Shown one piece after another: positions 1 to 64,000 of a stretch of 64,000 nt of DNA. Each line of letters opens with the position of its first letter. Positions within the stretch are counted from its first letter, which is position 1. Where the stretch lies: positions 1 through 64,000 of the forward strand of contig JBBRLI010000012.1 in assembly GCA_038231455.1 (NCBI GenBank), in the 5' to 3' direction. The translations under genes and the position numbers were made by a program. The notes below the pieces were generated by a model. The model did not search any database. It saw only the letters and a program-made list of their open reading frames with translations, and was not told where the DNA came from. This DNA is from Vulcanimicrobiales bacterium (GTDB taxonomy: Bacteria > Vulcanimicrobiota > Vulcanimicrobiia > Vulcanimicrobiales > Vulcanimicrobiaceae).

Positions 1-3
1 ACG

Positions 4-222
4 CTATTGCGGCTTCGGCGAGGGTTTCATCGCGTGGTCGCCCTTCATCGCGTGGTCGCCCTTCATCGCGTGGTCGCCCTTCATCGCGTGGTCGCCCTTC
101 ATCGCGTGGTCGCCTTTCATCGCGTGGTCGCCTTTCATCGCCGGTGCGGGGGATGCTGTTTGAGCGAGTGCGGGAGTCGCGAGCGTGAAGCCAAGCGCGA
201 GCGCCAAAATCATACGTGTCAT
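4..222 (-). CDS. Secreted Met/His-rich repeat peptide (pentapeptide MXKDX-repeat-like)
   Basis: Signal peptide MTRMILALALGFTLATPALAQ, then (AMKGDH)x6; GGAG RBS upstream. Confidence 0.85.
   Translation of the reverse strand: MTRMILALALGFTLATPALAQTASPAPAMKGDHAMKGDHAMKGDHAMKGDHAMKGDHAMKGDHAMKPSPKPQ
26..141. repeat. 18-bp coding tandem repeat (ttcatcgcgtggtcgccc) x6 plus partial copy
   Basis: Directly visible; no spacers; encodes AMKGDH on the minus strand. Confidence 0.95.
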
Positions 223-322
223 GAAAAATCTCCAGAAGAAACGTTCTGATCGTACGTTTGGTACGTCCCAAAGAGCGTAAGATACGCGCGTATGTTCCTC
301 TGTAAGGGTGCTTACTCGGTCG

Positions 323-1414
323 TTAATCGACCGCGTATCGCGCGACCGTTTCGTCGTTCCAAACGAGTCCGATCCCTGGACCCTCCGGTGGGACGACGCA
401 TCCGTCGCGAATCGAGCACGGAGCGGCGAGAATTGGCTCGGCCCAATCGACCCACTCGAGCCAATCGGCGGTCGGCGTCGCGGCGAGCAGATGCGCGCTC
501 ACCTCGGGAAAGAGATGCGAGCTCATGGGTAAATCGGCCGCCTGCGCGAGCGCCGCTGCGCGTAGCCATCCCGTCACGCCTCCAATCCGTTCGATATCCG
601 GCATCACACGCGATGCGGCGCGCGCTGCGATGGCCTGCGCCATGCCACGCGTTCCGCGAAAATTTTCGCCGAGTTGTATCGGCGTTTGCAGCGTATGCAT
701 CATGAACGAAGTCGTTTCATAGTCGTCGTGCGCGACCGGTTCTTCAATCCACGCAAGCCCGTCGGCATCGAGCGCGCGGCCGCGCGCAATCGCTTCGGCC
801 GCGTGCAGTGTCTGATTGTAGTCCGCCATCAGCGGTACGGCCTCGCCGATTCGCGCGCGGATCGCACGCACGGCGCGGACATCCTCGCGCGGATCGGCGT
901 AGCCCAACCGTACTTTGAGCGCCGGTAAGCCATCGGCAAGCATGGCCTCGGCTTCTGCCGCGACGGCGTTTGCCCCGATCGGACCGAGCCCGGTGCTGTT
1001 GTATGCGCGAATCGGGCGAACGTCGGCGCCAAGATAGCGTGCGAGTGGAACGTTTGCTGCGCGCGCGAGGATATCCCAGCTCGCAACGTCGATCGCCGAA
1101 GTTGCCATCGCATGCAATCCTTCGTGCCCGACGAGCCGAAAGCGCGCCGCAAGTTTCTCTGCGATCGTGACGGGAACGATCGGATCTCGGGCGATTGCAT
1201 CGAACGCCTCCGCGACGAGAAAACGCAGCGCGCGAGCTGCCGCAAGATCGTAGCAAAAGAGATACGTTCGCCCGGTTACACCCTCATTCGACTCGAGGTC
1301 GACGAGCAGAAGCACGGCGTGGGTGATCGTCGCCGCCGCGGTCGCGAGCGGCCGTCGCATGGGCACGCATGCGATGCGCGTCCGGATGCGTCCGGCGGTG
1401 AGAATTGCATTCAT
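323..1414 (-). CDS. Mandelate racemase/muconate lactonizing enzyme family (enolase superfamily)
   Basis: Motifs SAIDVASWD, KVRLG, MADYNQ, WIEEP, QLGEN, MSSH; start trimmed to MNAIL. Confidence 0.9.
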   Translation of the reverse strand: MNAILTAGRIRTRIACVPMRRPLATAAATITHAVLLLVDLESNEGVTGRTYLFCYDLAAARALRFLVAEAFDAIARDPIVPVTIAEKLAARFRLVGHEGLHAMATSAIDVASWDILARAANVPLARYLGADVRPIRAYNSTGLGPIGANAVAAEAEAMLADGLPALKVRLGYADPREDVRAVRAIRARIGEAVPLMADYNQTLHAAEAIARGRALDADGLAWIEEPVAHDDYETTSFMMHTLQTPIQLGENFRGTRGMAQAIAARAASRVMPDIERIGGVTGWLRAAALAQAADLPMSSHLFPEVSAHLLAATPTADWLEWVDWAEPILAAPCSIRDGCVVPPEGPGIGLVWNDETVARYAVD

Positions 1415-1587
1415 ACGGCTACCATTCGTGTGCCGCAAGAGGACTGCTTGCCGGCGATTTGACCGCAACGACCGCGGTGCCGGTCGGGTGCACTTGCGAG
1501 CACCTCGCTCGCGGTAGCGGAGACGGTATGCGGGAAGATGGCGTCTATTTCTTCGTAGCCCGCTGCTTTCTTCGTGGAGAATTCGTC

Positions 1588-2685
1588 ATGCGTTTTGTCT
1601 CGTCCCTGACCCTCGCGGGGGTTCTGCTTGTATTTACCGCGTGCGGAGGCGGCGGCTCGTCGGTCGCGCGGCCGAATTCCAGCGCGGTCTCCGGCGCACC
1701 GCTGGGCAGCATCGCAACGTTTACCAATCTCACAACCATCGGGTCGACGGTCGATGTCGGCACGGGTCCGGGTGCGGGCGACAACAACCCGTACGGGCTC
1801 GCGATTGCGCCGGTCACCGCAGGCCTCGTGACGGCGGGAGACCTTATTGTCTGTAACTTCAACAGTAGTGCGACGAGTGGTGCGCAAGGTCGCGGTACGA
1901 CTATCGAAGATATCAAACCGATGCCGGGTTCCGTGCCTGTACGGCTTGCACAAGATCCGGCTTTGGCAGGCTGCGATGCAATCGCACTTTCCGCATCAGG
2001 GACCATCTGGGCCTCGGACTACACCGCGAACAACAATCCCATCGTCTCCACGTCGGGCGTCATTCGAACGACGCTCTCGAGCGGTCCGTGGGCCGGCCCG
2101 TGGGGCCAGGCGTATAACGCAAATTATGGCGGCAAAGGAGCATTCTTCGCGACCAACGCGTTGAACGGTCAGGTCATCCGGATCAACACCGGCGGAACCT
2201 TCACGTTTGATACGATTCTCTCGGCGATGCCGATTAGCATCACGAGTGCTGCGATTTTGGCGCCGGCCGGACTGACGTACGATCCGTCGACCGACACGCT
2301 CTACGTCGTCGATTCGGCATCAAATCGCATCATCCGAATCGTCAATGCGACGACGGTACCTGCAAATACATACTCCGCGACCGGCGCGGGGTTCAATTCT
2401 TCCAACGTCTCCACGGTCTATAGTGGAGCGCCCCTCGCTGCCCCGATCAGCATGGCACAGCTCGCCAACGGACACCTCGTTGTGGGCAACACGTTCAGCT
2501 CGCCATCCGGTAAAAACCTAATGGTGGAAATCGATCCCGGTTCGGGGACGCTCATCTCCACGATCGACGTCGACCCCGGGGCGCCCGGAGCGATTTTCGG
2601 CATCGCAACAACCGTCGTAAATGGGCATCAATACATTTATTTCAACGACGACAACGACAACACGGTCAAGCGCCTCTCCCAGTAG
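1588..2685 (+). CDS. Lipoprotein with beta-propeller (NHL-like) fold
   Basis: GGAGA RBS; lipobox LVFTAC; repeats NPYGLAI, GPWGQ, APAGLTYDP. Confidence 0.75.
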   Translation: MRFVSSLTLAGVLLVFTACGGGGSSVARPNSSAVSGAPLGSIATFTNLTTIGSTVDVGTGPGAGDNNPYGLAIAPVTAGLVTAGDLIVCNFNSSATSGAQGRGTTIEDIKPMPGSVPVRLAQDPALAGCDAIALSASGTIWASDYTANNNPIVSTSGVIRTTLSSGPWAGPWGQAYNANYGGKGAFFATNALNGQVIRINTGGTFTFDTILSAMPISITSAAILAPAGLTYDPSTDTLYVVDSASNRIIRIVNATTVPANTYSATGAGFNSSNVSTVYSGAPLAAPISMAQLANGHLVVGNTFSSPSGKNLMVEIDPGSGTLISTIDVDPGAPGAIFGIATTVVNGHQYIYFNDDNDNTVKRLSQ

Positions 2686-2738
2686 GCGCGCGCTCCGATG
2701 AAGCGAAGGCCCCATTCGCCAAGCGAACGGGGTCTTCA

Positions 2739-3227
2739 TTATTTTTCGGCGACGAGTTGCGCGACGACGCGATCGACTTCGGCGTCTTGCGAATCGCCGA
2801 CGATCGTCTTGCGCAGCACGCCGTGCCGATCGAAGATCATTTGCGTCGGCCAGTACTCGGTATCGTACGCATGCCAGATCGCCATATCGTTATCGACGGC
2901 AACGGGCCACACGATGCCTTGCGATTTGAGATTCTCAACAACATTGGTGCGATCGCGCTCATAGGGCGTCTCGGGCGTATGAACGCCGATGATCTGCAAT
3001 TCGCCCGAAGCGTTGAGCTTCCTCAGGTTCGGGGTGACGTTCTTACAGTTGTAACAACCAAAGGTGAAGACATCGACGAGGACGACTTTGCCGCGCAGCG
3101 ACGCGGCGCTTGGATGGCCGTTGATCCATGACTTTGCCGAGAGAACAGGCTCGAGGCTGGGGCCGGCGTGCGCGGACGATCCGGCAAGGGCGAAGATGGC
3201 GACGATCGCCGCAAGCATGCGTTTCAT
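2739..3227 (-). CDS. Exported redoxin (TlpA/DipZ C-terminal-like thioredoxin)
   Basis: LRGKVVLVDVFTFGCYNC (CxxC), IIGVHTPE, YWPT; signal peptide. Confidence 0.9.
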   Translation of the reverse strand: MKRMLAAIVAIFALAGSSAHAGPSLEPVLSAKSWINGHPSAASLRGKVVLVDVFTFGCYNCKNVTPNLRKLNASGELQIIGVHTPETPYERDRTNVVENLKSQGIVWPVAVDNDMAIWHAYDTEYWPTQMIFDRHGVLRKTIVGDSQDAEVDRVVAQLVAEK

Positions 3228-3331
3228 GCCGTAATTGTACGCCCTAGGACGCGTTGGTGTGCGTAGGGATGCTTACGTGATTCTTAACGAGCGCAACACA
3301 CAAAACGATAAACACTCGCAACGGGACACCG

Positions 3332-3739
3332 ATGGACTATATTATGGCCTTCGATGCAGATCGTCACGAACTCGAGATCCAAATCGGCGACGCGCTCACC
3401 GTTCATGGAGCGTGGATCGACCAAGTGGTCGATGTTGCGCGCGGGACGCGCGCAGCGGACACCGTCGAGATCACCATGCGCGAGGACGCCTGCACCTTCG
3501 GTCAGTGGCTCAACGGCTCGATCCGTCCGGCTCTCCGGAACAGTCCGCAGTTTTGGCTGGCAAAAGCCCGCCACGCAACCTTCCACCGCCATGCCGCGCT
3601 GATTCTGAGCGCCGCGAAGCGCCGCGATCCGAGCCTGCCCGCGATGATCGGCAGTTCGACCGCATTCGGCGAGAACGCAAAGCAACTCCGTGCGACCCTC
3701 CACGACTGGATGCAACTGGCCTTCCGCCGCGCAAGCTAG
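3332..3739 (+). CDS. Stand-alone CZB (chemoreceptor zinc-binding) domain protein
   Basis: HxxW ... CTFGQWL ... HATFH zinc-ligand pattern. Confidence 0.8.
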   Translation: MDYIMAFDADRHELEIQIGDALTVHGAWIDQVVDVARGTRAADTVEITMREDACTFGQWLNGSIRPALRNSPQFWLAKARHATFHRHAALILSAAKRRDPSLPAMIGSSTAFGENAKQLRATLHDWMQLAFRRAS

Positions 3740-3776
3740 CGCAGGCGGCCCGATTCGAGCGTTGCAATATGGGCGT

Positions 3777-4976
3777 ATGCGGATGCGTCCCGGTCTTGGC
3801 GTCCTAATCGCTTGCTGTATTACCCTCTCGGTCGGTTACGGCGTACGACAATGCCTGGGGCTCTTTATCGGCCCAATGGAAGCGGCGCGGGGTTGGGGCG
3901 CCGGCGTCTTTTCGCTTGGCTTTGCGCTCCAGAATCTGGTTTGGGGCATAGCCCAGCCGTTCGCGGGCGCAATCGCCGACCGGTTCGGCGCAAAACGCAC
4001 CGTCATGGCTGGGGGCCTCGCCTACGCTGCGGCGATCGCCCTCATGGCGACGACAACGAACCCGACGCTCTTCTCCTGGGGGTCCGGCATTCTGCTGGGC
4101 CTCGCCCTTGCCGCAACGTCGTTCGGTATCTTGATCGGCCCGGCGGCCGCGCTCGTCCCGCCGGAAAAACGAACGGTGGCGCTTGGGATTCTCGGCGCGG
4201 GCGGGTCGCTCGGCCAGCTCTTTTATCCGCCGTTCGCGCAAGTCGCAATCGGCGGCATCGGCTGGCATACGACGCTCTTCATCCTCGTCGCAATCGGACT
4301 TGCGATCGTCCCGCTCGCGTTCTTCCTCACGGAGCCGCCGCGCGTCCAGCACGGCGCCTCATCGCTGTCCCTCGGCGCGGCCCTACGCGAGGCAGCGCGC
4401 GTCCCGAGTTTCGGCCTGCTCACGGCGGGCTTTTTCGTCTGCGGATTTCACATCGCGTTCTTCCAGACGCATCTCCCGGCGATCGTCGCGCGCGCGGGCT
4501 TCGCGCCGAGTATCGGCGCGGCGGCCCTCGCGGTGGTCGGCGGATTCAATGTCTTCGGCAGTTACTATTCGGGAAAAATCTCGCAGAAAATTGCCAAACG
4601 GTACGTACTCGCTGGCATCTACGGCTTGCGCGGCGTGGCAATCATCCTGTTCATGATCTTACCGATCAGCCCGGCGACAATCATCGGCTTCTCGGCGGCG
4701 CTCGGTGTTCTGTGGCTCTCGACGATTCCGCCGACGAGTGGCATTATCGCCGAGAAGTTCGGCATGCAATGGGTCTCGACGCTCTTCGGCGTCGCCTTCT
4801 TCTCCCATCAAGTCGGTGCGTTCTTCGGAGCGTGGCTGGGCGGCGTCATCCTCGACCGGACCGGGAGCTACGATCTCATGTGGAAAGTCGCGCTCGGTGT
4901 TGCGATCGTCGGGATGCTCATCCAGCTCCCGATTGACCAACGACCCGTCGAACGGCTTGCCGTCAAGCCTGCTTAG
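3777..4976 (+). CDS. MFS transporter
   Basis: About 12 hydrophobic segments; GAIADRFGAKR motif A. Confidence 0.9.
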   Translation: MRMRPGLGVLIACCITLSVGYGVRQCLGLFIGPMEAARGWGAGVFSLGFALQNLVWGIAQPFAGAIADRFGAKRTVMAGGLAYAAAIALMATTTNPTLFSWGSGILLGLALAATSFGILIGPAAALVPPEKRTVALGILGAGGSLGQLFYPPFAQVAIGGIGWHTTLFILVAIGLAIVPLAFFLTEPPRVQHGASSLSLGAALREAARVPSFGLLTAGFFVCGFHIAFFQTHLPAIVARAGFAPSIGAAALAVVGGFNVFGSYYSGKISQKIAKRYVLAGIYGLRGVAIILFMILPISPATIIGFSAALGVLWLSTIPPTSGIIAEKFGMQWVSTLFGVAFFSHQVGAFFGAWLGGVILDRTGSYDLMWKVALGVAIVGMLIQLPIDQRPVERLAVKPA

Positions 4977-5087
4977 AAGCGCCCACGTAGACGACGGAAC
5001 CCGCATTCCGTCACGTCACGACCTCCTGGAGGAATCTTTCTTCGATCTTCACGACTAATCGGTATCACACCAAGCGGGAGGTAGTTC

Positions 5088-5540
5088 GTGATTTCCCTGA
5101 AGATCAATGGCTCCGAACACGCGGTCGACGTCGCCCCGGAGATGCCACTCCTGTGGGTCATCCGCGACGTGGTCGGGATGACCGGCACAAAATTTGGCTG
5201 CGGCATCGCGCAGTGCGGCGCGTGCACGGTTCACCTCGACGGCGTCGCCGTTCGCTCGTGCCAAGTGCCGGTGAGCGCGGCGGTCGGTCACAAGGTGACG
5301 ACAATCGAAGGCCTCTCCGCAACGTCCAGTCATCCGTTGCAAGTCGCCTGGGTCGCCGAGAGCGTCCCGCAGTGCGGCTATTGCCAGTCCGGGCAAATCA
5401 TGCAAGCCGCATCGCTTCTCGCGCAAACGCCGAAGCCGAGCGACACGCAAATTTCGGAAGCAATGTCGGGAAACATTTGCCGATGTGGGTGTTACCCGCG
5501 CATCAAGTCGGCGATCAAACGCGCAGCGGGGATCGCCTGA
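5088..5540 (+). CDS. (2Fe-2S)-binding small subunit, isoquinoline 1-oxidoreductase alpha-like
   Basis: [39 protein letters not shown]. Confidence 0.93.
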
Positions 5541-7669
5541 TGCTCGCACGCGGACAATTCCTCAAACTCGCCGCCGCCACGGGCACCGGCTTTGCGCTTG
5601 GCATGCAGCTTCTCGAACACGAAGGGAAGTTCGCCGTTGCCGAGGCCGCCGGAGACTTCAAACCCAACGCATGGCTGCGCATGGACGCAACGGGCATCGC
5701 AACGGTCGTCGTCAACAAAGCCGAGATGGGTCAGGGCGTCGCAACGTCGCTTCCAATGATGGTCGCAGAAGAACTCGATCTGCCGATGAGCATGGTGCGC
5801 ACCGAATTTGCACCGGCGGCCGATGCCTACATCGATCCCGCTTGGGGTGACATGGTGACCGGCGGCAGTACGTCGGTTGCCGACATGTATACAATCATGC
5901 GAACGGCAGGGGCGAACGCGCGCCACATGCTGATCGGTGCTGCGGCGAAGCGCGCACAGGCCGAAGCCTTCGACTTCACAACCGCAAACGGCGTCGTCAC
6001 ACAGAAATCCACCGGCAAGACATTCAGCTACGGTTCGCTTGCCGCCGATGCCGCAACGATGCCCACGCCGACTGACGTTCCGCTCAAAGACCCGAGCGCG
6101 TTCAAGCTGATCGGCACGCGTACCGGGCGTACCGATATCAAACAAAAAGTGAACGGCAGCGCGGTCTATGGCCTGGATGTCAAAATACCCGGCATGAAGA
6201 TCGCCTCGATCGAACGTCCGCCATCGATCGGCGGCACGGTGAAGAGTTTCGATGCAAGCAAAGCGCTTAAGGTCAAAGGCGTGCATCAAGTCGTTCAGGT
6301 TCCCTCGGGAATCGCCGTCATCGCCGATCACACGTACGCAGCGATGCAGGGGCGCAAAGCCTTACACGTGGTGTGGGATCTCGGACCAAACAGGGACGTC
6401 TCGAGTGCATCGATCCATGCCGCGCAGTTGGCGCTTACCAAGAGGGCGGGCATCGTGCAGAAGAAAGTCGGTGATTCGGCGACCGCGCTGAACGGCGCGA
6501 AGGTCATCGCTGCGACGTACGAAGCGCCGTATCTCGCGCACGCAACGATGGAGCCGATGAACGCAACGGCGCACGTAACGGCCACAACATGCGAAGTCTG
6601 GGCGCCCAATCAAGTGCCGCGTCGCGCGCAAGCGACCGCCGCGAAAATCACCGGTTTGCCGGTTTCGGCGGTGACCGTCCACTCGACGTTCCTTGGCGGT
6701 GGTTTCGGTCGGCGCCTCGATGATGACTACGTCGCGGACGCGGTCGCGGTTGCGAAAGCCGCGAAGGTCCCGGTAAAAGTCGTCTGGTCGCGCGAAGACG
6801 ATACGAAGCACGACTTCTACCGCTCGGGCGGCATGAATGCACTTCGCGGTGCGGTGGATGCAAGCGGGAACGTCGTTGGATTCGAACATCGCGTCGTCGC
6901 CTCGTCCGTCACCGCGCGCTGGGCGCCGGCCTTCATCAAGAACGGACAAGACAGCTACGCCGTCGAGGGCGCGACGACGATGCCGTACGACATCAAGCAC
7001 CTCACGGTCGACTTCCACCCGCTGGACACGGGCATTCCGGTTGGCTACTGGCGCGCGCCCGGCGCAAACGTCAACACGTTTGCTGCCGAATCGTTCGTCG
7101 ACGAACTCGCGCACGCGGCGGGCAAAGATCCCGTCGCCTTCCGCCTAGCGATGCTCCCCGCGGATTCGCGCGCGCATACGGTGCTCGACATGGCGGCAGC
7201 GCGCGCGAAATGGTCGACGAGCCCCCCAGCCGGACGTGCGCGCGGCGTCGCGATGACGGTCTGGGCCGGTTCGACCGCCGCGGTCATCGCCGAAGTCTCA
7301 ATGCCCAAAGCCGGCCACATCGTCGTCCACAAACTCACGTGCGCGGCGGACTGCGGTCAGCCAATCAACATGGACGGGCTCGAAGCGCAAGTGATGAGCG
7401 CGCTGAACTTCGGGCTCTCTGCGGCGCTCAAGGGAAAAATCACATTTGAAAACGGAAGCGTCCAACAGGGGAACTACGACACCTACGATGTGCTGCGCCA
7501 TCGCGAAGCACCGGCGATCGACATCGCGATCGTGAAGAGTACGGAAAAGCCAACGGGCGCGGGCGAGCTTGGCACGCCGCCGGTCGCAGCCGCCGTCGGC
7601 AACGCGCTCTTTGCCCTCACCGGCAAGCGGTATCGCCGTCTACCGCTAAGCGAAGCAACGCTCGCATAA
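5540..7669 (+). CDS. Xanthine dehydrogenase-family molybdopterin subunit (IorB-like)
   Basis: EMGQG, LAHATMEPMN, GGGFGRR, WRAPG, GAGELGTPP; TGATG stop/start overlap with small subunit. Confidence 0.93.
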   Translation: MLARGQFLKLAAATGTGFALGMQLLEHEGKFAVAEAAGDFKPNAWLRMDATGIATVVVNKAEMGQGVATSLPMMVAEELDLPMSMVRTEFAPAADAYIDPAWGDMVTGGSTSVADMYTIMRTAGANARHMLIGAAAKRAQAEAFDFTTANGVVTQKSTGKTFSYGSLAADAATMPTPTDVPLKDPSAFKLIGTRTGRTDIKQKVNGSAVYGLDVKIPGMKIASIERPPSIGGTVKSFDASKALKVKGVHQVVQVPSGIAVIADHTYAAMQGRKALHVVWDLGPNRDVSSASIHAAQLALTKRAGIVQKKVGDSATALNGAKVIAATYEAPYLAHATMEPMNATAHVTATTCEVWAPNQVPRRAQATAAKITGLPVSAVTVHSTFLGGGFGRRLDDDYVADAVAVAKAAKVPVKVVWSREDDTKHDFYRSGGMNALRGAVDASGNVVGFEHRVVASSVTARWAPAFIKNGQDSYAVEGATTMPYDIKHLTVDFHPLDTGIPVGYWRAPGANVNTFAAESFVDELAHAAGKDPVAFRLAMLPADSRAHTVLDMAAARAKWSTSPPAGRARGVAMTVWAGSTAAVIAEVSMPKAGHIVVHKLTCAADCGQPINMDGLEAQVMSALNFGLSAALKGKITFENGSVQQGNYDTYDVLRHREAPAIDIAIVKSTEKPTGAGELGTPPVAAAVGNALFALTGKRYRRLPLSEATLA

Positions 7670-7696
7670 ACGCGGATCGAGCCGTTCGCGGAACGT

Positions 7697-7730
7697 AAAA
7701 AAAGAGCACGTCGCGAGACGTGCTCTTTTT
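7697..7730. terminator. Bidirectional intrinsic terminator
   Basis: aaaaagagcacgtc-gcga-gacgtgctcttttt between convergent genes. Confidence 0.9.
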
Positions 7731-7745
7731 GGTGGGGTACGTTGC

Positions 7746-10535
7746 TTAGATTTTGCGCGTGATCGAGACGGTGATTTGCGTCGGCAGCAGTCCCGTTTGG
7801 ACCGTGCCTTGGTTCAGTGCCTGGTCGAGCGCCGAAGCATCTCCGCCAAACTGGTTCTCCGCGATGTAGGGCGCTGCGCCGAAATCGGAGATGGTCGAGT
7901 GGATTGAATTGAAGACGTTGAGCACGCCGACGTTGATCGTCGTATTCTTGCCGAAGCGTTGCGAGAGACTCGCATTGCTATAGGCGAACGCGGGACGGTT
8001 GTACTGGTTGTTATTGCCGATGAAGATATTGTCGAGGCGCAATTCCGTGCCGCCGTGGGCGCTGTAGTCGAGCCCGACCGAACCCTTGTGAAGCGGAAGA
8101 CCGGAAATTTGCGATCCGTTGATCGTGAACGCGTTACGTTTCAGAATGGAATCGGGGACGTCGTTGTAGACGGCCGACTGAATATTGTACGTGTAGTCGA
8201 CGTAGAACGCCCGGCTTGCACGCGCACGACCGGAGATCTCGACACCTTTGAATCGTGCCGTCGCGGCATTGTAGTTGGTGCCAACGGAGAAATTCGCGAG
8301 TGTCGGCACGGCGCCGCCACAGAACTGGCCGTAACGCTTGTTGTAAGCGGCAAGCAAGTCCGGCGGAATCGCGCCCGCACCGAGAACCGAGACCGGCAGG
8401 GTTCCCCCGAAGATTCGGTTCTTTTCATTGGATGAGTAGAAATCGACTTGGACGATCGAGTCGTTGCCGAATCGGTGACCGTATCCGACTTCGAGGTCGG
8501 TCGACTGTTCGGGCTGCAACGCCGCGTTGGAGACAGAACCAATACCGGTGATACCGTTACACTTGAAGGTGATGTTGGTCGGGGTCTGATTGAGATTTGG
8601 CAGACCCTGCGTGAGATTCGGCGCGGGTTCGCCGTCCGAACGTCCGCCCGTGAGACGGAAAACGTCCGAGGGTGAAGTGCGAAACACGACGGAGAGACGC
8701 GGGTCGAACGTCGTCTTCGAAGTCACGGACGAGTGTTTAAGCCAGCCATTGAGATAGAAGCTGGTTTTGTCCGATGCTTTATAGTCGTCGCGTACGAAGA
8801 AGTTGCTGTTGGTCTGATTGAACGTCTGCATCGGGACGATCACAAACGTCGCTGGGATGAGTTTTGAGACACCGGCGTTGTCGAACTTATCGCCTGCAAT
8901 GATCTGATGCTGCGCGTAGTAGCCGAAGCCGAAGTCATTGCGGTCCGTCGTAATGTCATCACTGATCAGGACGCCTGAGGTCGTATAGAAACTCGAATTG
9001 AAACCACCCGTGAACTTCGTTGAACCTGGGAACAGCGCCGCGCACTTCGAGACTTGATCGCACGTCGAGCCCGAGAGGCTGCGATTGTAGTCGGTCGTGA
9101 AGCGGTTGGTAAAGCCGTCGACCGAAATTAAGTTTTTTCCGACGAGCGTTGAGAATCGGGTGTGGAAGTCAAGGACCCGGTGTGCCTGCCACGGACCCTG
9201 CCCACCGCCGGCAAGTCCCGCGGTCTTCGCCGCGAACTGCGCGGCGGTCACGCACGCGGGTCCGCTATTGGTGTTGACGGCGATCGTGCCGGTGCACGTG
9301 ATCGAACCGGGGTCACCCGGATTCGCGCCGCCCGGATACGTGTTCGCACCGCCGGCGATAATCTGTTGCGCGTTGTAAAGTTGGAAGTTGGTATCGAAGT
9401 AGCAATTGTCGCCATTGCCGCTCTTATCGTCCCACGAGGTCGCCGAGAGCATCGAGGCCGTAATCTGCGTTTTGTCGCTCAGATCGTATTTGATCTTGAG
9501 CAGGTCGTTGCGGAGCAGATAGTTGCCAGAGAACTCCTGCTGCACGGCAGATGCATTTGCATCCGAAAGATCCGTACCCAGGAGACCGGGCTGCTGCGCG
9601 GTCTGCGGTTTAAACGGACCGTACGTGCCTTGCACGGCGTGAACGAGCGCATAACCAAACTTCTTGTTCAGCGTGCCCGTCGCTTGCAAAACGGTCTTCG
9701 AGAGACCCATGTTTCCGAAGCCTTGCGTGATGTAGAACTCACGATCGCGCGTCGGATTGATCGTCTGCATGTCGATGGTTCCGCCGATGGAGTCCGTACC
9801 GTACAGGCCGAGCGCGCCCGAACCGAACGTGACCCGCGTTTCGCCGATCGCGAAACTCGGTGAGACTTGGAACGAGTAGCCGCCGCTGCCCGGACCATAC
9901 GGTCCGACGGGATGGCCATCGAGGAGCGTTTGCGTTTCGCTCGTGCCGAAGCCGCGGATGTTGATGCCGAGGTCATCGCCGATTGATGAACTTAAACCCG
10001 AGACGTTCACACCGGGAAGGGTGTTGAGCGCATCACCAATGCGAACGTAGCCTTCTTTTTGGAGCAGGTCGCTCGAGAGGCTCTGCGAGATCGTCGTCGC
10101 GGTCGAAACCGACGAACGGCCGCTCGACGCACTCACGCGACCGATTTCTTTGAGTTCGGTGTTTTGCGTCGTTGCGCGCTGCAAGGCAACGCGGAACGCC
10201 TGCGCACTCACGCCGGCGGTCACGGCAACGTTGTCACTCCGCGCGCCTTGGTAGCCTTCAGCGCGGACTTCGATGCGATAGATGCCCGGAGCCTGATTCG
10301 CAAATGCGAACGAGCCATCGGAGGAGGATTTGGTGTCAGCGACTTTTTTGTCGCCTTGGTAGAGCGAAATGGTGGCGTTCGCGATTGCGACGCCGCCGGC
10401 TTGGTCGATCAGCGAGCCCGAAATCGAGGCAGCTGCTTGCGTCTGTGCGCTCGCGGCAACGGCCATCGACCCGACCATCGACGTCACCAAGCTCAGCGCG
10501 CAAACGAGCGACGCGAGTCTTGTACGGATAGACAT
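7746..10535 (-). CDS. TonB-dependent receptor with N-terminal carboxypeptidase-regulatory-like domain
   Basis: Signal peptide, DGSFAF/PGIYRIEVRAEGY domain, plug DALNTLPGV..INIRG..LLDGHP, LQPEQS, beta-barrel C-terminus. Confidence 0.88.
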   Translation of the reverse strand: MSIRTRLASLVCALSLVTSMVGSMAVAASAQTQAAASISGSLIDQAGGVAIANATISLYQGDKKVADTKSSSDGSFAFANQAPGIYRIEVRAEGYQGARSDNVAVTAGVSAQAFRVALQRATTQNTELKEIGRVSASSGRSSVSTATTISQSLSSDLLQKEGYVRIGDALNTLPGVNVSGLSSSIGDDLGINIRGFGTSETQTLLDGHPVGPYGPGSGGYSFQVSPSFAIGETRVTFGSGALGLYGTDSIGGTIDMQTINPTRDREFYITQGFGNMGLSKTVLQATGTLNKKFGYALVHAVQGTYGPFKPQTAQQPGLLGTDLSDANASAVQQEFSGNYLLRNDLLKIKYDLSDKTQITASMLSATSWDDKSGNGDNCYFDTNFQLYNAQQIIAGGANTYPGGANPGDPGSITCTGTIAVNTNSGPACVTAAQFAAKTAGLAGGGQGPWQAHRVLDFHTRFSTLVGKNLISVDGFTNRFTTDYNRSLSGSTCDQVSKCAALFPGSTKFTGGFNSSFYTTSGVLISDDITTDRNDFGFGYYAQHQIIAGDKFDNAGVSKLIPATFVIVPMQTFNQTNSNFFVRDDYKASDKTSFYLNGWLKHSSVTSKTTFDPRLSVVFRTSPSDVFRLTGGRSDGEPAPNLTQGLPNLNQTPTNITFKCNGITGIGSVSNAALQPEQSTDLEVGYGHRFGNDSIVQVDFYSSNEKNRIFGGTLPVSVLGAGAIPPDLLAAYNKRYGQFCGGAVPTLANFSVGTNYNAATARFKGVEISGRARASRAFYVDYTYNIQSAVYNDVPDSILKRNAFTINGSQISGLPLHKGSVGLDYSAHGGTELRLDNIFIGNNNQYNRPAFAYSNASLSQRFGKNTTINVGVLNVFNSIHSTISDFGAAPYIAENQFGGDASALDQALNQGTVQTGLLPTQITVSITRKI

Positions 10536-10591
10536 AGTCCCCCAACGGTTCAGCATATGTTGCACCGTATAAGGGAAGTCTTAACGCGGGT

Positions 10592-11050
10592 TTAAGGGTT
10601 CTCGAAGAACGCCTTAAGCTCGAATGATTTGAGGCCCGGCATGGTGACTTGCGGCAACGTTCCCGCATCGATGATATCATCACGACCGACATCGTCATTT
10701 GCGAAGAGCAGAAATGCCGTGAGGGCATACACCTCGCTCGGACGCAGCGGCGCTCTTCGATCCGGTGGCATCGCGCGACGAATGTAGTCGAAGAGCGTCG
10801 TTGCATAAGGCCATCGAGTGGGCGGAAGCCGCAGCGCTTCGCCGTGGCAACGCGCGCACGTAGCGGCAAAAATAGCGGCCCCGTCTTTCGGTGTACCCGA
10901 CCCGGCGGGTAATCCGCTGCCGTCGGGTGCGACGTCGAGATTCAGCGCGGCGACCGCGCGTGAGTCTGCGGGTGCGCCCAGTCCATACGGCCCGTGTGAG
11001 GAGTCTGGCGGGTGCGCGCACGCGACGAGTAGGCCGCAGAGCACGAACAA
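10592..11050 (-). CDS. Mono-heme c-type cytochrome (SoxD-like)
   Basis: CARCH heme motif; PDGSGLPAGSG and WPYATTLFDYIRRAMP typical of the SoxD N-domain; follows soxC. Confidence 0.85.
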   Translation of the reverse strand: MFVLCGLLVACAHPPDSSHGPYGLGAPADSRAVAALNLDVAPDGSGLPAGSGTPKDGAAIFAATCARCHGEALRLPPTRWPYATTLFDYIRRAMPPDRRAPLRPSEVYALTAFLLFANDDVGRDDIIDAGTLPQVTMPGLKSFELKAFFENP

Positions 11051-11057
11051 GGCTTGC

Positions 11058-12227
11058 TTATGCAGCGGTTACCGCTCCGTCGGCAGCGACGCGCCACGTG
11101 CTGATCGCGTTGACGTGATAGCGCAAGGTCGCACCGCGCGCAGCGACGAGCGCGTCGAGCGTCGGCTGCACGGCCCCCGTCTCGTCTTTCGCCCGGCTTG
11201 CAATCGCAAGCGATGCGCCGGTAAAGCGCAGCGGAAAGGTGAAGCGTGTAAAGCTTTTTGCGAGCACGAGCGGATCGAGTATCGCCGGTGTCCAGGAAGT
11301 CCCGCCGTCGGTCGTGACCTCGACGCTTGCGATCTTCCCACGTCCGCTCCACGCGAAGCCACGACCTTCCGTGAAGCCGCCACGCAGACGGTCGCCCGGC
11401 GAAGGAGCGGTGATCACCGACTTCACCTCCATCACAAAGTCAAACAATCGAATCTTCCCGTCCGGCCCCGGCTGCGTGTACTGCGCCGTCTCTTCGCGCG
11501 AGTAGACGGGTCCCGCGGTCAACTTGATGCGTCGCACCCACTTCACATTTGCCGAACCTTCGAAGCCCGGGACCAATAAGCGCACGGGATAGCCTTGTTC
11601 GGGACGCAGCATCTCGCCGTTCTGACCGTACACAAGGATGGCATCGTCGATTGCGGCGAGCGGGATACTCCGATCGTACGCAGCACCATCCGCGCCTTCG
11701 ACGACAAGCCATTTCGCTCGCACGTCGATCCCCGCTTCTTCGAGCACCGCTCGCAGCGGCACGCCGGTCCACGCGCAGCACGACACAAGACCGTGCGAAA
11801 ACTGAACGCCGGTCCCGAGCACCTCCGATCCGCGCGCCGAGTTCCCGCTACACTCGAGGAAATGCACGCGCTCGACCGACGGAAAGCGCATCAGATCGGC
11901 GAGCGAAAACGTCAGCGGTTTTGCGACGAGACCGTGCACGATCACGCGGTGTGCGCGCGGGTCCAGTGCCGGGATACCGGCGTGGACGCGCGTGAACGTC
12001 AGGCCGCTTGGCGTAATGATCCCAAGCTGCTTTGCAAGCGGCGTGAGAGCGGGCGTCGGAACGCCACGCGGCAATCGAACGACGGCTCGTTCGAATGCGG
12101 ACGGTGTACCGTACGGTGCGATGGTCCCCTGAATCGATCGCTCTTGCGGCGCGGACGCGCGAGCAGGGAGAGCAGCGATCTCAGTCGCACCCGGCACGGC
12201 AGTTATGAGGAAATCGCTGCGCTTCAT
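11058..12227 (-). CDS. soxC: Sulfite oxidase-family molybdoprotein (SoxC-like)
   Basis: ITPSGLTFTRVH, FLECSGN, QNGEMLRPEQGYPVRLLVPGFEG, GFAWSGRG. Confidence 0.88.
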   Translation of the reverse strand: MKRSDFLITAVPGATEIAALPARASAPQERSIQGTIAPYGTPSAFERAVVRLPRGVPTPALTPLAKQLGIITPSGLTFTRVHAGIPALDPRAHRVIVHGLVAKPLTFSLADLMRFPSVERVHFLECSGNSARGSEVLGTGVQFSHGLVSCCAWTGVPLRAVLEEAGIDVRAKWLVVEGADGAAYDRSIPLAAIDDAILVYGQNGEMLRPEQGYPVRLLVPGFEGSANVKWVRRIKLTAGPVYSREETAQYTQPGPDGKIRLFDFVMEVKSVITAPSPGDRLRGGFTEGRGFAWSGRGKIASVEVTTDGGTSWTPAILDPLVLAKSFTRFTFPLRFTGASLAIASRAKDETGAVQPTLDALVAARGATLRYHVNAISTWRVAADGAVTAA

Positions 12228-13743
12228 CGTTCTCTCCGCGGTCCGCGCGTTGCTCGTCTGCGCGCTGGGCGCCGCATCGGTCGCGACTACGTTCGCAGCA
12301 CCGCCCAGGATTGCCCTCGCGCATCACGCGGTCTCGACGACGAGCGGTAGTGCGCAACGCGAATTCGACGAAGGCCTCGCGCTGATGTACGCGTTCAATC
12401 CCGAAGAAGCCACGTTTCATTTTCAAGCGGCCGCCCGTAGCGATCCGCGCCTGGCGATGGCCTACTGGGGAATCGCGCTTGCGGCCGGTCGCAACGTCAA
12501 CACTACCTACGATCTGCGGCGCGCCGCGATCGGACGCGCCGCGATCGCACAGGCGCAGACACTCTCCGCAACGCCCGCCGAACGCCGCTACATCGCCGCG
12601 CTCGCCCATCGGTACACTGCACAATACGACGCGCAAATCGTCCCCGCCGAAGTTGCCTACGCGGACGCCATGCGCGAACTCGCTCGCAGCGACGCAAACG
12701 ATCTCGATGCAAAGGTGCTGTGCGCCGAAAGCCTGATGGATCTCACGCCGCTCGACATGTGGCATGGTGCGCAGCCCAATACGTACACGCGCGAAACGAT
12801 CGGACTTCTCGAAGCGACGCTCGCGCGCAATCCAAATCACCTCGGTGCCAACCACTACCTCATTCATGCCTATGAGGACGCGCCAGACCCCGCGGCGTCG
12901 CTCGGCGCGGCGCGCCGACTCGCGTCGCTCGACCTGCCACCGGGTGCCGAACACCTCGCGCACATGCCCGCGCACATTTTCACGCGTGTCGGGGACTACG
13001 ACGCGGCGATCCGCGCCAGCCGTCGTGCGATCGACCTCTTCTCACGCTATCTGCCGCAAGAGCACAGCGACGTCCACAACGGGTACCAGCATCACGACTA
13101 CCAGGTGCTCGGTTACGCTTACGCGATGTCGGGCCAGTGGGCCAAGGCACGCGACAATGCAACCATCGTCGCAAAACAAGTCGACGACACCGGGGCGGCG
13201 GTCGAAACGTACCTGCGCTTTCATAAATGGCGGGAATTGCTCGCGCTACCGGCGCCGGCGCAGCCGGGGCTACGCTATCGATTCGCGCAAGCGCTCGCCA
13301 CCGCAAACACCGGCGACATCGCACCGGCCCGCGCGCTCATTAGCGCACTCGATGAAACGCACGCAACGGATGCGCGCTCGGGCATAGCGCGCGCACAGCT
13401 CGCCGCAGCGATCGACGTCGCCCAGCGTCAAAACGGCGCAGCGATCGCCGAATTGCAACGAGCCGTCGCGTTCGAGGACAGCCTTTCTTCAAAAGAACCG
13501 CCGGCATGGTACTACCCGATTCGGGAAACGCTCGGCGCACGTTTGGCGCTCGACGGTAAATCGCGCGAGGCGGCGGCGGTCTTTTCCGAAGATCTCAAAC
13601 GAAACCCGCACAATCCGCGTTCGCTCTTCGGTCTCTCGCAAGCACTCGCAACAATCGACCGTACACGCGCCGCGAAAGCGGAAACCGCGTTTCGCGCCGC
13701 GTGGTCACACGCCGACGTGAAGTTAACGCTCGCCAACCTGTAA
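12205..13743 (+). CDS. Exported TPR-repeat protein
   Basis: AQREFDEGLALMYAFN, AMAYWG, NHYLIHAYE, HLAHMPAHIF; start uncertain (may be TTG 12250). Confidence 0.8.
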   Translation: MRKSLRFIVLSAVRALLVCALGAASVATTFAAPPRIALAHHAVSTTSGSAQREFDEGLALMYAFNPEEATFHFQAAARSDPRLAMAYWGIALAAGRNVNTTYDLRRAAIGRAAIAQAQTLSATPAERRYIAALAHRYTAQYDAQIVPAEVAYADAMRELARSDANDLDAKVLCAESLMDLTPLDMWHGAQPNTYTRETIGLLEATLARNPNHLGANHYLIHAYEDAPDPAASLGAARRLASLDLPPGAEHLAHMPAHIFTRVGDYDAAIRASRRAIDLFSRYLPQEHSDVHNGYQHHDYQVLGYAYAMSGQWAKARDNATIVAKQVDDTGAAVETYLRFHKWRELLALPAPAQPGLRYRFAQALATANTGDIAPARALISALDETHATDARSGIARAQLAAAIDVAQRQNGAAIAELQRAVAFEDSLSSKEPPAWYYPIRETLGARLALDGKSREAAAVFSEDLKRNPHNPRSLFGLSQALATIDRTRAAKAETAFRAAWSHADVKLTLANL

Positions 13744-13777
13744 GAAAAACCCGCCGTCCGACGGGCGACGGTTTTTC
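13744..13777. terminator. Probable bidirectional terminator
   Basis: gaaaaac..ccgccgtcc/gggcgacgg..tttttc imperfect hairpin between convergent genes. Confidence 0.55.
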
Positions 13778-13796
13778 GCGTGTTGCTCCTCGCGCG

Positions 13797-14708
13797 TTAT
13801 GGCTTGAGCGAGAGCCGCTGGATGAAATCGCCTTCGCCTTTGGGCGATGCCCACACGGCCCAGATGTTCTGCGTCTTTGCATCGATTGCAAGCGTATGCA
13901 CACCGGGCGCGACCATGAAATCCGCAACTTTGACCGGCGCGCCTTTGGCGCTGGTCTTGAACACGGTCACGGTGCCGCCCGACGCGCACGCGAGCATATG
14001 CGATGCCTGATCGAGGTCGCACTGATCGATGCCTTTGGGCGCTTCGGTTTGATAGAGCTTCTTGAGATCTTGCGAGTAGACGCTCATGACGCCGTTGCCA
14101 GCGATGATGACCTGTTTATAACCCGCGTCGTACTGCAAGGGGTGGTTGTTCGTCATCTCGGGCGTCTTTACGTCCGCTTTGACTTTGAGCGTCTTCGCAT
14201 CGACCGTCACGACTTCGGCGGTATTGGCGATATTCTGATAGACATCGTGCGTCTGCGGGTCGACCGCGAGATACTCCGGCTTGTGACCCGGCAGTGCGAC
14301 GACGCCGATTTGCTTCATCGTCTTTGCATCGATCACAAAGATGCGCGTGCCGTCATCTTCATCAGCATAGATGTGAGCGTTCGAAGCGTCGTATGCGATC
14401 GCATCGATGATGCCGTCGACTTTCACCGAGCGCGTCACTTTGAGCGTCGTCGGGTCAACCTCGGACACGCTCTGATCGTCGCCGTTTCCGGTGTAGACCA
14501 TGCCGCTGGACGGATCGAACGCGACACCGTGCATCGGACCGACGCGAACTTGACCGACGATGGCGCCGCTATCGGCGTCGACAACCAGCAGACTGCGATA
14601 GCCGCCGTGCGCGGCATAGACGCGACGATGAACCGAATCGACGGTGACATAATCAAAGCCGCCGGAAACCGGAACGGACTGCGGAGGGGCGAGCGGTACG
14701 ATCGGCAT
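13797..14708 (-). CDS. YncE-like beta-propeller protein
   Basis: GGFDYVTVD, HGVAFDP, DAIAYD, GVHTLAID repeats; AAGGAAG RBS before MPIVP. Confidence 0.8.
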   Translation of the reverse strand: MPIVPLAPPQSVPVSGGFDYVTVDSVHRRVYAAHGGYRSLLVVDADSGAIVGQVRVGPMHGVAFDPSSGMVYTGNGDDQSVSEVDPTTLKVTRSVKVDGIIDAIAYDASNAHIYADEDDGTRIFVIDAKTMKQIGVVALPGHKPEYLAVDPQTHDVYQNIANTAEVVTVDAKTLKVKADVKTPEMTNNHPLQYDAGYKQVIIAGNGVMSVYSQDLKKLYQTEAPKGIDQCDLDQASHMLACASGGTVTVFKTSAKGAPVKVADFMVAPGVHTLAIDAKTQNIWAVWASPKGEGDFIQRLSLKP

Positions 14709-15036
14709 GCGCGCTTCCTTTTTTCTGGTGTGGAATGGAACCACGCTATCGTACCAAACTTGCGCAACCCCTCTTCCCAGCTTCCCTTGAGCTTAAGGCT
14801 CGCTTAAGGTCGTACGACCATCGGAGCGTTCGCTTTCACGCCGCTGGCTCGAACATTCACACCGCGTTCTTCCCGCAGCAGTAGCCTGAATGTGCCACAA
14901 GTTGGTAGGAGATCCAATGACCAAAACTGATGTGCAAGTCACCAAAGACATCTTCGATGAATTAACGTTTGATCTGTAGTAGTCCCCGCCCCTGACACAG
15001 AAAGAATGGCTTGCCGACCCTACTTGGAGGGAAGTC

Positions 15037-15342
15037 ATGCCCCGAACCTACCGTCGCTTCACGCGCGAGTTCAAGATGCAGATCGTCGATGCAATATTGG
15101 GTGGCGCAGTCGCAAGCCAGGTCGCCAAGGCCAACGAATTGCATCCGGAAGTCGTACGCAAATGGGTGCGCGATTTCAAAGCGTATCAAAAAGATGCGTT
15201 CGCCGGCCGCGGAAAAGCGTACACGGACAATGCTAAAGTTGGCGAGCTTGAGCGCCAACTTGGACAACTTGCTGCGGAGAATCTGGTCTTAAAAAAAGCC
15301 TTGCAGCGCATCAAGGAACTAGCCCGCGAGCGCGGCGCGTAG
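15037..15342 (+). CDS. IS3 OrfA (HTH)
   Basis: RRFTREFKMQIV ... VRKWVR ... ENLVLKKA; GGAGG RBS. Confidence 0.92.
   Translation: MPRTYRRFTREFKMQIVDAILGGAVASQVAKANELHPEVVRKWVRDFKAYQKDAFAGRGKAYTDNAKVGELERQLGQLAAENLVLKKALQRIKELARERGA
15289..15298 (+). other. Putative -1 programmed frameshift site (TTA AAA AAA G)
   Basis: A7 run in orfA; the -1 frame is open from here into orfB. Confidence 0.8.
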
Positions 15343-15398
15343 CCGCTCTCACGCTGGCCTCGGAACTCACCGGCACGGTAGTTCCGACGCCATACGGC

Positions 15399-16865
15399 AT
15401 GGTGCGCTTGACGACAACGCTCTTTTCGCGTGCGTTCGGGATCGCAAGGTCGGCTTTTTATCGGCCGATCGAGTCCAAGGTGCGACGCGGTGATTCTCGA
15501 TTGGTGGCCGTCATTAAGGAAGTGCTTTTGAAGCATCCAGACTGCGGCTACCGTCAGGTCACCGATCGTCTTCGCCAGCGCCGGCTCGCGATCAATGCGA
15601 AGAGAACACTGCGTTTGATGCGCGCGCACAACTTGCAAAATAAGCCGCCACGTCGGCCGAAATATCGCGGTGGTCATGCCGCCGGAAATCTTCCAAATCT
15701 CTCGAGAATCGTTTTGACCGCGCCTAATCAGTTGTGGTTGACCGACATAACGTTCCTCAAAGTCAGATCCCGCTGGATCTACTTGGCCGTTCTCCTCGAT
15801 GCATTTAGTCGAAGGTGCATCGGATGGGCAATCGGATCGAACATCACAACCGAACTGACGCTGGAAGCACTGCGAATGGCGCTTGTTTTGCGTCGACCGA
15901 AAGCCGGACTGATTCATCACTCCGACCGTGGCAGTCAGTATGTCAGCTCGGAATATCAAGGCGCTCTGATCGATAGTGGATTTCAACAGAGTTTCAGCAG
16001 ACCTGGCACACCGACCGACAATCCCGTATGCGAACGCTTCATCGGAACGGTGAAACGTGGAGAGATTGCTCATCGTGATTACATCGATATCGATCACGCG
16101 CGCGCCTCGATCGGCGCGTTCATCAAAGACTATAACCAAGATCGACTGCACAGTTCACTCGGAAAACGGTCCCCAATGGAATTCGAGCGAATCTACCGTC
16201 AGGCCGCTTTAGGCCACACCTCGCAAGCCCAACCGGATGTGTCGCGAGCGGGGAGCACTACAGATCCGAGCCTCGATGCGACCGATATCAGCGTCGGCAC
16301 GAAGAACGGCGTCGTCACGATGACCGGTATGGTACGGACCTACGCAGAAAAAATTGCTGCCGAGCACGCGGTAAAACGTGTCTTCGGCGTGCGAGGCCTC
16401 GCTGAAGAGCTGAAGGTTGAACTGCCCAAACTCCACGAGCGTACGGACGCCGAAATCGTTGCGGCCGCACTCAATATTCTCAAGTGGGACGCAAGCCTTC
16501 CGCGCGATACCGTCACCGTAAAAGTGGAAGATAAATGGCTCACGCTCGATGGCAACGTGCCGTGGGAATTCCAGCGCGAACACGCGCGACACATGGTTTC
16601 ATCGCTCATCGGCGTTCGCGGCGTAACCAATCAGATTACCGTACCGACGCGCCCGACGATCGGCGATGTGAAACAAAAGATTCATGACACGTTCGTCCGC
16701 AGCGCCGTCATTGATGCCGACAAACTGAGCATCGAAACCAAGATCGGCGGAACCGTCGTGCTCAACGGTTCGGTCCACTCGTTCAACGAACAAGAAAGCG
16801 CGATTCGCGCAGCCTACTCCGTCCCCGGCGTGACACGCGTCGAGTCACACACCCAAGTCATCTAA
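15399..16865 (+). CDS. IS3 OrfB DDE transposase, read through IRR in frame into the BON-domain remainder
   Basis: WLTDITF, HHSDRGSQY, DNPVCERF, YNQDRLHSSLG; no stop inside the IS. Confidence 0.9.
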   Translation: MVRLTTTLFSRAFGIARSAFYRPIESKVRRGDSRLVAVIKEVLLKHPDCGYRQVTDRLRQRRLAINAKRTLRLMRAHNLQNKPPRRPKYRGGHAAGNLPNLSRIVLTAPNQLWLTDITFLKVRSRWIYLAVLLDAFSRRCIGWAIGSNITTELTLEALRMALVLRRPKAGLIHHSDRGSQYVSSEYQGALIDSGFQQSFSRPGTPTDNPVCERFIGTVKRGEIAHRDYIDIDHARASIGAFIKDYNQDRLHSSLGKRSPMEFERIYRQAALGHTSQAQPDVSRAGSTTDPSLDATDISVGTKNGVVTMTGMVRTYAEKIAAEHAVKRVFGVRGLAEELKVELPKLHERTDAEIVAAALNILKWDASLPRDTVTVKVEDKWLTLDGNVPWEFQREHARHMVSSLIGVRGVTNQITVPTRPTIGDVKQKIHDTFVRSAVIDADKLSIETKIGGTVVLNGSVHSFNEQESAIRAAYSVPGVTRVESHTQVI

Positions 16866-16962
16866 GAGCGGGAACGGTGTCGTCGATACCGTGTCCGGCA
16901 ACCGGGTGAACGATCAGGCGAGTGCACATTCAAGGCGCACTCGCCTGTTCGTGTCCCGGACC

Positions 16963-17220
16963 CTACTCCGGCAAATCGTGGAAGGTCCGTTTGCGTGCAG
17001 ACTCGTCCATCTCGAGATCGTCCAGAAAGTAGTACACGATTTTGCGATCGTCGAACCCGACTTTCGCCAGTTGCCGTCCGCCGATCGTGACGACCTCATG
17101 CACGTGCCCCTCCACCCCGGCGTACGTATAGTTCACAGCGGTATAGTCGGCGTCGTCGGGCTTCGGGCGCGGGGTGACTTTCGTTCCGCGCAATGCCGTT
17201 TGGTGGCGGTGTGTACTCAC
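16963..17220 (-). CDS. Small hypothetical protein (85 aa)
   Basis: GTG start MSTHRHQ...; fills gap between BON and gamma-CA genes; upstream part of the listed ORF is antisense to gamma-CA. Confidence 0.6.
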   Translation of the reverse strand: MSTHRHQTALRGTKVTPRPKPDDADYTAVNYTYAGVEGHVHEVVTIGGRQLAKVGFDDRKIVYYFLDDLEMDESARKRTFHDLPE

Positions 17221-17280
17221 AGGGTCCGTGGGTCCAATCGTTAATCTTTGGGGACTTTCTCGATTCGTCGGAGGACCGGA

Positions 17281-17835
17281 ATGATCATCGAATATCGCGG
17301 AAAACGCCCGAAAATCGCCGCGAGTGCGTTCATTGCGCCGACGGCAATTCTGATCGGTGACGTCGAGATTGGCGAAGAGTCGAGCATCTGGTTTGGGACG
17401 GTCCTCCGGGGCGACAACGGCCCGATCCGGGTCGGTTCGCGGACCTCCGTTCAAGATAACTCGGTCATCCACGTCAGCGAAGGCTGCAGCACGGTCATCG
17501 GCGATGGGTGCACGATCGGGCACAGCGTCGTTATGGAAGATTGCACGATCGAGGACGGGGCGCTCGTGGGCTCCAACGCCGTCGTGCTCAACGGCGCGGT
17601 CGTCGGCACCAAGTCGCTCATCGGCGCGGGTTCCGTCGTCGGAGCGAATGCGATCATTCCGCCGCGTGTGGTCGCAGCCGGCGCGCCTGCGAAAGTGAAG
17701 AAAGTACTCGAAGGCGAGGCGGTCAATTGGGTCGAGCACGCCCCACAAGAGTACGTCACGCTCTCGCGCGCGTATCTCGCCGAGGGACTCGGCGATCCCG
17801 AAATGCACGAGCTCGCCGAGTCGAAACTACACTAG
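17281..17835 (+). CDS. Gamma carbonic anhydrase family protein (hexapeptide repeat)
   Basis: SSIWFGTVLRGD, VQDNSVIH, TIGH; GGAGG RBS. Confidence 0.92.
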   Translation: MIIEYRGKRPKIAASAFIAPTAILIGDVEIGEESSIWFGTVLRGDNGPIRVGSRTSVQDNSVIHVSEGCSTVIGDGCTIGHSVVMEDCTIEDGALVGSNAVVLNGAVVGTKSLIGAGSVVGANAIIPPRVVAAGAPAKVKKVLEGEAVNWVEHAPQEYVTLSRAYLAEGLGDPEMHELAESKLH

Positions 17836-18987
17836 GGCAGTGCGGCGCCGCGCGATCGCGGCGACCATCCGTTTCATGCCTTCTTCGAGTAATTCGGGTG
17901 CGGTTGCAAGCGAGACACGGACGAACCCTTCGCCGCTCGGACCGAACGCCGTCCCGGGCGCAACCGCAAATTTGTCATCGGTAACCATCGCTCGCGCGAA
18001 TTCCACCGCCGTGCAGCCGACGTCACCGAGCTTCACCCAGAGGTAGAAGGCCCCCGAGGGCGTCGAGACTTCGAGACCCGCCGCGCGCAAGGTGCCAAGA
18101 CAGATGTCGCGGCGGCGCTTGTATTCATCGCGCATCTCGGCAACCGCATCTTGCGGTCCGCTGATCGCGGCGAGCGCCGCAAACTGCGCGGGGTGGTTGA
18201 CGCATGACGTCACCGGCTCTTGGAGTTTCGCGACTTGCGCGGCGACGGCGAGTGGTAAGACCGCGTATCCAATGCGCCAACCCGTCATCGCGTATGTCTT
18301 GGAAAATGTATAGCACGAGATGACGCGTTCGGTGCCGCCGATCGCTGCAGCGCTTACGAAGGTATCATCGAAGGTCGTCTCGTCGTAGCACTCATCGGAG
18401 ACCAGCCACAGATCGTGCTTTTCCGCAAACGCAACAAGCGCGGTCATTTGCGCGCGACCGATCACCGAGCCGATCGGGTTCGAGGGCGAGTTGATGAGGA
18501 GTGCTTTGGTCTTCGATGAGATCAGCGGCGTAAGGTCGTCGATCTGTGCGATGAATCCGTGTTCTTCGTGCAGCGGATAGAGCACGGGCGTCGCCCGCAT
18601 CATCGCCGCGCCCATAGCAAAATTCGGCCAGCCCGGATCCGGCAGCAAAATCTCATCCCCCGGATCCAGGATCGCAGACATACTCGTGTAGAGTGCCTCA
18701 ACGCCGCCGGCTGTCACCACAACCTGATCGCGGGTCACGGTGTAGCCGTTCCGCGTGCGTATTTTCTCAACGAGCGCGTCGCGCAGTTCGGGGATTCCGG
18801 CGTTCGGCGTGTACTTCGTCTTGCCGGCTAGCGCCGCGTCCATCGCGGCTTTCACGATGTGCGGCGGCGTTGGGAAATTCGGCTCGCCCGTCGCTGCAAT
18901 GATCGTGTCGGGCGTAGCCCAGGCGAGATCCATGATCTCGCGGATCCCCGAGCGTGGAATAGCTGCGACAGCCGCTGAGACGTTCAC
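17827..18987 (-). CDS. PLP-dependent aminotransferase class I/II
   Basis: GEPNF, INSPSNPIG, SDECY, FSKTYAMTGWRIG. Confidence 0.93.
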   Translation of the reverse strand: MNVSAAVAAIPRSGIREIMDLAWATPDTIIAATGEPNFPTPPHIVKAAMDAALAGKTKYTPNAGIPELRDALVEKIRTRNGYTVTRDQVVVTAGGVEALYTSMSAILDPGDEILLPDPGWPNFAMGAAMMRATPVLYPLHEEHGFIAQIDDLTPLISSKTKALLINSPSNPIGSVIGRAQMTALVAFAEKHDLWLVSDECYDETTFDDTFVSAAAIGGTERVISCYTFSKTYAMTGWRIGYAVLPLAVAAQVAKLQEPVTSCVNHPAQFAALAAISGPQDAVAEMRDEYKRRRDICLGTLRAAGLEVSTPSGAFYLWVKLGDVGCTAVEFARAMVTDDKFAVAPGTAFGPSGEGFVRVSLATAPELLEEGMKRMVAAIARRRTALV

Positions 18988-19382
18988 GAGACCTCCCGGA
19001 TCAGGGTGATGAGATGTTTGAGGACACCACCCTCGACGTCGGCTTCGTCGAAGTCGACCGTAAATCCGACTGCTTGGAGCGCCGCGAGGACGGGACGGTC
19101 GGCGTAGTGCGCCGAGACGAGGAGCGCTGCGCCCTTATCGTGTGCGATTTTCTCGACCGAGTCGATCAGTTCGGCCAGGGCCGTTTCATCAGCCACGATA
19201 TCGTACAGATGGACGGAGCCTTCTTCCAAGACCCACGAGAGCGTGCCGCCGGGAGAGATGAGGATGCCGTTGTCGACCGTCTGAAGCCGCGCTCGGAGCG
19301 ATTTTTCTTCGACCTCCGCGCCGCTTCCGGCGAGGAGCGCGGCGATGCGCGCAAGGTCGACGGGTGTCGCCGCGCGGGCTAT
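18984..19382 (-). CDS. Hypothetical GNAT-like protein, probable non-canonical ATA start
   Basis: Frame reads ARAATPVDLARIAALL... upstream of the TTG at 19229; ATA overlaps the TAG of the VOC gene. Confidence 0.5.
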   Translation of the reverse strand: MARAATPVDLARIAALLAGSGAEVEEKSLRARLQTVDNGILISPGGTLSWVLEEGSVHLYDIVADETALAELIDSVEKIAHDKGAALLVSAHYADRPVLAALQAVGFTVDFDEADVEGGVLKHLITLIREVS

Positions 19383-19735
19383 GGCGCGTAAAAGAATTCG
19401 ATTTGGTAGTGGTCGGGATCGCTCACGTACACGGCTCGTCCGCCCTCGCGGTTCGCCGGTCCCGAATGCACCACGCCGCCGTGTTCGGTGACGCGCTTCG
19501 CAAATGCGTCCACGTCCTCCGGCGCGTCGACGCGAAATCCGATGCGGACTTTCGCCCGTTCGACCGGCGGCGCGGCGTGCAGAATGAATTCGTATGTACC
19601 GAAGGTGACGATCAGGCGGTCGTCGTCGCGCACGGGGTCGGCCCCAAGGATGTCACGGTAGAATTTCTCCGAGACGTCGAGGTTACTGACTCCGAGGCTG
19701 ACATGTGCGGGCCGTAAACCGGTCGCTACGATCAT
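19379..19735 (-). CDS. VOC/glyoxalase family protein
   Basis: HVSLGVSNLDVSEKFYRDILG ... YVSDPDHYQIEF. Confidence 0.9.
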   Translation of the reverse strand: MIVATGLRPAHVSLGVSNLDVSEKFYRDILGADPVRDDDRLIVTFGTYEFILHAAPPVERAKVRIGFRVDAPEDVDAFAKRVTEHGGVVHSGPANREGGRAVYVSDPDHYQIEFFYAP

Positions 19736-19759
19736 CGAGAACGTCCTTTACTGTGCTGG

Positions 19760-22393
19760 CTATGGCTGTGAATAGTGCGACTCATCGGCGTACGGCTGGA
19801 AGAGCGTGTGCTCGGGGATGAAGCGCAGCTTGATCGTTCCGACGCGTCCGGCACGGTGTTTTGCGATGATGAACTCGGTCAGCCCGGGGTCCGGCGTCGA
19901 TTCCTTATGATAGTATTCGTCACGATACAAGAACGTCACGAGGTCCGCTTCCTGTTCGATTGCCCCGCTGTTGTGTGTGACGATATCGTTTACGCAGAAA
20001 TTATGCAGATTCCCGACCGTCAGGTCGTACACCGACTCGATGCCCTCGGGCTCGATCTCCACGATCGGATCCCACAAGAGATCGGAATACGCAAGGCCGC
20101 TCAAGATGCTGTCATCAAGTCGGTCAGCTAACACCGCGCAAGTCGAACGTGACATGGCTTTCCCCTGCTCGCGCCACCCAAGATCGTGATGCGAGAGCCC
20201 GAGTTCTGACTTCCGTTCGCGCACGCGTACGTTTGCCTCGAGCGGAATGCGATCGATCTGGCCCGCGTCGTTCTGCTTCGAACGCTCGACTCGCAAAAAC
20301 GCACGATCGTGCTTTTCGCACAAGAAACCAACGAGTTCCATAAATCGCACGACACACGAGCGTTCTTGCAATGCCACGGTCCAAAGTGCGCTCGTCGAGG
20401 TTCGATAGCCCCCGATGTTCCGACGATCGGCACGCACGATCGCGTTGATCCCGAAGCGTAGCAGCAGATGTTGGACATCGCGGGCGAGACGCTCGCTGAT
20501 CGTCGCAAGGCGGACGGTAGAGCGCGACGAGGTGGCGGAACGCGTGAGAGTACCGTCTGCATGGAAAAGCCCGCGCAAGAATGCGGCGACAACGATATTC
20601 GATTGTCCGAAGATCGCTTGCGGAACATGCTTAGCCGCGCCCGTGCATTTCCAAATGCCAAGCTCGCGAAGCCAAGTGGTGAGCGGATTTTTCCCAGCTC
20701 CGGACATGCAGCCCGTCGACATCACCACCCGCAGTGCCGGCGTGTCTGCACGCTCGGGCTTGATCGTCGGATCGATCGCGAAAGCTCGTCTAGCGAGCGC
20801 GGCGGCCATATCAGCTTCCTGGGCGCAGCTTACCGTAAGTGCCGGGCTGCCGCCGAGGTGGCCGTCCCCAGTGAGCCAACCGAGCAAAACAGCTTGGTCG
20901 ACGCTTATCGAACGTGCGAGAACCTCGGGCTGCATTTGGATACGCGGGACCGCAATGACGCTCCCGATTGAGAGATTCTTCAATTCGGACCAACCCGCAA
21001 CCGTCCGGAAACGATGGCCGTCCGTACACCGAATCGTGCGGCCGCTTTGCGTTACGACACGGTGAACGCGTTTCTCGCCGACTTTCCAAGCATCGACGAT
21101 CGGCTGCTCGACCAGTTGGAGTCGATCGTCAAGTGCCCACACATTGAAGCGCAAACCGCGCTCTGCAATATCAGCGATCCGCACGCGTTCGCCGGTCTGG
21201 GCGTTCGTGACCAGGGCGTCTGAGGCAAGACAATCGCGCAGATCGGAAAGCATCGGACGTTTATCCTGACGCGTTTCGACGGCGCGGTTCAGCTGCGCAA
21301 GCGCAATGATCGGCACTTCGAGGTCTTTTGCGGTCGCCTTGAGCGTACGGCAGATCTCCGAGAGTTCTTCGTTACGGTTGGAGACTTTACCGAGCGTTGA
21401 GGGGCGCACGAGTTGCAAGTAGTCGATGAAGATTGCCGCGAGACCGGACTTTGATTTAAGGCGTCGGCAGCGCGAACGAATTTCGGTAATCGTCACCGCA
21501 CCCGAGTCATCGAGATAGAGCGGCAAATCGTGCAGCACGCCCATCGAATGCGAGATCTTCTCCCACTCTTCGTTTTTGATCGCGCCTTTGCGCAAGTTGG
21601 ACGCATCGAGCTTCGACTCCGAGGAAATCAAACGCTCGACCAATTCTTGCTTCGTCATTTCGAGCGAGAAGACGGCGACCGGTTTCTTTTCTTCTTTCGC
21701 CGCGGCGACGGCCATATTGAGCGCCATCGAAGTTTTCCCCATGGCGGGCCGGGCCGCAAGTATGATCAGGTTGCCGGGTTGGAATCCCGCCGTATACTCG
21801 TCGATATCGCGAAAGCCGCTCGTAACGCCGGTGCGATCGCCGCGCTGCGCGTGGCGCTGTTCGAGTTTGTAGAACGTATCGAGTAAGAGGCCCGAGACAA
21901 TCGAGAACGTGCCGCGATCGCTACGGTTGCCGACGTCGTAAATGATCTGTTCGCTCGAATCGAGCGCCGCTGCGACGTCTTCTTCGTTTTCGTACCCGAG
22001 CTTCGTGATCTGCGTGCCGGCGTGAATGAGTCCGCGCAGTGATGATTTCTCGCGCACGATCTTCGCATAGTATTCCGCCGACGCCGCCGTCGGAACCGTA
22101 TCCATGAGCGAACCTAAATACGCAAGGCCGCCAATACGGTCGAGCAAGCCGCGCTGCTTGAGTTCTTCGGCAAGGGTAATTTTATCGAGTGGCTCGCCGC
22201 GTTCGAAGAGCGAGTAGAGCGCGGCGTAAATCGACTCGTGGAGGCTTGCGTAAAAGTCCGACGGCTGGACGATTTCGCTCACCGTCGCCATCATCTCGCG
22301 ATCGACCAGAATCGATCCGAGCAGGGCCATCTCCGCCTCGAGATTTTGCGGCGGAATGCGGTCGATCATCGGGATGATCTGCGGCGCGTTCAT
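19760..22393 (-). CDS. dnaB: Replicative DNA helicase DnaB (intein-containing)
   Basis: PPQNLEAE, ARPAMGKT, IDYLQL, QLNR, RPMLSDLRD...SGAIEQEAD, KHRAG. Confidence 0.97.
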   Translation of the reverse strand: MNAPQIIPMIDRIPPQNLEAEMALLGSILVDREMMATVSEIVQPSDFYASLHESIYAALYSLFERGEPLDKITLAEELKQRGLLDRIGGLAYLGSLMDTVPTAASAEYYAKIVREKSSLRGLIHAGTQITKLGYENEEDVAAALDSSEQIIYDVGNRSDRGTFSIVSGLLLDTFYKLEQRHAQRGDRTGVTSGFRDIDEYTAGFQPGNLIILAARPAMGKTSMALNMAVAAAKEEKKPVAVFSLEMTKQELVERLISSESKLDASNLRKGAIKNEEWEKISHSMGVLHDLPLYLDDSGAVTITEIRSRCRRLKSKSGLAAIFIDYLQLVRPSTLGKVSNRNEELSEICRTLKATAKDLEVPIIALAQLNRAVETRQDKRPMLSDLRDCLASDALVTNAQTGERVRIADIAERGLRFNVWALDDRLQLVEQPIVDAWKVGEKRVHRVVTQSGRTIRCTDGHRFRTVAGWSELKNLSIGSVIAVPRIQMQPEVLARSISVDQAVLLGWLTGDGHLGGSPALTVSCAQEADMAAALARRAFAIDPTIKPERADTPALRVVMSTGCMSGAGKNPLTTWLRELGIWKCTGAAKHVPQAIFGQSNIVVAAFLRGLFHADGTLTRSATSSRSTVRLATISERLARDVQHLLLRFGINAIVRADRRNIGGYRTSTSALWTVALQERSCVVRFMELVGFLCEKHDRAFLRVERSKQNDAGQIDRIPLEANVRVRERKSELGLSHHDLGWREQGKAMSRSTCAVLADRLDDSILSGLAYSDLLWDPIVEIEPEGIESVYDLTVGNLHNFCVNDIVTHNSGAIEQEADLVTFLYRDEYYHKESTPDPGLTEFIIAKHRAGRVGTIKLRFIPEHTLFQPYADESHYSQP
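19970..21232 (-). mobile_element. Intein (421 aa) with LAGLIDADG homing endonuclease
   Basis: Begins CLASDALV, block B TDGHRF, LLGWLTGDG and FLRGLFHADG, ends VYDLTV..HNF..IVTHN followed by Ser. Confidence 0.95.
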
Positions 22394-24339
22394 CGACTGC
22401 GCTTCGCTTTCGCACGCGCCGCACCCGTTCGCGCACCGAAGCGAATGCCGTAAGCCGCGAGCGCCTCGCCGACGGTGGTAACGGGAATCACACTGATACC
22501 GGCCGGCGCACGGTCGAGTTCGCGTGCGTTCTCAGCCGGGATAATGAGCGTGCGCATCCCCGCCTGGCGCGCTGCGTAGAGCTTCTCGACGATGCCGCCG
22601 ATCGGCCGCACAAGACCCGCGATCGAAACTTCGCCGGTCAGTGCGACGTCTTGCGGCAGCGGCGTTCCGGTGAGCGCTGAATACAGCGCGATCAAAAACG
22701 CAAGGCCCGCCGAGGGACCGTCGATGTTGCCGCCGCCGATCACGTTGACGTGCAGATCGTAATCCGCGGGATCGATCTCGAGCAGACCGCGCAGAACGGC
22801 GGTTGCATTGAAGATCGAGTCTTTAGACATGCTGCCCGCGGTATCGTTGAAGCGAACGGTTCCCTTATGCGCGTTCGATGCCGGGAATGCGGCCGCTTCG
22901 ATTTCGATGATCGAGCCGACGTACTGATGCACGCCGAGGCCAAAGGTCTTACCGATTTCTTTGTTGCGCGACGCCCGCGTGGGCGTGTGCGGCACGATGC
23001 GCCCGGCCTGCACGACGTCGATCACGTCGTCTTCGTTGATTGTCGTGCGCTTCGCCGACTGCCCGGTGCGGTAAAGCGCATGGCCATAGGCATCGGCGAG
23101 AATCTGAACGGCTTTGCGGCCTTCGATCGTATACGAGGCAATCAGTTCGGCAACGCCGCGCCCGACTTTGGCACCGAGGCGCGCCGCGGCTTGCGTGATG
23201 ATTTCGATGACTTGCGCTTGCGTGAGCGGCTCGAAATAGACCGCACCGCAGCGCGAACGGATCGCAGCGTCGATCTCCGATGGATCGCGCGTCGTCGCGC
23301 CGATCAAGATAAAGTCGGCAGGCGCACCTTCGCTGAAAAGTTTGCGCACGTAGGCCGGCACATTCGGGTCATGTTCGTCGTAGTACGACGATTCGAACAC
23401 GACGCGTTTGTCTTCGAGCACCTTGAGAAGCTTGGTCTGCAAGATCGGATCCATCTCGCCGATTTCATCGATGAAGAGCACGCCGCCGTGCGCGCGCGTG
23501 ACCAGGCCCAGTTTCGGCTCGGGGATCCCGCTCTCGGCAAATTCGCGCCGCGAGCCCTGATAGATCGGATCGTGCACGCTGCCGAGCAGCGGGTTCGTCG
23601 TCTCGCGCGGATCCCAGCGCAGCGTCGTGCCGCTGGCTTCGACGAAGGCGGCGTCTTTGGCAAACGGGGCGTGCGCACGCGCTTTGGCTAGCTCGAGTGC
23701 GAGCCGCGCGACGGTCGTCTTGCCGACGCCCGGCGGCCCGTACAGAATGACGTGCTGCGGATAGGGCGAGGAAAGCTTGGCGAGCAGCGCTTCGATCGCA
23801 GACTCTTGTCCGACAATCTGCGAGAGGTCGCTCGGACGAAGCACATCGAGCGCCGAGGTATTGAGGCGTCGCGTCTCCAGCTTTTCGATTTCCGCGAGTT
23901 TCTTCTGGGTCGCAGGCGTCTCGGGACCGGCGTCTTCACGTAGCGCTTCGAGTTTAAGTTCTTTGAGATACTCTTGATGCCGCGTGACCATCTTGGCATT
24001 GATCTTGCGGTCAATGGTGTCTTCAACGGTGCGCTGCGCGATCGTGTCGGCTAGGCCATTCTCGATCTGGGCAATCCGTTCGGGGAATTGCGCGCGCGTC
24101 GGCAAGCGCTCGAGCGTCGGGTCTTCGAAGACCAGCCGTTCGAGCGCGAGCAGACGCTCGGCGATGCCGCGGGCACGCATGAGCTTGAGCGCGCCGAGCT
24201 TCCCGGCGCGCAGGACCATTTTCTCCGCCCCAAGGGTATTCGCGAGGAGATCGTAGAGCGCGCCAATGTAGCGGCGCAACTGTTCGTCACCGCCGAATTT
24301 GCGGCGAAAACGCTCGACATCTTCTCGCGACTGGGACAT
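22390..24339 (-). CDS. lonC: Lon-family ATP-dependent protease (LonC type)
   Basis: GPPGVGKT, LRWDPRE, LFIDEIGE, IDGPSAG, K in GGIVEK; located between rplI and dnaB. Confidence 0.88.
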   Translation of the reverse strand: MSQSREDVERFRRKFGGDEQLRRYIGALYDLLANTLGAEKMVLRAGKLGALKLMRARGIAERLLALERLVFEDPTLERLPTRAQFPERIAQIENGLADTIAQRTVEDTIDRKINAKMVTRHQEYLKELKLEALREDAGPETPATQKKLAEIEKLETRRLNTSALDVLRPSDLSQIVGQESAIEALLAKLSSPYPQHVILYGPPGVGKTTVARLALELAKARAHAPFAKDAAFVEASGTTLRWDPRETTNPLLGSVHDPIYQGSRREFAESGIPEPKLGLVTRAHGGVLFIDEIGEMDPILQTKLLKVLEDKRVVFESSYYDEHDPNVPAYVRKLFSEGAPADFILIGATTRDPSEIDAAIRSRCGAVYFEPLTQAQVIEIITQAAARLGAKVGRGVAELIASYTIEGRKAVQILADAYGHALYRTGQSAKRTTINEDDVIDVVQAGRIVPHTPTRASRNKEIGKTFGLGVHQYVGSIIEIEAAAFPASNAHKGTVRFNDTAGSMSKDSIFNATAVLRGLLEIDPADYDLHVNVIGGGNIDGPSAGLAFLIALYSALTGTPLPQDVALTGEVSIAGLVRPIGGIVEKLYAARQAGMRTLIIPAENARELDRAPAGISVIPVTTVGEALAAYGIRFGARTGAARAKAKRSR

Positions 24340-24351
24340 CGCTAGCTGCGG

Positions 24352-24801
24352 TTACGCCGCAGCGACGACTTGGACGGTCGACTTGGCGACGATCGATTTG
24401 CCAAGGCGGACCTGGAGCGGATACGTCCCGACGGACTTGATGCCGTCTTTGAGTTCGATTTTGTGGCGATCGACGGTGATCCCAAGGGCTTCGTGGATGG
24501 CGTCTGCCACTTGGGCGTTGGTGACCGTCCCGAAGAGCTTGCCATTCCCGCCGGCTTTCGCCTCAACGCGAAAGGCCTGCGCTTCGATTTTATCCGCGAT
24601 CTCTTTGGCACTCGCCAGATCCTCGGCATCGCGTTTGGCCTTGGCTTTATTCTGCTGCTCGAGCATCGCCATGGCGCCTTTCGACGCCTCGGCAGCAAGC
24701 CCACGGGGGAGCAGAAAGTTATTCGCGTAGCCTTCGGCGACTTCGACGACCGCGCCACGCGAACCGAGCGCCTTAACGTCGCTCATCAAGATGACTTTCA
24801 T
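24352..24801 (-). CDS. rplI: 50S ribosomal protein L9
   Basis: MKVILMSDVKALG, GYANNFLLP, GKLFGTVT. Confidence 0.97.
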   Translation of the reverse strand: MKVILMSDVKALGSRGAVVEVAEGYANNFLLPRGLAAEASKGAMAMLEQQNKAKAKRDAEDLASAKEIADKIEAQAFRVEAKAGGNGKLFGTVTNAQVADAIHEALGITVDRHKIELKDGIKSVGTYPLQVRLGKSIVAKSTVQVVAAA

Positions 24802-24809
24802 GTGAGCCT

Positions 24810-25061
24810 CTAGTCAGATGTGAACGGAAGGAACGCGATGATCCGGGCGCGCTTGACGGCGACCGTCAGCGAACGCTGGTGGCTCGCGCAGTTGCCTGAG
24901 ATCCGCCGGGGCAGAATCTTGCCGCGCTCCGAGATGTACTTGCGAAGACGCGTGGCGTCTTTGTAGTTGATGTCGGGCAGTTTGTCCGCACAGAAGGTAC
25001 AGACTTTTTTCTTTGGCCGACGCTCTTTTTTGGCATTGGCACGTTTTTTCGGGGCAGCCAT
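24810..25061 (-). CDS. rpsR: 30S ribosomal protein S18 (Cys-containing, Zn-binding type)
   Basis: [25 protein letters not shown]; start 25061 or 25076. Confidence 0.96.
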
Positions 25062-25347
25062 GGGTCTCGCTTTCATGTAGGTGGTTGCGGCGTCAACCCG
25101 GGGGGTTGGGCCCTACACACGGCGCCTCTTATAAAGAGAGGCGACGACCCGTCGACAAAGGGTGACGGGCTTTATGCAGTTTTCGCGACTTTGGGTCGCA
25201 CGATAGTATACCGCGACCGGGGCACGACCGCTACCCCTTTGGCCGCCTTTAACGCCGCATGTGTCGTGGTAGAGGGCCATGGCAAGCGTTCAGAGGAGGG
25301 AGTAAAGTGTTTCTCATCACTACGGAATCCGAAGTGATGGGGAGTAC

Positions 25348-25448
25348 AATCCGATGGTCAACTTGGTTCGTTGAGGAAACGTGCCGAGGGCCTCGCGTGG
25401 CAACGCGGGTCGAAATCGTACCACCCGGTAAATTTTTGGTTATCGGAT
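25348..25448 (+). ncRNA. Candidate structured RNA, copy A of the leader motif
   Basis: Shares ccga-N-acttggtt-N-aggaaacgt...cgaaa-tcgt-accacc with copies B and C; 13-bp closing stem 25349-25361/25436-25448. Confidence 0.35.
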
Positions 25449-25452
25449 CAGT

Positions 25453-25469
25453 CTTTACAGTCGCTTTAC
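25453..25469 (+). promoter_or_regulatory. CTTTAC-N5-CTTTAC direct repeat (candidate regulator site)
   Basis: 11-bp period; same arrangement at 28342-28358. Confidence 0.45.
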
Positions 25470-25492
25470 ACGGTTACGTGTAGAAACTGTGA

Positions 25493-25629
25493 CGAGTGCC
25501 CGACCGAAGTACTTGGTTAGTAAGGAAGCGTCTCGTTCCGGTGCAGGATGAGACGAAACGTGACAGCACCACCACCAGCGTCCCTTGCGTTTAGAGCAAG
25601 GGCGAGTTTCGCATTGGTCATGTGAGCTC
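25493..25629 (+). ncRNA. Candidate riboswitch-like leader, copy B
   Basis: Four hairpins plus pseudoknot GGTGC/GCACC; base-pair covariation with copy C. Confidence 0.55.
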
Positions 25630-25675
25630 TCAGACGCCCTAAAATCGGCGTCCGCCGCCGTACGAAGGAATGAAC

Positions 25676-26698
25676 ATGAAACGTCTTGCCGCCCTCACCG
25701 TTACGTCGCTCCTCGCGCTTTCCGCTTGCAGCGGCGGCGGGACGACCGCCACCCGTGCCCCGGGTGTCGCAGCTCCGGCCCCCTCAAAACAGATTCTCTC
25801 CGCATACCGCGTGCCGCTTACCCACAGCGCCGCGGTCGACGCTGCTGCTGCTGCCGGTGCAAAACTGCATCAGGCCGACGGGCGCGGAACGCAGGGCCTC
25901 GGCGGTTTGCCGACGCTCGACGGCTTGGTCGATACCACGTTTGCGATTCTCGACGCTCCGCGCTTCGGCGCCGATGGCCAAGTCAACGTCGCGATTCTCG
26001 CCGTTCAGGCAATCGGCGCTGACGGCGTCGCGTATTCACTCGTCAACTACCCGGCCCCGGTTGTCGTGAACATGCTCAACTACAAGCGCAGCGCGCTTGT
26101 CCTCGGACACAGCCCGATTCCGAAGCAGGACTACACGACGCTTCGGCTCGTCGTTCAAGCCTCGGCATCATCGCTGCATGCTTGGGGCTCGACGTATCCC
26201 GTGGCGTATGGTTACTACAGTAACCACACATTCATGCCGGCGGCGGGCGACATCGCGAATGTCGATTTTCCCGTGAAAATGAACACTTCAACCGGTCTGC
26301 CGACGATCCTTGCAGACTTCAACACCGTCGAATCGGTCAAGGTGCGTGATGGTCGTGCCCAAATCGGATCGCGCATTGCAGCCGCGCCGTACAATTCCTC
26401 GTCGGTCATCTCCGGTACGATCGTCAATAAAGCCGGCACACCCGTCGATGGCGCCGTCATCGCGGCTCTGGATGCGAATGGCAATGTCCTCAACACCACG
26501 CAGAGTGACGATGACGGCACATTCGAGATCCACGCCATCGCCGGCGGCACCTATCAACTCGTCGTCTACAATGACTACACCACTGCAGCTGGCGACGAAC
26601 TCCAATCCGAACATGCCGATTCCTCGGCAACGCTCAACGGTCCGCAGGTCAGCGTCCCCGGTGGCTACTCCATCAACGTCGGCAAAATCACCGACTAA
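25676..26698 (+). CDS. DUF4382-like lipoprotein with C-terminal carboxypeptidase-regulatory-like domain (copy 1)
   Basis: Lipobox LSAC; VNVAI..VNML..VLG..IP..Y..LRL; ISGTIVN..DGTFEI..GGTYQL. Confidence 0.75.
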   Translation: MKRLAALTVTSLLALSACSGGGTTATRAPGVAAPAPSKQILSAYRVPLTHSAAVDAAAAAGAKLHQADGRGTQGLGGLPTLDGLVDTTFAILDAPRFGADGQVNVAILAVQAIGADGVAYSLVNYPAPVVVNMLNYKRSALVLGHSPIPKQDYTTLRLVVQASASSLHAWGSTYPVAYGYYSNHTFMPAAGDIANVDFPVKMNTSTGLPTILADFNTVESVKVRDGRAQIGSRIAAAPYNSSSVISGTIVNKAGTPVDGAVIAALDANGNVLNTTQSDDDGTFEIHAIAGGTYQLVVYNDYTTAAGDELQSEHADSSATLNGPQVSVPGGYSINVGKITD

Positions 26699-26744
26699 CT
26701 CCGGCTCTCACTTATTCACTTATATTTCGGGAGTATGATTTAGT

Positions 26745-28277
26745 ATGACGGAGATTATCGATCTTCGCGCCGCACTGGATGCGGCAAGAAGTGCGCTAAC
26801 TGCGGCACGGTACGACGATGCGATGGAACTGCTACGCGGCTGCCAAGACTGGCCGGTCGACCTTGCAGAACACGCGGTCCTCGTAAAAGCCGACACCTTG
26901 ATCCGCCGGGATGCACCGGCAGCACTGGCCTGGCTTGCAGCGACGCAAGACCTCACGATCACCGATGCAGCACGTTTCAATCGCGAACTGCTCACCGGTC
27001 GCGCATACAGCAACGTTCGCAACTTCGATGCCGCGGCATCGCGTTTCGCTCGCGCTGAAAAAATGCTCGACAAAGTCCCCACCGGGTCGCATAAACTCGC
27101 ATACCAGAAGGCACGCCTAGCCTGGATGCTGCGTGAAGCAACGCCGGACAACGCGGACCTCGCGCTCGCCCTTACGGATCCCGATCCGATCGGCCGCGCC
27201 GTCGCCTACGCCGCTCGCGGCTACATCGCCGGTACCGCCGGCGACTTCGCCGCCCAAATCGCCGATCTCAAAACGTCGCTCGAAATCGCTGAGTCAACGA
27301 AGGTCTATGACGTCGAACACGTCGGCGCCGCCATCTATGGCCTGGCAACGATCGCGTTCGAGGTTGCCGACAAAGACGGCGTTGTTGCGGCTCGCCGCGC
27401 GTACGAATGGCTGAAGTGGACATCCGATGTCCGCGTCACGCAGTACAACGCGCTCCGGTGCCTGGGTTGGGATGCGTTCATGCGCGGCGAACCCGCACGT
27501 GCACAGTGGCTCTTCCACGACGCCGCCGCCATCGCACCAACGCCCGCCTGGCAGGCCCAAGCCCATCTCGATCGTGCGTATGTCGCACGCATCTCCAAGA
27601 ACGACGCCTGGTCGCTCGACGAGCTCCACGAAGCACTGCGCATCGCGCAGGGTGTCGCCTGGGGCGAGACGATCGGCGAGGAACGCCTCACCCTGGTCAC
27701 CTTAGCCGTGCTGCTCTCGCCGGTCGATGCAGCGGAAGCCCAGCGCTACGCATCGACGTACGCGATGTTCGGGATGGAGAATGTCAACCCGTACCTCGTG
27801 GCCTCAAAAGACAAGCGCACAACCGGTTTTGGCAAGTACACCCAAGGCAAGATCGATCAAACGCTCGGCAATGCCGATCTTGCGATCGAATCACTCGAAG
27901 CCGCCTACGCAATCTTCGCACCCATCGGTCATCACTACCAGGCGATGCTCGCCGCACAGGCGCTCGCCGAAGTTACCCGCGATGCCGCATGGGCCGAAAA
28001 GGCCGGAATGCACAGCGCCGCCTACCCGGGCAGCCCGCTCGCCGCACAAATGGCCGAGTCGGCAAAACCCGGCGACCCGGCAATCGACGGTCTCTCACCT
28101 TTGCAGCGCCAGCTCGCTCGCGCGCATTGGTCGGGTCTGAACGTCGATGCTCTCTCGAAGAAGTTCAGTCGTAGTATGTACACCATCGAAGGTCAACTCG
28201 CCGAGATCTATGCCGCGTTCAACGTGGCGAGCGCCGGCGGACTTCGCGAAGAAGCGCTCCGGCGCGGCATCGCCTAG
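26745..28277 (+). CDS. TPR-like protein with C-terminal LuxR-type HTH (copy 1)
   Basis: Helical Ala-rich repeats; C-terminus GLSPLQRQLARAHWSGLNVDALSKKFSRSMYTIEGQLAEIYAAFNV. Confidence 0.75.
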   Translation: MTEIIDLRAALDAARSALTAARYDDAMELLRGCQDWPVDLAEHAVLVKADTLIRRDAPAALAWLAATQDLTITDAARFNRELLTGRAYSNVRNFDAAASRFARAEKMLDKVPTGSHKLAYQKARLAWMLREATPDNADLALALTDPDPIGRAVAYAARGYIAGTAGDFAAQIADLKTSLEIAESTKVYDVEHVGAAIYGLATIAFEVADKDGVVAARRAYEWLKWTSDVRVTQYNALRCLGWDAFMRGEPARAQWLFHDAAAIAPTPAWQAQAHLDRAYVARISKNDAWSLDELHEALRIAQGVAWGETIGEERLTLVTLAVLLSPVDAAEAQRYASTYAMFGMENVNPYLVASKDKRTTGFGKYTQGKIDQTLGNADLAIESLEAAYAIFAPIGHHYQAMLAAQALAEVTRDAAWAEKAGMHSAAYPGSPLAAQMAESAKPGDPAIDGLSPLQRQLARAHWSGLNVDALSKKFSRSMYTIEGQLAEIYAAFNVASAGGLREEALRRGIA

Positions 28278-28293
28278 GAAGAAAACCGAACCG

Positions 28294-28328
28294 AGAAAAA
28301 AGCACGAGCGCGGCTCGTGCTTTTTTCT
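28294..28328 (+). terminator. Intrinsic terminator after cassette 1
   Basis: agaaaaaagcacgagc-gcg-gctcgtgcttttttct. Confidence 0.9.
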
Positions 28329-28380
28329 TTTGTTCTGAAGACTTTACGCTGGCTTTACACAGTTACGTATAGATTTTGTG

Positions 28381-28518
28381 ACCGAAATCCGACCCCTTAT
28401 TGGTAAGTAAAGGAAGCGTCTCGTCCTGGTGTTGGGCGTGGCGATGAACGCGAACACCACCACTCATCCGGCGATCGACTTTAGATCGCTGGGTAGTTCC
28501 GCGTTTGGTCGATGCGGA
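28381..28518 (+). ncRNA. Candidate riboswitch-like leader, copy C
   Basis: Same architecture as copy B with compensatory changes (TGGTGTT/AACACCA pseudoknot); last hairpin abuts the RBS. Confidence 0.55.
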
Positions 28519-28531
28519 CGAAGGATGAAGA

Positions 28532-29554
28532 ATGAAACGTCTTGCCGCCCTCGCTGTTACGTCGCTCCTCGCTCTGTCCGCTTGCAGCGGCGGCGGGACG
28601 ACTACCCGTGCGCCCGGCGTAAACGCTTCATCGCCGACAAAGCAGATTCTCTCCGCGTACCGCGTGCCACTCGTGCACGTGGCTTCGGTCGATGCGGCTG
28701 CTGCCGCCGGTGCAAAACTGCAACGCGATGGAACCCGCGGAACGCAAGGCCTCGGCGGATTGCCGACGCTCGACGGATTGGTCGATACGACATTCGCCAT
28801 TGTCGACGCTCCGTACTTAGGCGACGGCGCAAAGGTCAACGTCGCGATCGTTGGCGTCCAGGCCGTTGGTGCCGACGGCGTGGCGTACAATATCGTAACG
28901 TACTCGAGCCCGGTCCTCGTGAACATGCTTGACTACAAATCAAGCGCCCTGGTTCTCGGACACAACCCGATCCCAAAACAGCAATATACAAAAATGCGGC
29001 TCCTCGTGCAAGGGACGGCCTCATCCGTGTATGCATTTGGGCAAAACGATAGCGCGAAGTTCGGATCGTACGATGCATCGCATATCTTCACAGCGGATAC
29101 GAGCGACACCTCAGCGATTGACTTCCCAATCCTCCTCGACGCCTCGAACAGCGCACCGACGATTCTGGCCGACTTCAATACCGTCGAATCGGTGACGATC
29201 GCCGGCAATGTCGCGCAGATCGGTTCGATCATCACCGCAGCCGTTTACGACAACTCGACGATTATCTCGGGCACCATCGTGAACAACGCCGGCAACCCGG
29301 TCAGCTCGGCGGTCATCGCAGCCATTGATGCCAGTGGCAACGTTGCGCAGACCACGATTACCGAGGCTGACGGCTCCTTCGAACTGCACGCGATCGTCGG
29401 CGCGTCGTACGGCCTGATCATTCACAACAGCTACACCACAAGAGCCGGCGATACGGTCCAGGCCAAAAATGCCGACGGCAGCGCCGACATGACCGGCCCA
29501 CACATAACGGCACCTCCCGGATATAAGGCCGACATCGGCAAAATCACCGACTAA
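28532..29554 (+). CDS. DUF4382-like lipoprotein (copy 2)
   Basis: Paralog of 25676-26698; near-identical N-terminus, divergent middle. Confidence 0.75.
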   Translation: MKRLAALAVTSLLALSACSGGGTTTRAPGVNASSPTKQILSAYRVPLVHVASVDAAAAAGAKLQRDGTRGTQGLGGLPTLDGLVDTTFAIVDAPYLGDGAKVNVAIVGVQAVGADGVAYNIVTYSSPVLVNMLDYKSSALVLGHNPIPKQQYTKMRLLVQGTASSVYAFGQNDSAKFGSYDASHIFTADTSDTSAIDFPILLDASNSAPTILADFNTVESVTIAGNVAQIGSIITAAVYDNSTIISGTIVNNAGNPVSSAVIAAIDASGNVAQTTITEADGSFELHAIVGASYGLIIHNSYTTRAGDTVQAKNADGSADMTGPHITAPPGYKADIGKITD

Positions 29555-29600
29555 TTCGAGCTCTCACTTAGTCACTTACCTTGCGGGAGTTTGAATGAGT

Positions 29601-31133
29601 ATGACGGAGATTATCGACCTTCGCGCTGCACTGGATGCAGCAAGAAGTGCGCTAAGGGCCGCCAGATATGACGAAGCGATGGATATTCTTCGCGGTTGTC
29701 AAGACTGGCCGGTCGATCTAGCCGAACACGCGGTTCTCGTTAAAGCCGACACCTTGATCCGCCGGGACGCTCCGGCGGCACTTGCCTGGCTTGCAGCGAC
29801 GCAAGACCTCACGATCACCGATGCAGCGCGCTTCGATCGCGAACTGCTCACCGGTCGCGCATACAGCAACGTTCGCAACTTCGATGCCGCGGCATCACGT
29901 TTCGCACGTGCGGCGAAACTGCTCGAAAAAGTCCCCACCGGGTCGCATAAACTCGCATACCAGAAAGCGCGCCTTGCCTGGATGCTGCGTGAAGCAACGC
30001 CGGACAACGCGGATCTTGCGCTCGCCCTTACGGATCCCGATCCGATCGGCCGCGCCGTCGCCTACGCCGCTCGTGGCTACATCGCCGGTACCGCCGGCGA
30101 CTTCGCCGCCCAAATCGCCGATCTCAAAACGGCACTCGAAATCGCCGAATCAACCGACGTGTACGACGTCGAACACGTTGCCGCCGCAATCTACGGACTA
30201 GCGACGATCTCGTTCGAAGTCGCCGATCAGTCCGGCGTGAATCGCGCCCGCCAAGCCTACGATCGTCTCGCGTGGACCGCCGACGTGCGCGTCCACCAAT
30301 ATAACGCGGTTCGATGCCTGGGTTGGGATGCGTTCATGCGCGGCGAACCCGCACGCGCCCAGTGGCTCTTCCACGACGCCGCCGCCATCGCACCCACGCC
30401 CGCCTGGCAGGCCCAAGCCCACCTCGATCGTGCGTATGTCGCACGCATCTCCAAGAACGACGCCTGGTCGCTCGACGAACTCCAAGAAGCCCTGAAAATC
30501 GCGCAAGGCGTTGCCTGGGGCGAAACGATCGGCGAGGAGCGTTTGGCCCTCGTGACGCTCGCGGTGCTTTTGGCTCCGGTAAACGCACCCGAAGCCCAGC
30601 GCTACGCCGCGACGTATGCCATGTTCGGCATGGAAAATATTAACCCGTACCTCGTCGCATCGAGCGATAAACGCACGGTGGGCTTCGGCAAATACACACA
30701 GGGCAAGATCGAACAGACCCTCGGGAACGCCGACCTCGCGCAAGAAGCGCTCGAGGCCGCCTACGCGATCTTCGCTCCGATCGGTCATCAGTACCAGGCG
30801 ATGCTCGCCGCGCAAGCCCTTGCCGACGTAACGAAAGACGCCGTTTGGGCCGATAAAGCTCGTATGCACAGTGCGGCGTATCCGGGCAGCCCGCTCACCA
30901 CTCACATGGCCGAATCGGCGAAGCCAAGCGATCCCGCGATCGAAGGACTCACGCCGTTCCAGCGTCAGCTTGCGCGCGCGCACTGGTCGGGCCTCAACCT
31001 CGATGCTTTATCGAAGCAGTTCAGCCGCAGCATGTATACGATCGAAGGGCAGATCGCCGAGATTTACGCGGCGTTCAACGTTGCGACGGCCGGCGGTTTG
31101 CGTGAGGAAGCGCTCCGGCGCGGCATCGCGTGA
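29601..31133 (+). CDS. TPR-like protein with LuxR-type HTH (copy 2)
   Basis: About 53 substitutions in 510 aa vs copy 1 (manual count). Confidence 0.75.
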   Translation: MTEIIDLRAALDAARSALRAARYDEAMDILRGCQDWPVDLAEHAVLVKADTLIRRDAPAALAWLAATQDLTITDAARFDRELLTGRAYSNVRNFDAAASRFARAAKLLEKVPTGSHKLAYQKARLAWMLREATPDNADLALALTDPDPIGRAVAYAARGYIAGTAGDFAAQIADLKTALEIAESTDVYDVEHVAAAIYGLATISFEVADQSGVNRARQAYDRLAWTADVRVHQYNAVRCLGWDAFMRGEPARAQWLFHDAAAIAPTPAWQAQAHLDRAYVARISKNDAWSLDELQEALKIAQGVAWGETIGEERLALVTLAVLLAPVNAPEAQRYAATYAMFGMENINPYLVASSDKRTVGFGKYTQGKIEQTLGNADLAQEALEAAYAIFAPIGHQYQAMLAAQALADVTKDAVWADKARMHSAAYPGSPLTTHMAESAKPSDPAIEGLTPFQRQLARAHWSGLNLDALSKQFSRSMYTIEGQIAEIYAAFNVATAGGLREEALRRGIA

Positions 31134-33256
31134 TCATCGGCGTCGGCGCGATCGCGCTTTTGGCTCTCATCACCGTCGGCGTGCTGATCTTTCGGGTCAG
31201 CGCGCTTTCGTCGTCGATGAAAACCGAGAGCTCGGCAGCGGACGATGCAAACGAGCGGCGCTATACGCTCCTCGAAGCGATTCCCGACGGTGTGTACATC
31301 ATCGATGCCGACGAGCGACTAACCCATATGAACGAGGAGGCAGAACGGCTTCTCCGATCGGAACCGGGTGCGTTCGTGGGACGTGCGATCGAGTCGATTC
31401 TCGATCCGCTCGCCTCGGATCTCATTCCGGAGATCCGCCTAGCACGCCAACAGCGCGAGATCATCTCGCGCGTTGTCTATTTCCGAGCCACCGGCTGGTG
31501 GGTAGAAATACGCATCAAGCCGGGTGCGAAAGAAACCGTCATTTACTTACGCGACGTCACGGTTCGTAAAAGTGCCGAAGCAAAACTCGTCGAGAGCGAA
31601 AGCCGCTTGCGACTCCTGATGGATCAGGTCCCCGCGGTGCTCTGGAGCGCCGACCGGTTAGGCTGTTTTGCATCGCTGTCGGGCGCGGGACTGCCGTCGC
31701 TCGGAATTCGCGAATCCGATCTGCTCGGCAAATCGTGCGCGAGCTTTCTCGGTGCCGAAGACGCGCTCACCTCGCTTTCCACCGTCTTTGAGGGGACGCC
31801 GGTCGAATTCGAATCGCGCCGCCGCGATCGCTGGCTGCGCCACCAGGTCGAGCCGCTCCGCGGTGCGGATGGCCGCGTGATCGGGGCCGTCGGCGTCTCG
31901 CTCGACATCACCGAGATCAAAGATACGCAGCGCCGCCTCGAAGCAATGGCCCGTCGCGACGCGCTTACGGGACTTCCCAATCGCCTCGCACTCGAAGAGC
32001 TGCTTTCCGCCGCGATCATGGGAGGACAACAAGAGCGCGAAGGCACGTTCTCGGCCGTCCTCTTCGTTGACCTCGACCGTTTTAAGACGATCAACGACAC
32101 GCTCGGCCATCGCGCCGGTGATGAAGTCTTGCGCATTGCGGCGGAGCGGATGCGCTCGAGCATCGGTGCTCGCGACGTCATCGCGCGTCAAGGCGGCGAT
32201 GAATTTATCGTGGTCCTGACCTCGACGACCTCACCGGACGATGTCGGCGCGGTTGCGGCACGCATCTTGCGCCGCTTTGCCGAGCCGATCATGCTCGACG
32301 GGCATCAGCTTTTCGTCGGTGCTAGCATCGGCGCGGCGCTCTCGCCGCAGCATGGCACGACCGCCGAGGAATTGATCAAGAACGCCGACGCTGCGATGTA
32401 TCGCGTTAAAGCCGGCGGCCGCGGAACCTTCGCATTTTATGAAGCGAGCATGGACGAAGCGGCACACGACCGTCTCGCACTCGAAGCAGAACTCCGCGTC
32501 GCGCTTCAAACCGACGGACTCCGTTTGCTCTTCCAGCCCATCATCGACGTGCCGACCGGACGTATCATGGGTGCCGAAGCGCTCATCCGTTGGAGCCATC
32601 GCACGCGCGGGGAGCTTGCTCCCGACCAGTTCATCCCGCTCGCCGAAGAGAGCGGCTTAATCATCGACATCACCAAATGGGTGTTGCGCCGCGCTTGCGC
32701 ATTTGCCGCAACCGTGCGTACGACGCGCCCGGATTTCCGCGTCAGCGTGAATTTCTCCGCACGCGATCTGCGCGAAGCAAACCTCGTCGAAACGGTCGAG
32801 GCGGAACTCGCGCATGCGGGACTCGACCCCGATGGCCTCGAGGTCGAGGTCACCGAGAACGTGTTCCTCGAAGACGAATCGATCGAACGACTCAAAGATT
32901 TGCGCAATCTCGGCGTACGAATCGCCGTCGATGACTTCGGCATCGCGTACAATTCGCTCGCCTACGTCAAACGTTTGCCGATCACGTCGCTCAAGATCGA
33001 CAAGTCATTCATGCATGACGTCATGGCGGACCGCTTCGATCAGGCGATCGTTAAGGCGATCGTCACACTCGGACTCACACTCGGCCTGCACGTCATTGCC
33101 GAAGGCGTCGAAACCGAAGCGCAGTGGTATTTCATGAAAGAACTTGGTTGCGGCCAAGCCCAAGGCTTCCACTTCAGCCGCGCCATCGAATCAACGGCAA
33201 TCCAGGCGATGTTCGACGTCCCCCCGAGCTTCGTGTCGCTGAGTAAATCCGCGTAG
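31130..33256 (+). CDS. Membrane-anchored PAS-PAS-GGDEF-EAL protein
   Basis: N-terminal TM helix; DALTGLPNR, DLDRFKTIND, GGDEF, AEALIRW, DDFG, LKID, EGVET; GTGA overlap with upstream gene. Confidence 0.95.
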   Translation: MIIGVGAIALLALITVGVLIFRVSALSSSMKTESSAADDANERRYTLLEAIPDGVYIIDADERLTHMNEEAERLLRSEPGAFVGRAIESILDPLASDLIPEIRLARQQREIISRVVYFRATGWWVEIRIKPGAKETVIYLRDVTVRKSAEAKLVESESRLRLLMDQVPAVLWSADRLGCFASLSGAGLPSLGIRESDLLGKSCASFLGAEDALTSLSTVFEGTPVEFESRRRDRWLRHQVEPLRGADGRVIGAVGVSLDITEIKDTQRRLEAMARRDALTGLPNRLALEELLSAAIMGGQQEREGTFSAVLFVDLDRFKTINDTLGHRAGDEVLRIAAERMRSSIGARDVIARQGGDEFIVVLTSTTSPDDVGAVAARILRRFAEPIMLDGHQLFVGASIGAALSPQHGTTAEELIKNADAAMYRVKAGGRGTFAFYEASMDEAAHDRLALEAELRVALQTDGLRLLFQPIIDVPTGRIMGAEALIRWSHRTRGELAPDQFIPLAEESGLIIDITKWVLRRACAFAATVRTTRPDFRVSVNFSARDLREANLVETVEAELAHAGLDPDGLEVEVTENVFLEDESIERLKDLRNLGVRIAVDDFGIAYNSLAYVKRLPITSLKIDKSFMHDVMADRFDQAIVKAIVTLGLTLGLHVIAEGVETEAQWYFMKELGCGQAQGFHFSRAIESTAIQAMFDVPPSFVSLSKSA

Positions 33257-33294
33257 GATCGATCGCTCGCAATGCGACACGTATCGCAGTCGCG

Positions 33295-33924
33295 ATGGCA
33301 GCGGCGTTCTTTGCTTTGGAACTCGGCGCAGATTCGGCCGCGATCCGGCCGCCCAACACGACGTACACGTATCAGTTTGTACGGGGCGGTGCGCCATTCG
33401 GCATATCGACGATCGTCGTGACGAGTTCGAATGCATTGGTACACGTTAACGAAAAAGCCACGATCGGCAGTGTGGCCGCCGACGTGCATTTCGATCTCGA
33501 TGAGACCTCACTCGCCCAGAGCGGCTACGCGGGATCGTTCGTCGTCCAAGGTCAGCAGACCGACGTAAAAATCACCCACGATGCAACCGATATCCTAACG
33601 ATTCGGGTGGGCGCAGATGCCGTTGCCGTGCACGCACTGGCCAGCGCACCAACCTTGCTAGTCGCCGATGACTTGGTCTCGGCGTTTGCGTTCATCCCGG
33701 CGATCGCAAAGCAGCGTCACCTCGGTGCGATCACCGAAGTCGTTCCCAATGGCTCGCGCGCGCTACGAGCCGACGTCGCGTTCGGCGAGCGTCCCGGGAC
33801 GCTCTCGATGATCGTCAACGGCCTGCATTTGGACTTTACATTCGACCCGAAAACGTTCGTCGTGAGCAACGTTCACGTCAACGAGCAAAACTTCGATATT
33901 CAGCTCGTTACGCCGCTTACCTAG
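33295..33924 (+). CDS. Hypothetical (probably exported) beta-rich protein
   Basis: Only long ORF filling the gap; plausible codon usage. Confidence 0.6.
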
Positions 33925-35116
33925 ATTTTGCGAGTTCGATTTTCGCAATCGATGCGCGGTGGACTTCGTCCGGTCCATCGACGATCCGTAAGGTGCGCGC
34001 ATGCGCCCAAGCTTTCGCAAGAAAGAAATCTTGGCTGACGCCCGCAGCACCGTGCGCTTGAATCGCGCGGTCGATGACGCGCAGGACCACTTGCGGCGCG
34101 ACGACTTTGATCATCGCGATCTCCGCGCGAGCGGCTTTATTGCCAAGTTCGTCCATCATTTGCGCCGCATGTAAGGTGAGCAAGCGCGCCTGATCGATCT
34201 CGATGCGCGAGTCGGCAATCCATTCCATGATGACGCCCTGCTCAGCGAGCGGCTTGCCGAACGTGCGACGCGCCTTGACGCGCGCCACCATCGCTTCGAG
34301 CGCCCGTTCGGCAAGGCCGATCGCGCGCATGCAGTGATGGATACGTCCGGGACCGAGGCGCCCTTGAGCGATCTCGAAGCCGCGGCCTTCGCCGAGCAGT
34401 ACGCTTGTTTGCGGTACGCGGACGTTGTCGAAATGAATCTCGCAGTGACCGTGCGGCGCATCGTCATAACCGAAGACCGTTAGCGGCCGTACGATGGTCA
34501 CGCCCGGCGTCGCTGTCGGCACGAGCACCATCGACTGTTGCGCATGACGCGCGGCATTCGAATCGGTCTTGCCCATGAAAATGAGGATGTCGCAGCGCGG
34601 ATCGCCGGCACCCGAGGTCCACCACTTGCGGCCGTTAATGACATAATCGCTGCCGTCGCGCGCGATCGTCGCCTGAATGTTCGTTGCATCCGACGAGGCA
34701 ACGTCGGGTTCGGTCATCGCAAAGCCGCTGCGAATCTCTCCGCGCAGTAGCGGTTCGAGCCATCGCTTCTTCTGCTCGGCCGTGCCGTAACGCACGAGCA
34801 CTTCCATGTTTCCCGTATCGGGGGCGCCGCAGTTGAAGACTTCCGGTGCGATCGGCGAGCGGCCCATCACCTCGCAGAGCGGTGCGTATTCGCGATTTGT
34901 CAGCCCGGCGCCAAGATCGCTCTCCGGGAGAAACAGATTCCACAGTCCCGCCCCCCGCGCGCGCCCTTTGAGCGTCTCCATTACCGCGGGAATCGTCCAG
35001 CGCGATGCTGCAGCAGTGAGTTCGTGGTCGTAGATACGTTCGCTTGGATAGACGTGCTCGTCCATGAACGCGATGAGGCGTTCGCGCAGATCGGTTGCGC
35101 GCGACGAAACCATCAT
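33917..35116 (-). CDS. Acyl-CoA dehydrogenase
   Basis: [39 protein letters not shown]. Confidence 0.95.
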
Positions 35117-36747
35117 TACGAGACGGCCAGCTCGTGCGCGAATCGTTCGCGCAGTGTCTTCTTCGAGATCTTTCCGGTTGCGGTGTGCGGCATTTCATCC
35201 ACGAATACCACATCATCCGGCATCCACCATTTCGCGATCTTGCCTTCGAGGTAGGCCAAGACGTCACCCGACTCGATCGCGCTGCCCGAACGCCGCACGA
35301 CGACGAGCGCCGGACGCTCCGACCACTTTGGATGCGGAATTGCGATTGCGGCCGCTTCGCTGATATCGGGATGACCGACCGCGGCGTTCTCGAGGTCGAT
35401 GGAACTGATCCACTCGCCGCCCGATTTGATCAGATCTTTGCTGCGGTCGTGGATCGTGAGATAGCCGTCGCGGTCGAGCGAGGCGATGTCGCCGGTGCGG
35501 AACCAGCCGTCCGCCGTAAACGAAAACGCGGTCGCTTCGGGGTTGTCGTAATAGGCACCGATCACCCACGCTCCGCGCACGTAGAGTTCGCCTTGCGATT
35601 CGCCGTCATCGGGGAGCCGATTCCCGTCGTCGTCGAGAATCTTCATGTCCACTCCGTAGACCATCCGCCCGGCTTTCATCTGCCATTTCAGGCGTTCAGG
35701 TGAAACGCGGTGATGCGGCTTGAGCGAACCCGTCGTACACACGGGGCTCGTTTCAGTCATACCCCAGCCGTGGATGACGATGATGCCGCGCGCCTCGTAC
35801 GCCTCGATCAGCGAAACGGGTGCGGCCGAGCCGCCGACGCGCAGCGAACCGAGCTTATTGAGATTCTTGCCGGTTTCGTTGAGATACGCGAGCATCCCGA
35901 GCCAGATTACCGGCACGGCTCCGGCCGCAGTTGCTTCTTCACCGTCCATCAGTTCGAAGAGACTCGCAGCGTCGTGCAGCGGCCCCGGAAGAATCAACTT
36001 TGCGCCCATCATCGGCGCGCAGTATGGAAATCCCCATGCGTTGACATGGAACATCGGTACGATCGGCATCAGCGCGCGCTGCTGCCCCGGTTTGACGTTC
36101 ATCATCTCGGCCATGCAGCCGCTAAAGGCGTGGAGCACGGTCGAGCGGTGCGAGTACATCGCTCCTTTTGGTTCGCCTGTCGTGCCCGAAGTGTAGCAAA
36201 GCGACGAGGCGCTGTTTTCATCGAACGACGGCCAGTCGATGTGCGCTTGCTGCTCGCCGATGAGCGTCTCGTAGCAATGAACGTTCGGCAGCGAGGTCGC
36301 AGGCATGTGCGCGGCATCGGTCATGATGATGAAGCCGCGAACGCGCGGAAGATGCGCGACCAGTTTCTCGACGAGCGAAACGAACGTCAGATCGAGGAAG
36401 ATCAGAACGTCGTCCGCGTGATTGACGATATAGGCGATTTGATCGGGATGCAAGCGCGGATTGATCGTATGGCAAACCGCGCCGATCCCCGAAATCGCGT
36501 AATACAGTTCGACGTGGCGATACGTGTTCCACGCAAGCGTGCCGACGCGTTCGCTCGGCCCGACGCCGAGCGAGAGCAGCGCGTTTGCAAGCTGCGCGGA
36601 ACGCGCCGCCGCTTCGCGATAGGTCTCGCGGTGAATCGGACCTTCGACGCTCCGCGAGACGATCTCGACATCACCGTGAAAACGCGCGGCATAGGTGATG
36701 ATCGAGCTGATCATCAGCGGGACGTCCATCATCATGCCGCGCATCAT
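35116..36747 (-). CDS. Fatty-acid/acyl-CoA ligase (AlkK/DmdB-like)
   Basis: [37 protein letters not shown]. Confidence 0.93.
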
Positions 36748-36754
36748 CGTGAGG

Positions 36755-37921
36755 CTACTCCGTGAACGGGATCGGAAGCCGCTTGTACGTGCCTTTGTCG
36801 ATCACGGCTGCTTCGACGTCTTCGAGCAAGTGGCCGGCCTTCGAGACGCCCGTGAGCTTCGCTGGTTGGTACTTTGCGGGAAGGGTCTTCGCCGCTTCGT
36901 TCGCCTTTGCCATCACGGCTACGGGATCGGTGCTGTTCGCCAGGTCCATCGCGCGCGCGAGCACGTGCATCGCCATGTAGTTGTTACCAAGTTCGGAATT
37001 GGCTTCGTACGATTTGCCGTACTTTTTGAGGAAGGCGACGAGGAACTGATTGAGACCGGGCCCGTTGTAGCGGCGCAGCGGCAACACGCCGGTCGTGCCC
37101 TCAAGCTTTGCCAGCGGAACGACGCCGGTGATCTGGTCGAACTTCGCTTGATCCATCATAACAAAGCCGCCGGTGAAACCTTGGTCGCGCGCAGCTTTGA
37201 TCACGAGACCCGTTGGCTGCGAAGGCCCTCCGACGAAGATCACGTCGGGTTTATCCGCGAGCGTTTTGCTAACGGCCGTCGAGAAGTCGGCCGTCGTGTT
37301 GTAGTCGACGCCGTTGTTGCCGAGCACGGTGCCGCCGCTCTTGGTCCACTGCTCGCTAAAGCCTTTGGTCCACGCGTTGCCGTACGCAGTCGTCGTCGGG
37401 ATAAGACCGAGACGCTTCCCAAACTTCGCCATCGTGACTTCCGTAAACGGTTTAAAATAGGCATCGTATGAGGGCGGGATCATAAACGTACTGCCGTTAT
37501 TTTGCTTGAGAATTGCCGGCTCACTCGAGTACGCACCGAGGAGAAACTTCGGCGACTGCTTCTCGTTGAAGCCCTGGATCGCAAGAATGCCGCCCGAGTG
37601 CGAGCAGAAGACGATCGGCGCGTTTTCTTGCCCGGCCAGACGCTTTGCGTTCGTGGCCGCTTCGTTCGGACGGTAAGCATCGTCGAGCGGCACGAGCTTG
37701 AGGCGATTTTTCTTTCCGCCGACGCTCACGCCGCCGTCGGCGTTGATCTCATCGATCGCCATTTCAAGCCCGCGCTGCACGTCTTGCCCGTACTGCGCCG
37801 CACCGCCGCTGAGCGGTCCCGTGTAACCAATATTAATCGTTGAGGTGGTTTGAGCCGATGCACTAAGAGACATCGCGCCGATAAGCGCGATGCCAAGACC
37901 GATTCGCAGTTGACGTATCAT
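36755..37921 (-). CDS. Branched-chain-type ABC transporter substrate-binding protein
   Basis: Signal peptide; IGYTGPLSGGAAQYG, AIDEINADGG; GGAGG RBS. Confidence 0.9.
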   Translation of the reverse strand: MIRQLRIGLGIALIGAMSLSASAQTTSTINIGYTGPLSGGAAQYGQDVQRGLEMAIDEINADGGVSVGGKKNRLKLVPLDDAYRPNEAATNAKRLAGQENAPIVFCSHSGGILAIQGFNEKQSPKFLLGAYSSEPAILKQNNGSTFMIPPSYDAYFKPFTEVTMAKFGKRLGLIPTTTAYGNAWTKGFSEQWTKSGGTVLGNNGVDYNTTADFSTAVSKTLADKPDVIFVGGPSQPTGLVIKAARDQGFTGGFVMMDQAKFDQITGVVPLAKLEGTTGVLPLRRYNGPGLNQFLVAFLKKYGKSYEANSELGNNYMAMHVLARAMDLANSTDPVAVMAKANEAAKTLPAKYQPAKLTGVSKAGHLLEDVEAAVIDKGTYKRLPIPFTE

Positions 37922-37934
37922 TCGATTCCCTCCG

Positions 37935-38639
37935 TTATGCGCCGATGAAGGCTTTTCTGACAAGCTCGTTTGCCTGGAGTGCGCTCGCCGAGCCTTCGAG
38001 CACGACCCGACCGTCGGACAACACGTAGCCGCGATGCGCAATCGAAAGCGCGGCGTACGCATTTTGTTCTGCGAGAAGCACCATCGTGCCGTCGCGGTTG
38101 ATCGCTGCGACTGCCTCGAGCATCGCTTGCACCACTTTTGGCGCAAGGCCGAGCGAGGGTTCGTCGAGCAGCAAGAGTTTGGGTCGCGCCATGAGTGCGC
38201 GTCCGATCGCGACCATCTGCTGCTGTCCGCCGGAAAGCGATCCGGCGGATACGTTCAACTTCGGTCGAATTGCCGGGAAGAGATCGAGCACGCGCGCGAG
38301 TGAGGCATCGGCATCGCCACGCAGATGCCGGCGTACGTAGGCGCCGAGCCGTAAATTTTTCTCGACCGACAGGTCGGGAAAGAGATTGCGGCCTTCGGGA
38401 CACTGTGCGATACCAAGCGCGACGATCTCGTCGCTGCGCATGCCGCGAATTGCGCGACCGTTGAACGTGATCTCACCGGTCGATGGAACAAGACCACTGA
38501 GCGCGGCAAAAAGCGACGTCTTGCCCGAACCGTTCGCGCCAAGCAGCGTGATCAGCTCGCCCTCGGCGATCGTGAAATCGACCGCGTCGATGGCCGGTGC
38601 ATCGCCGTAACGAACACCGAGTTTGCGCACTTCAAGCAT
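37935..38639 (-). CDS. livF: ABC ATPase (LivF-like)
   Basis: [30 protein letters not shown]. Confidence 0.9.
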
Positions 38640-39396
38640 GCGTCGCCGCTCCGAGATAGGCATCGATGACCGCCGGATCGGCTTGCACGTGCGCGGGCGT
38701 TCCATCAGCGATTTTCGCACCGTGGTGGAGCACGATGACACGCTCGGCGATGCCCATCACCAGACTCATTTTGTGCTCGACCAAACAGACGGTAAAGCCG
38801 GCCTTCGCCATGGCAAGAATCAGGTCGGCATGCTCGACCGTTTCTTCGGAGGTAACGCCCGCCGCCGGTTCGTCCAACAGCACGAGTTTGGGTTTGCTGG
38901 CGACAGCGATTGCGATCGCGAGCCGCTTTTGCGCCTCCTGCGGGATCGAGCCGGCAATACGGTCGGCATAACGCTCGATTCCGGCAAAGCGCAAGGCCTC
39001 GTAGGCCGCCTCGCAACTCTCGCGTTCTTCACGCCGCGCGCGCGGCGTTCGCAGAAGCGCATCGAAGAGACCGCTCTGCGTATGCATGCGGTACCCGACG
39101 ATGGCATTGTCGAGCACGCTTGCATTTCGAAAAAGGCTCGTCGTTTGGAAGGTGCGCGCGATCCCAAGCCGTGCGATTTCGTGCGTCGCACGATGCGTGA
39201 TGTCGACGCCCTCGAAGACGAGCTGCCCCGAGGTCACCGGATAATAGCCCGAGATCAGATTGAAGCACGTCGACTTGCCCGCGCCGTTGGGTCCGATCAG
39301 TGCGACGATGGAACCGCGCTCGATCGTGAAGCTGACATCGTCAACGGCGGTAAGTCCGCCGAAGCGTTTCGTGATGCCGCTGACGGTAAGCAGCAT
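38632..39396 (-). CDS. livG: ABC ATPase (LivG-like)
   Basis: [33 protein letters not shown]. Confidence 0.9.
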
Positions 39397-40388
39397 TAGT
39401 TCGCACTGCCCTGTGCGAGTGGCGGCTCGCTCGTCAGGGCAGTCGGGGTCGGACGGCCGATGCGGCCGCGCAATTTCGCCAGCCCACCGACGATGCCGCT
39501 CGGGAAAAATATCACGAGCAGGACGAGCATCGGTCCGAAGATCAAGAATTTGAAACTCTCGATGCCCTGCAAAAATTGTCCGAGGACCACCAGCACGAGC
39601 GTGCCCACAAGCGGCCCCCACAGGGTGCCGACACCACCGACGATGAGGTAGAGCAGCATGTCGAAGGTCACGTCGAGACCCGTCGAGTCAGGCCCCAGGA
39701 ACCCGATGAAAATCGCGTACATCCCGCCGGCAAGCCCCGCCAAAAACGTCGAAAGCATGAAGGCCGCGCTCTTCGCACGCATCACATCGATGCCAACGGC
39801 GCGCGCGAGATCTTCGTTGCCGGCGATGGCAATGAGCGAGCGGCCAAAGAGCGAGCCGCGTACGCGCGCGCAGATCGCGAAAGCGAGGATCAGCGCGACG
39901 AGCACGAGATAGTATTTCGCGATCGAACTCTCAAATGAGATCGGACCGATTGGCGCAGGCGGCGGAATGTTGAGCACGCCGATATTCCCGCCGGTGAGTT
40001 CTTGCCAGTTTGTGAAGATCACGCTGATCATCACGCCGATGGCCGCCGTGAAGATCGCAAAGTAATGCCCGCGCGTGCGCAGTGAGACCAGACCCACCAG
40101 ATATCCGAGGATGACCGCCGCCGCACAACCCGCCGCAAGCGCGACCCAAAACGGTACGCCCAGGCGCGTCTCGAGCAGCGCGACGCCGTATGCGCCAATC
40201 CCAAAAAACGCCGCGTGACCAAGCGTAAGCAGGCCGGTGTACCCAAGGATGATGTTCAGGCCGTAGACCGCGATCGCACTGATATACGCGGTCACGATCA
40301 CTTGCCGATAATATTCGCTATGGACGAACAGCGGCAGCACGAGAGCGACGAGTAATGCGGCAAGCGGAACGATGCGGCGGGCGCCCAA
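39396..40388 (-). CDS. livM: ABC permease (LivM-like)
   Basis: GYTGLLTLGHAAFFGIGAY, GHYFAI, IVGGVG; TTG start just after livH stop. Confidence 0.88.
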   Translation of the reverse strand: MGARRIVPLAALLVALVLPLFVHSEYYRQVIVTAYISAIAVYGLNIILGYTGLLTLGHAAFFGIGAYGVALLETRLGVPFWVALAAGCAAAVILGYLVGLVSLRTRGHYFAIFTAAIGVMISVIFTNWQELTGGNIGVLNIPPPAPIGPISFESSIAKYYLVLVALILAFAICARVRGSLFGRSLIAIAGNEDLARAVGIDVMRAKSAAFMLSTFLAGLAGGMYAIFIGFLGPDSTGLDVTFDMLLYLIVGGVGTLWGPLVGTLVLVVLGQFLQGIESFKFLIFGPMLVLLVIFFPSGIVGGLAKLRGRIGRPTPTALTSEPPLAQGSAN

Positions 40389-40389
40389 G

Positions 40390-41250
40390 CTAGGTGCCCT
40401 TCGCAAAGAGGCCGGTCGGTCGAACCGTAAGGATGACGACGAGCAGTCCGAATGCGATGACGTCCTGGTAGCTTGTCGAGATATACGTCGCGCCGAAACT
40501 CTCGGCGAAGGCCAGAATAAACGCCCCGAGGATCGCTCCGGGAATGCTGCCCATCCCCCCGAGCACGATGATCGCAAACGCTTTGAGGATCACCGTCGAC
40601 CCCATCGAGGGGAAGATCAAGTTGATCGAAGCGATCAGCGTCGCGGCAGTGGCCGCGAGCCCCGCGGAGATCGCGAAGACCAGACTTTGCACGCGATCTG
40701 CGTTAATTCCAACGAGCGCCGCGCCGCGTCGATTCTGCGCGACGGCCTCGATCGTCGCACCTACGAGCGTGCGCTTGAGAAACCAAAAGAGCGCAACCAT
40801 CACCACGGCTGCAGCGAAAACGACGATGAGCTGCTGTTGCGTGATGATGAGCCCGGCGATCTTTACGACGTGGTCGTAAGGCGTGGGCAGAACGCGAAAA
40901 CCGGGACCGAAGAAGACGCGCGCGATCGCTTCGAAGAAAAACAACACGCCGACCGCCGCGATGATCGCGTTGACCTCGGGCGCTTTTTGTAATGGGCGGA
41001 AAACCAAGCGTTCGAGCAACACGCCGACGAGCGCGAGCACAACGATTGCGAGCAGCATCGCCGGCCAGTAGCCGATGTTCGCGACCGTAACGCCAAAAAA
41101 GGCGACATACGCACCGAGCATATAGAGATGGCCGTGCGCGAAGTTCGGGATACCCATCGTTCCGTAAACGAGCGCCAGTCCAAGCGCTACGAGCGCATAG
41201 ATACTGCCGACGACAAGGCCGTTCAACAGCTCTTGAAAAAAAAGATGCAT
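40390..41250 (-). CDS. livH: ABC permease (LivH-like)
   Basis: NGLVVGSIYALVALGL, NFAHG, LGGMGSIPG, RPTGLF. Confidence 0.9.
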   Translation of the reverse strand: MHLFFQELLNGLVVGSIYALVALGLALVYGTMGIPNFAHGHLYMLGAYVAFFGVTVANIGYWPAMLLAIVVLALVGVLLERLVFRPLQKAPEVNAIIAAVGVLFFFEAIARVFFGPGFRVLPTPYDHVVKIAGLIITQQQLIVVFAAAVVMVALFWFLKRTLVGATIEAVAQNRRGAALVGINADRVQSLVFAISAGLAATAATLIASINLIFPSMGSTVILKAFAIIVLGGMGSIPGAILGAFILAFAESFGATYISTSYQDVIAFGLLVVILTVRPTGLFAKGT

Positions 41251-41325
41251 GCACGCTCCAGCTCGGTAGAGATTTTTTCCGTTCTGGTGGAGCCTCCCTT
41301 TTCAAGTCCCGAGAGCTGGAAGTAC

Positions 41326-43425
41326 ATGGCGTCCCTTGCCCGCCTGACCAAACACGGCAACGTCGCCGTCATCGCCATCATGAATCCGCCGGTCAACGCG
41401 CTCGGCGCAGCATCAATTGCTGCGCTCTTGCCCGAACTCTCGGATGCCGAAAACGACCCGGGCGTCAGCGCGGTCGTGTTAACCGGATCGAACGGGACGT
41501 TCAGCGGCGGCGCCGACATCAAGGGCTTTGCATCGCCGCTCCTCGCAAGCCCGAGTGTACGCGACGCGATCGACCGGATCGAGGCGATGACGAAGCCCGT
41601 CGTCGCCGCCATCGACGGCGTGGCACTCGGCGGCGGTCTCGAACTTGCGCTCGGCTGCGACTACCGCGTTGCAACGCCGCAAGCGAGGCTCGGCGTTCCC
41701 GAAATCAAGCTCGGCCTGCTCCCCGGTGCCGGCGGCACGCAGCGCCTCCCGCGGCTCGTCGGTGTGGAAGCCGCGCTCGAGCTGATCATCAGCGGCGAAC
41801 CGATTTCGGCCGAACGCGCGCTTGCCATCGGTCTCATCGACCGCATCGCCTCAGATGAGGTCATCGACAACGCCGTCGCCTTTGCCGAGACACTCGCGGG
41901 CGTGCCGCGCCGGATCGGCAACTTGCTCGCGGTCAAAGGTGACCGGCCGGCGATCAACGCCGCGCGGCGGCGAGTCGAGCCCGAAGAGCGCGGGGGCCTC
42001 GCCTCGCATCGCGCGATCGACGCGGTGCAAGGGGCGCTCGACTATTCCTTTGCCGAGGGCCTCAAAATCGAGCGACGTCTGTTCGAAGAACTGCGCGCAT
42101 CCGAGCAATCCAAAGCGCGCATCCACTTGTTTTTTGCCGAACGCGAAGCAGCAAAACCCGTCACCGACGAATCGTTCGCGCCGATTCGAACGGCTGTCGT
42201 CCTGGGCGCGGGGACGATGGGAACCGGGATCGCAATGGCACTTGCAAACGGGGGCATCACGACGACGCTCACGGATTTGCAACCGGACGCGATCGAACGC
42301 GCGCGTTCCACGATCGCCGGCAACTACGCTGCAACCGCGCGTAAAGGGAAACTCACCGAGGAACAGATGGCCGAGCGGCTCGCGCGTATCACGTACGCGA
42401 CGAGTTTCGATGCCGCAGCGAACGTCGACCTCGTGATCGAGGCGGTCTTCGAGGAGATGGAGATCAAGCGCGATGTGTTCCGCAAAATCGATGCGATCGC
42501 GCGACCCGGCACGATGCTCGCCACCAACACCTCAACGCTCGACGTCGACGCGATTGCGGCTGCGACGAACCGCCCGCAGGACGTGGTGGGCCTGCACTTC
42601 TTCAGCCCCGCAAACGTGATGAAATTGCTCGAGATCGTGCGCGGCAAAGACACGGCGCCGCGCACCGTCGCACGCGCGCAAGCGCTCGCAAAGCAACTCA
42701 AGAAAATCGGCGTCGTCTCCGGGAACGGTGACGGCTTCATTGGGAATCGCATGCTCGCGCACTACAAGCGCGAGGCTGACTTTCTGCTCGAAGAAGGCGC
42801 GACACCGCAGCAGGTCGATCGCGTGATCAAAGCATTTGGCTTTCCGATGGGACCGTTCACGATGTTCGATCTTGCCGGCATCGATATAAGCTGGCGCATT
42901 CGCAAACGCCGCAACGCCGAACGACCGCCGACGGGTCGCTATTCCAAACTCGAGGATGAGATGTGCGAGATCGGACGCTTCGGACAGAAGACCGGCATGG
43001 GCTTCTATCGCTACGAAGACGGCAATCGCACGCCGATCCCCGACCCTCTCGTACTCGACCTCATCGAAAAGAACGCGCACGAAGCCGGCATTGAACGGCG
43101 CACGATCGAGGATCTGGAAATCCGCAAACGCTGCATTTATCCGCTCATCAACGAAGCAGCGAACATTCTGAGCGACGGCATCGCTACGCGTCCGGGCGAC
43201 GTGGACGTCGTCTGGGTGAACGGCTATGGCTTCCCCGCGTTCCGCGGCGGACCGCTGCGCTACGCCGATTCCGTCGGCCTGCGCGATATCTATGAAGACA
43301 TGCTGGCGTTCGAACGGATTCACGGCGCATACTGGAATCCAGCTCCGCTGCTCGCGCATCTCGCGAAGAGCGGCGGCACTTTTGGATCCTGGACGGGAGA
43401 CCTGGCTTGGGCGACGACGCAGTAA
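41326..43425 (+). CDS. Enoyl-CoA hydratase/3-hydroxyacyl-CoA dehydrogenase (PimF/FadB-like)
   Basis: [36 protein letters not shown]. Confidence 0.93.
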
Positions 43426-44591
43426 TCGTATCGACGGCACGCACGCCGATCGGCAAAGCATTTCGCGGTGCGTACAACGATACGCATGGTGGAACGCTCG
43501 CGGGGCACGTCGTCAAGCACGCGGTCGTGCGCAGCGGTATCGATCCGCACGAAATCGAGGATGTGATTCTCGGCTGCGGCTATCCCGAAGGTGCGACCGG
43601 TCGCAACATCGCACGCGTCGCGGCGATTCGCGCGGGGCTGCCGGTGAATGTGGCAGGCACCACGGTCAACCGTTTCTGCAGTTCGGGTCTCCAAACGATC
43701 AGCATGGCTGCGCAACGCGTCATCGTCGACGGCACGGGGCCAATCGTAGCCGGAGGCGTTGAGTCGATCAGCCTCGTGCAAAACAACCGCAACACCTATC
43801 GCGATACGGAGCCGTGGGTCGCGGAATTCAAACCCGACCTCTACTGGCCGATGATCGACACCGCCGAGACAGTGGCGAAACGGTATAACGTGTCGCGCGA
43901 CGCGCAAGACGCATTCTCGCTTATAAGCCAACAGCGCATCGCAGCGGCGCAAGCGGCGGGGCGATTCGATGCCGAGATCGTACCGCTCGCCACGCGCAAG
44001 GCAATCGTCGACAAAAATACCGGCGCGACGACCTACGAAGACGTCCGGCTCGAACGCGACGAAGGCAATCGACCGCAGACGACGCTTGCAGACCTTGCGA
44101 AACTCGAGCCGGTCCGCGGCCCGGGCAATTTCATCACGGCCGGTAATGCAAGCCAACTCTCCGATGGCGCCTCGGCGTGCGTCGTGATGTCGGCAAAAGA
44201 AGCGCAGCGCCGCAACATCGAACCCCTTGGAATCTATCGCGGCCTCGTCGTGGTCGGACTGCAACCGGATGAAATGGGGATCGGGCCGGTCGACGCCGTG
44301 CCGCTCTTGCTCAAACGCCACGGTCTGCGCGTCGCCGACATCGACTTATGGGAACTCAACGAGGCCTTCGCCGTGCAAGCACTCTACTGCCGCGAAAAGC
44401 TGGATATCGATCCCGACAAGTTCAACGTCAACGGCGGTGCGATTGCGATCGGCCATCCGTACGGCATGAGCGGTGCGCGACTCGTCGGCCATGCGCTCAT
44501 CGAGGGCAAACGCCGTAAGGCACGCTACGTCGTTGTGACCATGTGCGTCGGCGGCGGCCAAGGTGCGGCGGGGCTCTTCGAGATCGCATGA
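43407..44591 (+). CDS. Acetyl-CoA acyltransferase (thiolase, PimB-like)
   Basis: [28 protein letters not shown]. Confidence 0.95.
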
Positions 44592-45652
44592 CGGGCGCCG
44601 ATCCCGAACTCATCGCGGTTCGTCCCGACGAACGGCTCGCCGTCGAACTCCTCGAACCGTATCTACGCGAACGTCTTCCGCAGACCGATGGGCCGTTCGC
44701 GTTCGGGCAATTCGGCGGCGGCCATGCGAACCTCACCTACCTGATCCGATTCGGCGAGACCGAGTACGTGCTACGCCGTCCACCGCTCGGACCCGTCGCG
44801 CCGAGCGCCCACGACATGAAGCGCGAGCACCACGTGCTCTCCGTGCTCTACGAGCGATTTCCACTTGCGCCGCGCAGCTTTCTCCTATGCACCGATTCCG
44901 CAATCATCGGCGCCGAATTCCAAGTCATGGAGCGACGGAACGGCATTGTCATCCGCCGCGCGATGCCGGCGCGCTTCAACGATCCCGCAACCTGCCGCCG
45001 CATCGGCGAGATGCTCGTCGATCGATTGGCGGAATTTCACGCGATCGGACCGGCCGACGTCGGACTCGGCGATTGGGGCAAACCGGAGGGGTTTATCGCG
45101 CGCCAATGCGAGGGCTGGATCAAACGTTGGCACGCCGCGAAGGATCGCGACTACGAGTACGCAGGGCCTTTCATTGCCTGGTTGCGCGACAATGTCCCGA
45201 GCGGCGGCGACGTGTCGCTCGTCCACAACGACTACAAACTCGATAACGTCCTCGTCGCGGCACACGATCCGGCGTGCATGGTCGCAATCCTCGATTGGGA
45301 TATGTGCACGCGCGGCGATCCGCTCGTCGACCTTGGCTACCTTCTCGATTATTGGACGCAGTCAGACGACGATCCGAGCTGGTCATCGACAGCGGCGATG
45401 CCCACGCGCGAACCGGGATTTCCCACCCGTGCCGAGGCCGCGCAGCGGTACGCGACGATTACCGGTCGGGACATCAGCGAACTGCACTGGTACGTGATGC
45501 TCAATCTGTTCCGCACGATCGTCATCCTCGCGCAAATTTACCTCCGCTACCTCAGCGGACAAACACAGGATACGCGCTTTGCGAATTTCGGCGAGCGCAT
45601 CAAGGGCCTCTTTGAAAAAGCGCGCGCGATGGTGCCGCGGGGGACGATTTAA
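44588..45652 (+). CDS. APH-like phosphotransferase (ACAD10/11-type)
   Basis: [35 protein letters not shown]. Confidence 0.9.
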
Positions 45653-46413
45653 TCGACATCACCGATCGTCACGCCGCCGTCGACGACGAGCACTTGACCC
45701 GTTACGAACGCGCCGGCGCGGGAGGCAAGAAAAATCGCCGCGCCCGCCACGTCGTCGGGTTCGCCGATCCGTCCGAGCGGGTAGCTGCGCACGGCTTTTT
45801 CGTACGTCGCCGGGTTCTCCCAGAGTGCCTTGGCAAAATCCGTTCGGATGATCCCGGGAGCGATCGCATTGATGCGGATGTTGCTCTTGCCCCATTCCAC
45901 GGCGAGATTCCGAACGAGCTGAAAATCGGCGGCTTTCGAAATTCCATACGCACCGAGCATCGCGTTGCCTTTGAGTCCGGCGATGCTCGAGACGACGATC
46001 ACGCTCCCGTCTTTGCGCGCGGCCATTTGTGGGATCACCATGTTGCACAGCCAGAGATTGCTGCGCACGTTGCTCGCCATGATCTTATCGAATGCCTCAT
46101 CGGTAATCGTAGCAAGCGGACCGAAGTGCGGGTTGACCGCTGCATTACACACGAGCGTATCGATACGGCCCCACTCGGCGAGCGTGCGGTCGACCAGCGC
46201 CTGCAGCGCCGCTTTGTCCGCGATGTTCGCCGCTTGCGCGATCGCCGCGCCGCCGTTTGCAACGATCTTCTGCGCCGCAGCCGCGCAGGCGTCGGCTTTT
46301 CGACTAGAAATGACAACGTTCGCGCCGCTCTCCGCCATGCGCTCGGCAATCGCCAGCCCGATACCGCGCGACGACCCGGTAATCAGCGCGACCTTCCCCT
46401 GCATCGAAAACAT
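45649..46413 (-). CDS. SDR family oxidoreductase
   Basis: TGSSRGIG, CNAA, YGISK, NAIAPG. Confidence 0.93.
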   Translation of the reverse strand: MFSMQGKVALITGSSRGIGLAIAERMAESGANVVISSRKADACAAAAQKIVANGGAAIAQAANIADKAALQALVDRTLAEWGRIDTLVCNAAVNPHFGPLATITDEAFDKIMASNVRSNLWLCNMVIPQMAARKDGSVIVVSSIAGLKGNAMLGAYGISKAADFQLVRNLAVEWGKSNIRINAIAPGIIRTDFAKALWENPATYEKAVRSYPLGRIGEPDDVAGAAIFLASRAGAFVTGQVLVVDGGVTIGDVD

Positions 46414-46445
46414 GTGCAACCCTCCCGTTCGAACGAAGGTGCTCG

Positions 46446-47561
46446 ATGGACTTAGCCTTTACCCCCGAGGAACGCGCGTTCCGCGATGACGTCCGACACT
46501 TTATCGCCGCGAAGTTGCCGGGTGACGTACGCGCAAAAGTGCAAGCCGGTGAATCGCTGGAAAAAGATGACTTCGCGCGCTGGCACACCGTGCTCTACGC
46601 GCACGGCTGGGCCGCGCCGAATTGGCCGATCCCATATGGCGGCCCGGGCTGGACTGCCGTGCAGCGCCACATTTTCAGTGAGGAACTCGCGTACGGTTGG
46701 GCACCGCGTCTGCCGCCCTTTGGCCTGGTGATGGTGGCGCCCATCATCATGGAATTCGGCAACGACGCACAGCGCGAGCGCTATCTCCCAACAATTCTCT
46801 CCGGTGAGGAGTGGTGGTGCCAAGGCTACTCGGAACCCGGCGCGGGCTCGGATCTTGCTGCGCTCGACACGCGCGCCGAACGGGACGGCGATCACTACAT
46901 CGTCAATGGCACGAAGACGTGGATCACGTTCGCTCAATATGCAGACTGGATTTTCGTTCTCGTTCGCACGAATCCGCAGGCAAAAAAACAAGAGGGCATC
47001 TCGTTCATCCTGGTCGACATGAAGACGCCCGGCGTGACCGTACGCCCGATCGTCACGATCGACGGCGGCAAAGAGATCAACGAGGTCATCTTTGAAAACG
47101 CGCGCGTCCCGATCGAGAATCGCGTTGGTGACGAGGGGGCGGGGTGGACGTACGCCAAGTTTTTACTCGAACACGAACGTACGGGTACGGCCGGCGTCGC
47201 GCGCTGCCGCCAGCAACTCGTCCAACTCAAAGAGCGCCTTGCATCGGATGGCATCAGCGACGATCGCTTTCTCGACCGCATGGCGCTCGTCGAGATCGAA
47301 CTCGACGCGCTTGCATACACGGAACTGCGCACGCTCGCCGCGGAATCCGCCGGGAAACGGCCCGGGCCCGAATCGTCAATTTTGAAAATTAAAGGCACGC
47401 AGATCCAACAGGCGCTCACGGAACTCGCGCTCGATGCAGCCGGGCCGTATGCGGACCAACTCGCGGCGAACGCCTACTTCAACTATCGAAAAACCTCGAT
47501 CTATGCCGGATCGAACGAGATTCAAAAAACAATCATTGCCAAACGTATTCTCAAGCTCTAA
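46446..47561 (+). CDS. Acyl-CoA dehydrogenase, large subunit (PimC-like)
   Basis: WCQGYSEPGAGSDLA, SIYAGSNEIQ. Confidence 0.92.
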   Translation: MDLAFTPEERAFRDDVRHFIAAKLPGDVRAKVQAGESLEKDDFARWHTVLYAHGWAAPNWPIPYGGPGWTAVQRHIFSEELAYGWAPRLPPFGLVMVAPIIMEFGNDAQRERYLPTILSGEEWWCQGYSEPGAGSDLAALDTRAERDGDHYIVNGTKTWITFAQYADWIFVLVRTNPQAKKQEGISFILVDMKTPGVTVRPIVTIDGGKEINEVIFENARVPIENRVGDEGAGWTYAKFLLEHERTGTAGVARCRQQLVQLKERLASDGISDDRFLDRMALVEIELDALAYTELRTLAAESAGKRPGPESSILKIKGTQIQQALTELALDAAGPYADQLAANAYFNYRKTSIYAGSNEIQKTIIAKRILKL

Positions 47562-47572
47562 GGGACGGCAAG

Positions 47573-48664
47573 ATGGACTTCACACTCTCCGCCGAGCAAC
47601 TCATGATCAAAGATTCCGTCACGCGCTTTGCCGCCGAACCGCCGAAAGGCGACCCGTGGTCGACGTTTGCGGAACTCGGCTGGCTCGCGCTCGGCGCACC
47701 CGAGGACCTCGGCGGATTTGGCGGTCCGCTTGAAACGATGATCTTGATGGAGGCATTCGGCAAAGGGCTGGTCACGGCGCCGTATCTCGCGCAAGTCGTG
47801 CTTGCCGGTTCGATCTTGCGACTTGCGGCACGAACGGATTTACTCGAAGCACTCGTCGACGGGAACGCGCGTTTTGCCGTCGCGTACGAAGAGCCGCACG
47901 CGCGGCATGATCCCTCGCGCGTTGCGACGATTGCCATGCGCCAGGGTGACGGTTACGCACTGGGTGGCAGCAAAGTGCGTGTCCTCGGCGCGAGCAGTGC
48001 ATCAACGTTGATCGTCTCTGCGCGCCTGGACACGCACGACGGTGAGATCGGGCTCTTTGCCGTACCCCTCGACGCGCCGGGCGTCGAAATCCACGGACTT
48101 GCAAGCGAAGACGGCCACGACGTTGCCGCGATCCAATTGGACAATGTCCGTATTTCTTCGAACGGGCTGATCGCGCTTGCCGGTCTTGCGATCGTTGAAC
48201 ACGCGCTCGACATCGCGACGGCGGCGCTGTGTGCCGAAGCCGTCGGTATCATGACCGTTCTGCACGACGTCACGCTCGACTACTTAAAAAATCGCACGCA
48301 ATTCGGCGTTGCGATCGGTTCGTTCCAAGCGCTCCAGCATCGGATGGCGGAAATGTTTACCGAACTCGAACTCGCACGCTCGATGTCCTTCGTCGCGGCA
48401 ATGACGGTCGCGGGTGAGGCGGATCCACGCGAGCGTGCGCGCGCGATCTCCGGCGCAAAAGTGCAAATCGCGCGCTCCGGCCGGTTTGTCGGCCAAAACG
48501 CGATCCAACTTCACGGCGCGATTGGGATGACCGAGGAGTATAAAATCGGACACTACTTCAAGCGGATGACCACCCTGGAACGACTCCTAGGCGACAGCGA
48601 CTACCATCTCGGCCGCTACATCGCAAGCCAGCGTGTTCCCAGGCGGACACCGGTAAACGCGTAG
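47573..48664 (+). CDS. Acyl-CoA dehydrogenase, small subunit (PimD-like)
   Basis: RTQFGVAIGSFQALQHR, IQLHGAIGMTEE. Confidence 0.92.
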   Translation: MDFTLSAEQLMIKDSVTRFAAEPPKGDPWSTFAELGWLALGAPEDLGGFGGPLETMILMEAFGKGLVTAPYLAQVVLAGSILRLAARTDLLEALVDGNARFAVAYEEPHARHDPSRVATIAMRQGDGYALGGSKVRVLGASSASTLIVSARLDTHDGEIGLFAVPLDAPGVEIHGLASEDGHDVAAIQLDNVRISSNGLIALAGLAIVEHALDIATAALCAEAVGIMTVLHDVTLDYLKNRTQFGVAIGSFQALQHRMAEMFTELELARSMSFVAAMTVAGEADPRERARAISGAKVQIARSGRFVGQNAIQLHGAIGMTEEYKIGHYFKRMTTLERLLGDSDYHLGRYIASQRVPRRTPVNA

Positions 48665-48703
48665 CGTTGTTAGACGCTCGACCGCGCCGGGTACGACACG
48701 GTC

Positions 48704-48820
48704 ATGGGATTTCTGTTCGGTTTCGTACGCACGATCATGACGGTCTTTGCGATCGCCATCGCTATCCTGGTCGTCGTGGACGGCTCGCTACTCGCGAACC
48801 TGCTGCGCAAACGCGAGTAG
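48704..48820 (+). CDS. Small single-pass membrane protein (38 aa)
   Basis: MGFLFGFVRTIMTVFAIAIAILVVVDGSLLANLLRKRE; fills intergenic gap; below ORF-track cutoff. Confidence 0.55.
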   Translation: MGFLFGFVRTIMTVFAIAIAILVVVDGSLLANLLRKRE

Positions 48821-48857
48821 CAAGGGTTCGCGCGCACGAGCGCGCATGGTATCCGGA

Positions 48858-49958
48858 ATGAAACCGCAGGTGGTCATCGCTGATGACCTCACCGGCGCGT
48901 GCGATACCGGGGCCGCATTTGCAACCGCTGGAACCCGCGTTCACGTCTTCGGCGAATTTGACGATCCAGAGATCGGTAAAACCGGCGCCGATATTATCGT
49001 CGTCGACTGCGATACGCGCCATCGCAGCGAGCACGAGGCGTTCGAGCGTGCCGCGGCCGTTTTAGCGCGCGTCCGGCCCGACCGACCCGAAGAACTCTTC
49101 ATCAAAATCGACTCGACGTTACGCGGCCCAATTGCGGGCGTGGTGCGCGCAGCGCTCGAAGCATTTCCCGACGCCAGCGCCGTCGCCGCGCCGGCGTTTC
49201 CGCATCAACGTCGCACCACGCGCGCGGGTCTCCAGCTCGTCGACGGCGTGCCCGTGCATGTTGGCGCGGTATTCGACGCGCGCGCACCGATCCGCAGCTC
49301 CGATATCGCACTGGTCATCGGCAAACCCGATCGGGTGCGCGTGTGTGACGCCGAAACCGACGCCGATCTCGATGCGATCGCACGGCAAACGAACTTCATT
49401 TGGATCGGATCGGCCGGAATCGCCGCAGCACTCGCACGCAAGCGCGGGACCGTGCCGACCCTTCCGCCATCGACGCACGGCGTCGTCATCGTCGCCGGGA
49501 CCACGAATATCGTGACGCACGAACAGCTCGCCGAAGTTGAAGCGGGTGGCTTCGTCGTCGAGCGCGTCGTGCCGGGCGATTTGCTAATCGAAAACGAGCG
49601 CTTACGCGGACTCCGTCGGCGGCTGGAAACCGTCGCCTCGAGCGGTGCATCATTCGCGCTCGCGCTCGATCCGGGCGGACGCGTCGTCGACCACGCTTCA
49701 GTGCTCTCGGCACTATGCGGGTTTCTCACGAGCCTTCCATACGATCCGCGCGTCACGCTGCTGGCGACGGGCGGCGAGACGGCGCGCGCGCTCTGCCGCG
49801 CGCTCGGTATTCACGTCCTGCAGCCGATCGGCGAGGTCGCGACCGGAGTTCCACTCTCGCTTGCGCTCGGACGCGATGCGCGTCTTATCACGAAGGCCGG
49901 AGGATTCGGCGATCCGGGTACCCTTGCCAGGATCGCCGCCGAACGCGCCCGCACCTAA
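48858..49958 (+). CDS. Four-carbon acid sugar kinase family (DUF1537, DtnK/OtnK-like)
   Basis: IADDLTGACD, KIDSTLRG, TGGETA, TKAGGFG. Confidence 0.92.
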   Translation: MKPQVVIADDLTGACDTGAAFATAGTRVHVFGEFDDPEIGKTGADIIVVDCDTRHRSEHEAFERAAAVLARVRPDRPEELFIKIDSTLRGPIAGVVRAALEAFPDASAVAAPAFPHQRRTTRAGLQLVDGVPVHVGAVFDARAPIRSSDIALVIGKPDRVRVCDAETDADLDAIARQTNFIWIGSAGIAAALARKRGTVPTLPPSTHGVVIVAGTTNIVTHEQLAEVEAGGFVVERVVPGDLLIENERLRGLRRRLETVASSGASFALALDPGGRVVDHASVLSALCGFLTSLPYDPRVTLLATGGETARALCRALGIHVLQPIGEVATGVPLSLALGRDARLITKAGGFGDPGTLARIAAERART

Positions 49959-49960
49959 GC

Positions 49961-50953
49961 GTGATGCGACCGCGAATCGGGCTGACCATGGGCGATGCGA
50001 GCGGCGTCGGGCCCGAGATCATTGCGAAAACCCTCGCGCATGACGACGTGTACGATCGCGTGCGGCCGATCGTGATCGGTGATGCGCGACGGATGCGCCA
50101 GGCGATGGACATCGTCGGTTCTCCCCAGCGCGTGCGTGCGGTCATCGACGCATCGTCGGTCGAGACCGATCCGCAGTTTCTCGATTGCCTGAGCGTTGGA
50201 ACGCTCCCCGGCGACCTCCCGTTCGGCAAACTTTCCGCGGCTGCGGGACACGCAGCATACGCGTACATCGAAGCCGCGCACGATCTTGCGATGCAACACA
50301 AGATCGACGCCGTGGTAACGGCGCCGCTCAACAAAGAAGCCTTACACGCGGGCGGACATCTCTTTCCCGGCCATACCGAGATCTTTGCGCACCTGAGCGG
50401 AACGAGCGACTTTGCGATGATGCTGACGGCGCCGGATCTGCGCGTCATCCACGTAACGACGCACGTCGGGTTGATCGACGCAGTCGCTCGCATCACTCCG
50501 GCGCGCGTCGAACGTGTCGTGCGTCTTGCCGACGAAACGCTGCGCCGCGCGGGGATCGCGCGACCGCGTATCGCCGTGTGCGGCATCAATCCGCACGCCG
50601 GTGAGAACGGGCTCTTCGGACACGGCGAGGAGGCCGAGAAAATCGTCCCCGCCCTCGAACGCGCGCGCGCAGACGGAATCGATGTCCAGGGTCCGCTCCC
50701 TGCCGACACGCTCTTCTTCCGCGCGCGTCGCGGCGACTTCGACATCGTCGTTGCGATGTATCACGATCAAGGCCACGGGCCGATCAAAGTGCTCGGACTC
50801 GAGGCGGGGGTCAATATTACCGTCGGACTGCCGTACGTCCGGACGAGCGTCGACCACGGAACCGCCTTCGACATCGCCGGAACCGGCGCCGCCGACGAAC
50901 GCTCGCTCATCGCAGCGATCGACGCGGCGATCGATCTTGCTCCGAAGGCGTAG
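49961..50953 (+). CDS. pdxA: PdxA-family dehydrogenase (likely PdxA2, threonate 4-phosphate dehydrogenase)
   Basis: MGDASGVGPE, TAPLNK, GHTE, NPHAGE, MYHDQG, RTSVDHGTAFDIAG; adjacent to DUF1537 kinase. Confidence 0.92.
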   Translation: MMRPRIGLTMGDASGVGPEIIAKTLAHDDVYDRVRPIVIGDARRMRQAMDIVGSPQRVRAVIDASSVETDPQFLDCLSVGTLPGDLPFGKLSAAAGHAAYAYIEAAHDLAMQHKIDAVVTAPLNKEALHAGGHLFPGHTEIFAHLSGTSDFAMMLTAPDLRVIHVTTHVGLIDAVARITPARVERVVRLADETLRRAGIARPRIAVCGINPHAGENGLFGHGEEAEKIVPALERARADGIDVQGPLPADTLFFRARRGDFDIVVAMYHDQGHGPIKVLGLEAGVNITVGLPYVRTSVDHGTAFDIAGTGAADERSLIAAIDAAIDLAPKA

Positions 50954-50955
50954 CG

Positions 50956-52086
50956 ATGAACCCGCTCGATGCTGTAAGGGATCCCGATCCGTATCCGTAC
51001 TACGCAGACCTCGTTGCTCGCGGCGGTTTGATCCGCGATGGGGCGCTTGGCATTTGGATCGCCGCCGACGCGGCGAGCGTGACGCGCGTACTGCAGGATG
51101 CGACGCTCGCCGTGCGCCCGGCAGCGGAAAAAATTCCTGCGACGCTCGCTGGGTCGCGCGCAGGCGAAATCTTCGGCACCTTCATGCGGATGGACGATTC
51201 GCCTCGGCACGACCAAACGCGCGAAGCACTCGAGTCGACGCTCCCAGTCGCAACCCCAACCATCGTGCGTACGACCGCGGCACGCTTCGCAACCGAGGCG
51301 ATCGCCGCGCCGGTCGACTTCGATGGCCTTGCGTTTCGCATGCCGATCTACACGATCGCAACGCTGCTCGGAATTCCGCACGACGACCTCGCGGATGTCC
51401 TTACGTGGACGCGCGCCTTCGTTCGCGCAGCTGCACCCGGCGCCTCAACAACTGAGATCGCCGAAGGCAGCAAAGGCGGCGAGGCCCTCTTCTCGCTCTT
51501 CACCGCGCAACTCGAAGACGCGACGGTGCGCGGCGTGTTGCTGCCGAAATTCGTGCAGAACCTCGAACAGGCGGGCGGACGTCAACGCGATGCGATCGCA
51601 AACGCGATCGGGCTGCTCTTCCAAACCTGCGATGCGACGGCCGGACTCATCGGCAACACGATCGTGCGGTTGCAGAACGATCCGGCGCTGCTCCGGCGAT
51701 TGCATCACGAATACGCGTTGCTGCCGAAGACCGTTGCGGAGATTCTCCGCTGGGATTCGCCCGTCCAGAATACGCGCCGCTTCGTGACGCGGGCGCTAAA
51801 AATCGGCACGATCGAGGTCAAGCCGGGCGAAACGATCCTTGCCGTACTCGCCGCTGCAAACCGCGATCCACTCGCAAACGAGCATCCGCAAACGTTCGAT
51901 CCGGAGCGAACGACACGGCGCACCTTCACGTTCGGCTCGGGGACGCACGCGTGTCCGGGCGAACGGATCGCGCTGACCATTGCCGAGGCCGCACTGCGTG
52001 CGCTGCTGGAGAGCGGAGCGTCAATTACGCGGACGTATACCTACCAGCCCTCGGTCAACGCGCGTATCCCGCTCTTTGGAACCTAG
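50956..52086 (+). CDS. Cytochrome P450
   Basis: EILR (ExxR), AANRDP, FDPER, FGSGTHACPG. Confidence 0.92.
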   Translation: MNPLDAVRDPDPYPYYADLVARGGLIRDGALGIWIAADAASVTRVLQDATLAVRPAAEKIPATLAGSRAGEIFGTFMRMDDSPRHDQTREALESTLPVATPTIVRTTAARFATEAIAAPVDFDGLAFRMPIYTIATLLGIPHDDLADVLTWTRAFVRAAAPGASTTEIAEGSKGGEALFSLFTAQLEDATVRGVLLPKFVQNLEQAGGRQRDAIANAIGLLFQTCDATAGLIGNTIVRLQNDPALLRRLHHEYALLPKTVAEILRWDSPVQNTRRFVTRALKIGTIEVKPGETILAVLAAANRDPLANEHPQTFDPERTTRRTFTFGSGTHACPGERIALTIAEAALRALLESGASITRTYTYQPSVNARIPLFGT

Positions 52087-53333
52087 AGCGCGAGCAGCGC
52101 GCCTTGCCGGGCGAGTTCATCGCGCACGTTTTTCGATGCGACGGAGCCGGAACGCGCTTGTTCGGCGGCAGCGACACCGGCGGCTTGACCGGTGGCAAAG
52201 GCGGTCCCCATGACGCGTAACGATGCTCCCGCGTACTGGTCGCCGTCGGCCGTGCGCCCTGCGGCGTAGAGATTATCGGTATCGCGGCTCTGCAGGCTGC
52301 GCAGGGGAATATCGTACGACTCGCCGTTACGAATCGTGAACCACGTGCTGCCTGCCGCGACCTCGGGATGATATTCCATCGGCCACGTTCCGAGCGCAAC
52401 GCCGTCATCGAAGCGCGCGCCGGTGGCGACATCGTCGCGCGTCATTTGGTAGCGCGCGTTGATATGGCGTGACTCGCGCGTGCCGATATCCGGACCGGTA
52501 GCGGTAAGATAGGCACGTTCGTATCCCGGCATTGCTTTGATCGCGGTAAGATACGCCCACGCTTGCTCGCGCCCATGTCGTTCGGCATGCGAGATGCTGC
52601 GGCTATCGCGCGCATCATACGATTCGTCGATCACGAGCGCCACGATGTCGTTCGAGAGCGGAACGCGCCCGAGAAATCCGGTCTCGCTCGCAAGCGGGGC
52701 GACGCCGCGGGCTTTCGCCGCGCGAATCGCGTGCGACCACGACTCCGGTTCGACCACGACGCTGGGATCGACGCCGCCGATGCGGATCGCGAGCGTTCCA
52801 ATGTTGATGAAGCCGTGGTTGCCGTAGCGCGTCGACGCGCCGCCGAAGTAGGCAAGATCGCAGTCGCCGCTCGCATCGACGAATGTCGACGCCGTTAGTT
52901 CGCGTGGTCCGTTGCGATCGTGCACGACGATGCTGGTCATCCGCTCGCCACTGCGGGTCGCGGAGATCATCGTCGTGTGCAGCAGCACATCGACGCCCGC
53001 GGCAACACACACGCGGTCGAGCGCGACCTTCGCGGCCTCGGGATCGAAGAGCACGATGACGCCACGAAACCGGGTCGGCTCCGAGAGCGCGCTCATCGCG
53101 CGCAGTTCGGCGAGCACGGATTCAGCGACGCCGAAGACGGCTTGGCGCGGCGCGTCGCCGCACGTATAGAGTCCGCAGTATGAGAGGACGTTCTTCATCG
53201 TCGCGGCTCCCCCAAGGCAGCCACTGGACTCGACCAAGAGAACGCGGGCACCCGTCTGTCGGGCCCCGATCGCCGCCCCGACGCCAGCGGCACCGCCGCC
53301 GACGACGATCACGTCGAAATGATCTTCACGCAC
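52083..53333 (-). CDS. FAD-dependent oxidoreductase
   Basis: DVIVVGGGAAG, VDASGDCD, RESRHI, YDIPLRSL, AAGR; GTG start. Confidence 0.88.
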   Translation of the reverse strand: MREDHFDVIVVGGGAAGVGAAIGARQTGARVLLVESSGCLGGAATMKNVLSYCGLYTCGDAPRQAVFGVAESVLAELRAMSALSEPTRFRGVIVLFDPEAAKVALDRVCVAAGVDVLLHTTMISATRSGERMTSIVVHDRNGPRELTASTFVDASGDCDLAYFGGASTRYGNHGFINIGTLAIRIGGVDPSVVVEPESWSHAIRAAKARGVAPLASETGFLGRVPLSNDIVALVIDESYDARDSRSISHAERHGREQAWAYLTAIKAMPGYERAYLTATGPDIGTRESRHINARYQMTRDDVATGARFDDGVALGTWPMEYHPEVAAGSTWFTIRNGESYDIPLRSLQSRDTDNLYAAGRTADGDQYAGASLRVMGTAFATGQAAGVAAAEQARSGSVASKNVRDELARQGALLAL

Positions 53334-53427
53334 TGTACAAGCGTACAAGCGTTCTCCGAGACGGGCCAGCCCTCTCTTGTGGTACAAGTGGCAGTGGTAG
53401 GAAAGCGCAATCGCGAACGTCGACCAC

Positions 53428-54315
53428 GTGGACTTTACCCATGACGACGAGCGCCGGCAAGAGCTTACCGCCTTTCTCCGCAGCCGTCGGGCCCGCTTGC
53501 GACCGGACGAGGTTGGACTGCCCGCAACGCGCGGTCGGCGTCGGGCCCCCGGACTGCGGCGCGAAGAAGTCGCGGCGATCGCCGGTATGAGCGTGAACTG
53601 GTACACGCTCTTTGAGACCGGTAAAAACGATTCGATCTCGGCCAAAGCCGTCGCCGACGTTGCCCGCGCGCTGCAGCTCAGCGTCCGCGAACGGCAACAT
53701 TTGGCGGCCCTTGCCCGCGTCACGCTCGAACCGCTCGATCCGCTTGCAGCGCCCCCCTCGGCCGGAATCATCGCCGTCCTCGACGATCTCCGGACGACGC
53801 CGGCCGTCGTCTGGAATCGCCGCCGCGATGCGCTCGCGTGGAACGGCCTCTTCGGGACCATCTTCGATTACTCAGCAACGAGTTCGGCTTGGAAACGCAA
53901 CGGCGTCTGGCGCATCTTCAACGACCCCTCGCGGCGCGTGGTCTGGCCCGATTGGGACGGAGCGGCGCGGCGTTCGTGTTCGGCTTTACGCTGGCAGTTC
54001 GCGCGCGAACCCGAACTTGTGAAAGCCCTGATGGACGAACTGCGAACCAATGCGGACTTTCAGCGCCACTGGGCGGCCGATGACGGCGTGACCGATTGGA
54101 TGCACGAGCCGGAATTGCCGCTCGTGGTCGGCCGCGCGCACGGCGAGCCGCTACGCTTTTTGCAGTCGACGCTCGCGACGCCCGAATCGGGGACACATCT
54201 CGTGCAGTTTTACACCCCGGCGGACGACGCGACGCGCAGCGCCATTTTGCGACTCACGGTCCGCGAGGGAGCGGCGTTCCAATCGGGAACGCTTCCGCAT
54301 TCGCCGTCTGCTTGA
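53428..54315 (+). CDS. XRE-family regulator with MmyB-like ligand-binding domain
   Basis: ELTAFLRSRRARLRP, RRRAPGLRREEVA, LAWN, YTPAD. Confidence 0.9.
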   Translation: MDFTHDDERRQELTAFLRSRRARLRPDEVGLPATRGRRRAPGLRREEVAAIAGMSVNWYTLFETGKNDSISAKAVADVARALQLSVRERQHLAALARVTLEPLDPLAAPPSAGIIAVLDDLRTTPAVVWNRRRDALAWNGLFGTIFDYSATSSAWKRNGVWRIFNDPSRRVVWPDWDGAARRSCSALRWQFAREPELVKALMDELRTNADFQRHWAADDGVTDWMHEPELPLVVGRAHGEPLRFLQSTLATPESGTHLVQFYTPADDATRSAILRLTVREGAAFQSGTLPHSPSA

Positions 54316-54394
54316 GACGGCACGGGGAGCGAGCCCACCGGGCCGTGCTCGAACTCCGGCTGCACGACGGCTCGCGTAAGTGGAGAATACCCGA

Positions 54395-54502
54395 ATGGAT
54401 ACCTCGAGCGTATTTCCGATCTGGACCTGGCTGCTCGTCGGTGGCGCCGTGCTCGCCGCAATTGGTTGCTTCGCCGCAATGGGCGCCGTCAAAAAAACCT
54501 AG
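54395..54502 (+). CDS. Small single-pass membrane protein (35 aa)
   Basis: MDTSSVFPIWTWLLVGGAVLAAIGCFAAMGAVKKT; GGAG upstream; terminator follows. Confidence 0.55.
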   Translation: MDTSSVFPIWTWLLVGGAVLAAIGCFAAMGAVKKT

Positions 54503-54523
54503 TCGTTCGATCGTCGAATCACG

Positions 54524-54555
54524 AGCCGACTCACCACGAGTCGGCTTTTTCTTTT
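54524..54555 (+). terminator. Intrinsic terminator
   Basis: agccgactc-accac-gagtcggct followed by T-tract. Confidence 0.85.
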
Positions 54556-55226
54556 CAGCGCGTCGCTTGAACGGGCATGCCGCGCGAGAATGCAGCAAAA
54601 TCCGGGACCGCCGCAAGCGTGATGCCGAGCGGTTCGGCGAGCGTGTTCGTTTCGATTTCGAACGCGAGCGACTCCAGCTGCCAGGGTGCGTGCTTAATAT
54701 CCCCGCGAACGATCCGACCGCGACGTTCGACAAAGAAGTGATAGCGTTCGTGCAAGAACGCGACGAGCGAATGCGGCGGGACGAGAATGGCATCGTGCAG
54801 TGGTCGGTACGTCGCGCGAAACCGCACGTGCGGCTCGCCGCGATGCGTGCGCCGGCTCGTGTACGAAATGATGCCGTCCGTTTCGGACGTGTCGATGGCC
54901 GCATCGAAGTACGGTAAGCCGGTCGTCACGCGTGCTGCACGAACCGCAAGCCAACTCGCCGCGTCCAAGCTAAAAAAGTAGACCGCGCGTCGATCTCCCA
55001 CGCGCACGTACGTGCGTAGATTGATCTCGTGCACGTCGGCGAATCCCGGCAAAACGGGCGTTCCCGCGGGATGGACGCCCGTCATCCGAAACGGGACGAC
55101 CGAAAGCCAAGCCGACCCCTCGAACGTGTCGAGCGTCAGACCGGGTGGAATCGCCGCCTCAATTCGCGTCGGATCGATGCGCCAATGCGCGAATGCGACG
55201 TCGCGCCACTGCATCTCGAGTTTCAC
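54555..55226 (-). CDS. YqjF/DUF2071 family protein
   Basis: MQWRDVAFAHW, SVVPFRM, EINLRTYV, YFFSLDA, FLHERY, HAPW. Confidence 0.88.
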   Translation of the reverse strand: MKLEMQWRDVAFAHWRIDPTRIEAAIPPGLTLDTFEGSAWLSVVPFRMTGVHPAGTPVLPGFADVHEINLRTYVRVGDRRAVYFFSLDAASWLAVRAARVTTGLPYFDAAIDTSETDGIISYTSRRTHRGEPHVRFRATYRPLHDAILVPPHSLVAFLHERYHFFVERRGRIVRGDIKHAPWQLESLAFEIETNTLAEPLGITLAAVPDFAAFSRGMPVQATR

Positions 55227-55230
55227 GAAT

Positions 55231-57261
55231 TTACCAGACGGAGCAGACGGGTTTCGGCGGCTTCGGGCAGTTGAACGCCGCGTACCATTCCGGAACATCG
55301 GCAAGGGTCACGTTGATGCGGTCGCGCGGAATCGGATGCGGATCGGTCAGCGCCTGACGTTTTGCTGCTTCGGGCCGAACCGACTCGGTCCACGACTGAC
55401 CGTAGGCAAGAAAATAGCGCTGTTCGGGCGTGAACCCATCCGCTTTTTCGTGCGGCTTGCCAACAAGCGACGACTCGAGCGCGCGATACCCGATGACGAC
55501 GCCGCCGAGATCCGCGATCGCTTCGCCCGAAACGAGGCGACCTTGATAGTGCGTCGTACCGACGGCTACGGTGTTATCGAACTGCTTGATCACGCAGTTC
55601 GCACGCGCGGTAAATTGCGTGAGATCTTTTGCGGTCCACCAATTGGTGAGATTCCCGTTCCGATCGAACTTGTGCCCTTGATCGTCGAAGCCATGCGTCA
55701 TCTCGTGACCGACGGTGCCGGCACCGGTCGCGCCGAGATTATCCGGGTCGGGTGCGGCCGCATCGAAGAACGGTCGCTGCAACTGCGCGGCCGGCAGCAC
55801 GATTTCGTTGCGCTGCGTATCGTTATACGCATTAACGGTTTGCGGAGTCATATTCCAGAGCGTTTTGTTGAGCGGTTTGCCGATCTGCGCGAGTTGGTAC
55901 GCGCGTTCGAACGTGCGACCGCGCTCGACGTTGGCAAAGAGCGCTGTGGGTTCGACCGAATACGCCGCATAACTGCGCCACCGGTCGGGATATCCGACCT
56001 TGAGGCCCATCGCATCGAGTTTGGCAATCGCGACGCGCTTGGTCGCGGGAGTCATCCACGCAAGCGAGGCCATCTCCGCGCGGTAGGCTGCGCGAATGCG
56101 CACCGTCATATCGAGCGCACGTTGTTTTGCCTCGGGCGGAAACGTCTTTGCGACGTACGCTTTGCCGACCGCTTCGCCAAGCAGCGCACTGGTGAGATTC
56201 ACGCAGCGTTTCCAGCGCGGCAACTGCTCTTTTGCGCCGCCGAGAATCTTGCCGTTAAACGCGAAGTTCTCGGCCTCGAACGCCTTTGGCAGCACGGTTG
56301 AGGTCGAATCGAGCAGGCGCCAACGCAGGTAGGCACGCCACTGCGCGAGCGGAGCGGTCGCAACGGCGCGGTCGAACGTGCGCACGAACCCCGGCTCGGC
56401 GACATTGAACGAACCACTCGAGGGGACGCCGGCAGCGGCAAGATACGAACGCAGCGCAAGATGGGGCGCGAGTGCCGCAACACCGCCGAGGAGCATCGGA
56501 TGGTACACGGCTTCAGGCGAGCGTAAATCCGCAGCAGCCGTCGAACCGCGCGCGAGCACGGTTTCGAATGCCATGATCGCAGCAGCGTCGCTGGCCGCAG
56601 CGCTATCGCCCGCGAGGGCAAGCGTTTTTGCGACATGCGTAACGTACTGCGTGCGCAATTTACGCGATTCCGCATCGGCGCGCAAATAATAATCGCGTTC
56701 GGGCAAGCCGATCCCACCTTGATCGACTTCCGCAATCACGCGTCGACTATCTTTGTAGTCTTGCGTCGGCGAAATCCCAAAGCCCGCATCTACCCCGATC
56801 GTCTGCAGGCGTGCGAGTTCGGCCCCGATCTGCGCGCGCGCGGTGAGCGCGTCGATGCGCGCGAGTTCCGGCGCGAGCGGATGGAGACCGGCGCGTTCGA
56901 TGCTCGCGGTATCCATACACGACCCGTAGAAACCACCGATCTTTTGGGTCTCGCTCCCCGCATCGCCGGGTTCCTTTGCTGCCGCTTCCAGCGTCTCGCG
57001 CACGATGCCGCGCGTCGTATCGACTAACTGTTCGATATAGCCGTACTCCGTGTACGCGGCGGGAATGGGATGGTTCTTCCGCCACGTCCCGGTCGCATAG
57101 CCAAAGAAGTCTTTGCAGGCGTTGACGCTCGTGTCCATTTGCGCGGGATCGAACGGCGCCGCGAGTTCCGCATCGGCCCCCGCGGGGCCGTGCGCGTGGA
57201 CAACGGCAAGCCCGCCGCAAACGGCGAGGGCAAGGGCGAAGCGAACGATGGATTGACGCAT
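55231..57261 (-). CDS. M13 family metallopeptidase (PepO/neprilysin-like), exported
   Basis: CKDFF, VNAY, GHEMTHGFDDQG, GEAIADLGG, TDPH. Confidence 0.95.
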   Translation of the reverse strand: MRQSIVRFALALAVCGGLAVVHAHGPAGADAELAAPFDPAQMDTSVNACKDFFGYATGTWRKNHPIPAAYTEYGYIEQLVDTTRGIVRETLEAAAKEPGDAGSETQKIGGFYGSCMDTASIERAGLHPLAPELARIDALTARAQIGAELARLQTIGVDAGFGISPTQDYKDSRRVIAEVDQGGIGLPERDYYLRADAESRKLRTQYVTHVAKTLALAGDSAAASDAAAIMAFETVLARGSTAAADLRSPEAVYHPMLLGGVAALAPHLALRSYLAAAGVPSSGSFNVAEPGFVRTFDRAVATAPLAQWRAYLRWRLLDSTSTVLPKAFEAENFAFNGKILGGAKEQLPRWKRCVNLTSALLGEAVGKAYVAKTFPPEAKQRALDMTVRIRAAYRAEMASLAWMTPATKRVAIAKLDAMGLKVGYPDRWRSYAAYSVEPTALFANVERGRTFERAYQLAQIGKPLNKTLWNMTPQTVNAYNDTQRNEIVLPAAQLQRPFFDAAAPDPDNLGATGAGTVGHEMTHGFDDQGHKFDRNGNLTNWWTAKDLTQFTARANCVIKQFDNTVAVGTTHYQGRLVSGEAIADLGGVVIGYRALESSLVGKPHEKADGFTPEQRYFLAYGQSWTESVRPEAAKRQALTDPHPIPRDRINVTLADVPEWYAAFNCPKPPKPVCSVW

Positions 57262-57382
57262 ACCCGCCCGAGCGTTCGCGGCCGGACGGCGCCGTTCCGT
57301 GCGTCCGGTTGCAACACGTGCCGACCCCACAATGCTCCAAATGGCCCGAGGACTCGAGCACCGCCCTCATAATTTCGGACGT

Positions 57383-58813
57383 ATGGCTAATGAACTGCGC
57401 GATTTTCTCATGCTTTCGTACACCGAGCTCGAAGAGCTCAACCTTGCGGCCAAAGACGACCGTAAGAACCGCGTCCCCGAGGCGAAGATCGCCGAGAAGC
57501 GGATGAAGTATCTCGCGGGAGAGACGCGCATCAAGGCGGTCACCGTGCTCTTCACCGACCTCGAAGGTCGGCTGCACATGCTGGACTACGACAAGAAGTT
57601 CTTGCTCAAGTCCGCCGACAATTTGACGTTCGACGGATCGTCGATCCGTGGATTTACGCCGCAGCGCGAAAGCGATCTGCGCTTGGCGCTCGACTGGAGT
57701 GCGTTCTACTGGGCCCCCGGCGACATTTTCGGCGCCGGGAAAGTTATGGTCTTCGGCGAGGTCCTCGACCGCGACGGCTCGATCTTCCCGGGCGACATCC
57801 GCGGCAAGCTCAAGAAGCTCTCGAAGGACCAGTTCGAGAAAAACGGCTACACGCTCAACGCCGCAAACGAAATCGAAGGCTTCGTTTTCGAAGGCCTCGA
57901 TGCAGAGCGCAACTATCACAAAACGGGCAAATTCGAATATGTGAACACCGGCGGCTACTACCACTCGCTCCCCGGCGACAAACTCCGTCTCTTCATCGAT
58001 ACCGTAGCCGAAGTGCAGCGCGCGATGGGCTTCGAAAACGAAAAAGATCATCCGGAAGTCGCTCCGTCGCAGTTTGAAATCAACTACAGCTACGGCGAAG
58101 TGCTCATGGCCGCCGATCAGATTCAGCTCTACAAGTTGATCTGTCGCCAGGTCGCAACGACACTCGGTCTCTCGGTTAGTTTTCTTCCCAAACCCGTCGT
58201 CGGCGTCAACGGCAGCGGCATGCACACCAACGTCTCGATTTCCAAGAACGGCAAGAATCTGTTTTGGGATCCCAAAGGCGAAGAAAAAGTTAGCGCAATG
58301 GCGTGGGGCTTTATCGATAAAATTCTGACTGCGGGTAACGATATTTGCCTGATGCTCAATGCAAGCGTCAACTCATATCGTCGACTCGATCCGCACTTCG
58401 AAGCGCCGAATCAGATTAAAGCCTCAGCCGTCGATCGGGGCTCGATGATCCGCATTCCGATCGGCAACGAACGTTCTGCGCGCGTCGAGGTTCGCTCGGT
58501 TGCGCCCGATGCCAATCCGTACATGGTTATGCTCGCGGTGTTCCAAACGGGGCTTGAAGGCACCGTGAGCAAGATCAAAAATCTGCGTCAGGCCGAACGG
58601 TATCTGCCGGATAACATCTACACGGCGCTCGATGACTTTCGTGCCTCGGAGTGGACGGCAAAGCTGCTTGGAGCGGATGTTAAAGAACGGTATGCAGAAC
58701 TCAAACAGGCGAGTGCCGATCGGTGCCCGCGACTGCTTGGCACTTTTGTGAAAGCGCAAGAAGTGCAGTATCATCACGAAGTTTACAATCAGTATCTTTG
58801 GAATTTGTTTTAA
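57383..58813 (+). CDS. glnA: Glutamine synthetase (type I-like)
   Basis: FDGSSIRGF, HPEVAPSQFE, FLPKP, NGSGMH, NSYRRL, EVRS.PDANPY. Confidence 0.9.
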   Translation: MANELRDFLMLSYTELEELNLAAKDDRKNRVPEAKIAEKRMKYLAGETRIKAVTVLFTDLEGRLHMLDYDKKFLLKSADNLTFDGSSIRGFTPQRESDLRLALDWSAFYWAPGDIFGAGKVMVFGEVLDRDGSIFPGDIRGKLKKLSKDQFEKNGYTLNAANEIEGFVFEGLDAERNYHKTGKFEYVNTGGYYHSLPGDKLRLFIDTVAEVQRAMGFENEKDHPEVAPSQFEINYSYGEVLMAADQIQLYKLICRQVATTLGLSVSFLPKPVVGVNGSGMHTNVSISKNGKNLFWDPKGEEKVSAMAWGFIDKILTAGNDICLMLNASVNSYRRLDPHFEAPNQIKASAVDRGSMIRIPIGNERSARVEVRSVAPDANPYMVMLAVFQTGLEGTVSKIKNLRQAERYLPDNIYTALDDFRASEWTAKLLGADVKERYAELKQASADRCPRLLGTFVKAQEVQYHHEVYNQYLWNLF

Positions 58814-58870
58814 GATCTGATTGTTCGTGGACTTGGAGGGTAGCGTCTGCTGCTCTCCTTTTTTATTGTG

Positions 58871-59022
58871 GCTGGGCGGGGATTGTATGCGGTTGCGGTG
58901 GGGACGCCCGCTATTTCACATCCATGTGAAATAGCTACTTGCCGACATTTTGCTCCCGCCCATCCTGGGCTCCGCAAAATGCTCGGACACCCCACCGCAA
59001 CCGCATACCATCCCCGCCTCAG
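58871..59022. repeat. Branched palindromic element (REP/MITE-like)
   Basis: 29-bp arms 58875-58903 and 58990-59018 (28/29 complementary) enclosing a perfect 12-bp hairpin (58910-58935) and a second hairpin (58942-58986). Confidence 0.85.
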
Positions 59023-59064
59023 TACGATTTTCTTTGTTCGCTTGGTTGGGTTTTCTATTTTTTT

Positions 59065-60731
59065 CTAGGTGCAGTTGTAGCCGGTTGCCAGTGGCGTTAT
59101 TCCTGAGGGTACGGTTCCGCCGGTTACTGTTGCGTTTATTGTTGGTGATCCGATGTTGGTGGTGACGTCATTATTGCTGTGTTTGCCGGCGTGGTAATGA
59201 TAGTGCCGGCGGGGATGCTCGTGTGCGTTGTTGCGTCGGTGTCGGTGATGGTGAAGCTTAGGGCGTTGCCATTTTTGTCCGAGTAGGGTTCTGCGCCGAC
59301 GATGAGCGCGCCCGATGCGTCTCGTGCTACGAGCTGAACCGTTGTTGTTAGGACGGATGCTCCCGGACATGGGGCGATGATTCCGATTGCAAAGGTTACT
59401 TTGTCGACGACTCCGTTTAGGGCTACTGCTAATTTGTTGACGGCGTTTGGTTGGACTAGAAGCGGGACCGTGTTTGTTTCGAGAATTTTTCCGGTTCCGC
59501 TGGCTCCGCCGATGGCGTTGTAGCCGGTGATCGTGACGTTTGATTGTCCGGCGGCGACGGTTAGCGTTGTCGGTCTGCAGGTTAACGGAAATCCGATACG
59601 GGCGACGTTGCCGGCGCTCTGCTCGCTGAACCAGACGGCTTGATCGGAGCCGAGCGTTGCGTAGATGACGCCGCTGCTAGCCGTCGGCGGGTTGAATGTG
59701 TTGAAGACGCCGCTGGTTGTGGCGCGAATGACCGTGTTGTTGTTGTAATCGGTCATGTAGAGCGCGCCGTCGGCGCCGACGATCATTTTAAAGATGAACG
59801 GAGTTGTGGCAGGGATCGGGTACGAGTTGGTGGTGATGCCCGCGTAGGTCATGCGGTTGAGCATCGTTGCGTCGGCATACCAGATTGCGTTATCGGGGCC
59901 GGCGACGATTGCGTTTCCGTTCTTCGGCACGCTGAATTCGGTTAGAACACCCGCGGTCGTTAATTTCCCGACTTTGCTGTTGTCTTCGGTGAACCAGATC
60001 GCGTTGTCGGTGCCCGTCGTTAGGGCGTAGGTATTGCCGCTCGTTGGATAGGTTCCGATTAGGGCTCCGGTGGCGTCGAGATGGAAAATGTTGGGTCCGG
60101 TATTTGTTGTCGAGGCGGTGAACGCGGAATACCAGAGCGTTTTGTCCGCCGTTGCAGTAAATTGCAGGGCTTGGTTTGCTACCGGAAGGATCGTTTCGGA
60201 AAACGTTGTTGTGATGTCGGTAATCGAACCGGTGTAGAGCCCGCCGACCCACAGGTTGTTGTCGGGGCCGACGATGATGTCTTGTGCGAGGCCGCTCGAA
60301 GTAAGGTTCGGCGTGCGCGCGTAGTTCGTGCCGTCGGTATCGATGTGCGAGATTGCACCGCCGTTGTCTTCGACGATCCAGAGTTTGCCGTCGGGGCCGT
60401 TGATGATGCCGCGCGGTTGGACGTACGACGAGTACAGAGGGTATTCGTTGATTGAGGGCTTGGTGCAATCGGCCGTGCATCCGGGCGTTCCCATGGCGAG
60501 ATTGACGTTGACCGGTGGGGCGGCGCCGACGGTTACGGCGATCGACTTTGTCTGCGGCGAGATGTAGGAGGCGTGTCGTTTTCCCGAATTGCTCGCTCGT
60601 GCCGGAATGGTGATGCTCACGGCAAGCGAACCGGTACCCGCCGGCTGCGGCGTAGCGGGGGCTGTCGTTCGCGTCGCGATAGACGCACCGCCTCCGCTGC
60701 ACCCGACGATGGCGAGAGAGAATCGCGGCAA
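59065..60731 (-). CDS. Vgb (virginiamycin B lyase)-like beta-propeller lipoprotein, probably frameshifted near the 3' end
   Basis: Repeats GPDGKLW, GPDNNLW, GTDNAIWFTE, GPDNAIW, GSDQAVWFSE; lipobox IVGC; listed ORF stops at 59136 while a Thr/Gly-rich tail runs in another frame to 59065. Confidence 0.7.
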
Positions 60732-60888
60732 TGGCGGTTCGACTTTGCACTTCGTAACCCTCAGGGCGGCTGACCAGACGGCGTAGGGCTTGCTCGTCTG
60801 GGGTGGGTGCACCCTCCGGGATCGCATTTCGACCGGGCTAACCGCCTAGAGCATGTGCTAGCTTCCTTATTTTTGGGTAACGGCGGTT

Positions 60889-64000: not shown

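What the first reader, a model, noticed from the sequence alone, without database searches (positions are those of the whole stretch)
25493..28518. Unrecognised covarying, pseudoknotted leader RNA upstream of both lipoprotein cassettes
Seen: leaders B (25493-25629) and C (28381-28518) diverge in sequence but keep the same fold. (a) A hairpin with loop CCGACC. (b) Conserved TTGGT-N-AGGAAGCGTCTCG, then stem cgtctcgttc/ggatgagacg vs cgtctcgtcc/gggcgtggcg, whose loop GGTGC (B) or TGGTGTT (C) pairs with downstream GCACC or AACACCA, a compensatory H-type pseudoknot followed by ACCAC. (c) Stems of unrelated sequence, cgtcccttgc/gcaagggcg vs atccggcgatc/gatcgctgggt, both with TTTA in the loop. (d) A hairpin with invariant loop TGGTC, complementary to the GACC of (a) and abutting the RBS in C. 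Many G-U pairs favour a + strand RNA. Inference: a cis-regulatory RNA or riboswitch that I cannot match to a known class. GGAA...ACC plus a pseudoknot loosely recalls c-di-GMP-II, and a GGDEF-EAL gene ends the locus, so a cyclic dinucleotide ligand is one hypothesis.
Basis: partly seen in the sequence, partly recalled or inferred. Interest (0 to 1): 0.85.

Follow-up and report, generated by a model that had tools for sequence, protein, structure and literature searches.

The report
New structured leader RNA family
The two leaders are real, folded 5' untranslated RNAs belonging to an undescribed RNA family that sits in front of lipoprotein, LuxR-type regulator and c-di-GMP enzyme genes in an uncultured bacterial phylum, and it looks like a translational switch whose signal is unknown.

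Summary
Leaders B (about 25494-25675) and C (about 28383-28531) exist as described. Both are + strand 5' UTRs that follow a conserved promoter carrying CTTTAC direct repeats. Hairpin (a) is not confirmed. A fifth hairpin, P5, is present in B but deleted in C. No Rfam 15 family matches, including c-di-GMP-I and c-di-GMP-II.

I found three more leaders of this type, two in the one other species of the genus and one on a metagenome contig. A diverged sister type turned up in another genus of the same Vulcanimicrobiota family: 45 matches in 27 of 31 genomes. On 32 aligned copies of the sister type, 29 of 41 pairs change on both sides and 92% of cells pair, against 36-50% when partners are slid. 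That structure includes an H-type pseudoknot.

A model of the sister type's 3' domain, built without this genus, hits leader B and its two orthologues at the homologous position. Of 36 sister-type leaders, 30 precede the lipoprotein gene, 2 precede the TPR/LuxR-type gene and 4 precede PAS-GGDEF-EAL genes.

In the sister type, the closing helix's 3' strand can instead pair with ACGG abutting the start codon, which is riboswitch-like logic. The ligand or binding factor is unknown.

The parts
25453..25493 (+). Promoter of cassette B. It holds the direct repeats CTTTAC-N5-CTTTAC (25453-25469), TTTACA (25465-25470), the invariant GTTACGT (25473-25479) and TGTGAC (25488-25493), which is probably the -10 box 17 nt after TTTACA.
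   Evidence: The repeat pattern occurs only twice in the 3.7-Mb genome, at the two leaders. The block is invariant in all 5 leaders. Relative G036 has TTGACG-17-TGTGAT at the same place (read by eye). The consensus sigma-70 scan finds nothing here. The transcription start is inferred, not mapped.
25494..25675 (+). Leader B, the 5' UTR of the lipoprotein gene. Elements: conserved 5' block CCGACC (25500-25505) and UUGGU (25513-25517); P2 25529-25538/25546-25555 with loop 25539-25545; pseudoknot partner GCACC 25566-25570; P3 25579-25604; P4 25605-25628 (loop UGGUC 25615-25619); P5 25631-25654; CCGCCGCC 25652-25659; SD GAAGGA 25664-25669.
   Evidence: The 3'-domain model R3, built without this genus, matches 25579-25657 (21.9 bits, E=0.045 in 205 kb).
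25676..26698 (+). Lipoprotein B. It has a signal peptide with a lipobox, plus DUF4382 and CarboxypepD_reg domains.
   Evidence: Pfam. Start ATG 25676 is chosen by alignment with cassette C.
26745..28277 (+). TPR protein B, a probable LuxR/GerE-type HTH regulator.
   Evidence: Weak TPR_8 match. No GerE hit in Pfam. The nearest ESM Atlas clusters are TPR+GerE proteins of Vulcanimicrobiota (a lead only). It is 90% identical to its paralogue.
28293..28329 (.). Strong hairpin terminator between the two cassettes. Because of it, cassette C needs its own promoter.
   Evidence: 17-pair stem followed by a T run. (terminator-like partial Rfam hits only).
28342..28382 (+). Promoter of cassette C: CTTTAC repeats 28342-28358 and TGTGAC 28377-28382.
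28383..28531 (+). Leader C. Elements: P2 28417-28426/28434-28443 with loop 28427-28433; pseudoknot partner AACACCA 28453-28459; P3 28466-28494; P4 28495-28520 (loop UGGUC 28506-28510), which abuts SD 28520-28525. P5 is deleted.
   Evidence: Not detected by R3, as expected without P5.
28532..29554 (+). Lipoprotein C, a paralogue 64% identical to B.
29595..31133 (+). TPR/LuxR-type protein C.
31130..33256 (+). PAS-GGDEF-EAL protein. Its start overlaps the stop of the TPR gene by 4 nt, so it lies in the operon headed by leader C.

Best explanation
B and C are paralogous copies of an undescribed family of structured 5' leader RNAs in one family of Vulcanimicrobiota (Eremiobacterota). The family heads operons built from a three-gene module: a DUF4382 lipoprotein, a TPR/LuxR-type regulator and a PAS-GGDEF-EAL enzyme.

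The RNA has a 5' domain and a 3' domain.
- 5' domain: a helix after AAG(A)CGUC, called P2 here and S1 in the sister type, involved in a pseudoknot.
- 3' domain: three hairpins (P3, P4, P5) joined by conserved junction sequence (CUCUCRG, CGCCGCC).

I think it most likely works in cis as a conformational switch on translation initiation. A helix of the sensor domain competes with the start region for the same 3' strand.
- In the sister type, that helix is the closing helix Pc, ACGG/CCGU. Its 3' strand can instead pair with ACGG abutting the AUG, while UUCC covers the SD. A folded, ligand- or factor-bound sensor would therefore mean ON.
- In B and C, the analogous competitors would be the P2 5' strand (AAGCGUCUCG) and codons 2-5 (AAACGUCUUG), both competing for the P2 3' strand, with the loop pseudoknot locking P2.

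Shown: the structure, its family and its gene association.
Inferred: the transcription start, the switch, and that anything is sensed.

My odds:
- real + strand RNA structure: about 0.9
- cis-regulatory: about 0.75
- switch on translation as described: about 0.45
- small-molecule riboswitch: about 0.3
- a cyclic dinucleotide as the ligand: about 0.12
For: Structure in this genus.
- 5 leaders were found.
- Helix tables give 156 of 170 canonical cells in the 4 canonical leaders. Both-sided changes occur in P3 (9 positions), P4 (1), P5 (2) and the pseudoknot (2).
- Tool count on A4: 88.0% paired against 27.8-45.9% slid, and 0 of 500 shuffles reach the covariation score.
- alifold z-scores on structure-blind MAFFT alignments are -2.6 to -3.7 on the + strand.

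Constraint. Leader identity is 53-75% in aligned columns, against 49-54% at third codon positions of the lipoprotein gene.

Family.
- The sister type gives 45 matches in 27 of 31 genomes of genus g25.
- On 10 sequences aligned by MAFFT, 24 of 41 pairs change on both sides and 89.3% of cells pair.
- On 32 sequences, 29 of 41 pairs change on both sides and 92.0% pair, against 36.1-50.1% slid.
- Helix Ha was not in the model. It covaries at 5 of 6 pairs and crosses S1, which covaries at 6 of 7 pairs.

Homology of the two types.
- Shared features, read by eye: CG(U)CC...GGCG at the base of P3, the base of P4 plus CGAGCUCUCGG, P5, and CGCCGCC.
- R3 was built only from g25 and G059. In 205 kb it hits G056-1 (E=0.0039), B (E=0.045) and M070 (E=0.062), each exactly at P3-P5.

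Genes. Of 36 sister-type leaders, 30 precede lipoprotein(+TPR), 2 precede TPR and 4 precede PAS-GGDEF-EAL. Leader C's operon ends in PAS-GGDEF-EAL.

Switch.
- ACGGAUG is present in 21 of 32 sister-type leaders, and Pc reads exactly ACGG/CCGU in 26 of 32.
- Folds of the tails pair GCCGU with ACGG and UUCC with the SD in many of them.
- In B, G056-1 and M070, the unconstrained MFE pairs the P2 3' strand with the early coding region.

Decay with gene loss. In G056 the second cassette is a deletion remnant. Its leader has lost P2 and has 3 mismatches in P4 and a changed loop.
Against: - There is no RNA evidence at all. No RNA run holds the locus, so the transcription start and even transcription of the leader are inferred.
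- Only 5 sequences of the window's own type exist, from 3 species. Relatedness inflates the shuffle control.
- P2's both-sided change depends on the alignment.
- alifold z-scores are as good or better on the - strand (-3.5 to -5.4). Strand assignment therefore rests on G-U counts and gene order.
- The closing helix Pc never varies, so it is untested by covariation.
- For B and C the switch is weak. Duplex energy of the P2 3' strand with the start region beats random windows only in G056-1 (fraction 0.0000-0.0067). It is borderline in B (0.036-0.056) and not better than random in C (0.37-0.47) or M070 (0.20-0.66).
- The 10-mer likeness of the P2 5' strand to the coding start is not above shuffled leaders (185-499 of 500 reach it).
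- The SD is mostly unpaired in predicted folds of B, G056-1 and M070.
- The R3 E-values for the g1 leaders are marginal one by one, and model calibration is rough.
- R2 does not detect B or C at E<=1.
Confidence: 0.5

Rival explanations
1. It is a riboswitch for c-di-GMP or another cyclic dinucleotide. It would give feedback control of a module that includes a c-di-GMP-making and -breaking enzyme and a surface lipoprotein.
For: Homologous leaders stand directly before PAS-GGDEF-EAL genes in 4 of 36 sister-type cases. The same holds in the window's cassette C and in G056's second cassette. The RNA has conserved junctions, a pseudoknot and a short invariant closing helix next to the start codon. 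Known c-di-GMP riboswitches often precede GGDEF/EAL and surface-protein genes (recalled, not from a call).
Against: No match to any Rfam family, including both c-di-GMP classes, even at E<=10. Most copies (30 of 36) precede the lipoprotein, not the enzyme. The LuxR-type regulator and the CTTTAC repeats could carry all signal input at the promoter. No binding data exist.
Confidence: 0.12
2. It is a protein- or sRNA-binding leader. A trans-acting factor would recognise the invariant single-stranded blocks (CCGAC, AUUGG, AAGCGUC, loop UGGUC; in the sister type GGGUGA, CCCACGGUA, CUCUCG, GUUUCC) and control translation or decay.
For: Several blocks are invariant in sequence yet show no pairing partner that covaries. 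AAGCGUC is kept even in a short G036 leader that lacks a P2 3' strand. The motif AUUGGY occurs twice in the window's type (by eye).
Against: No candidate binding protein is encoded in the module. The TPR protein looks like a DNA-binding LuxR type (a lead only). A roughly 140-nt fold with a pseudoknot and a multi-way junction is more than most protein sites need.
Confidence: 0.2
3. It is a constitutive structural element that senses nothing: a 5' stabiliser that protects an abundant lipoprotein mRNA from 5'-end-dependent decay, or a fixed damper of translation.
For: A small hairpin can form at the inferred 5' end (CCGA/UUGG or GACC/GGUY). The SD is largely unpaired in predicted folds of B, G056-1 and M070. 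There is no intrinsic terminator inside the leader.
Against: Stabilisers need only a 5' terminal hairpin. Here four or five helices, a pseudoknot and junction sequences are conserved over genera. The start region copies a sensor-helix strand in 21 of 32 sister-type leaders.
Confidence: 0.12
4. The 5' part is a translated leader peptide. A 10-codon uORF starting at the GUG of UGUGAC would control folding of P2 by ribosome position.
For: A short ORF starts at the same place in all 5 leaders and ends just before P2 in 4 of them. The peptides are VTEIRPLIGK, VTGVRPHIGQ, (V)MDARRIIGQ and MDFRPNNG.
Against: In B a 2-nt insertion shifts the frame, giving 20 codons that run through P2. There is no SD upstream. 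TGTGAY is better read as the -10 box, because it sits 17 nt after TTTACA or TTGACG in six promoters, which would put the GUG outside the transcript.
Confidence: 0.05
5. There is no RNA function. The similarity of B and C would be left over from the duplication, or would reflect DNA-level operator sites.
For: B and C are paralogues. The neighbouring intergenic DNA upstream is also 60-73% identical between species.
Against: Third codon positions are near saturation (49-54% identity), while leader helices keep pairing through different sequences. The P3 stems share no sequence yet pair in 40 of 41 cells. A diverged homologue in another genus shows 29 of 41 covarying pairs.
Confidence: 0.03

Closest known systems
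c-di-GMP-II riboswitch (Rfam RF01786) and c-di-GMP-I/GEMM-I (RF01051)
   Same: A 5' UTR element with a pseudoknot (class II), placed upstream of surface-protein and GGDEF/EAL genes. The gene-context likeness is real.
   Different: No score against either covariance model, even at E<=10 on a 221-nt query. The helix layout differs: a 5' pseudoknot domain plus three hairpins, and in the sister type a four-way junction. This layout is not the one I recall for either class (recall, not tested).
Translational riboswitches whose P1 3' strand alternates with an SD/AUG sequestor (for example SAM-II/V, preQ1 and THF types; named from memory)
   Same: A short closing helix whose 3' strand can instead pair with the start region (sister type: GCCGU with ACGG-AUG). 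An H-type pseudoknot is present in the sensor.
   Different: No sequence or model similarity to any of them (Rfam). This RNA is much larger (about 140-180 nt). The ligand is unknown, and the switch is inferred from sequence only.
Orphan candidate riboswitch / structured leader motifs from comparative genomics (the class reviewed in PMC7266159 and PMC10043782; I saw only their search listing and abstracts)
   Same: A covarying 5' UTR motif of narrow taxonomic range, tied to a small set of genes of unclear function.
   Different: Not in Rfam 15. It is found in Vulcanimicrobiota, a phylum for which my searches found no paper that also mentions riboswitches.
5' UTR stabiliser hairpins such as those of ompA mRNA (recalled)
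   Same: A structured leader before an envelope protein gene, with no terminator.
   Different: There is far more conserved structure than a terminal hairpin, and a copy of a sensor-helix strand sits at the start codon.

Membership tests
c-di-GMP-II riboswitch (RF01786) | Scores against the Rfam covariance model (sequence plus structure) | tested here: not met
   No hit at gathering score in the whole window. No hit at E<=10 on 25300-28700, 25470-25690, L070 2790-3020 or L172 1420-1700.
c-di-GMP-II riboswitch (RF01786) | Binds c-di-GMP | not testable with these tools
   Needs in-line probing or ITC.
c-di-GMP-I / GEMM-I (RF01051) | Scores against the Rfam covariance model | tested here: not met
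   The same searches list no such match.
Any Rfam 15 family | A match at or near the gathering score | tested here: not met
   The only matches in the leaders are mir-3193 and RAGATH-24, each at E=7 and 13 bits. Zero matches at gathering score in 20 sister-type loci.
Riboswitch (generic) | A conserved structured domain in a 5' UTR, supported by covariation | tested here: met
Riboswitch (generic) | Consistent association with a functionally coherent gene set | tested here: met
   36 of 36 sister-type leaders and 5 of 5 window-type leaders precede genes of the lipoprotein / TPR-LuxR / PAS-GGDEF-EAL module.
Riboswitch (generic) | An expression platform with mutually exclusive helices | tested here: inconclusive
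   Sister type: ACGGAUG in 21 of 32, and the alternative hairpin appears in predicted folds, but the strands never vary. Window type: the P2 3' strand pairing with the coding start is significant only in G056-1.
Riboswitch (generic) | Direct, selective ligand binding | not testable with these tools
New leader family defined here (sister type, models R2/R3) | 3' domain: P3 on a CG(U)CC/GGCG base, P4 base followed by CUCUCRG, then P5, then CGCCGCC | tested here: met
   R3, built without the window's genus, hits B at 25579-25657 (E=0.045), G056-1 (E=0.0039) and M070 (E=0.062). C lacks P5 and is not hit. G056-2 is not hit.
New leader family defined here (sister type, models R2/R3) | 5' domain: hairpin Ha crossing helix S1, and closing helix Pc (ACGG/CCGU) | tested here: not met
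   R2 does not report B or C at E<=1. No ACGG/CCGU pair flanks the 3' domain in the window's type (by eye). P2 appears homologous to S1 through AAG(A)CGUC...GGUGAG(G)ACG (by eye). So B and C form a distinct subtype, not members of the sister type proper.

The most novel reading that the evidence does not exclude
The family is a new riboswitch class with two subtypes. It would sense a signalling molecule (c-di-GMP or another nucleotide second messenger) and switch on translation of a lipoprotein / LuxR-regulator / GGDEF-EAL module. If so, it would be the first riboswitch class defined from Vulcanimicrobiota.
Probability: 0.3. Interest if true: 0.85.

Novelty: new member of a known kind. Interest (0 to 1): 0.68.

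Why it matters
Vulcanimicrobiota (Eremiobacterota, WPS-2) is a widespread phylum that is almost entirely uncultured, and its gene regulation is essentially unknown. This report gives three things:
- a well-covarying RNA of roughly 140-180 nt with a pseudoknot
- three working covariance models for it
- a defined regulon that couples a surface lipoprotein, a LuxR-type regulator and a c-di-GMP enzyme

That makes a concrete candidate for a new riboswitch or RNA-switch class, and it can be tested in vitro without culturing the organism. The two subtypes use different helices for what looks like the same competition with the start codon. If that holds, it would be a useful natural case of how expression platforms are rewired.

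Tried and rejected
- Rfam at gathering and at E<=10 gave nothing relevant.
- A BLAST of leader B against its own genome found only B and C.
- CM R1 on 151 genomes of the family and 151 of the phylum matched only genus g1. The weak hits were chance matches, several of them on what reads as the start of a CheA-type gene (named by eye). That tool scores only 21 candidates per genome, so these blanks are weak. This is how the sister type was first missed.
- The single metagenome scan found 1 locus.
- The single genome contigs pattern scan gave 66 stretches, of which 1 was real (G056) and the rest were chance.
- nhmmer with the 5 leaders against 62 loci gave nothing above noise.
- The look-up of sequencing runs listed no RNA holder.
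- Read laying on the DNA contigs of run X1 showed no listed variants inside leader B. It showed only an insertion variant near 28514-28518 in one contig. 19 rows were not shown.
- Earlier findings of this scan: none.
- Pairing of ACCA with the P4 loop is not conserved (absent in G056-1).
- Pairing of GCGUCC (P3 5' base) with the P5 5' strand, as an alternative to P5, is contradicted by the compensatory changes in M070 and G056-2.
- No conserved anti-SD was found in the window's type.
- Helix Hb in the sister type is not supported.
- CsrA-type GGA sites are not conserved.
- A sigma-54 promoter and an intrinsic attenuator are both absent.
- The TPR protein has no PDB relative by sequence, no NCBIfam hit and no GerE hit in Pfam.
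- No structure or complex prediction was run.


Full report
**What is at the coordinates**

The window holds two tandem cassettes on the + strand.
- Each has a lipoprotein gene (25676-26698 and 28532-29554) with DUF4382 and CarboxypepD_reg domains.
- Each also has a gene for a 510-512 aa TPR protein (26745-28277 and 29595-31133).
- The second cassette runs straight into a PAS-GGDEF-EAL gene (31130-33256).
- A strong hairpin terminator (28293-28329) separates the cassettes.

Each lipoprotein gene is preceded by a conserved block: CTTTAC-N5-CTTTACA-NN-GTTACGT-N8-TGTGAC.
- The repeat pattern occurs only at these two places in the 3.7-Mb genome.
- After it come a 182-nt leader (B) and a 149-nt leader (C).
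- TTTACA and TGTGAC are 17 nt apart.
- A relative (G036) has TTGACG-17-TGTGAT followed by the same CCGA motif (by eye).

I therefore read TGTGAY as the -10 box and place the transcription start near 25493-25501 and 28382-28390. This is an inference. The consensus scan finds no sigma-70 promoter, and no RNA data exist.

I collected every relative I could find.
- G056 is the only other species of the genus in the genome collection. It has an orthologue of B (G056-1) and a second copy (G056-2).
- One metagenome contig (M070) carries another orthologue of B.

With coordinates fixed by hand, I tabulated each helix.

| Element | Canonical cells (4 canonical leaders) | Variation |
|---|---|---|
| P2 | 37 of 40 | mostly one-sided changes; its single both-sided change vanishes under another gap placement |
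| P3 | 40 of 41 | three unrelated stem sequences; both-sided changes at 9 aligned positions |
| P4 | 35 of 37 | loop UGGUC in 4 of 5 leaders |
| P5 (present in B, G056-1, M070, G056-2; deleted in C) | 22 of 24 | two both-sided changes |

- It pairs in 19 of 20 cells.
- Loop position 6 reads C-G, U-G, U-A, C-G.
- Loop position 7 reads A.A, C.A, U-A, C-G.
- In M070, position 2 is broken by changes on both sides.

Other measures.
- G-U pairs outnumber A-C pairs 17 to 6. Four of the A-C cells lie at the pseudoknot ends, which argues for the + strand.
- The independent tool count on the model-based alignment of all five gives 88.0% paired cells, against 27.8-45.9% with slid partners.
- On structure-blind MAFFT alignments, the consensus fold is better than column shuffles (z -2.6 to -3.7). 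It is equally so on the other strand.
- Hairpin (a) is not conserved and probably lies at or before the start.
- GGAA, TTTA and ACCAC are not conserved outside the window.

**Constraint**

Between the paralogues and orthologues, third codon positions of the lipoprotein gene are 49-54% identical. The leaders are 53-75% identical in aligned columns, and the 42-nt promoter block is identical at 31-36 of 42 positions.

In G056 the second cassette has been reduced by deletion to a 108-aa remnant that lacks most of both genes. Its leader has lost P2 and the pseudoknot, carries three mismatches in P4 and has a changed loop. It keeps P3 and P5.

**Not a known family**

Rfam 15 gives nothing at gathering score in the window. 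At E<=10 on the leaders themselves it gives only noise.

Three literature searches found no description.
- 'DUF4382' returned 1 unrelated paper.
- 'Eremiobacterota' with 'riboswitch' returned 0 papers.
- A five-term search with 'Vulcanimicrobiota' and 'WPS-2' returned listings of general motif-discovery papers only.

Supplementary files were not consulted.

**The family is wider than the window's genus**

That tool scores only a few candidates per genome. I therefore went through the proteins instead.
- The lipoprotein is found in 75 of 201 family genomes.
- The much better conserved TPR protein is found in 99 of 201, usually adjacent to the lipoprotein and often duplicated.
- These tallies include a few genomes flagged as unpublished. 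No sequence-level claim rests on them.

Reading the upstream regions showed that CTTTAC-type direct repeats recur before these cassettes in several genera. It also showed that genus g25 carries a long leader clearly related to B:
- the same CG(U)CC...GGCG base of P3
- the same P4 base followed by CGAGCUCUCGG
- a P5
- CGCCGCC

Ten such leaders aligned by MAFFT alone give 89.3% paired cells, against 34.5-48.3% slid, with 24 of 41 pairs changed on both sides. A model built from them (R2) finds 45 matches in 27 of 31 genomes of that genus.

On 32 aligned copies, 92.0% of cells pair, against 36.1-50.1% slid, and 29 of 41 pairs have both-sided changes.
- Hairpin Ha was not part of the model. It has 5 of 6 pairs covarying.
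- The helix it crosses, S1, has 6 of 7 pairs covarying.
- Together these form an H-type pseudoknot.
- A four-base closing helix Pc (ACGG/CCGU) around P3-P4-P5 never varies.

Rfam has nothing for these either.

**Link between the two types**

A model of the 3' domain only (R3) was built from g25 and G059 sequences, without the window's genus. In 205 kb it hits G056-1 (E=0.0039), B at 25579-25657 (E=0.045) and M070 (E=0.062), each exactly on P3-P5.
- C, which lacks P5, is not hit. G056-2 is not hit.
- R2, which includes the 5' domain and Pc, does not detect B or C.

The types therefore share the 3' domain, and by eye also the P2/S1 helix (AAG(A)CGUC...GGUGAG(G)ACG). They differ in how the 5' domain is knotted and closed. 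In the window's type, the P2 loop could alternatively pair with the invariant upstream AUUGG, which would copy the g25 topology. Four sequences cannot decide between the two.

**Gene association**

Of 36 g25 leaders examined, made up of the 32 aligned copies plus 4 weaker ones:
- 30 precede the lipoprotein (followed by the TPR gene wherever the contig goes on)
- 2 precede the TPR gene directly
- 4 precede homologues of the window's PAS-GGDEF-EAL gene, at 46-48% identity

Leader C and G056-2 also head operons that end in that gene. The TPR protein's nearest ESM Atlas clusters are TPR+GerE (LuxR-type) regulators of the same phylum (a lead only). Its C terminus reads like a LuxR helix-turn-helix by eye, but Pfam does not report it. 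It is the natural candidate for binding the CTTTAC repeats.

**How it probably works**

There is no terminator in the leaders, so control of transcription by an intrinsic attenuator is unlikely.

In the g25 type, the 3' strand of Pc (GCCGU) is followed by UUUCC, an SD-like GGRR, and then ACGG abutting the start codon.
- ACGGAUG is present in 21 of 32.
- Pc reads exactly ACGG/CCGU in 26 of 32.
- Predicted folds of this tail pair GCCGU with ACGG(AUG) and UUCC with the SD.

The start region thus carries a copy of the Pc 5' strand, and the two compete for one partner. A folded sensor, with Pc closed, would free the start codon. This is the logic of a translational riboswitch that turns ON. It is inferred from sequence, and the strands do not covary.

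In B and C I see a possible parallel. The invariant P2 5' strand AAGCGUCUCG resembles codons 2-5, AAACGUCUUG.
- In B, G056-1 and M070, the unconstrained minimum-energy fold pairs the P2 3' strand with the early coding region.
- The support is weak. The duplex beats random windows only in G056-1, is borderline in B, and fails in C and M070.
- The 10-mer likeness is not above shuffled leaders.

I therefore give the switch about even odds, and a small-molecule ligand about 0.3. A cyclic dinucleotide is the leading but untested guess, because of the GGDEF-EAL association.

**Verdict**

- The element is a real, previously undescribed structured leader RNA.
- It is one subtype of a family that is well supported by covariation in a sister genus.
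- It is not a c-di-GMP-II riboswitch by the only test available.
- What it senses, if anything, is open.

Noticed in passing
window 25077-25200 (- strand), upstream of rpsR (24810-25076): This stretch is almost invariant in three species. On the - strand it folds into conserved hairpins with compensatory changes (for example CAACCC/GGGUUG against CACCCC/GGGGUG). The alifold z-score is -3.6 on the - strand and -1.9 on the + strand. No Rfam match at E<=5. It is possibly an rpsR-rplI leader.
   Followed up: partly
window 25317-25350: A conserved hairpin CAUCACU...AGUGAUG is followed by GAGTACAAT, which looks like a -10 box. It lies in the divergent region between rpsR and cassette B and is conserved in G056 and M070.
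   Followed up: no
L069 6859-7185 (G056, second cassette): A deletion fuses the first codons of the lipoprotein gene to the C-terminal part of the TPR gene. A second internal deletion removes most of the putative HTH. This leaves a 108-aa remnant in front of the PAS-GGDEF-EAL gene.
   Followed up: yes
window 25453-25469, 28342-28358; L011 1125-1141; L036 about 1318-1336; L029, L032, L034: Direct repeats of CTTTAC spaced 11 bp apart recur upstream of lipoprotein/TPR cassettes in several genera whose leaders are otherwise unrelated. This is probably the binding site of the cassette's own LuxR-type regulator.
   Followed up: partly
window 25676-26698 vs 28532-29554, and 26745-28277 vs 29595-31133: The lipoprotein evolves much faster than its neighbouring TPR protein: 58-71% amino-acid identity among the four copies against 83-90%.
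   Followed up: no
window 28514-28518: One contig of the DNA run X1 carries small insertions here, at the junction of P4 and the SD of leader C. A second 538-nt contig differs at 35 positions over 26679-26957. A related strain is probably present in the same sample.
   Followed up: no
L161 (G091), about 1612-1680 in the orientation of the leader: Between a truncated sister-type leader and a PAS-GGDEF-EAL gene lies an 8-codon remnant (MKARTEPS) of the lipoprotein start. This suggests that this enzyme gene acquired its leader by deletion of a cassette, as in G056.
   Followed up: no
L013 (G059), two identical cassettes 5.1 kb apart: G059 carries two cassette copies with identical scores in both protein searches. 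Its leader has the shared 3' domain (P3, P4, CUCUCGG, P5, CCGCCGCC) but an unexamined 5' half.
   Followed up: partly

Follow-up and report, generated by a model that had tools for sequence, protein, structure and literature searches.

We find that a palindromic repeat beside glnA very probably lies within an element-anchored, strand-specific mutational scar, the flanking DNA being biased on one strand only and the same bias recurring at most other copies of the repeat in this genome. The window is the whole 64,000-nucleotide stretch of DNA that was analysed; strand E denotes the DNA strand equal to the + strand of the window, read 5'-to-3' relative to element orientation. All mutational statements are read from fixed differences.

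Expectations for third-position T versus C and A versus G were taken genome-wide, per codon family, from crude gene calls made with a home-made ORF and codon-score caller that was not validated (3188 genes, 87.7% coding). Measured in this way, of the 255 silent C/T sites on the + strand of 58200-60300, 139 carry T where 68.3 are expected (z = 10.55), and A is depleted at third-position A/G sites (64 of 316 versus 86.3 expected, z = -2.95). Per 300 bp from 58100 to 60800, the T z-score runs 1.9, 2.9, 3.9, 5.7, 8.2, 1.8, 4.3, 2.1, 2.1 and 1.0; the genome-wide standard deviation of this score is 1.24 (n = 22,379 windows), and the top-biased windows across the genome all adjoin repeats. These data confirm the one-strand skew and show it to be stronger than an earlier, sequence-only reading had stated. 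The hand counts of that reading hold for early glnA codons, which are C-rich (the first 20 from 57422 end in C 11 times, T 2, G 5, A 2), and for late ones, which are T-rich with G kept (the last 21 end in T 8 times, C 2, G 7, A 4); in the minus-strand gene, 40 codons at 59341-59462 end in A 19 times, G once and C 17 times as claimed, with T found 3 times, not 2. The reported fading away from 58.9 kb is real but lopsided, with an onset at ~58114 inside glnA, a peak at 59100-59550 and an end at ~60600. Downstream, the + strand shows a loss of A to G as well. Across 58650-60650 the GC skew averages 0.191 and the TA skew 0.270; elsewhere in the window their absolute values average 0.072 and 0.122. 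An assembly artefact was rejected, as an independent assembly contig from a public run that may be the source sample covers 58768-60350 and reproduces it apart from 4 bases, all of them C>T or A>G on the + strand (n = 4, weak).

Table 1. Features of the glnA-repeat region, in window positions.
Feature	Position	Strand	Basis and remarks
glnA-type glutamine synthetase gene	57383..58813	+	Pfam Gln-synt_C 244 bits, Gln-synt_N 41.9 bits
5'-side footprint	58114..58813	+	3' half of glnA; C lost, mostly to T; cumulative excess rises from 58114
Intrinsic terminator of glnA	58835..58866	+	10-pair stem and T tract; terminator scan, RNA fold
Full repeat including conserved termini	58866..59032		9-copy alignment, nhmmer 58868-59015, G001 remnant termini; ends +/- ~10 nt
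Palindromic body	58875..59018		29-nt outer arms, 97% complementary, around two hairpins (three-way junction)
Inner hairpin 1	58910..58935		12-pair stem; repeat finding
Inner hairpin 2, stem core	58946..58981		Repeat finding and alignment of copies
3'-side footprint, main part	59019..60620	+	T and G gained; 300-bp T z up to 8.2, A z negative
Non-coding spacer	59033..59135	+	G+T-rich; A 9, C 19, G 32, T 43
Vgb_lyase-family (beta-propeller) protein gene	59136..60827	-	Start uncertain (60827 or 60620); Pfam PF24684 139.9 bits

The glnA gene allows the changes to be polarised, with orthologues at 72-89% DNA identity in 20 places among the matches listed in relatives. From the congener G001 to this genome, codons 240-476 show 41 C>T versus 5 T>C differences, as compared with 10 C>T and 20 T>C in the first half of the gene (Fisher test versus the second half, p = 6e-7). 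Third-position T occurs 60 times in codons 240-476 here, 24 times in G001 and 7-26 times in five other relatives, and the bias is derived relative to these six. When changes in the same codons are polarised against orthologues, a check that the sequence-only reading had proposed, 25 C>T and 3 G>A fall in this genome and 3 C>T and 2 G>A in G001, a C>T excess in this lineage. G001 lacks a counterpart of window positions 58813-60849, so there is no element at its glnA locus, and the glnA changes arose in this lineage once it had split from that congener. On the far side of the repeat, the sense strand of the Vgb_lyase-family gene is pushed to A and C, and this gene is the most extreme of all 3188 for sense A gain and T loss. 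It is absent from the glnA locus of G001, belongs to a large paralogous family and has no close orthologue for polarising among 30 relatives (best, 38% identity).

The palindrome belongs to a family of structured, MITE-like repeats, of which it is an old copy: the ~165-nt element, placed at 10 copies in this genome, is multi-copy, lacks coding capacity, has conserved termini and differs in presence between congeners. Its host is a soil or sediment bacterium (Vulcanimicrobiales). Matches to the repeat, for which a covariance model of 116 positions was built, occur in 22 of 31 relatives at 0 to 54 per genome, with the maximum of 54 in G005. As DNA, the palindromic body folds on both strands (+ strand, -61.3 kcal/mol, z = -13.3; - strand, -63.5 kcal/mol, z = -12.8). 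Compensatory double changes affect 35 of 54 pairs, a count reached by none of 500 shuffles, and 8 of 11 pairs in helix 2; 95.9% of 484 alignment cells are paired, with G-U in 6 cells and C-A in 7 (manual count from the table). This pairing on both strands, with few wobble pairs, fits an element that would act as structured DNA, not RNA.

The footprint recurs beside other copies. With strand-resolved third-position skew plotted against distance from every copy and oriented on E, 8 of the 10 show T raised (z of 4-9 per 500 bp) and A lowered on the 3' side. Pooled from -400 to +2400, T is found at 1295 of 2727 sites versus 769.2 expected (z = 23.5) and A at 535 of 2924 versus 834.5 expected (z = -12.9). 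The T ratio per 200 bp is 1.39 at -400, 2.40 at -200 and 2.1-3.3 from 0 to +600, returning to ~1.0 by +2600. The earlier idea of a footprint centred on the element must be abandoned, given that on one strand it reaches ~0.4 kb to the 5' side, with a sharp edge, but has a decaying tail of up to ~2.5 kb to the 3' side. Seven of the 10 copies score above all 2296 null intergenic placements, and one more is exceeded by 3 of them; genome-wide, 11 gaps have S of at least 8, and a copy is present in 8 of these. The genes under the footprints, by Pfam GcvP subunit 2, an Ogt-domain protein, DnaN, a RecF-like protein, GatA, GatB, ThiC, a beta-lactamase-family protein and DnaX, show no paralogy by all-against-all blastp. 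They lie sense to E at five loci and antisense at three; the footprint is independent of gene direction, in agreement with the original claim that one strand is affected whichever way the genes face. Two copies are exceptions: the footprint of the dnaA-dnaN copy is mirrored, lying on the opposite side and strand both here and in G001, and the copy at C10:101968 has no footprint. A second, unrelated palindrome family has similar short footprints.

Relatives extend the tie between footprint and palindrome. In G001 the footprint is present at 6 of 7 evaluable copies, a count that is not independent of ours since the two genomes have six orthologous copies in common, and in G017, from another genus, it is briefer (~1 kb). 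The young, near-identical copies of G005, 35 in number, show no footprint beyond +200, and none is seen at the 6 copies detected by nhmmer in 20 loci of genus g19, from another family of the order, where the baseline is poor. We assume that copy age would be the cause of these differences between genomes. Two ghost loci show that the putative scar persists after the element is lost: in this genome a footprint at C5:135601-138783 persists where G001 still has a copy, and at the gatAB locus of G001 only the element termini are left while the footprint is kept (z of 5-7).

Against an outgroup consensus, the gatA/gatB island has C>T 141, C>G 53, C>A 5, G>T 43, G>A 23 and G>C 9. Every complementary pair is asymmetric (p < 1e-7), and the favoured change types all correspond to lesions of E-strand bases. 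The C-to-T change on the + strand is present as first described but is not the sole one, A>G, C>G and G>T being strand-biased too. Such a spectrum (C>T, C>G, G>T, A>G) suggests that an exposed strand was damaged, and would be compatible with the earlier suggestion that the + strand is repeatedly single-stranded. The targeted deaminase also suggested there gains no backing, with no 5' neighbour preference detected in a test confounded by codon constraints. A lack of repair was rejected as the explanation, since all four genomes searched have the UDG, MutS and RNase H families. A diversity-generating or other retroelement was likewise rejected: reverse transcriptase (PF00078) was not found in this genome, and the changes are not adenine-specific.

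In the explanation that we prefer, strand E beside an old copy would go on accumulating damaged bases, fixed in the long run as C>T, C>G, G>T and A>G changes, until a kilobase-long stretch is recoded to G+T. E would be repeatedly single-stranded, the favoured trigger being that the folded element (a DNA hairpin or three-way junction) interrupts the copying of E into its complementary strand. The newly made strand 3' of the element would then be degraded or filled late, with a short gap left 5', and the exposed E would be deaminated and oxidised before copying; E may need to be the lagging-strand template. Nascent-strand degradation is assumed because the main footprint is 3', whereas a simple gap in front of the block would be expected 5' of the element on the template. 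Scar and trigger taken together as one statement are put forward tentatively, at a little under an even chance. Both strands fold alike, which leaves the one-sidedness unaccounted for; the dnaA-dnaN mirror and C10:101968 break the orientation rule; and the short footprint of G017 and its absence from G005 and the 6 g19 copies also count against this explanation. Double-strand-break resection with damaged 3' tails was rejected, as it predicts the opposite strand 3' of the element and mirror symmetry, contrary to 8 of 10 copies. Overall, the interpretation given in the sequence-only reading is partly supported.

Exposure of E might instead come from an R-loop, in which an untranslated transcript from or through the element runs along E, and either the displaced non-template E is damaged or template lesions are repaired preferentially. 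The tail would end where transcripts stop, and an RNA that has lost C and gained G could have weaker Rho sites and form more stable hybrids, so that the footprint would grow with age. Such a process would fit the damage to E from about the element to its 3' side with a decaying tail, the G+T-rich non-template strand of transcription-associated asymmetry, a footprint length that varies between genomes and seems to rise with copy age, and the upstream gene pointing to the element at 5 of 8 loci. It is nonetheless rather unlikely in our judgement: a consensus scan of the element turns up nothing promoter-like, 3 of 8 loci have both flanking genes antisense to E, and the onset ~0.4 kb 5' of the element is not accounted for. 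No other gene is this biased, an RNase H-family gene is present, and G-U pairs are not preferred on either strand. More doubtful is an enzymatic origin, with a HUH nickase, relaxase or transposase nicking E at the element and displacement, transfer or uptake exposing E 5'-to-3'. The polarity and sharp edge would suit displacement from a nick, and the element is mobile, as judged from its abundance in G005, its near-identical copies and its presence differing between congeners. The apex heptamer of hairpin 2 resembles the nick region of IncP-type oriT and T-DNA borders, and in three other copies an extra 32-nt hairpin is placed exactly after it; however, the heptamer differs between copies, and no relaxase was found in this genome for an oriT-type nick site. 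The HUH/REP-type enzyme envisaged earlier is left with no candidate, with Y1 transposase (PF01797) in 0 of 5 genomes (G000, which is this genome, G001, G003, G005 and G017; 6 of 14 control genomes positive), relaxase (PF03432) only in G005, whose copies lack a long footprint, and reverse transcriptase only as a fragment, in G003, although completeness is 91-97% and plasmids could be lacking from the assemblies, so that absence of an enzyme is not proven. In addition, no neighbour gene recurs at the 35 G005 copies, and the short footprints of the second palindrome family argue for a structure-driven host process.

Replication by itself offers a further account, with hairpins on the lagging-strand template and a match to element orientation that arises through orientation-biased insertion or retention. 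Replication direction was inferred from gene-orientation-corrected 4-fold GC skew, the raw skew being too weak and noisy. For 7 of 10 footprints (including the dnaA-dnaN mirror and the C5 ghost) the corrected skew has a positive sign on the affected strand, all six copies common to G001 are among the seven, and the tail is about as long as a typical Okazaki fragment. Set against this, the window copy (background skew -0.042, se 0.009) and C10:77155 (-0.025, se 0.008) carry their strong footprints on the opposite strand, and 7 of 10 is not significant, whereas element orientation predicts 8 of 10. We regard this account as improbable; fork stalling, another of the earlier suggestions, is possible, yet the inferred replication direction predicts the strand in only those seven. 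That there is no scar at all, the bias reflecting family codon preference, foreign DNA of odd composition, RNA-level selection or an artefact of assembly or of damaged reads, is very hard to credit. The minus-strand gene, absent from the congener and part of a large paralogous family, could by itself have been imported, but unrelated core genes in both orientations carry the same bias, which is graded by distance, derived in glnA and reproduced by the independent assembly. Gene-family codon usage was rejected because the footprint genes are unrelated by blastp and Pfam, and foreign DNA was rejected for the core genes and glnA because their changes are derived within the lineage.

Several known systems share features with these footprints. 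In replication strand skew and the vertebrate mtDNA gradient, the strand that is single-stranded for longer is G+T-rich, C>T and A>G occurring together and following exposure time; the footprints are alike in the G+T gain and exposure-type gradient of E, but are local (~3 kb), tied to a repeat and not to an origin, and many times stronger than the genome's own 4-fold skew (~0.02-0.04). Transcription-associated asymmetry, including that at mammalian gene 5' ends, likewise gives a G+T-rich non-template strand with a sharp start and decay over 1-2 kb, whereas the bias here ignores the direction of the covered genes. The element resembles MITE, REP and REPIN families in being short, non-coding, hairpin-forming, multi-copy and intergenic, and differs from REP/REPIN in that no cognate RAYT/Y1 transposase is found in the five genomes. 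Within the literature searched, no repeat-anchored mutation halo is described for families of this type.

Among published phenomena, the skew regions called GRINS come nearest. In the accessible text of the GRINS paper, GRINS are duplicated regions of >80% identity linked to gene conversion, with the mechanism given as unknown, and single-copy regions of intense skew are also mentioned. So far as that text describes them, GRINS and the present islands are alike as kilobase-scale regions in functional genes where the GC and TA skews are intense and agree in sign (here at third positions) and amino-acid usage is shifted to G/T-coded or C/A-coded residues. Under the GRINS skew threshold (mean absolute skew >0.15 over >500 bp), 58650-60650 gives 0.217 for GC and 0.273 for TA (150-nt windows, step 30); both skews stay positive along the whole island, and the window-by-window correlation of GC and TA skew is r = 0.13 (62 windows) versus 0.19 in the rest. 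Duplication is not seen, blastn of 58814-60830 against its own genome finding only the 110-130-nt repeat element elsewhere. By the same text, GRINS are duplicated and are described with no comparable anchor, whereas the islands here are single-copy, in unrelated housekeeping genes, repeat-anchored, of one polarity, decaying with distance and lineage-datable. In Rfam only sub-threshold matches appear, to plant and animal miRNA hairpins and to TwoAYGGAY RNA (RF01731), whose source, in its accessible part, describes two hairpins on a long basal stem in a multi-copy, mobile-element-like RNA (10.64898/2026.09.22.753630). The element has the same two-hairpin, basal-stem plan as described there and a weak match on the - strand, with scores of 23.6 bits (E = 0.39) and 18.3 bits versus a gathering score of 43.

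The effect makes one gene the most codon-deviant in the genome and alters silent sites in dnaN, gatAB, thiC and glnA. Skew islands of this kind resemble horizontally acquired DNA in composition-based scans, which calls for caution there, and the footprints may serve as a natural spectrum of ssDNA damage (C>T, C>G, G>T, A>G). Replication and expression are commonly seen as what sets the local mutation rate of bacteria. With rather less than even confidence, we suggest that structured palindromic repeats could be cis-acting, directional local mutators that slowly recode the neighbouring kilobases on one strand and leave a scar that outlives the repeat. If true, GRINS-type skew islands would gain a nucleating element and a polarity, the intense-skew regions of GRINS would be given a testable origin, and a small mobile repeat would foretell which strand, which genes and what distance are rewritten.

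We find that codon third positions between 58200 and 60300 are strongly biased toward T on the + strand, at 139 of 255 sites where 68.3 are expected (z 10.55), and depleted of A (64 of 316 sites; expected 86.3; z -2.95), relative to the genome-wide use of T versus C and A versus G set for each codon family. Local 300-bp windows reach z 8.2 against a genome-wide standard deviation of 1.24 (22,379 windows), and among the 3188 genes called in this genome by our own crude, non-validated ORF and codon-score caller none is as extreme as the Vgb_lyase-family gene 3' of the palindromic element (the minus gene). The manual counts of the sequence-only reading hold: the first 20 glnA codons from 57422 end in C 11 times versus T twice, the last 21 end in T 8, C 2 and G 7 times, and the 40 in-frame minus-gene codons within 59341-59462 end in A 19, G 1, C 17 and T 3 times. 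A public run that may be the source sample, assembled independently, yields a contig covering 58768-60350 with four base differences, and mis-assembly is therefore ruled out.

Features of the window around the element, and the element copy with a mirror-image footprint
Feature	Position	Strand	Remarks
glnA	57383-58813	+	Pfam Gln-synt_C and Gln-synt_N
Intrinsic terminator of glnA	58835-58866	+	classical type; at the end of glnA
Element including conserved termini	~58866-59032		
Palindromic body of element	58875-59018		144 nt; three-way junction of outer arms and two hairpins
Spacer	59033-59135		G+T-rich (A 9, C 19, G 32, T 43)
Minus gene	59136-60827 or 60620	-	Vgb_lyase beta-propeller family; PF24684, 139.9 bits
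dnaA-dnaN copy	L013:6077-6221 = G000:C4:199776-199920		mirror footprint over dnaN and recF

The outer arms of the palindromic body, 29 nt each and 97% complementary, enclose the two hairpins, and the spacer runs up to the stop codon of the minus gene. The independently assembled contig carries an extra T at 59164, within the ten codons that end the minus gene, which would alter the C-terminus of its product in part of the population. The congener G001 lacks 58813-60849, where the element and the minus gene lie here, as well as 60967-61671, most of an alpha/beta-hydrolase-like gene (60889-61695); the region downstream of glnA was therefore reshaped after the two genomes diverged.

This genome holds 10 copies of the element by profile search and 11 matches by covariance model, 10 of them placed, and 13 of its 15 most strand-asymmetric 300-bp windows adjoin these copies, the remaining two adjoining a second palindrome family. 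With all copies oriented alike, and strand E denoting the strand that reads 5'-to-3' like the window's + strand at the element, T is raised and A lowered on E 3' of the element at 8 of the 10 copies, and at many of these also in the last 500 bp of the 5' side. Pooled in 200-bp bins, observed/expected T is 1.39 at -400, 2.40 at -200 and 2.1-3.3 across 0 to +600, returning to ~1.0 by +2600, with A at 0.34-0.68 across the span of the T rise; the totals are 1295 of 2727 sites for T (expected 769.2; z 23.5) and 535 of 2924 for A (expected 834.5; z -12.9). Seven copies score higher than all of 2296 null placements drawn from other gaps between genes, and for one copy three null values are higher. 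The bias thus recurs and decays with distance, but it is not centred on the palindrome as the sequence-only reading had placed it: the pooled rise extends from ~-400 to ~+2600, longer on the 3' side.

There are two exceptions: copy C10:101968 has no footprint, and at the copy lying between dnaA and dnaN the footprint is mirrored, on the opposite side and strand. This mirror footprint, which is also present at the G001 orthologue, lies on the strand that is likewise G+T-rich in the contig background, and it may be tied to the replication origin. The second, unrelated palindrome family occurs at G000:C7:33789-34192 (in this genome, outside the window), C7:109300-109700 and C11:4015-4079, with several partial copies elsewhere; one of them forms an almost perfect palindrome of ~400 nt (RNA fold -363 kcal/mol), and gene ends beside these palindromes show one-sided footprints of ~600 bp of the same kind (z up to 6.5).

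Genes under the footprints encode, by Pfam, glycine dehydrogenase subunit 2, an O6-methylguanine-methyltransferase-domain protein, DnaN, a RecF-like protein, GatA, GatB, ThiC, a beta-lactamase-family protein and DnaX; all-against-all blastp finds no paralogy among the affected genes; at five loci they are sense relative to E, at three antisense. The codon preference of one gene family is ruled out because affected genes are unrelated and lie in both orientations, and foreign DNA is rejected for the core genes, which are unrelated, and for glnA, where the footprint arose in this lineage. The latter follows from comparison with glnA of G001 (89% identity), where differences from G001 to this genome run C>T 26 versus T>C 1, A>G 5 versus G>A 0 and C>G 9 versus G>C 2 in codons 360-476, C>T 15 versus T>C 4 in codons 240-360, and C>T 10 versus T>C 20 in the first half (Fisher p 6e-7). 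Third-position T in codons 240-476 numbers 60 in this genome, compared with 24 in G001 and 7-26 across five further relatives, and polarisation against outgroups assigns C>T 25 and G>A 3 to this genome versus C>T 3 and G>A 2 to G001, so that C>T is derived here. The closest relative of the minus gene among 30 genomes is only 38% identical.

The full spectrum was read from synonymous third positions with conserved amino acid in the gatA/gatB island (-500 to +2500 from the element), compared with the consensus of four outgroup genomes and with distal controls.

Changes on strand E in the gatA/gatB island
Change	Island	Distal controls
C to T	141 (51%)	24%
C to G	53 (19%)	9%
C to A	5 (2%)	5%
G to T	43 (19%)	6%
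G to A	23 (10%)	13%
G to C	9 (4%)	15%

Ancestral A on E became G at 7 of 12 island sites, and each complementary pair of changes is asymmetric (p below 1e-7). The + strand bias proposed from sequence stands, but C>T is not its sole component, since C>G, G>T and A>G contribute too. This spectrum is of the damage type: following what is established about such lesions, we take all the favoured classes to be damage to E bases, namely deaminated C and A, oxidised G, and abasic or oxidised C, and it fits an exposed or unrepaired strand better than simple G:T misincorporation. A targeted deaminase is not in evidence, as no 5'-neighbour preference is visible in the island by a test confounded by codon constraints.

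The element itself shows compensatory double changes in 35 of 54 pairs, with 95.9% of cells paired, a level reached by 0 of 500 shuffles (slid controls, 41-47%). Wobble is rare on both strands (6 G-U and 7 C-A cells, own count) and the DNA folds of the two strands are equally good (-61.3 and -63.5 kcal/mol), which points to a structure maintained at the DNA level. Rfam returns only sub-threshold matches (TwoAYGGAY, 23.6 and 18.3 bits versus a gathering score of 43), and no gene recurs beside 35 copies in G005, a relative. In the alignment, copies C11:35975, C4:164508 and C10:77155 share a 32-nt extra hairpin at the apex of inner hairpin 2. Old copies in this genome (58866-58903, 58990-59032 and others) have a G+T-rich 5' arm and a C+A-rich 3' arm of the outer stem on either strand; their arms differ in sequence yet stay complementary, whereas G005 arms are nearly the same throughout.

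The element is found in 22 of 31 related genomes, including G009, flagged unpublished; the same family contributes 15 of its 18 genomes, a second family all 5 and a third 1 of 7. In G001, 6 of the 7 copies that could be evaluated have a footprint in the same direction, and six of its copies are orthologous to copies here, so the counts of the two genomes are non-independent. G017, from another genus, has a shorter footprint (-250 to ~+1000 over 10 copies). G005 has 54 element matches, and its 35 analysed copies, near-identical including the outer stems, show nothing beyond +200; the signal within +200 may be conserved element sequence. No footprint is seen at six detectable copies in another family of the order, where the baseline is poor. 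At the gatAB locus of G001 only the two element termini are left, the palindrome having been deleted internally, and the footprint persists (z 5-7); at G000:C5:135601-138783, a ghost (a footprint lacking its element), a strongly skewed gene has no adjoining element here; the corresponding place retains a copy in G001 and is occupied by other genes in this genome. The scars outlive the element.

Together, these data show that the repeat anchors a mutational scar that is cumulative and strand-specific, with a polarity fixed relative to the element in most copies and a spectrum of the damage type. We infer that E is repeatedly single-stranded; of the earlier proposal, single-strand-type damage anchored on the element survives, centring and C>T alone do not, and no sign is seen of a HUH enzyme or a deaminase. 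Our tentative preference, held at somewhat under even chances, is that the folded element would interrupt synthesis of the complement of E, the nascent strand 3' of it then being lost or filled in late and a short gap staying 5'. The effect is one-sided although both strands of the element fold alike. An R-loop or transcript running along E would also expose this strand, and is rather unlikely, there being no promoter-like site inside the element. Each of the four genomes searched carries UDG, MutS and RNase H families. Damaged 3' tails at a resected double-strand break predict the opposite strand and mirror symmetry, and are therefore rejected for the majority pattern.

Nicking by an unseen element-specific enzyme is improbable: Y1 transposase, reverse transcriptase and relaxase candidates were not found in this genome, and among five genomes searched Y1 transposase is found in none, reverse transcriptase only as a fragment in G003, and relaxase only in G005, where the long footprint is missing. 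That relaxase domain (Pfam Relaxase; L161, G005:C1:2962647-2965979) lies in a 1340-aa open frame in the genome with the most element copies. Strand choice purely by replication direction would agree with a background 4-fold GC skew, adjusted for the orientation of the genes, that is positive on the footprint strand at 7 of 10 footprints, the mirror copy and the C5 ghost included, but the skew is clearly negative at the copy in the window (-0.042, se 0.009) and at C10:77155 (-0.025, se 0.008); since element orientation accounts for 8 of 10, replication direction predicts no better, and we regard it as decidedly improbable.

A literature search, supplements lying outside it, found no link between such skews and a palindromic repeat. 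The closest published kind is GRINS, intense same-sign GC and TA skews within functional genes, strongest at third positions and with no known mechanism (PMC8256042). The island here has GRINS-like skew and length (0.217 GC, 0.273 TA over 2 kb) but lacks the duplication that defines GRINS (PMC8256042), and it has in addition an anchor, polarity, distance decay and a dated origin. The footprint is thus confirmed and generalised beyond the window's copy, and its original interpretation is supported in part.
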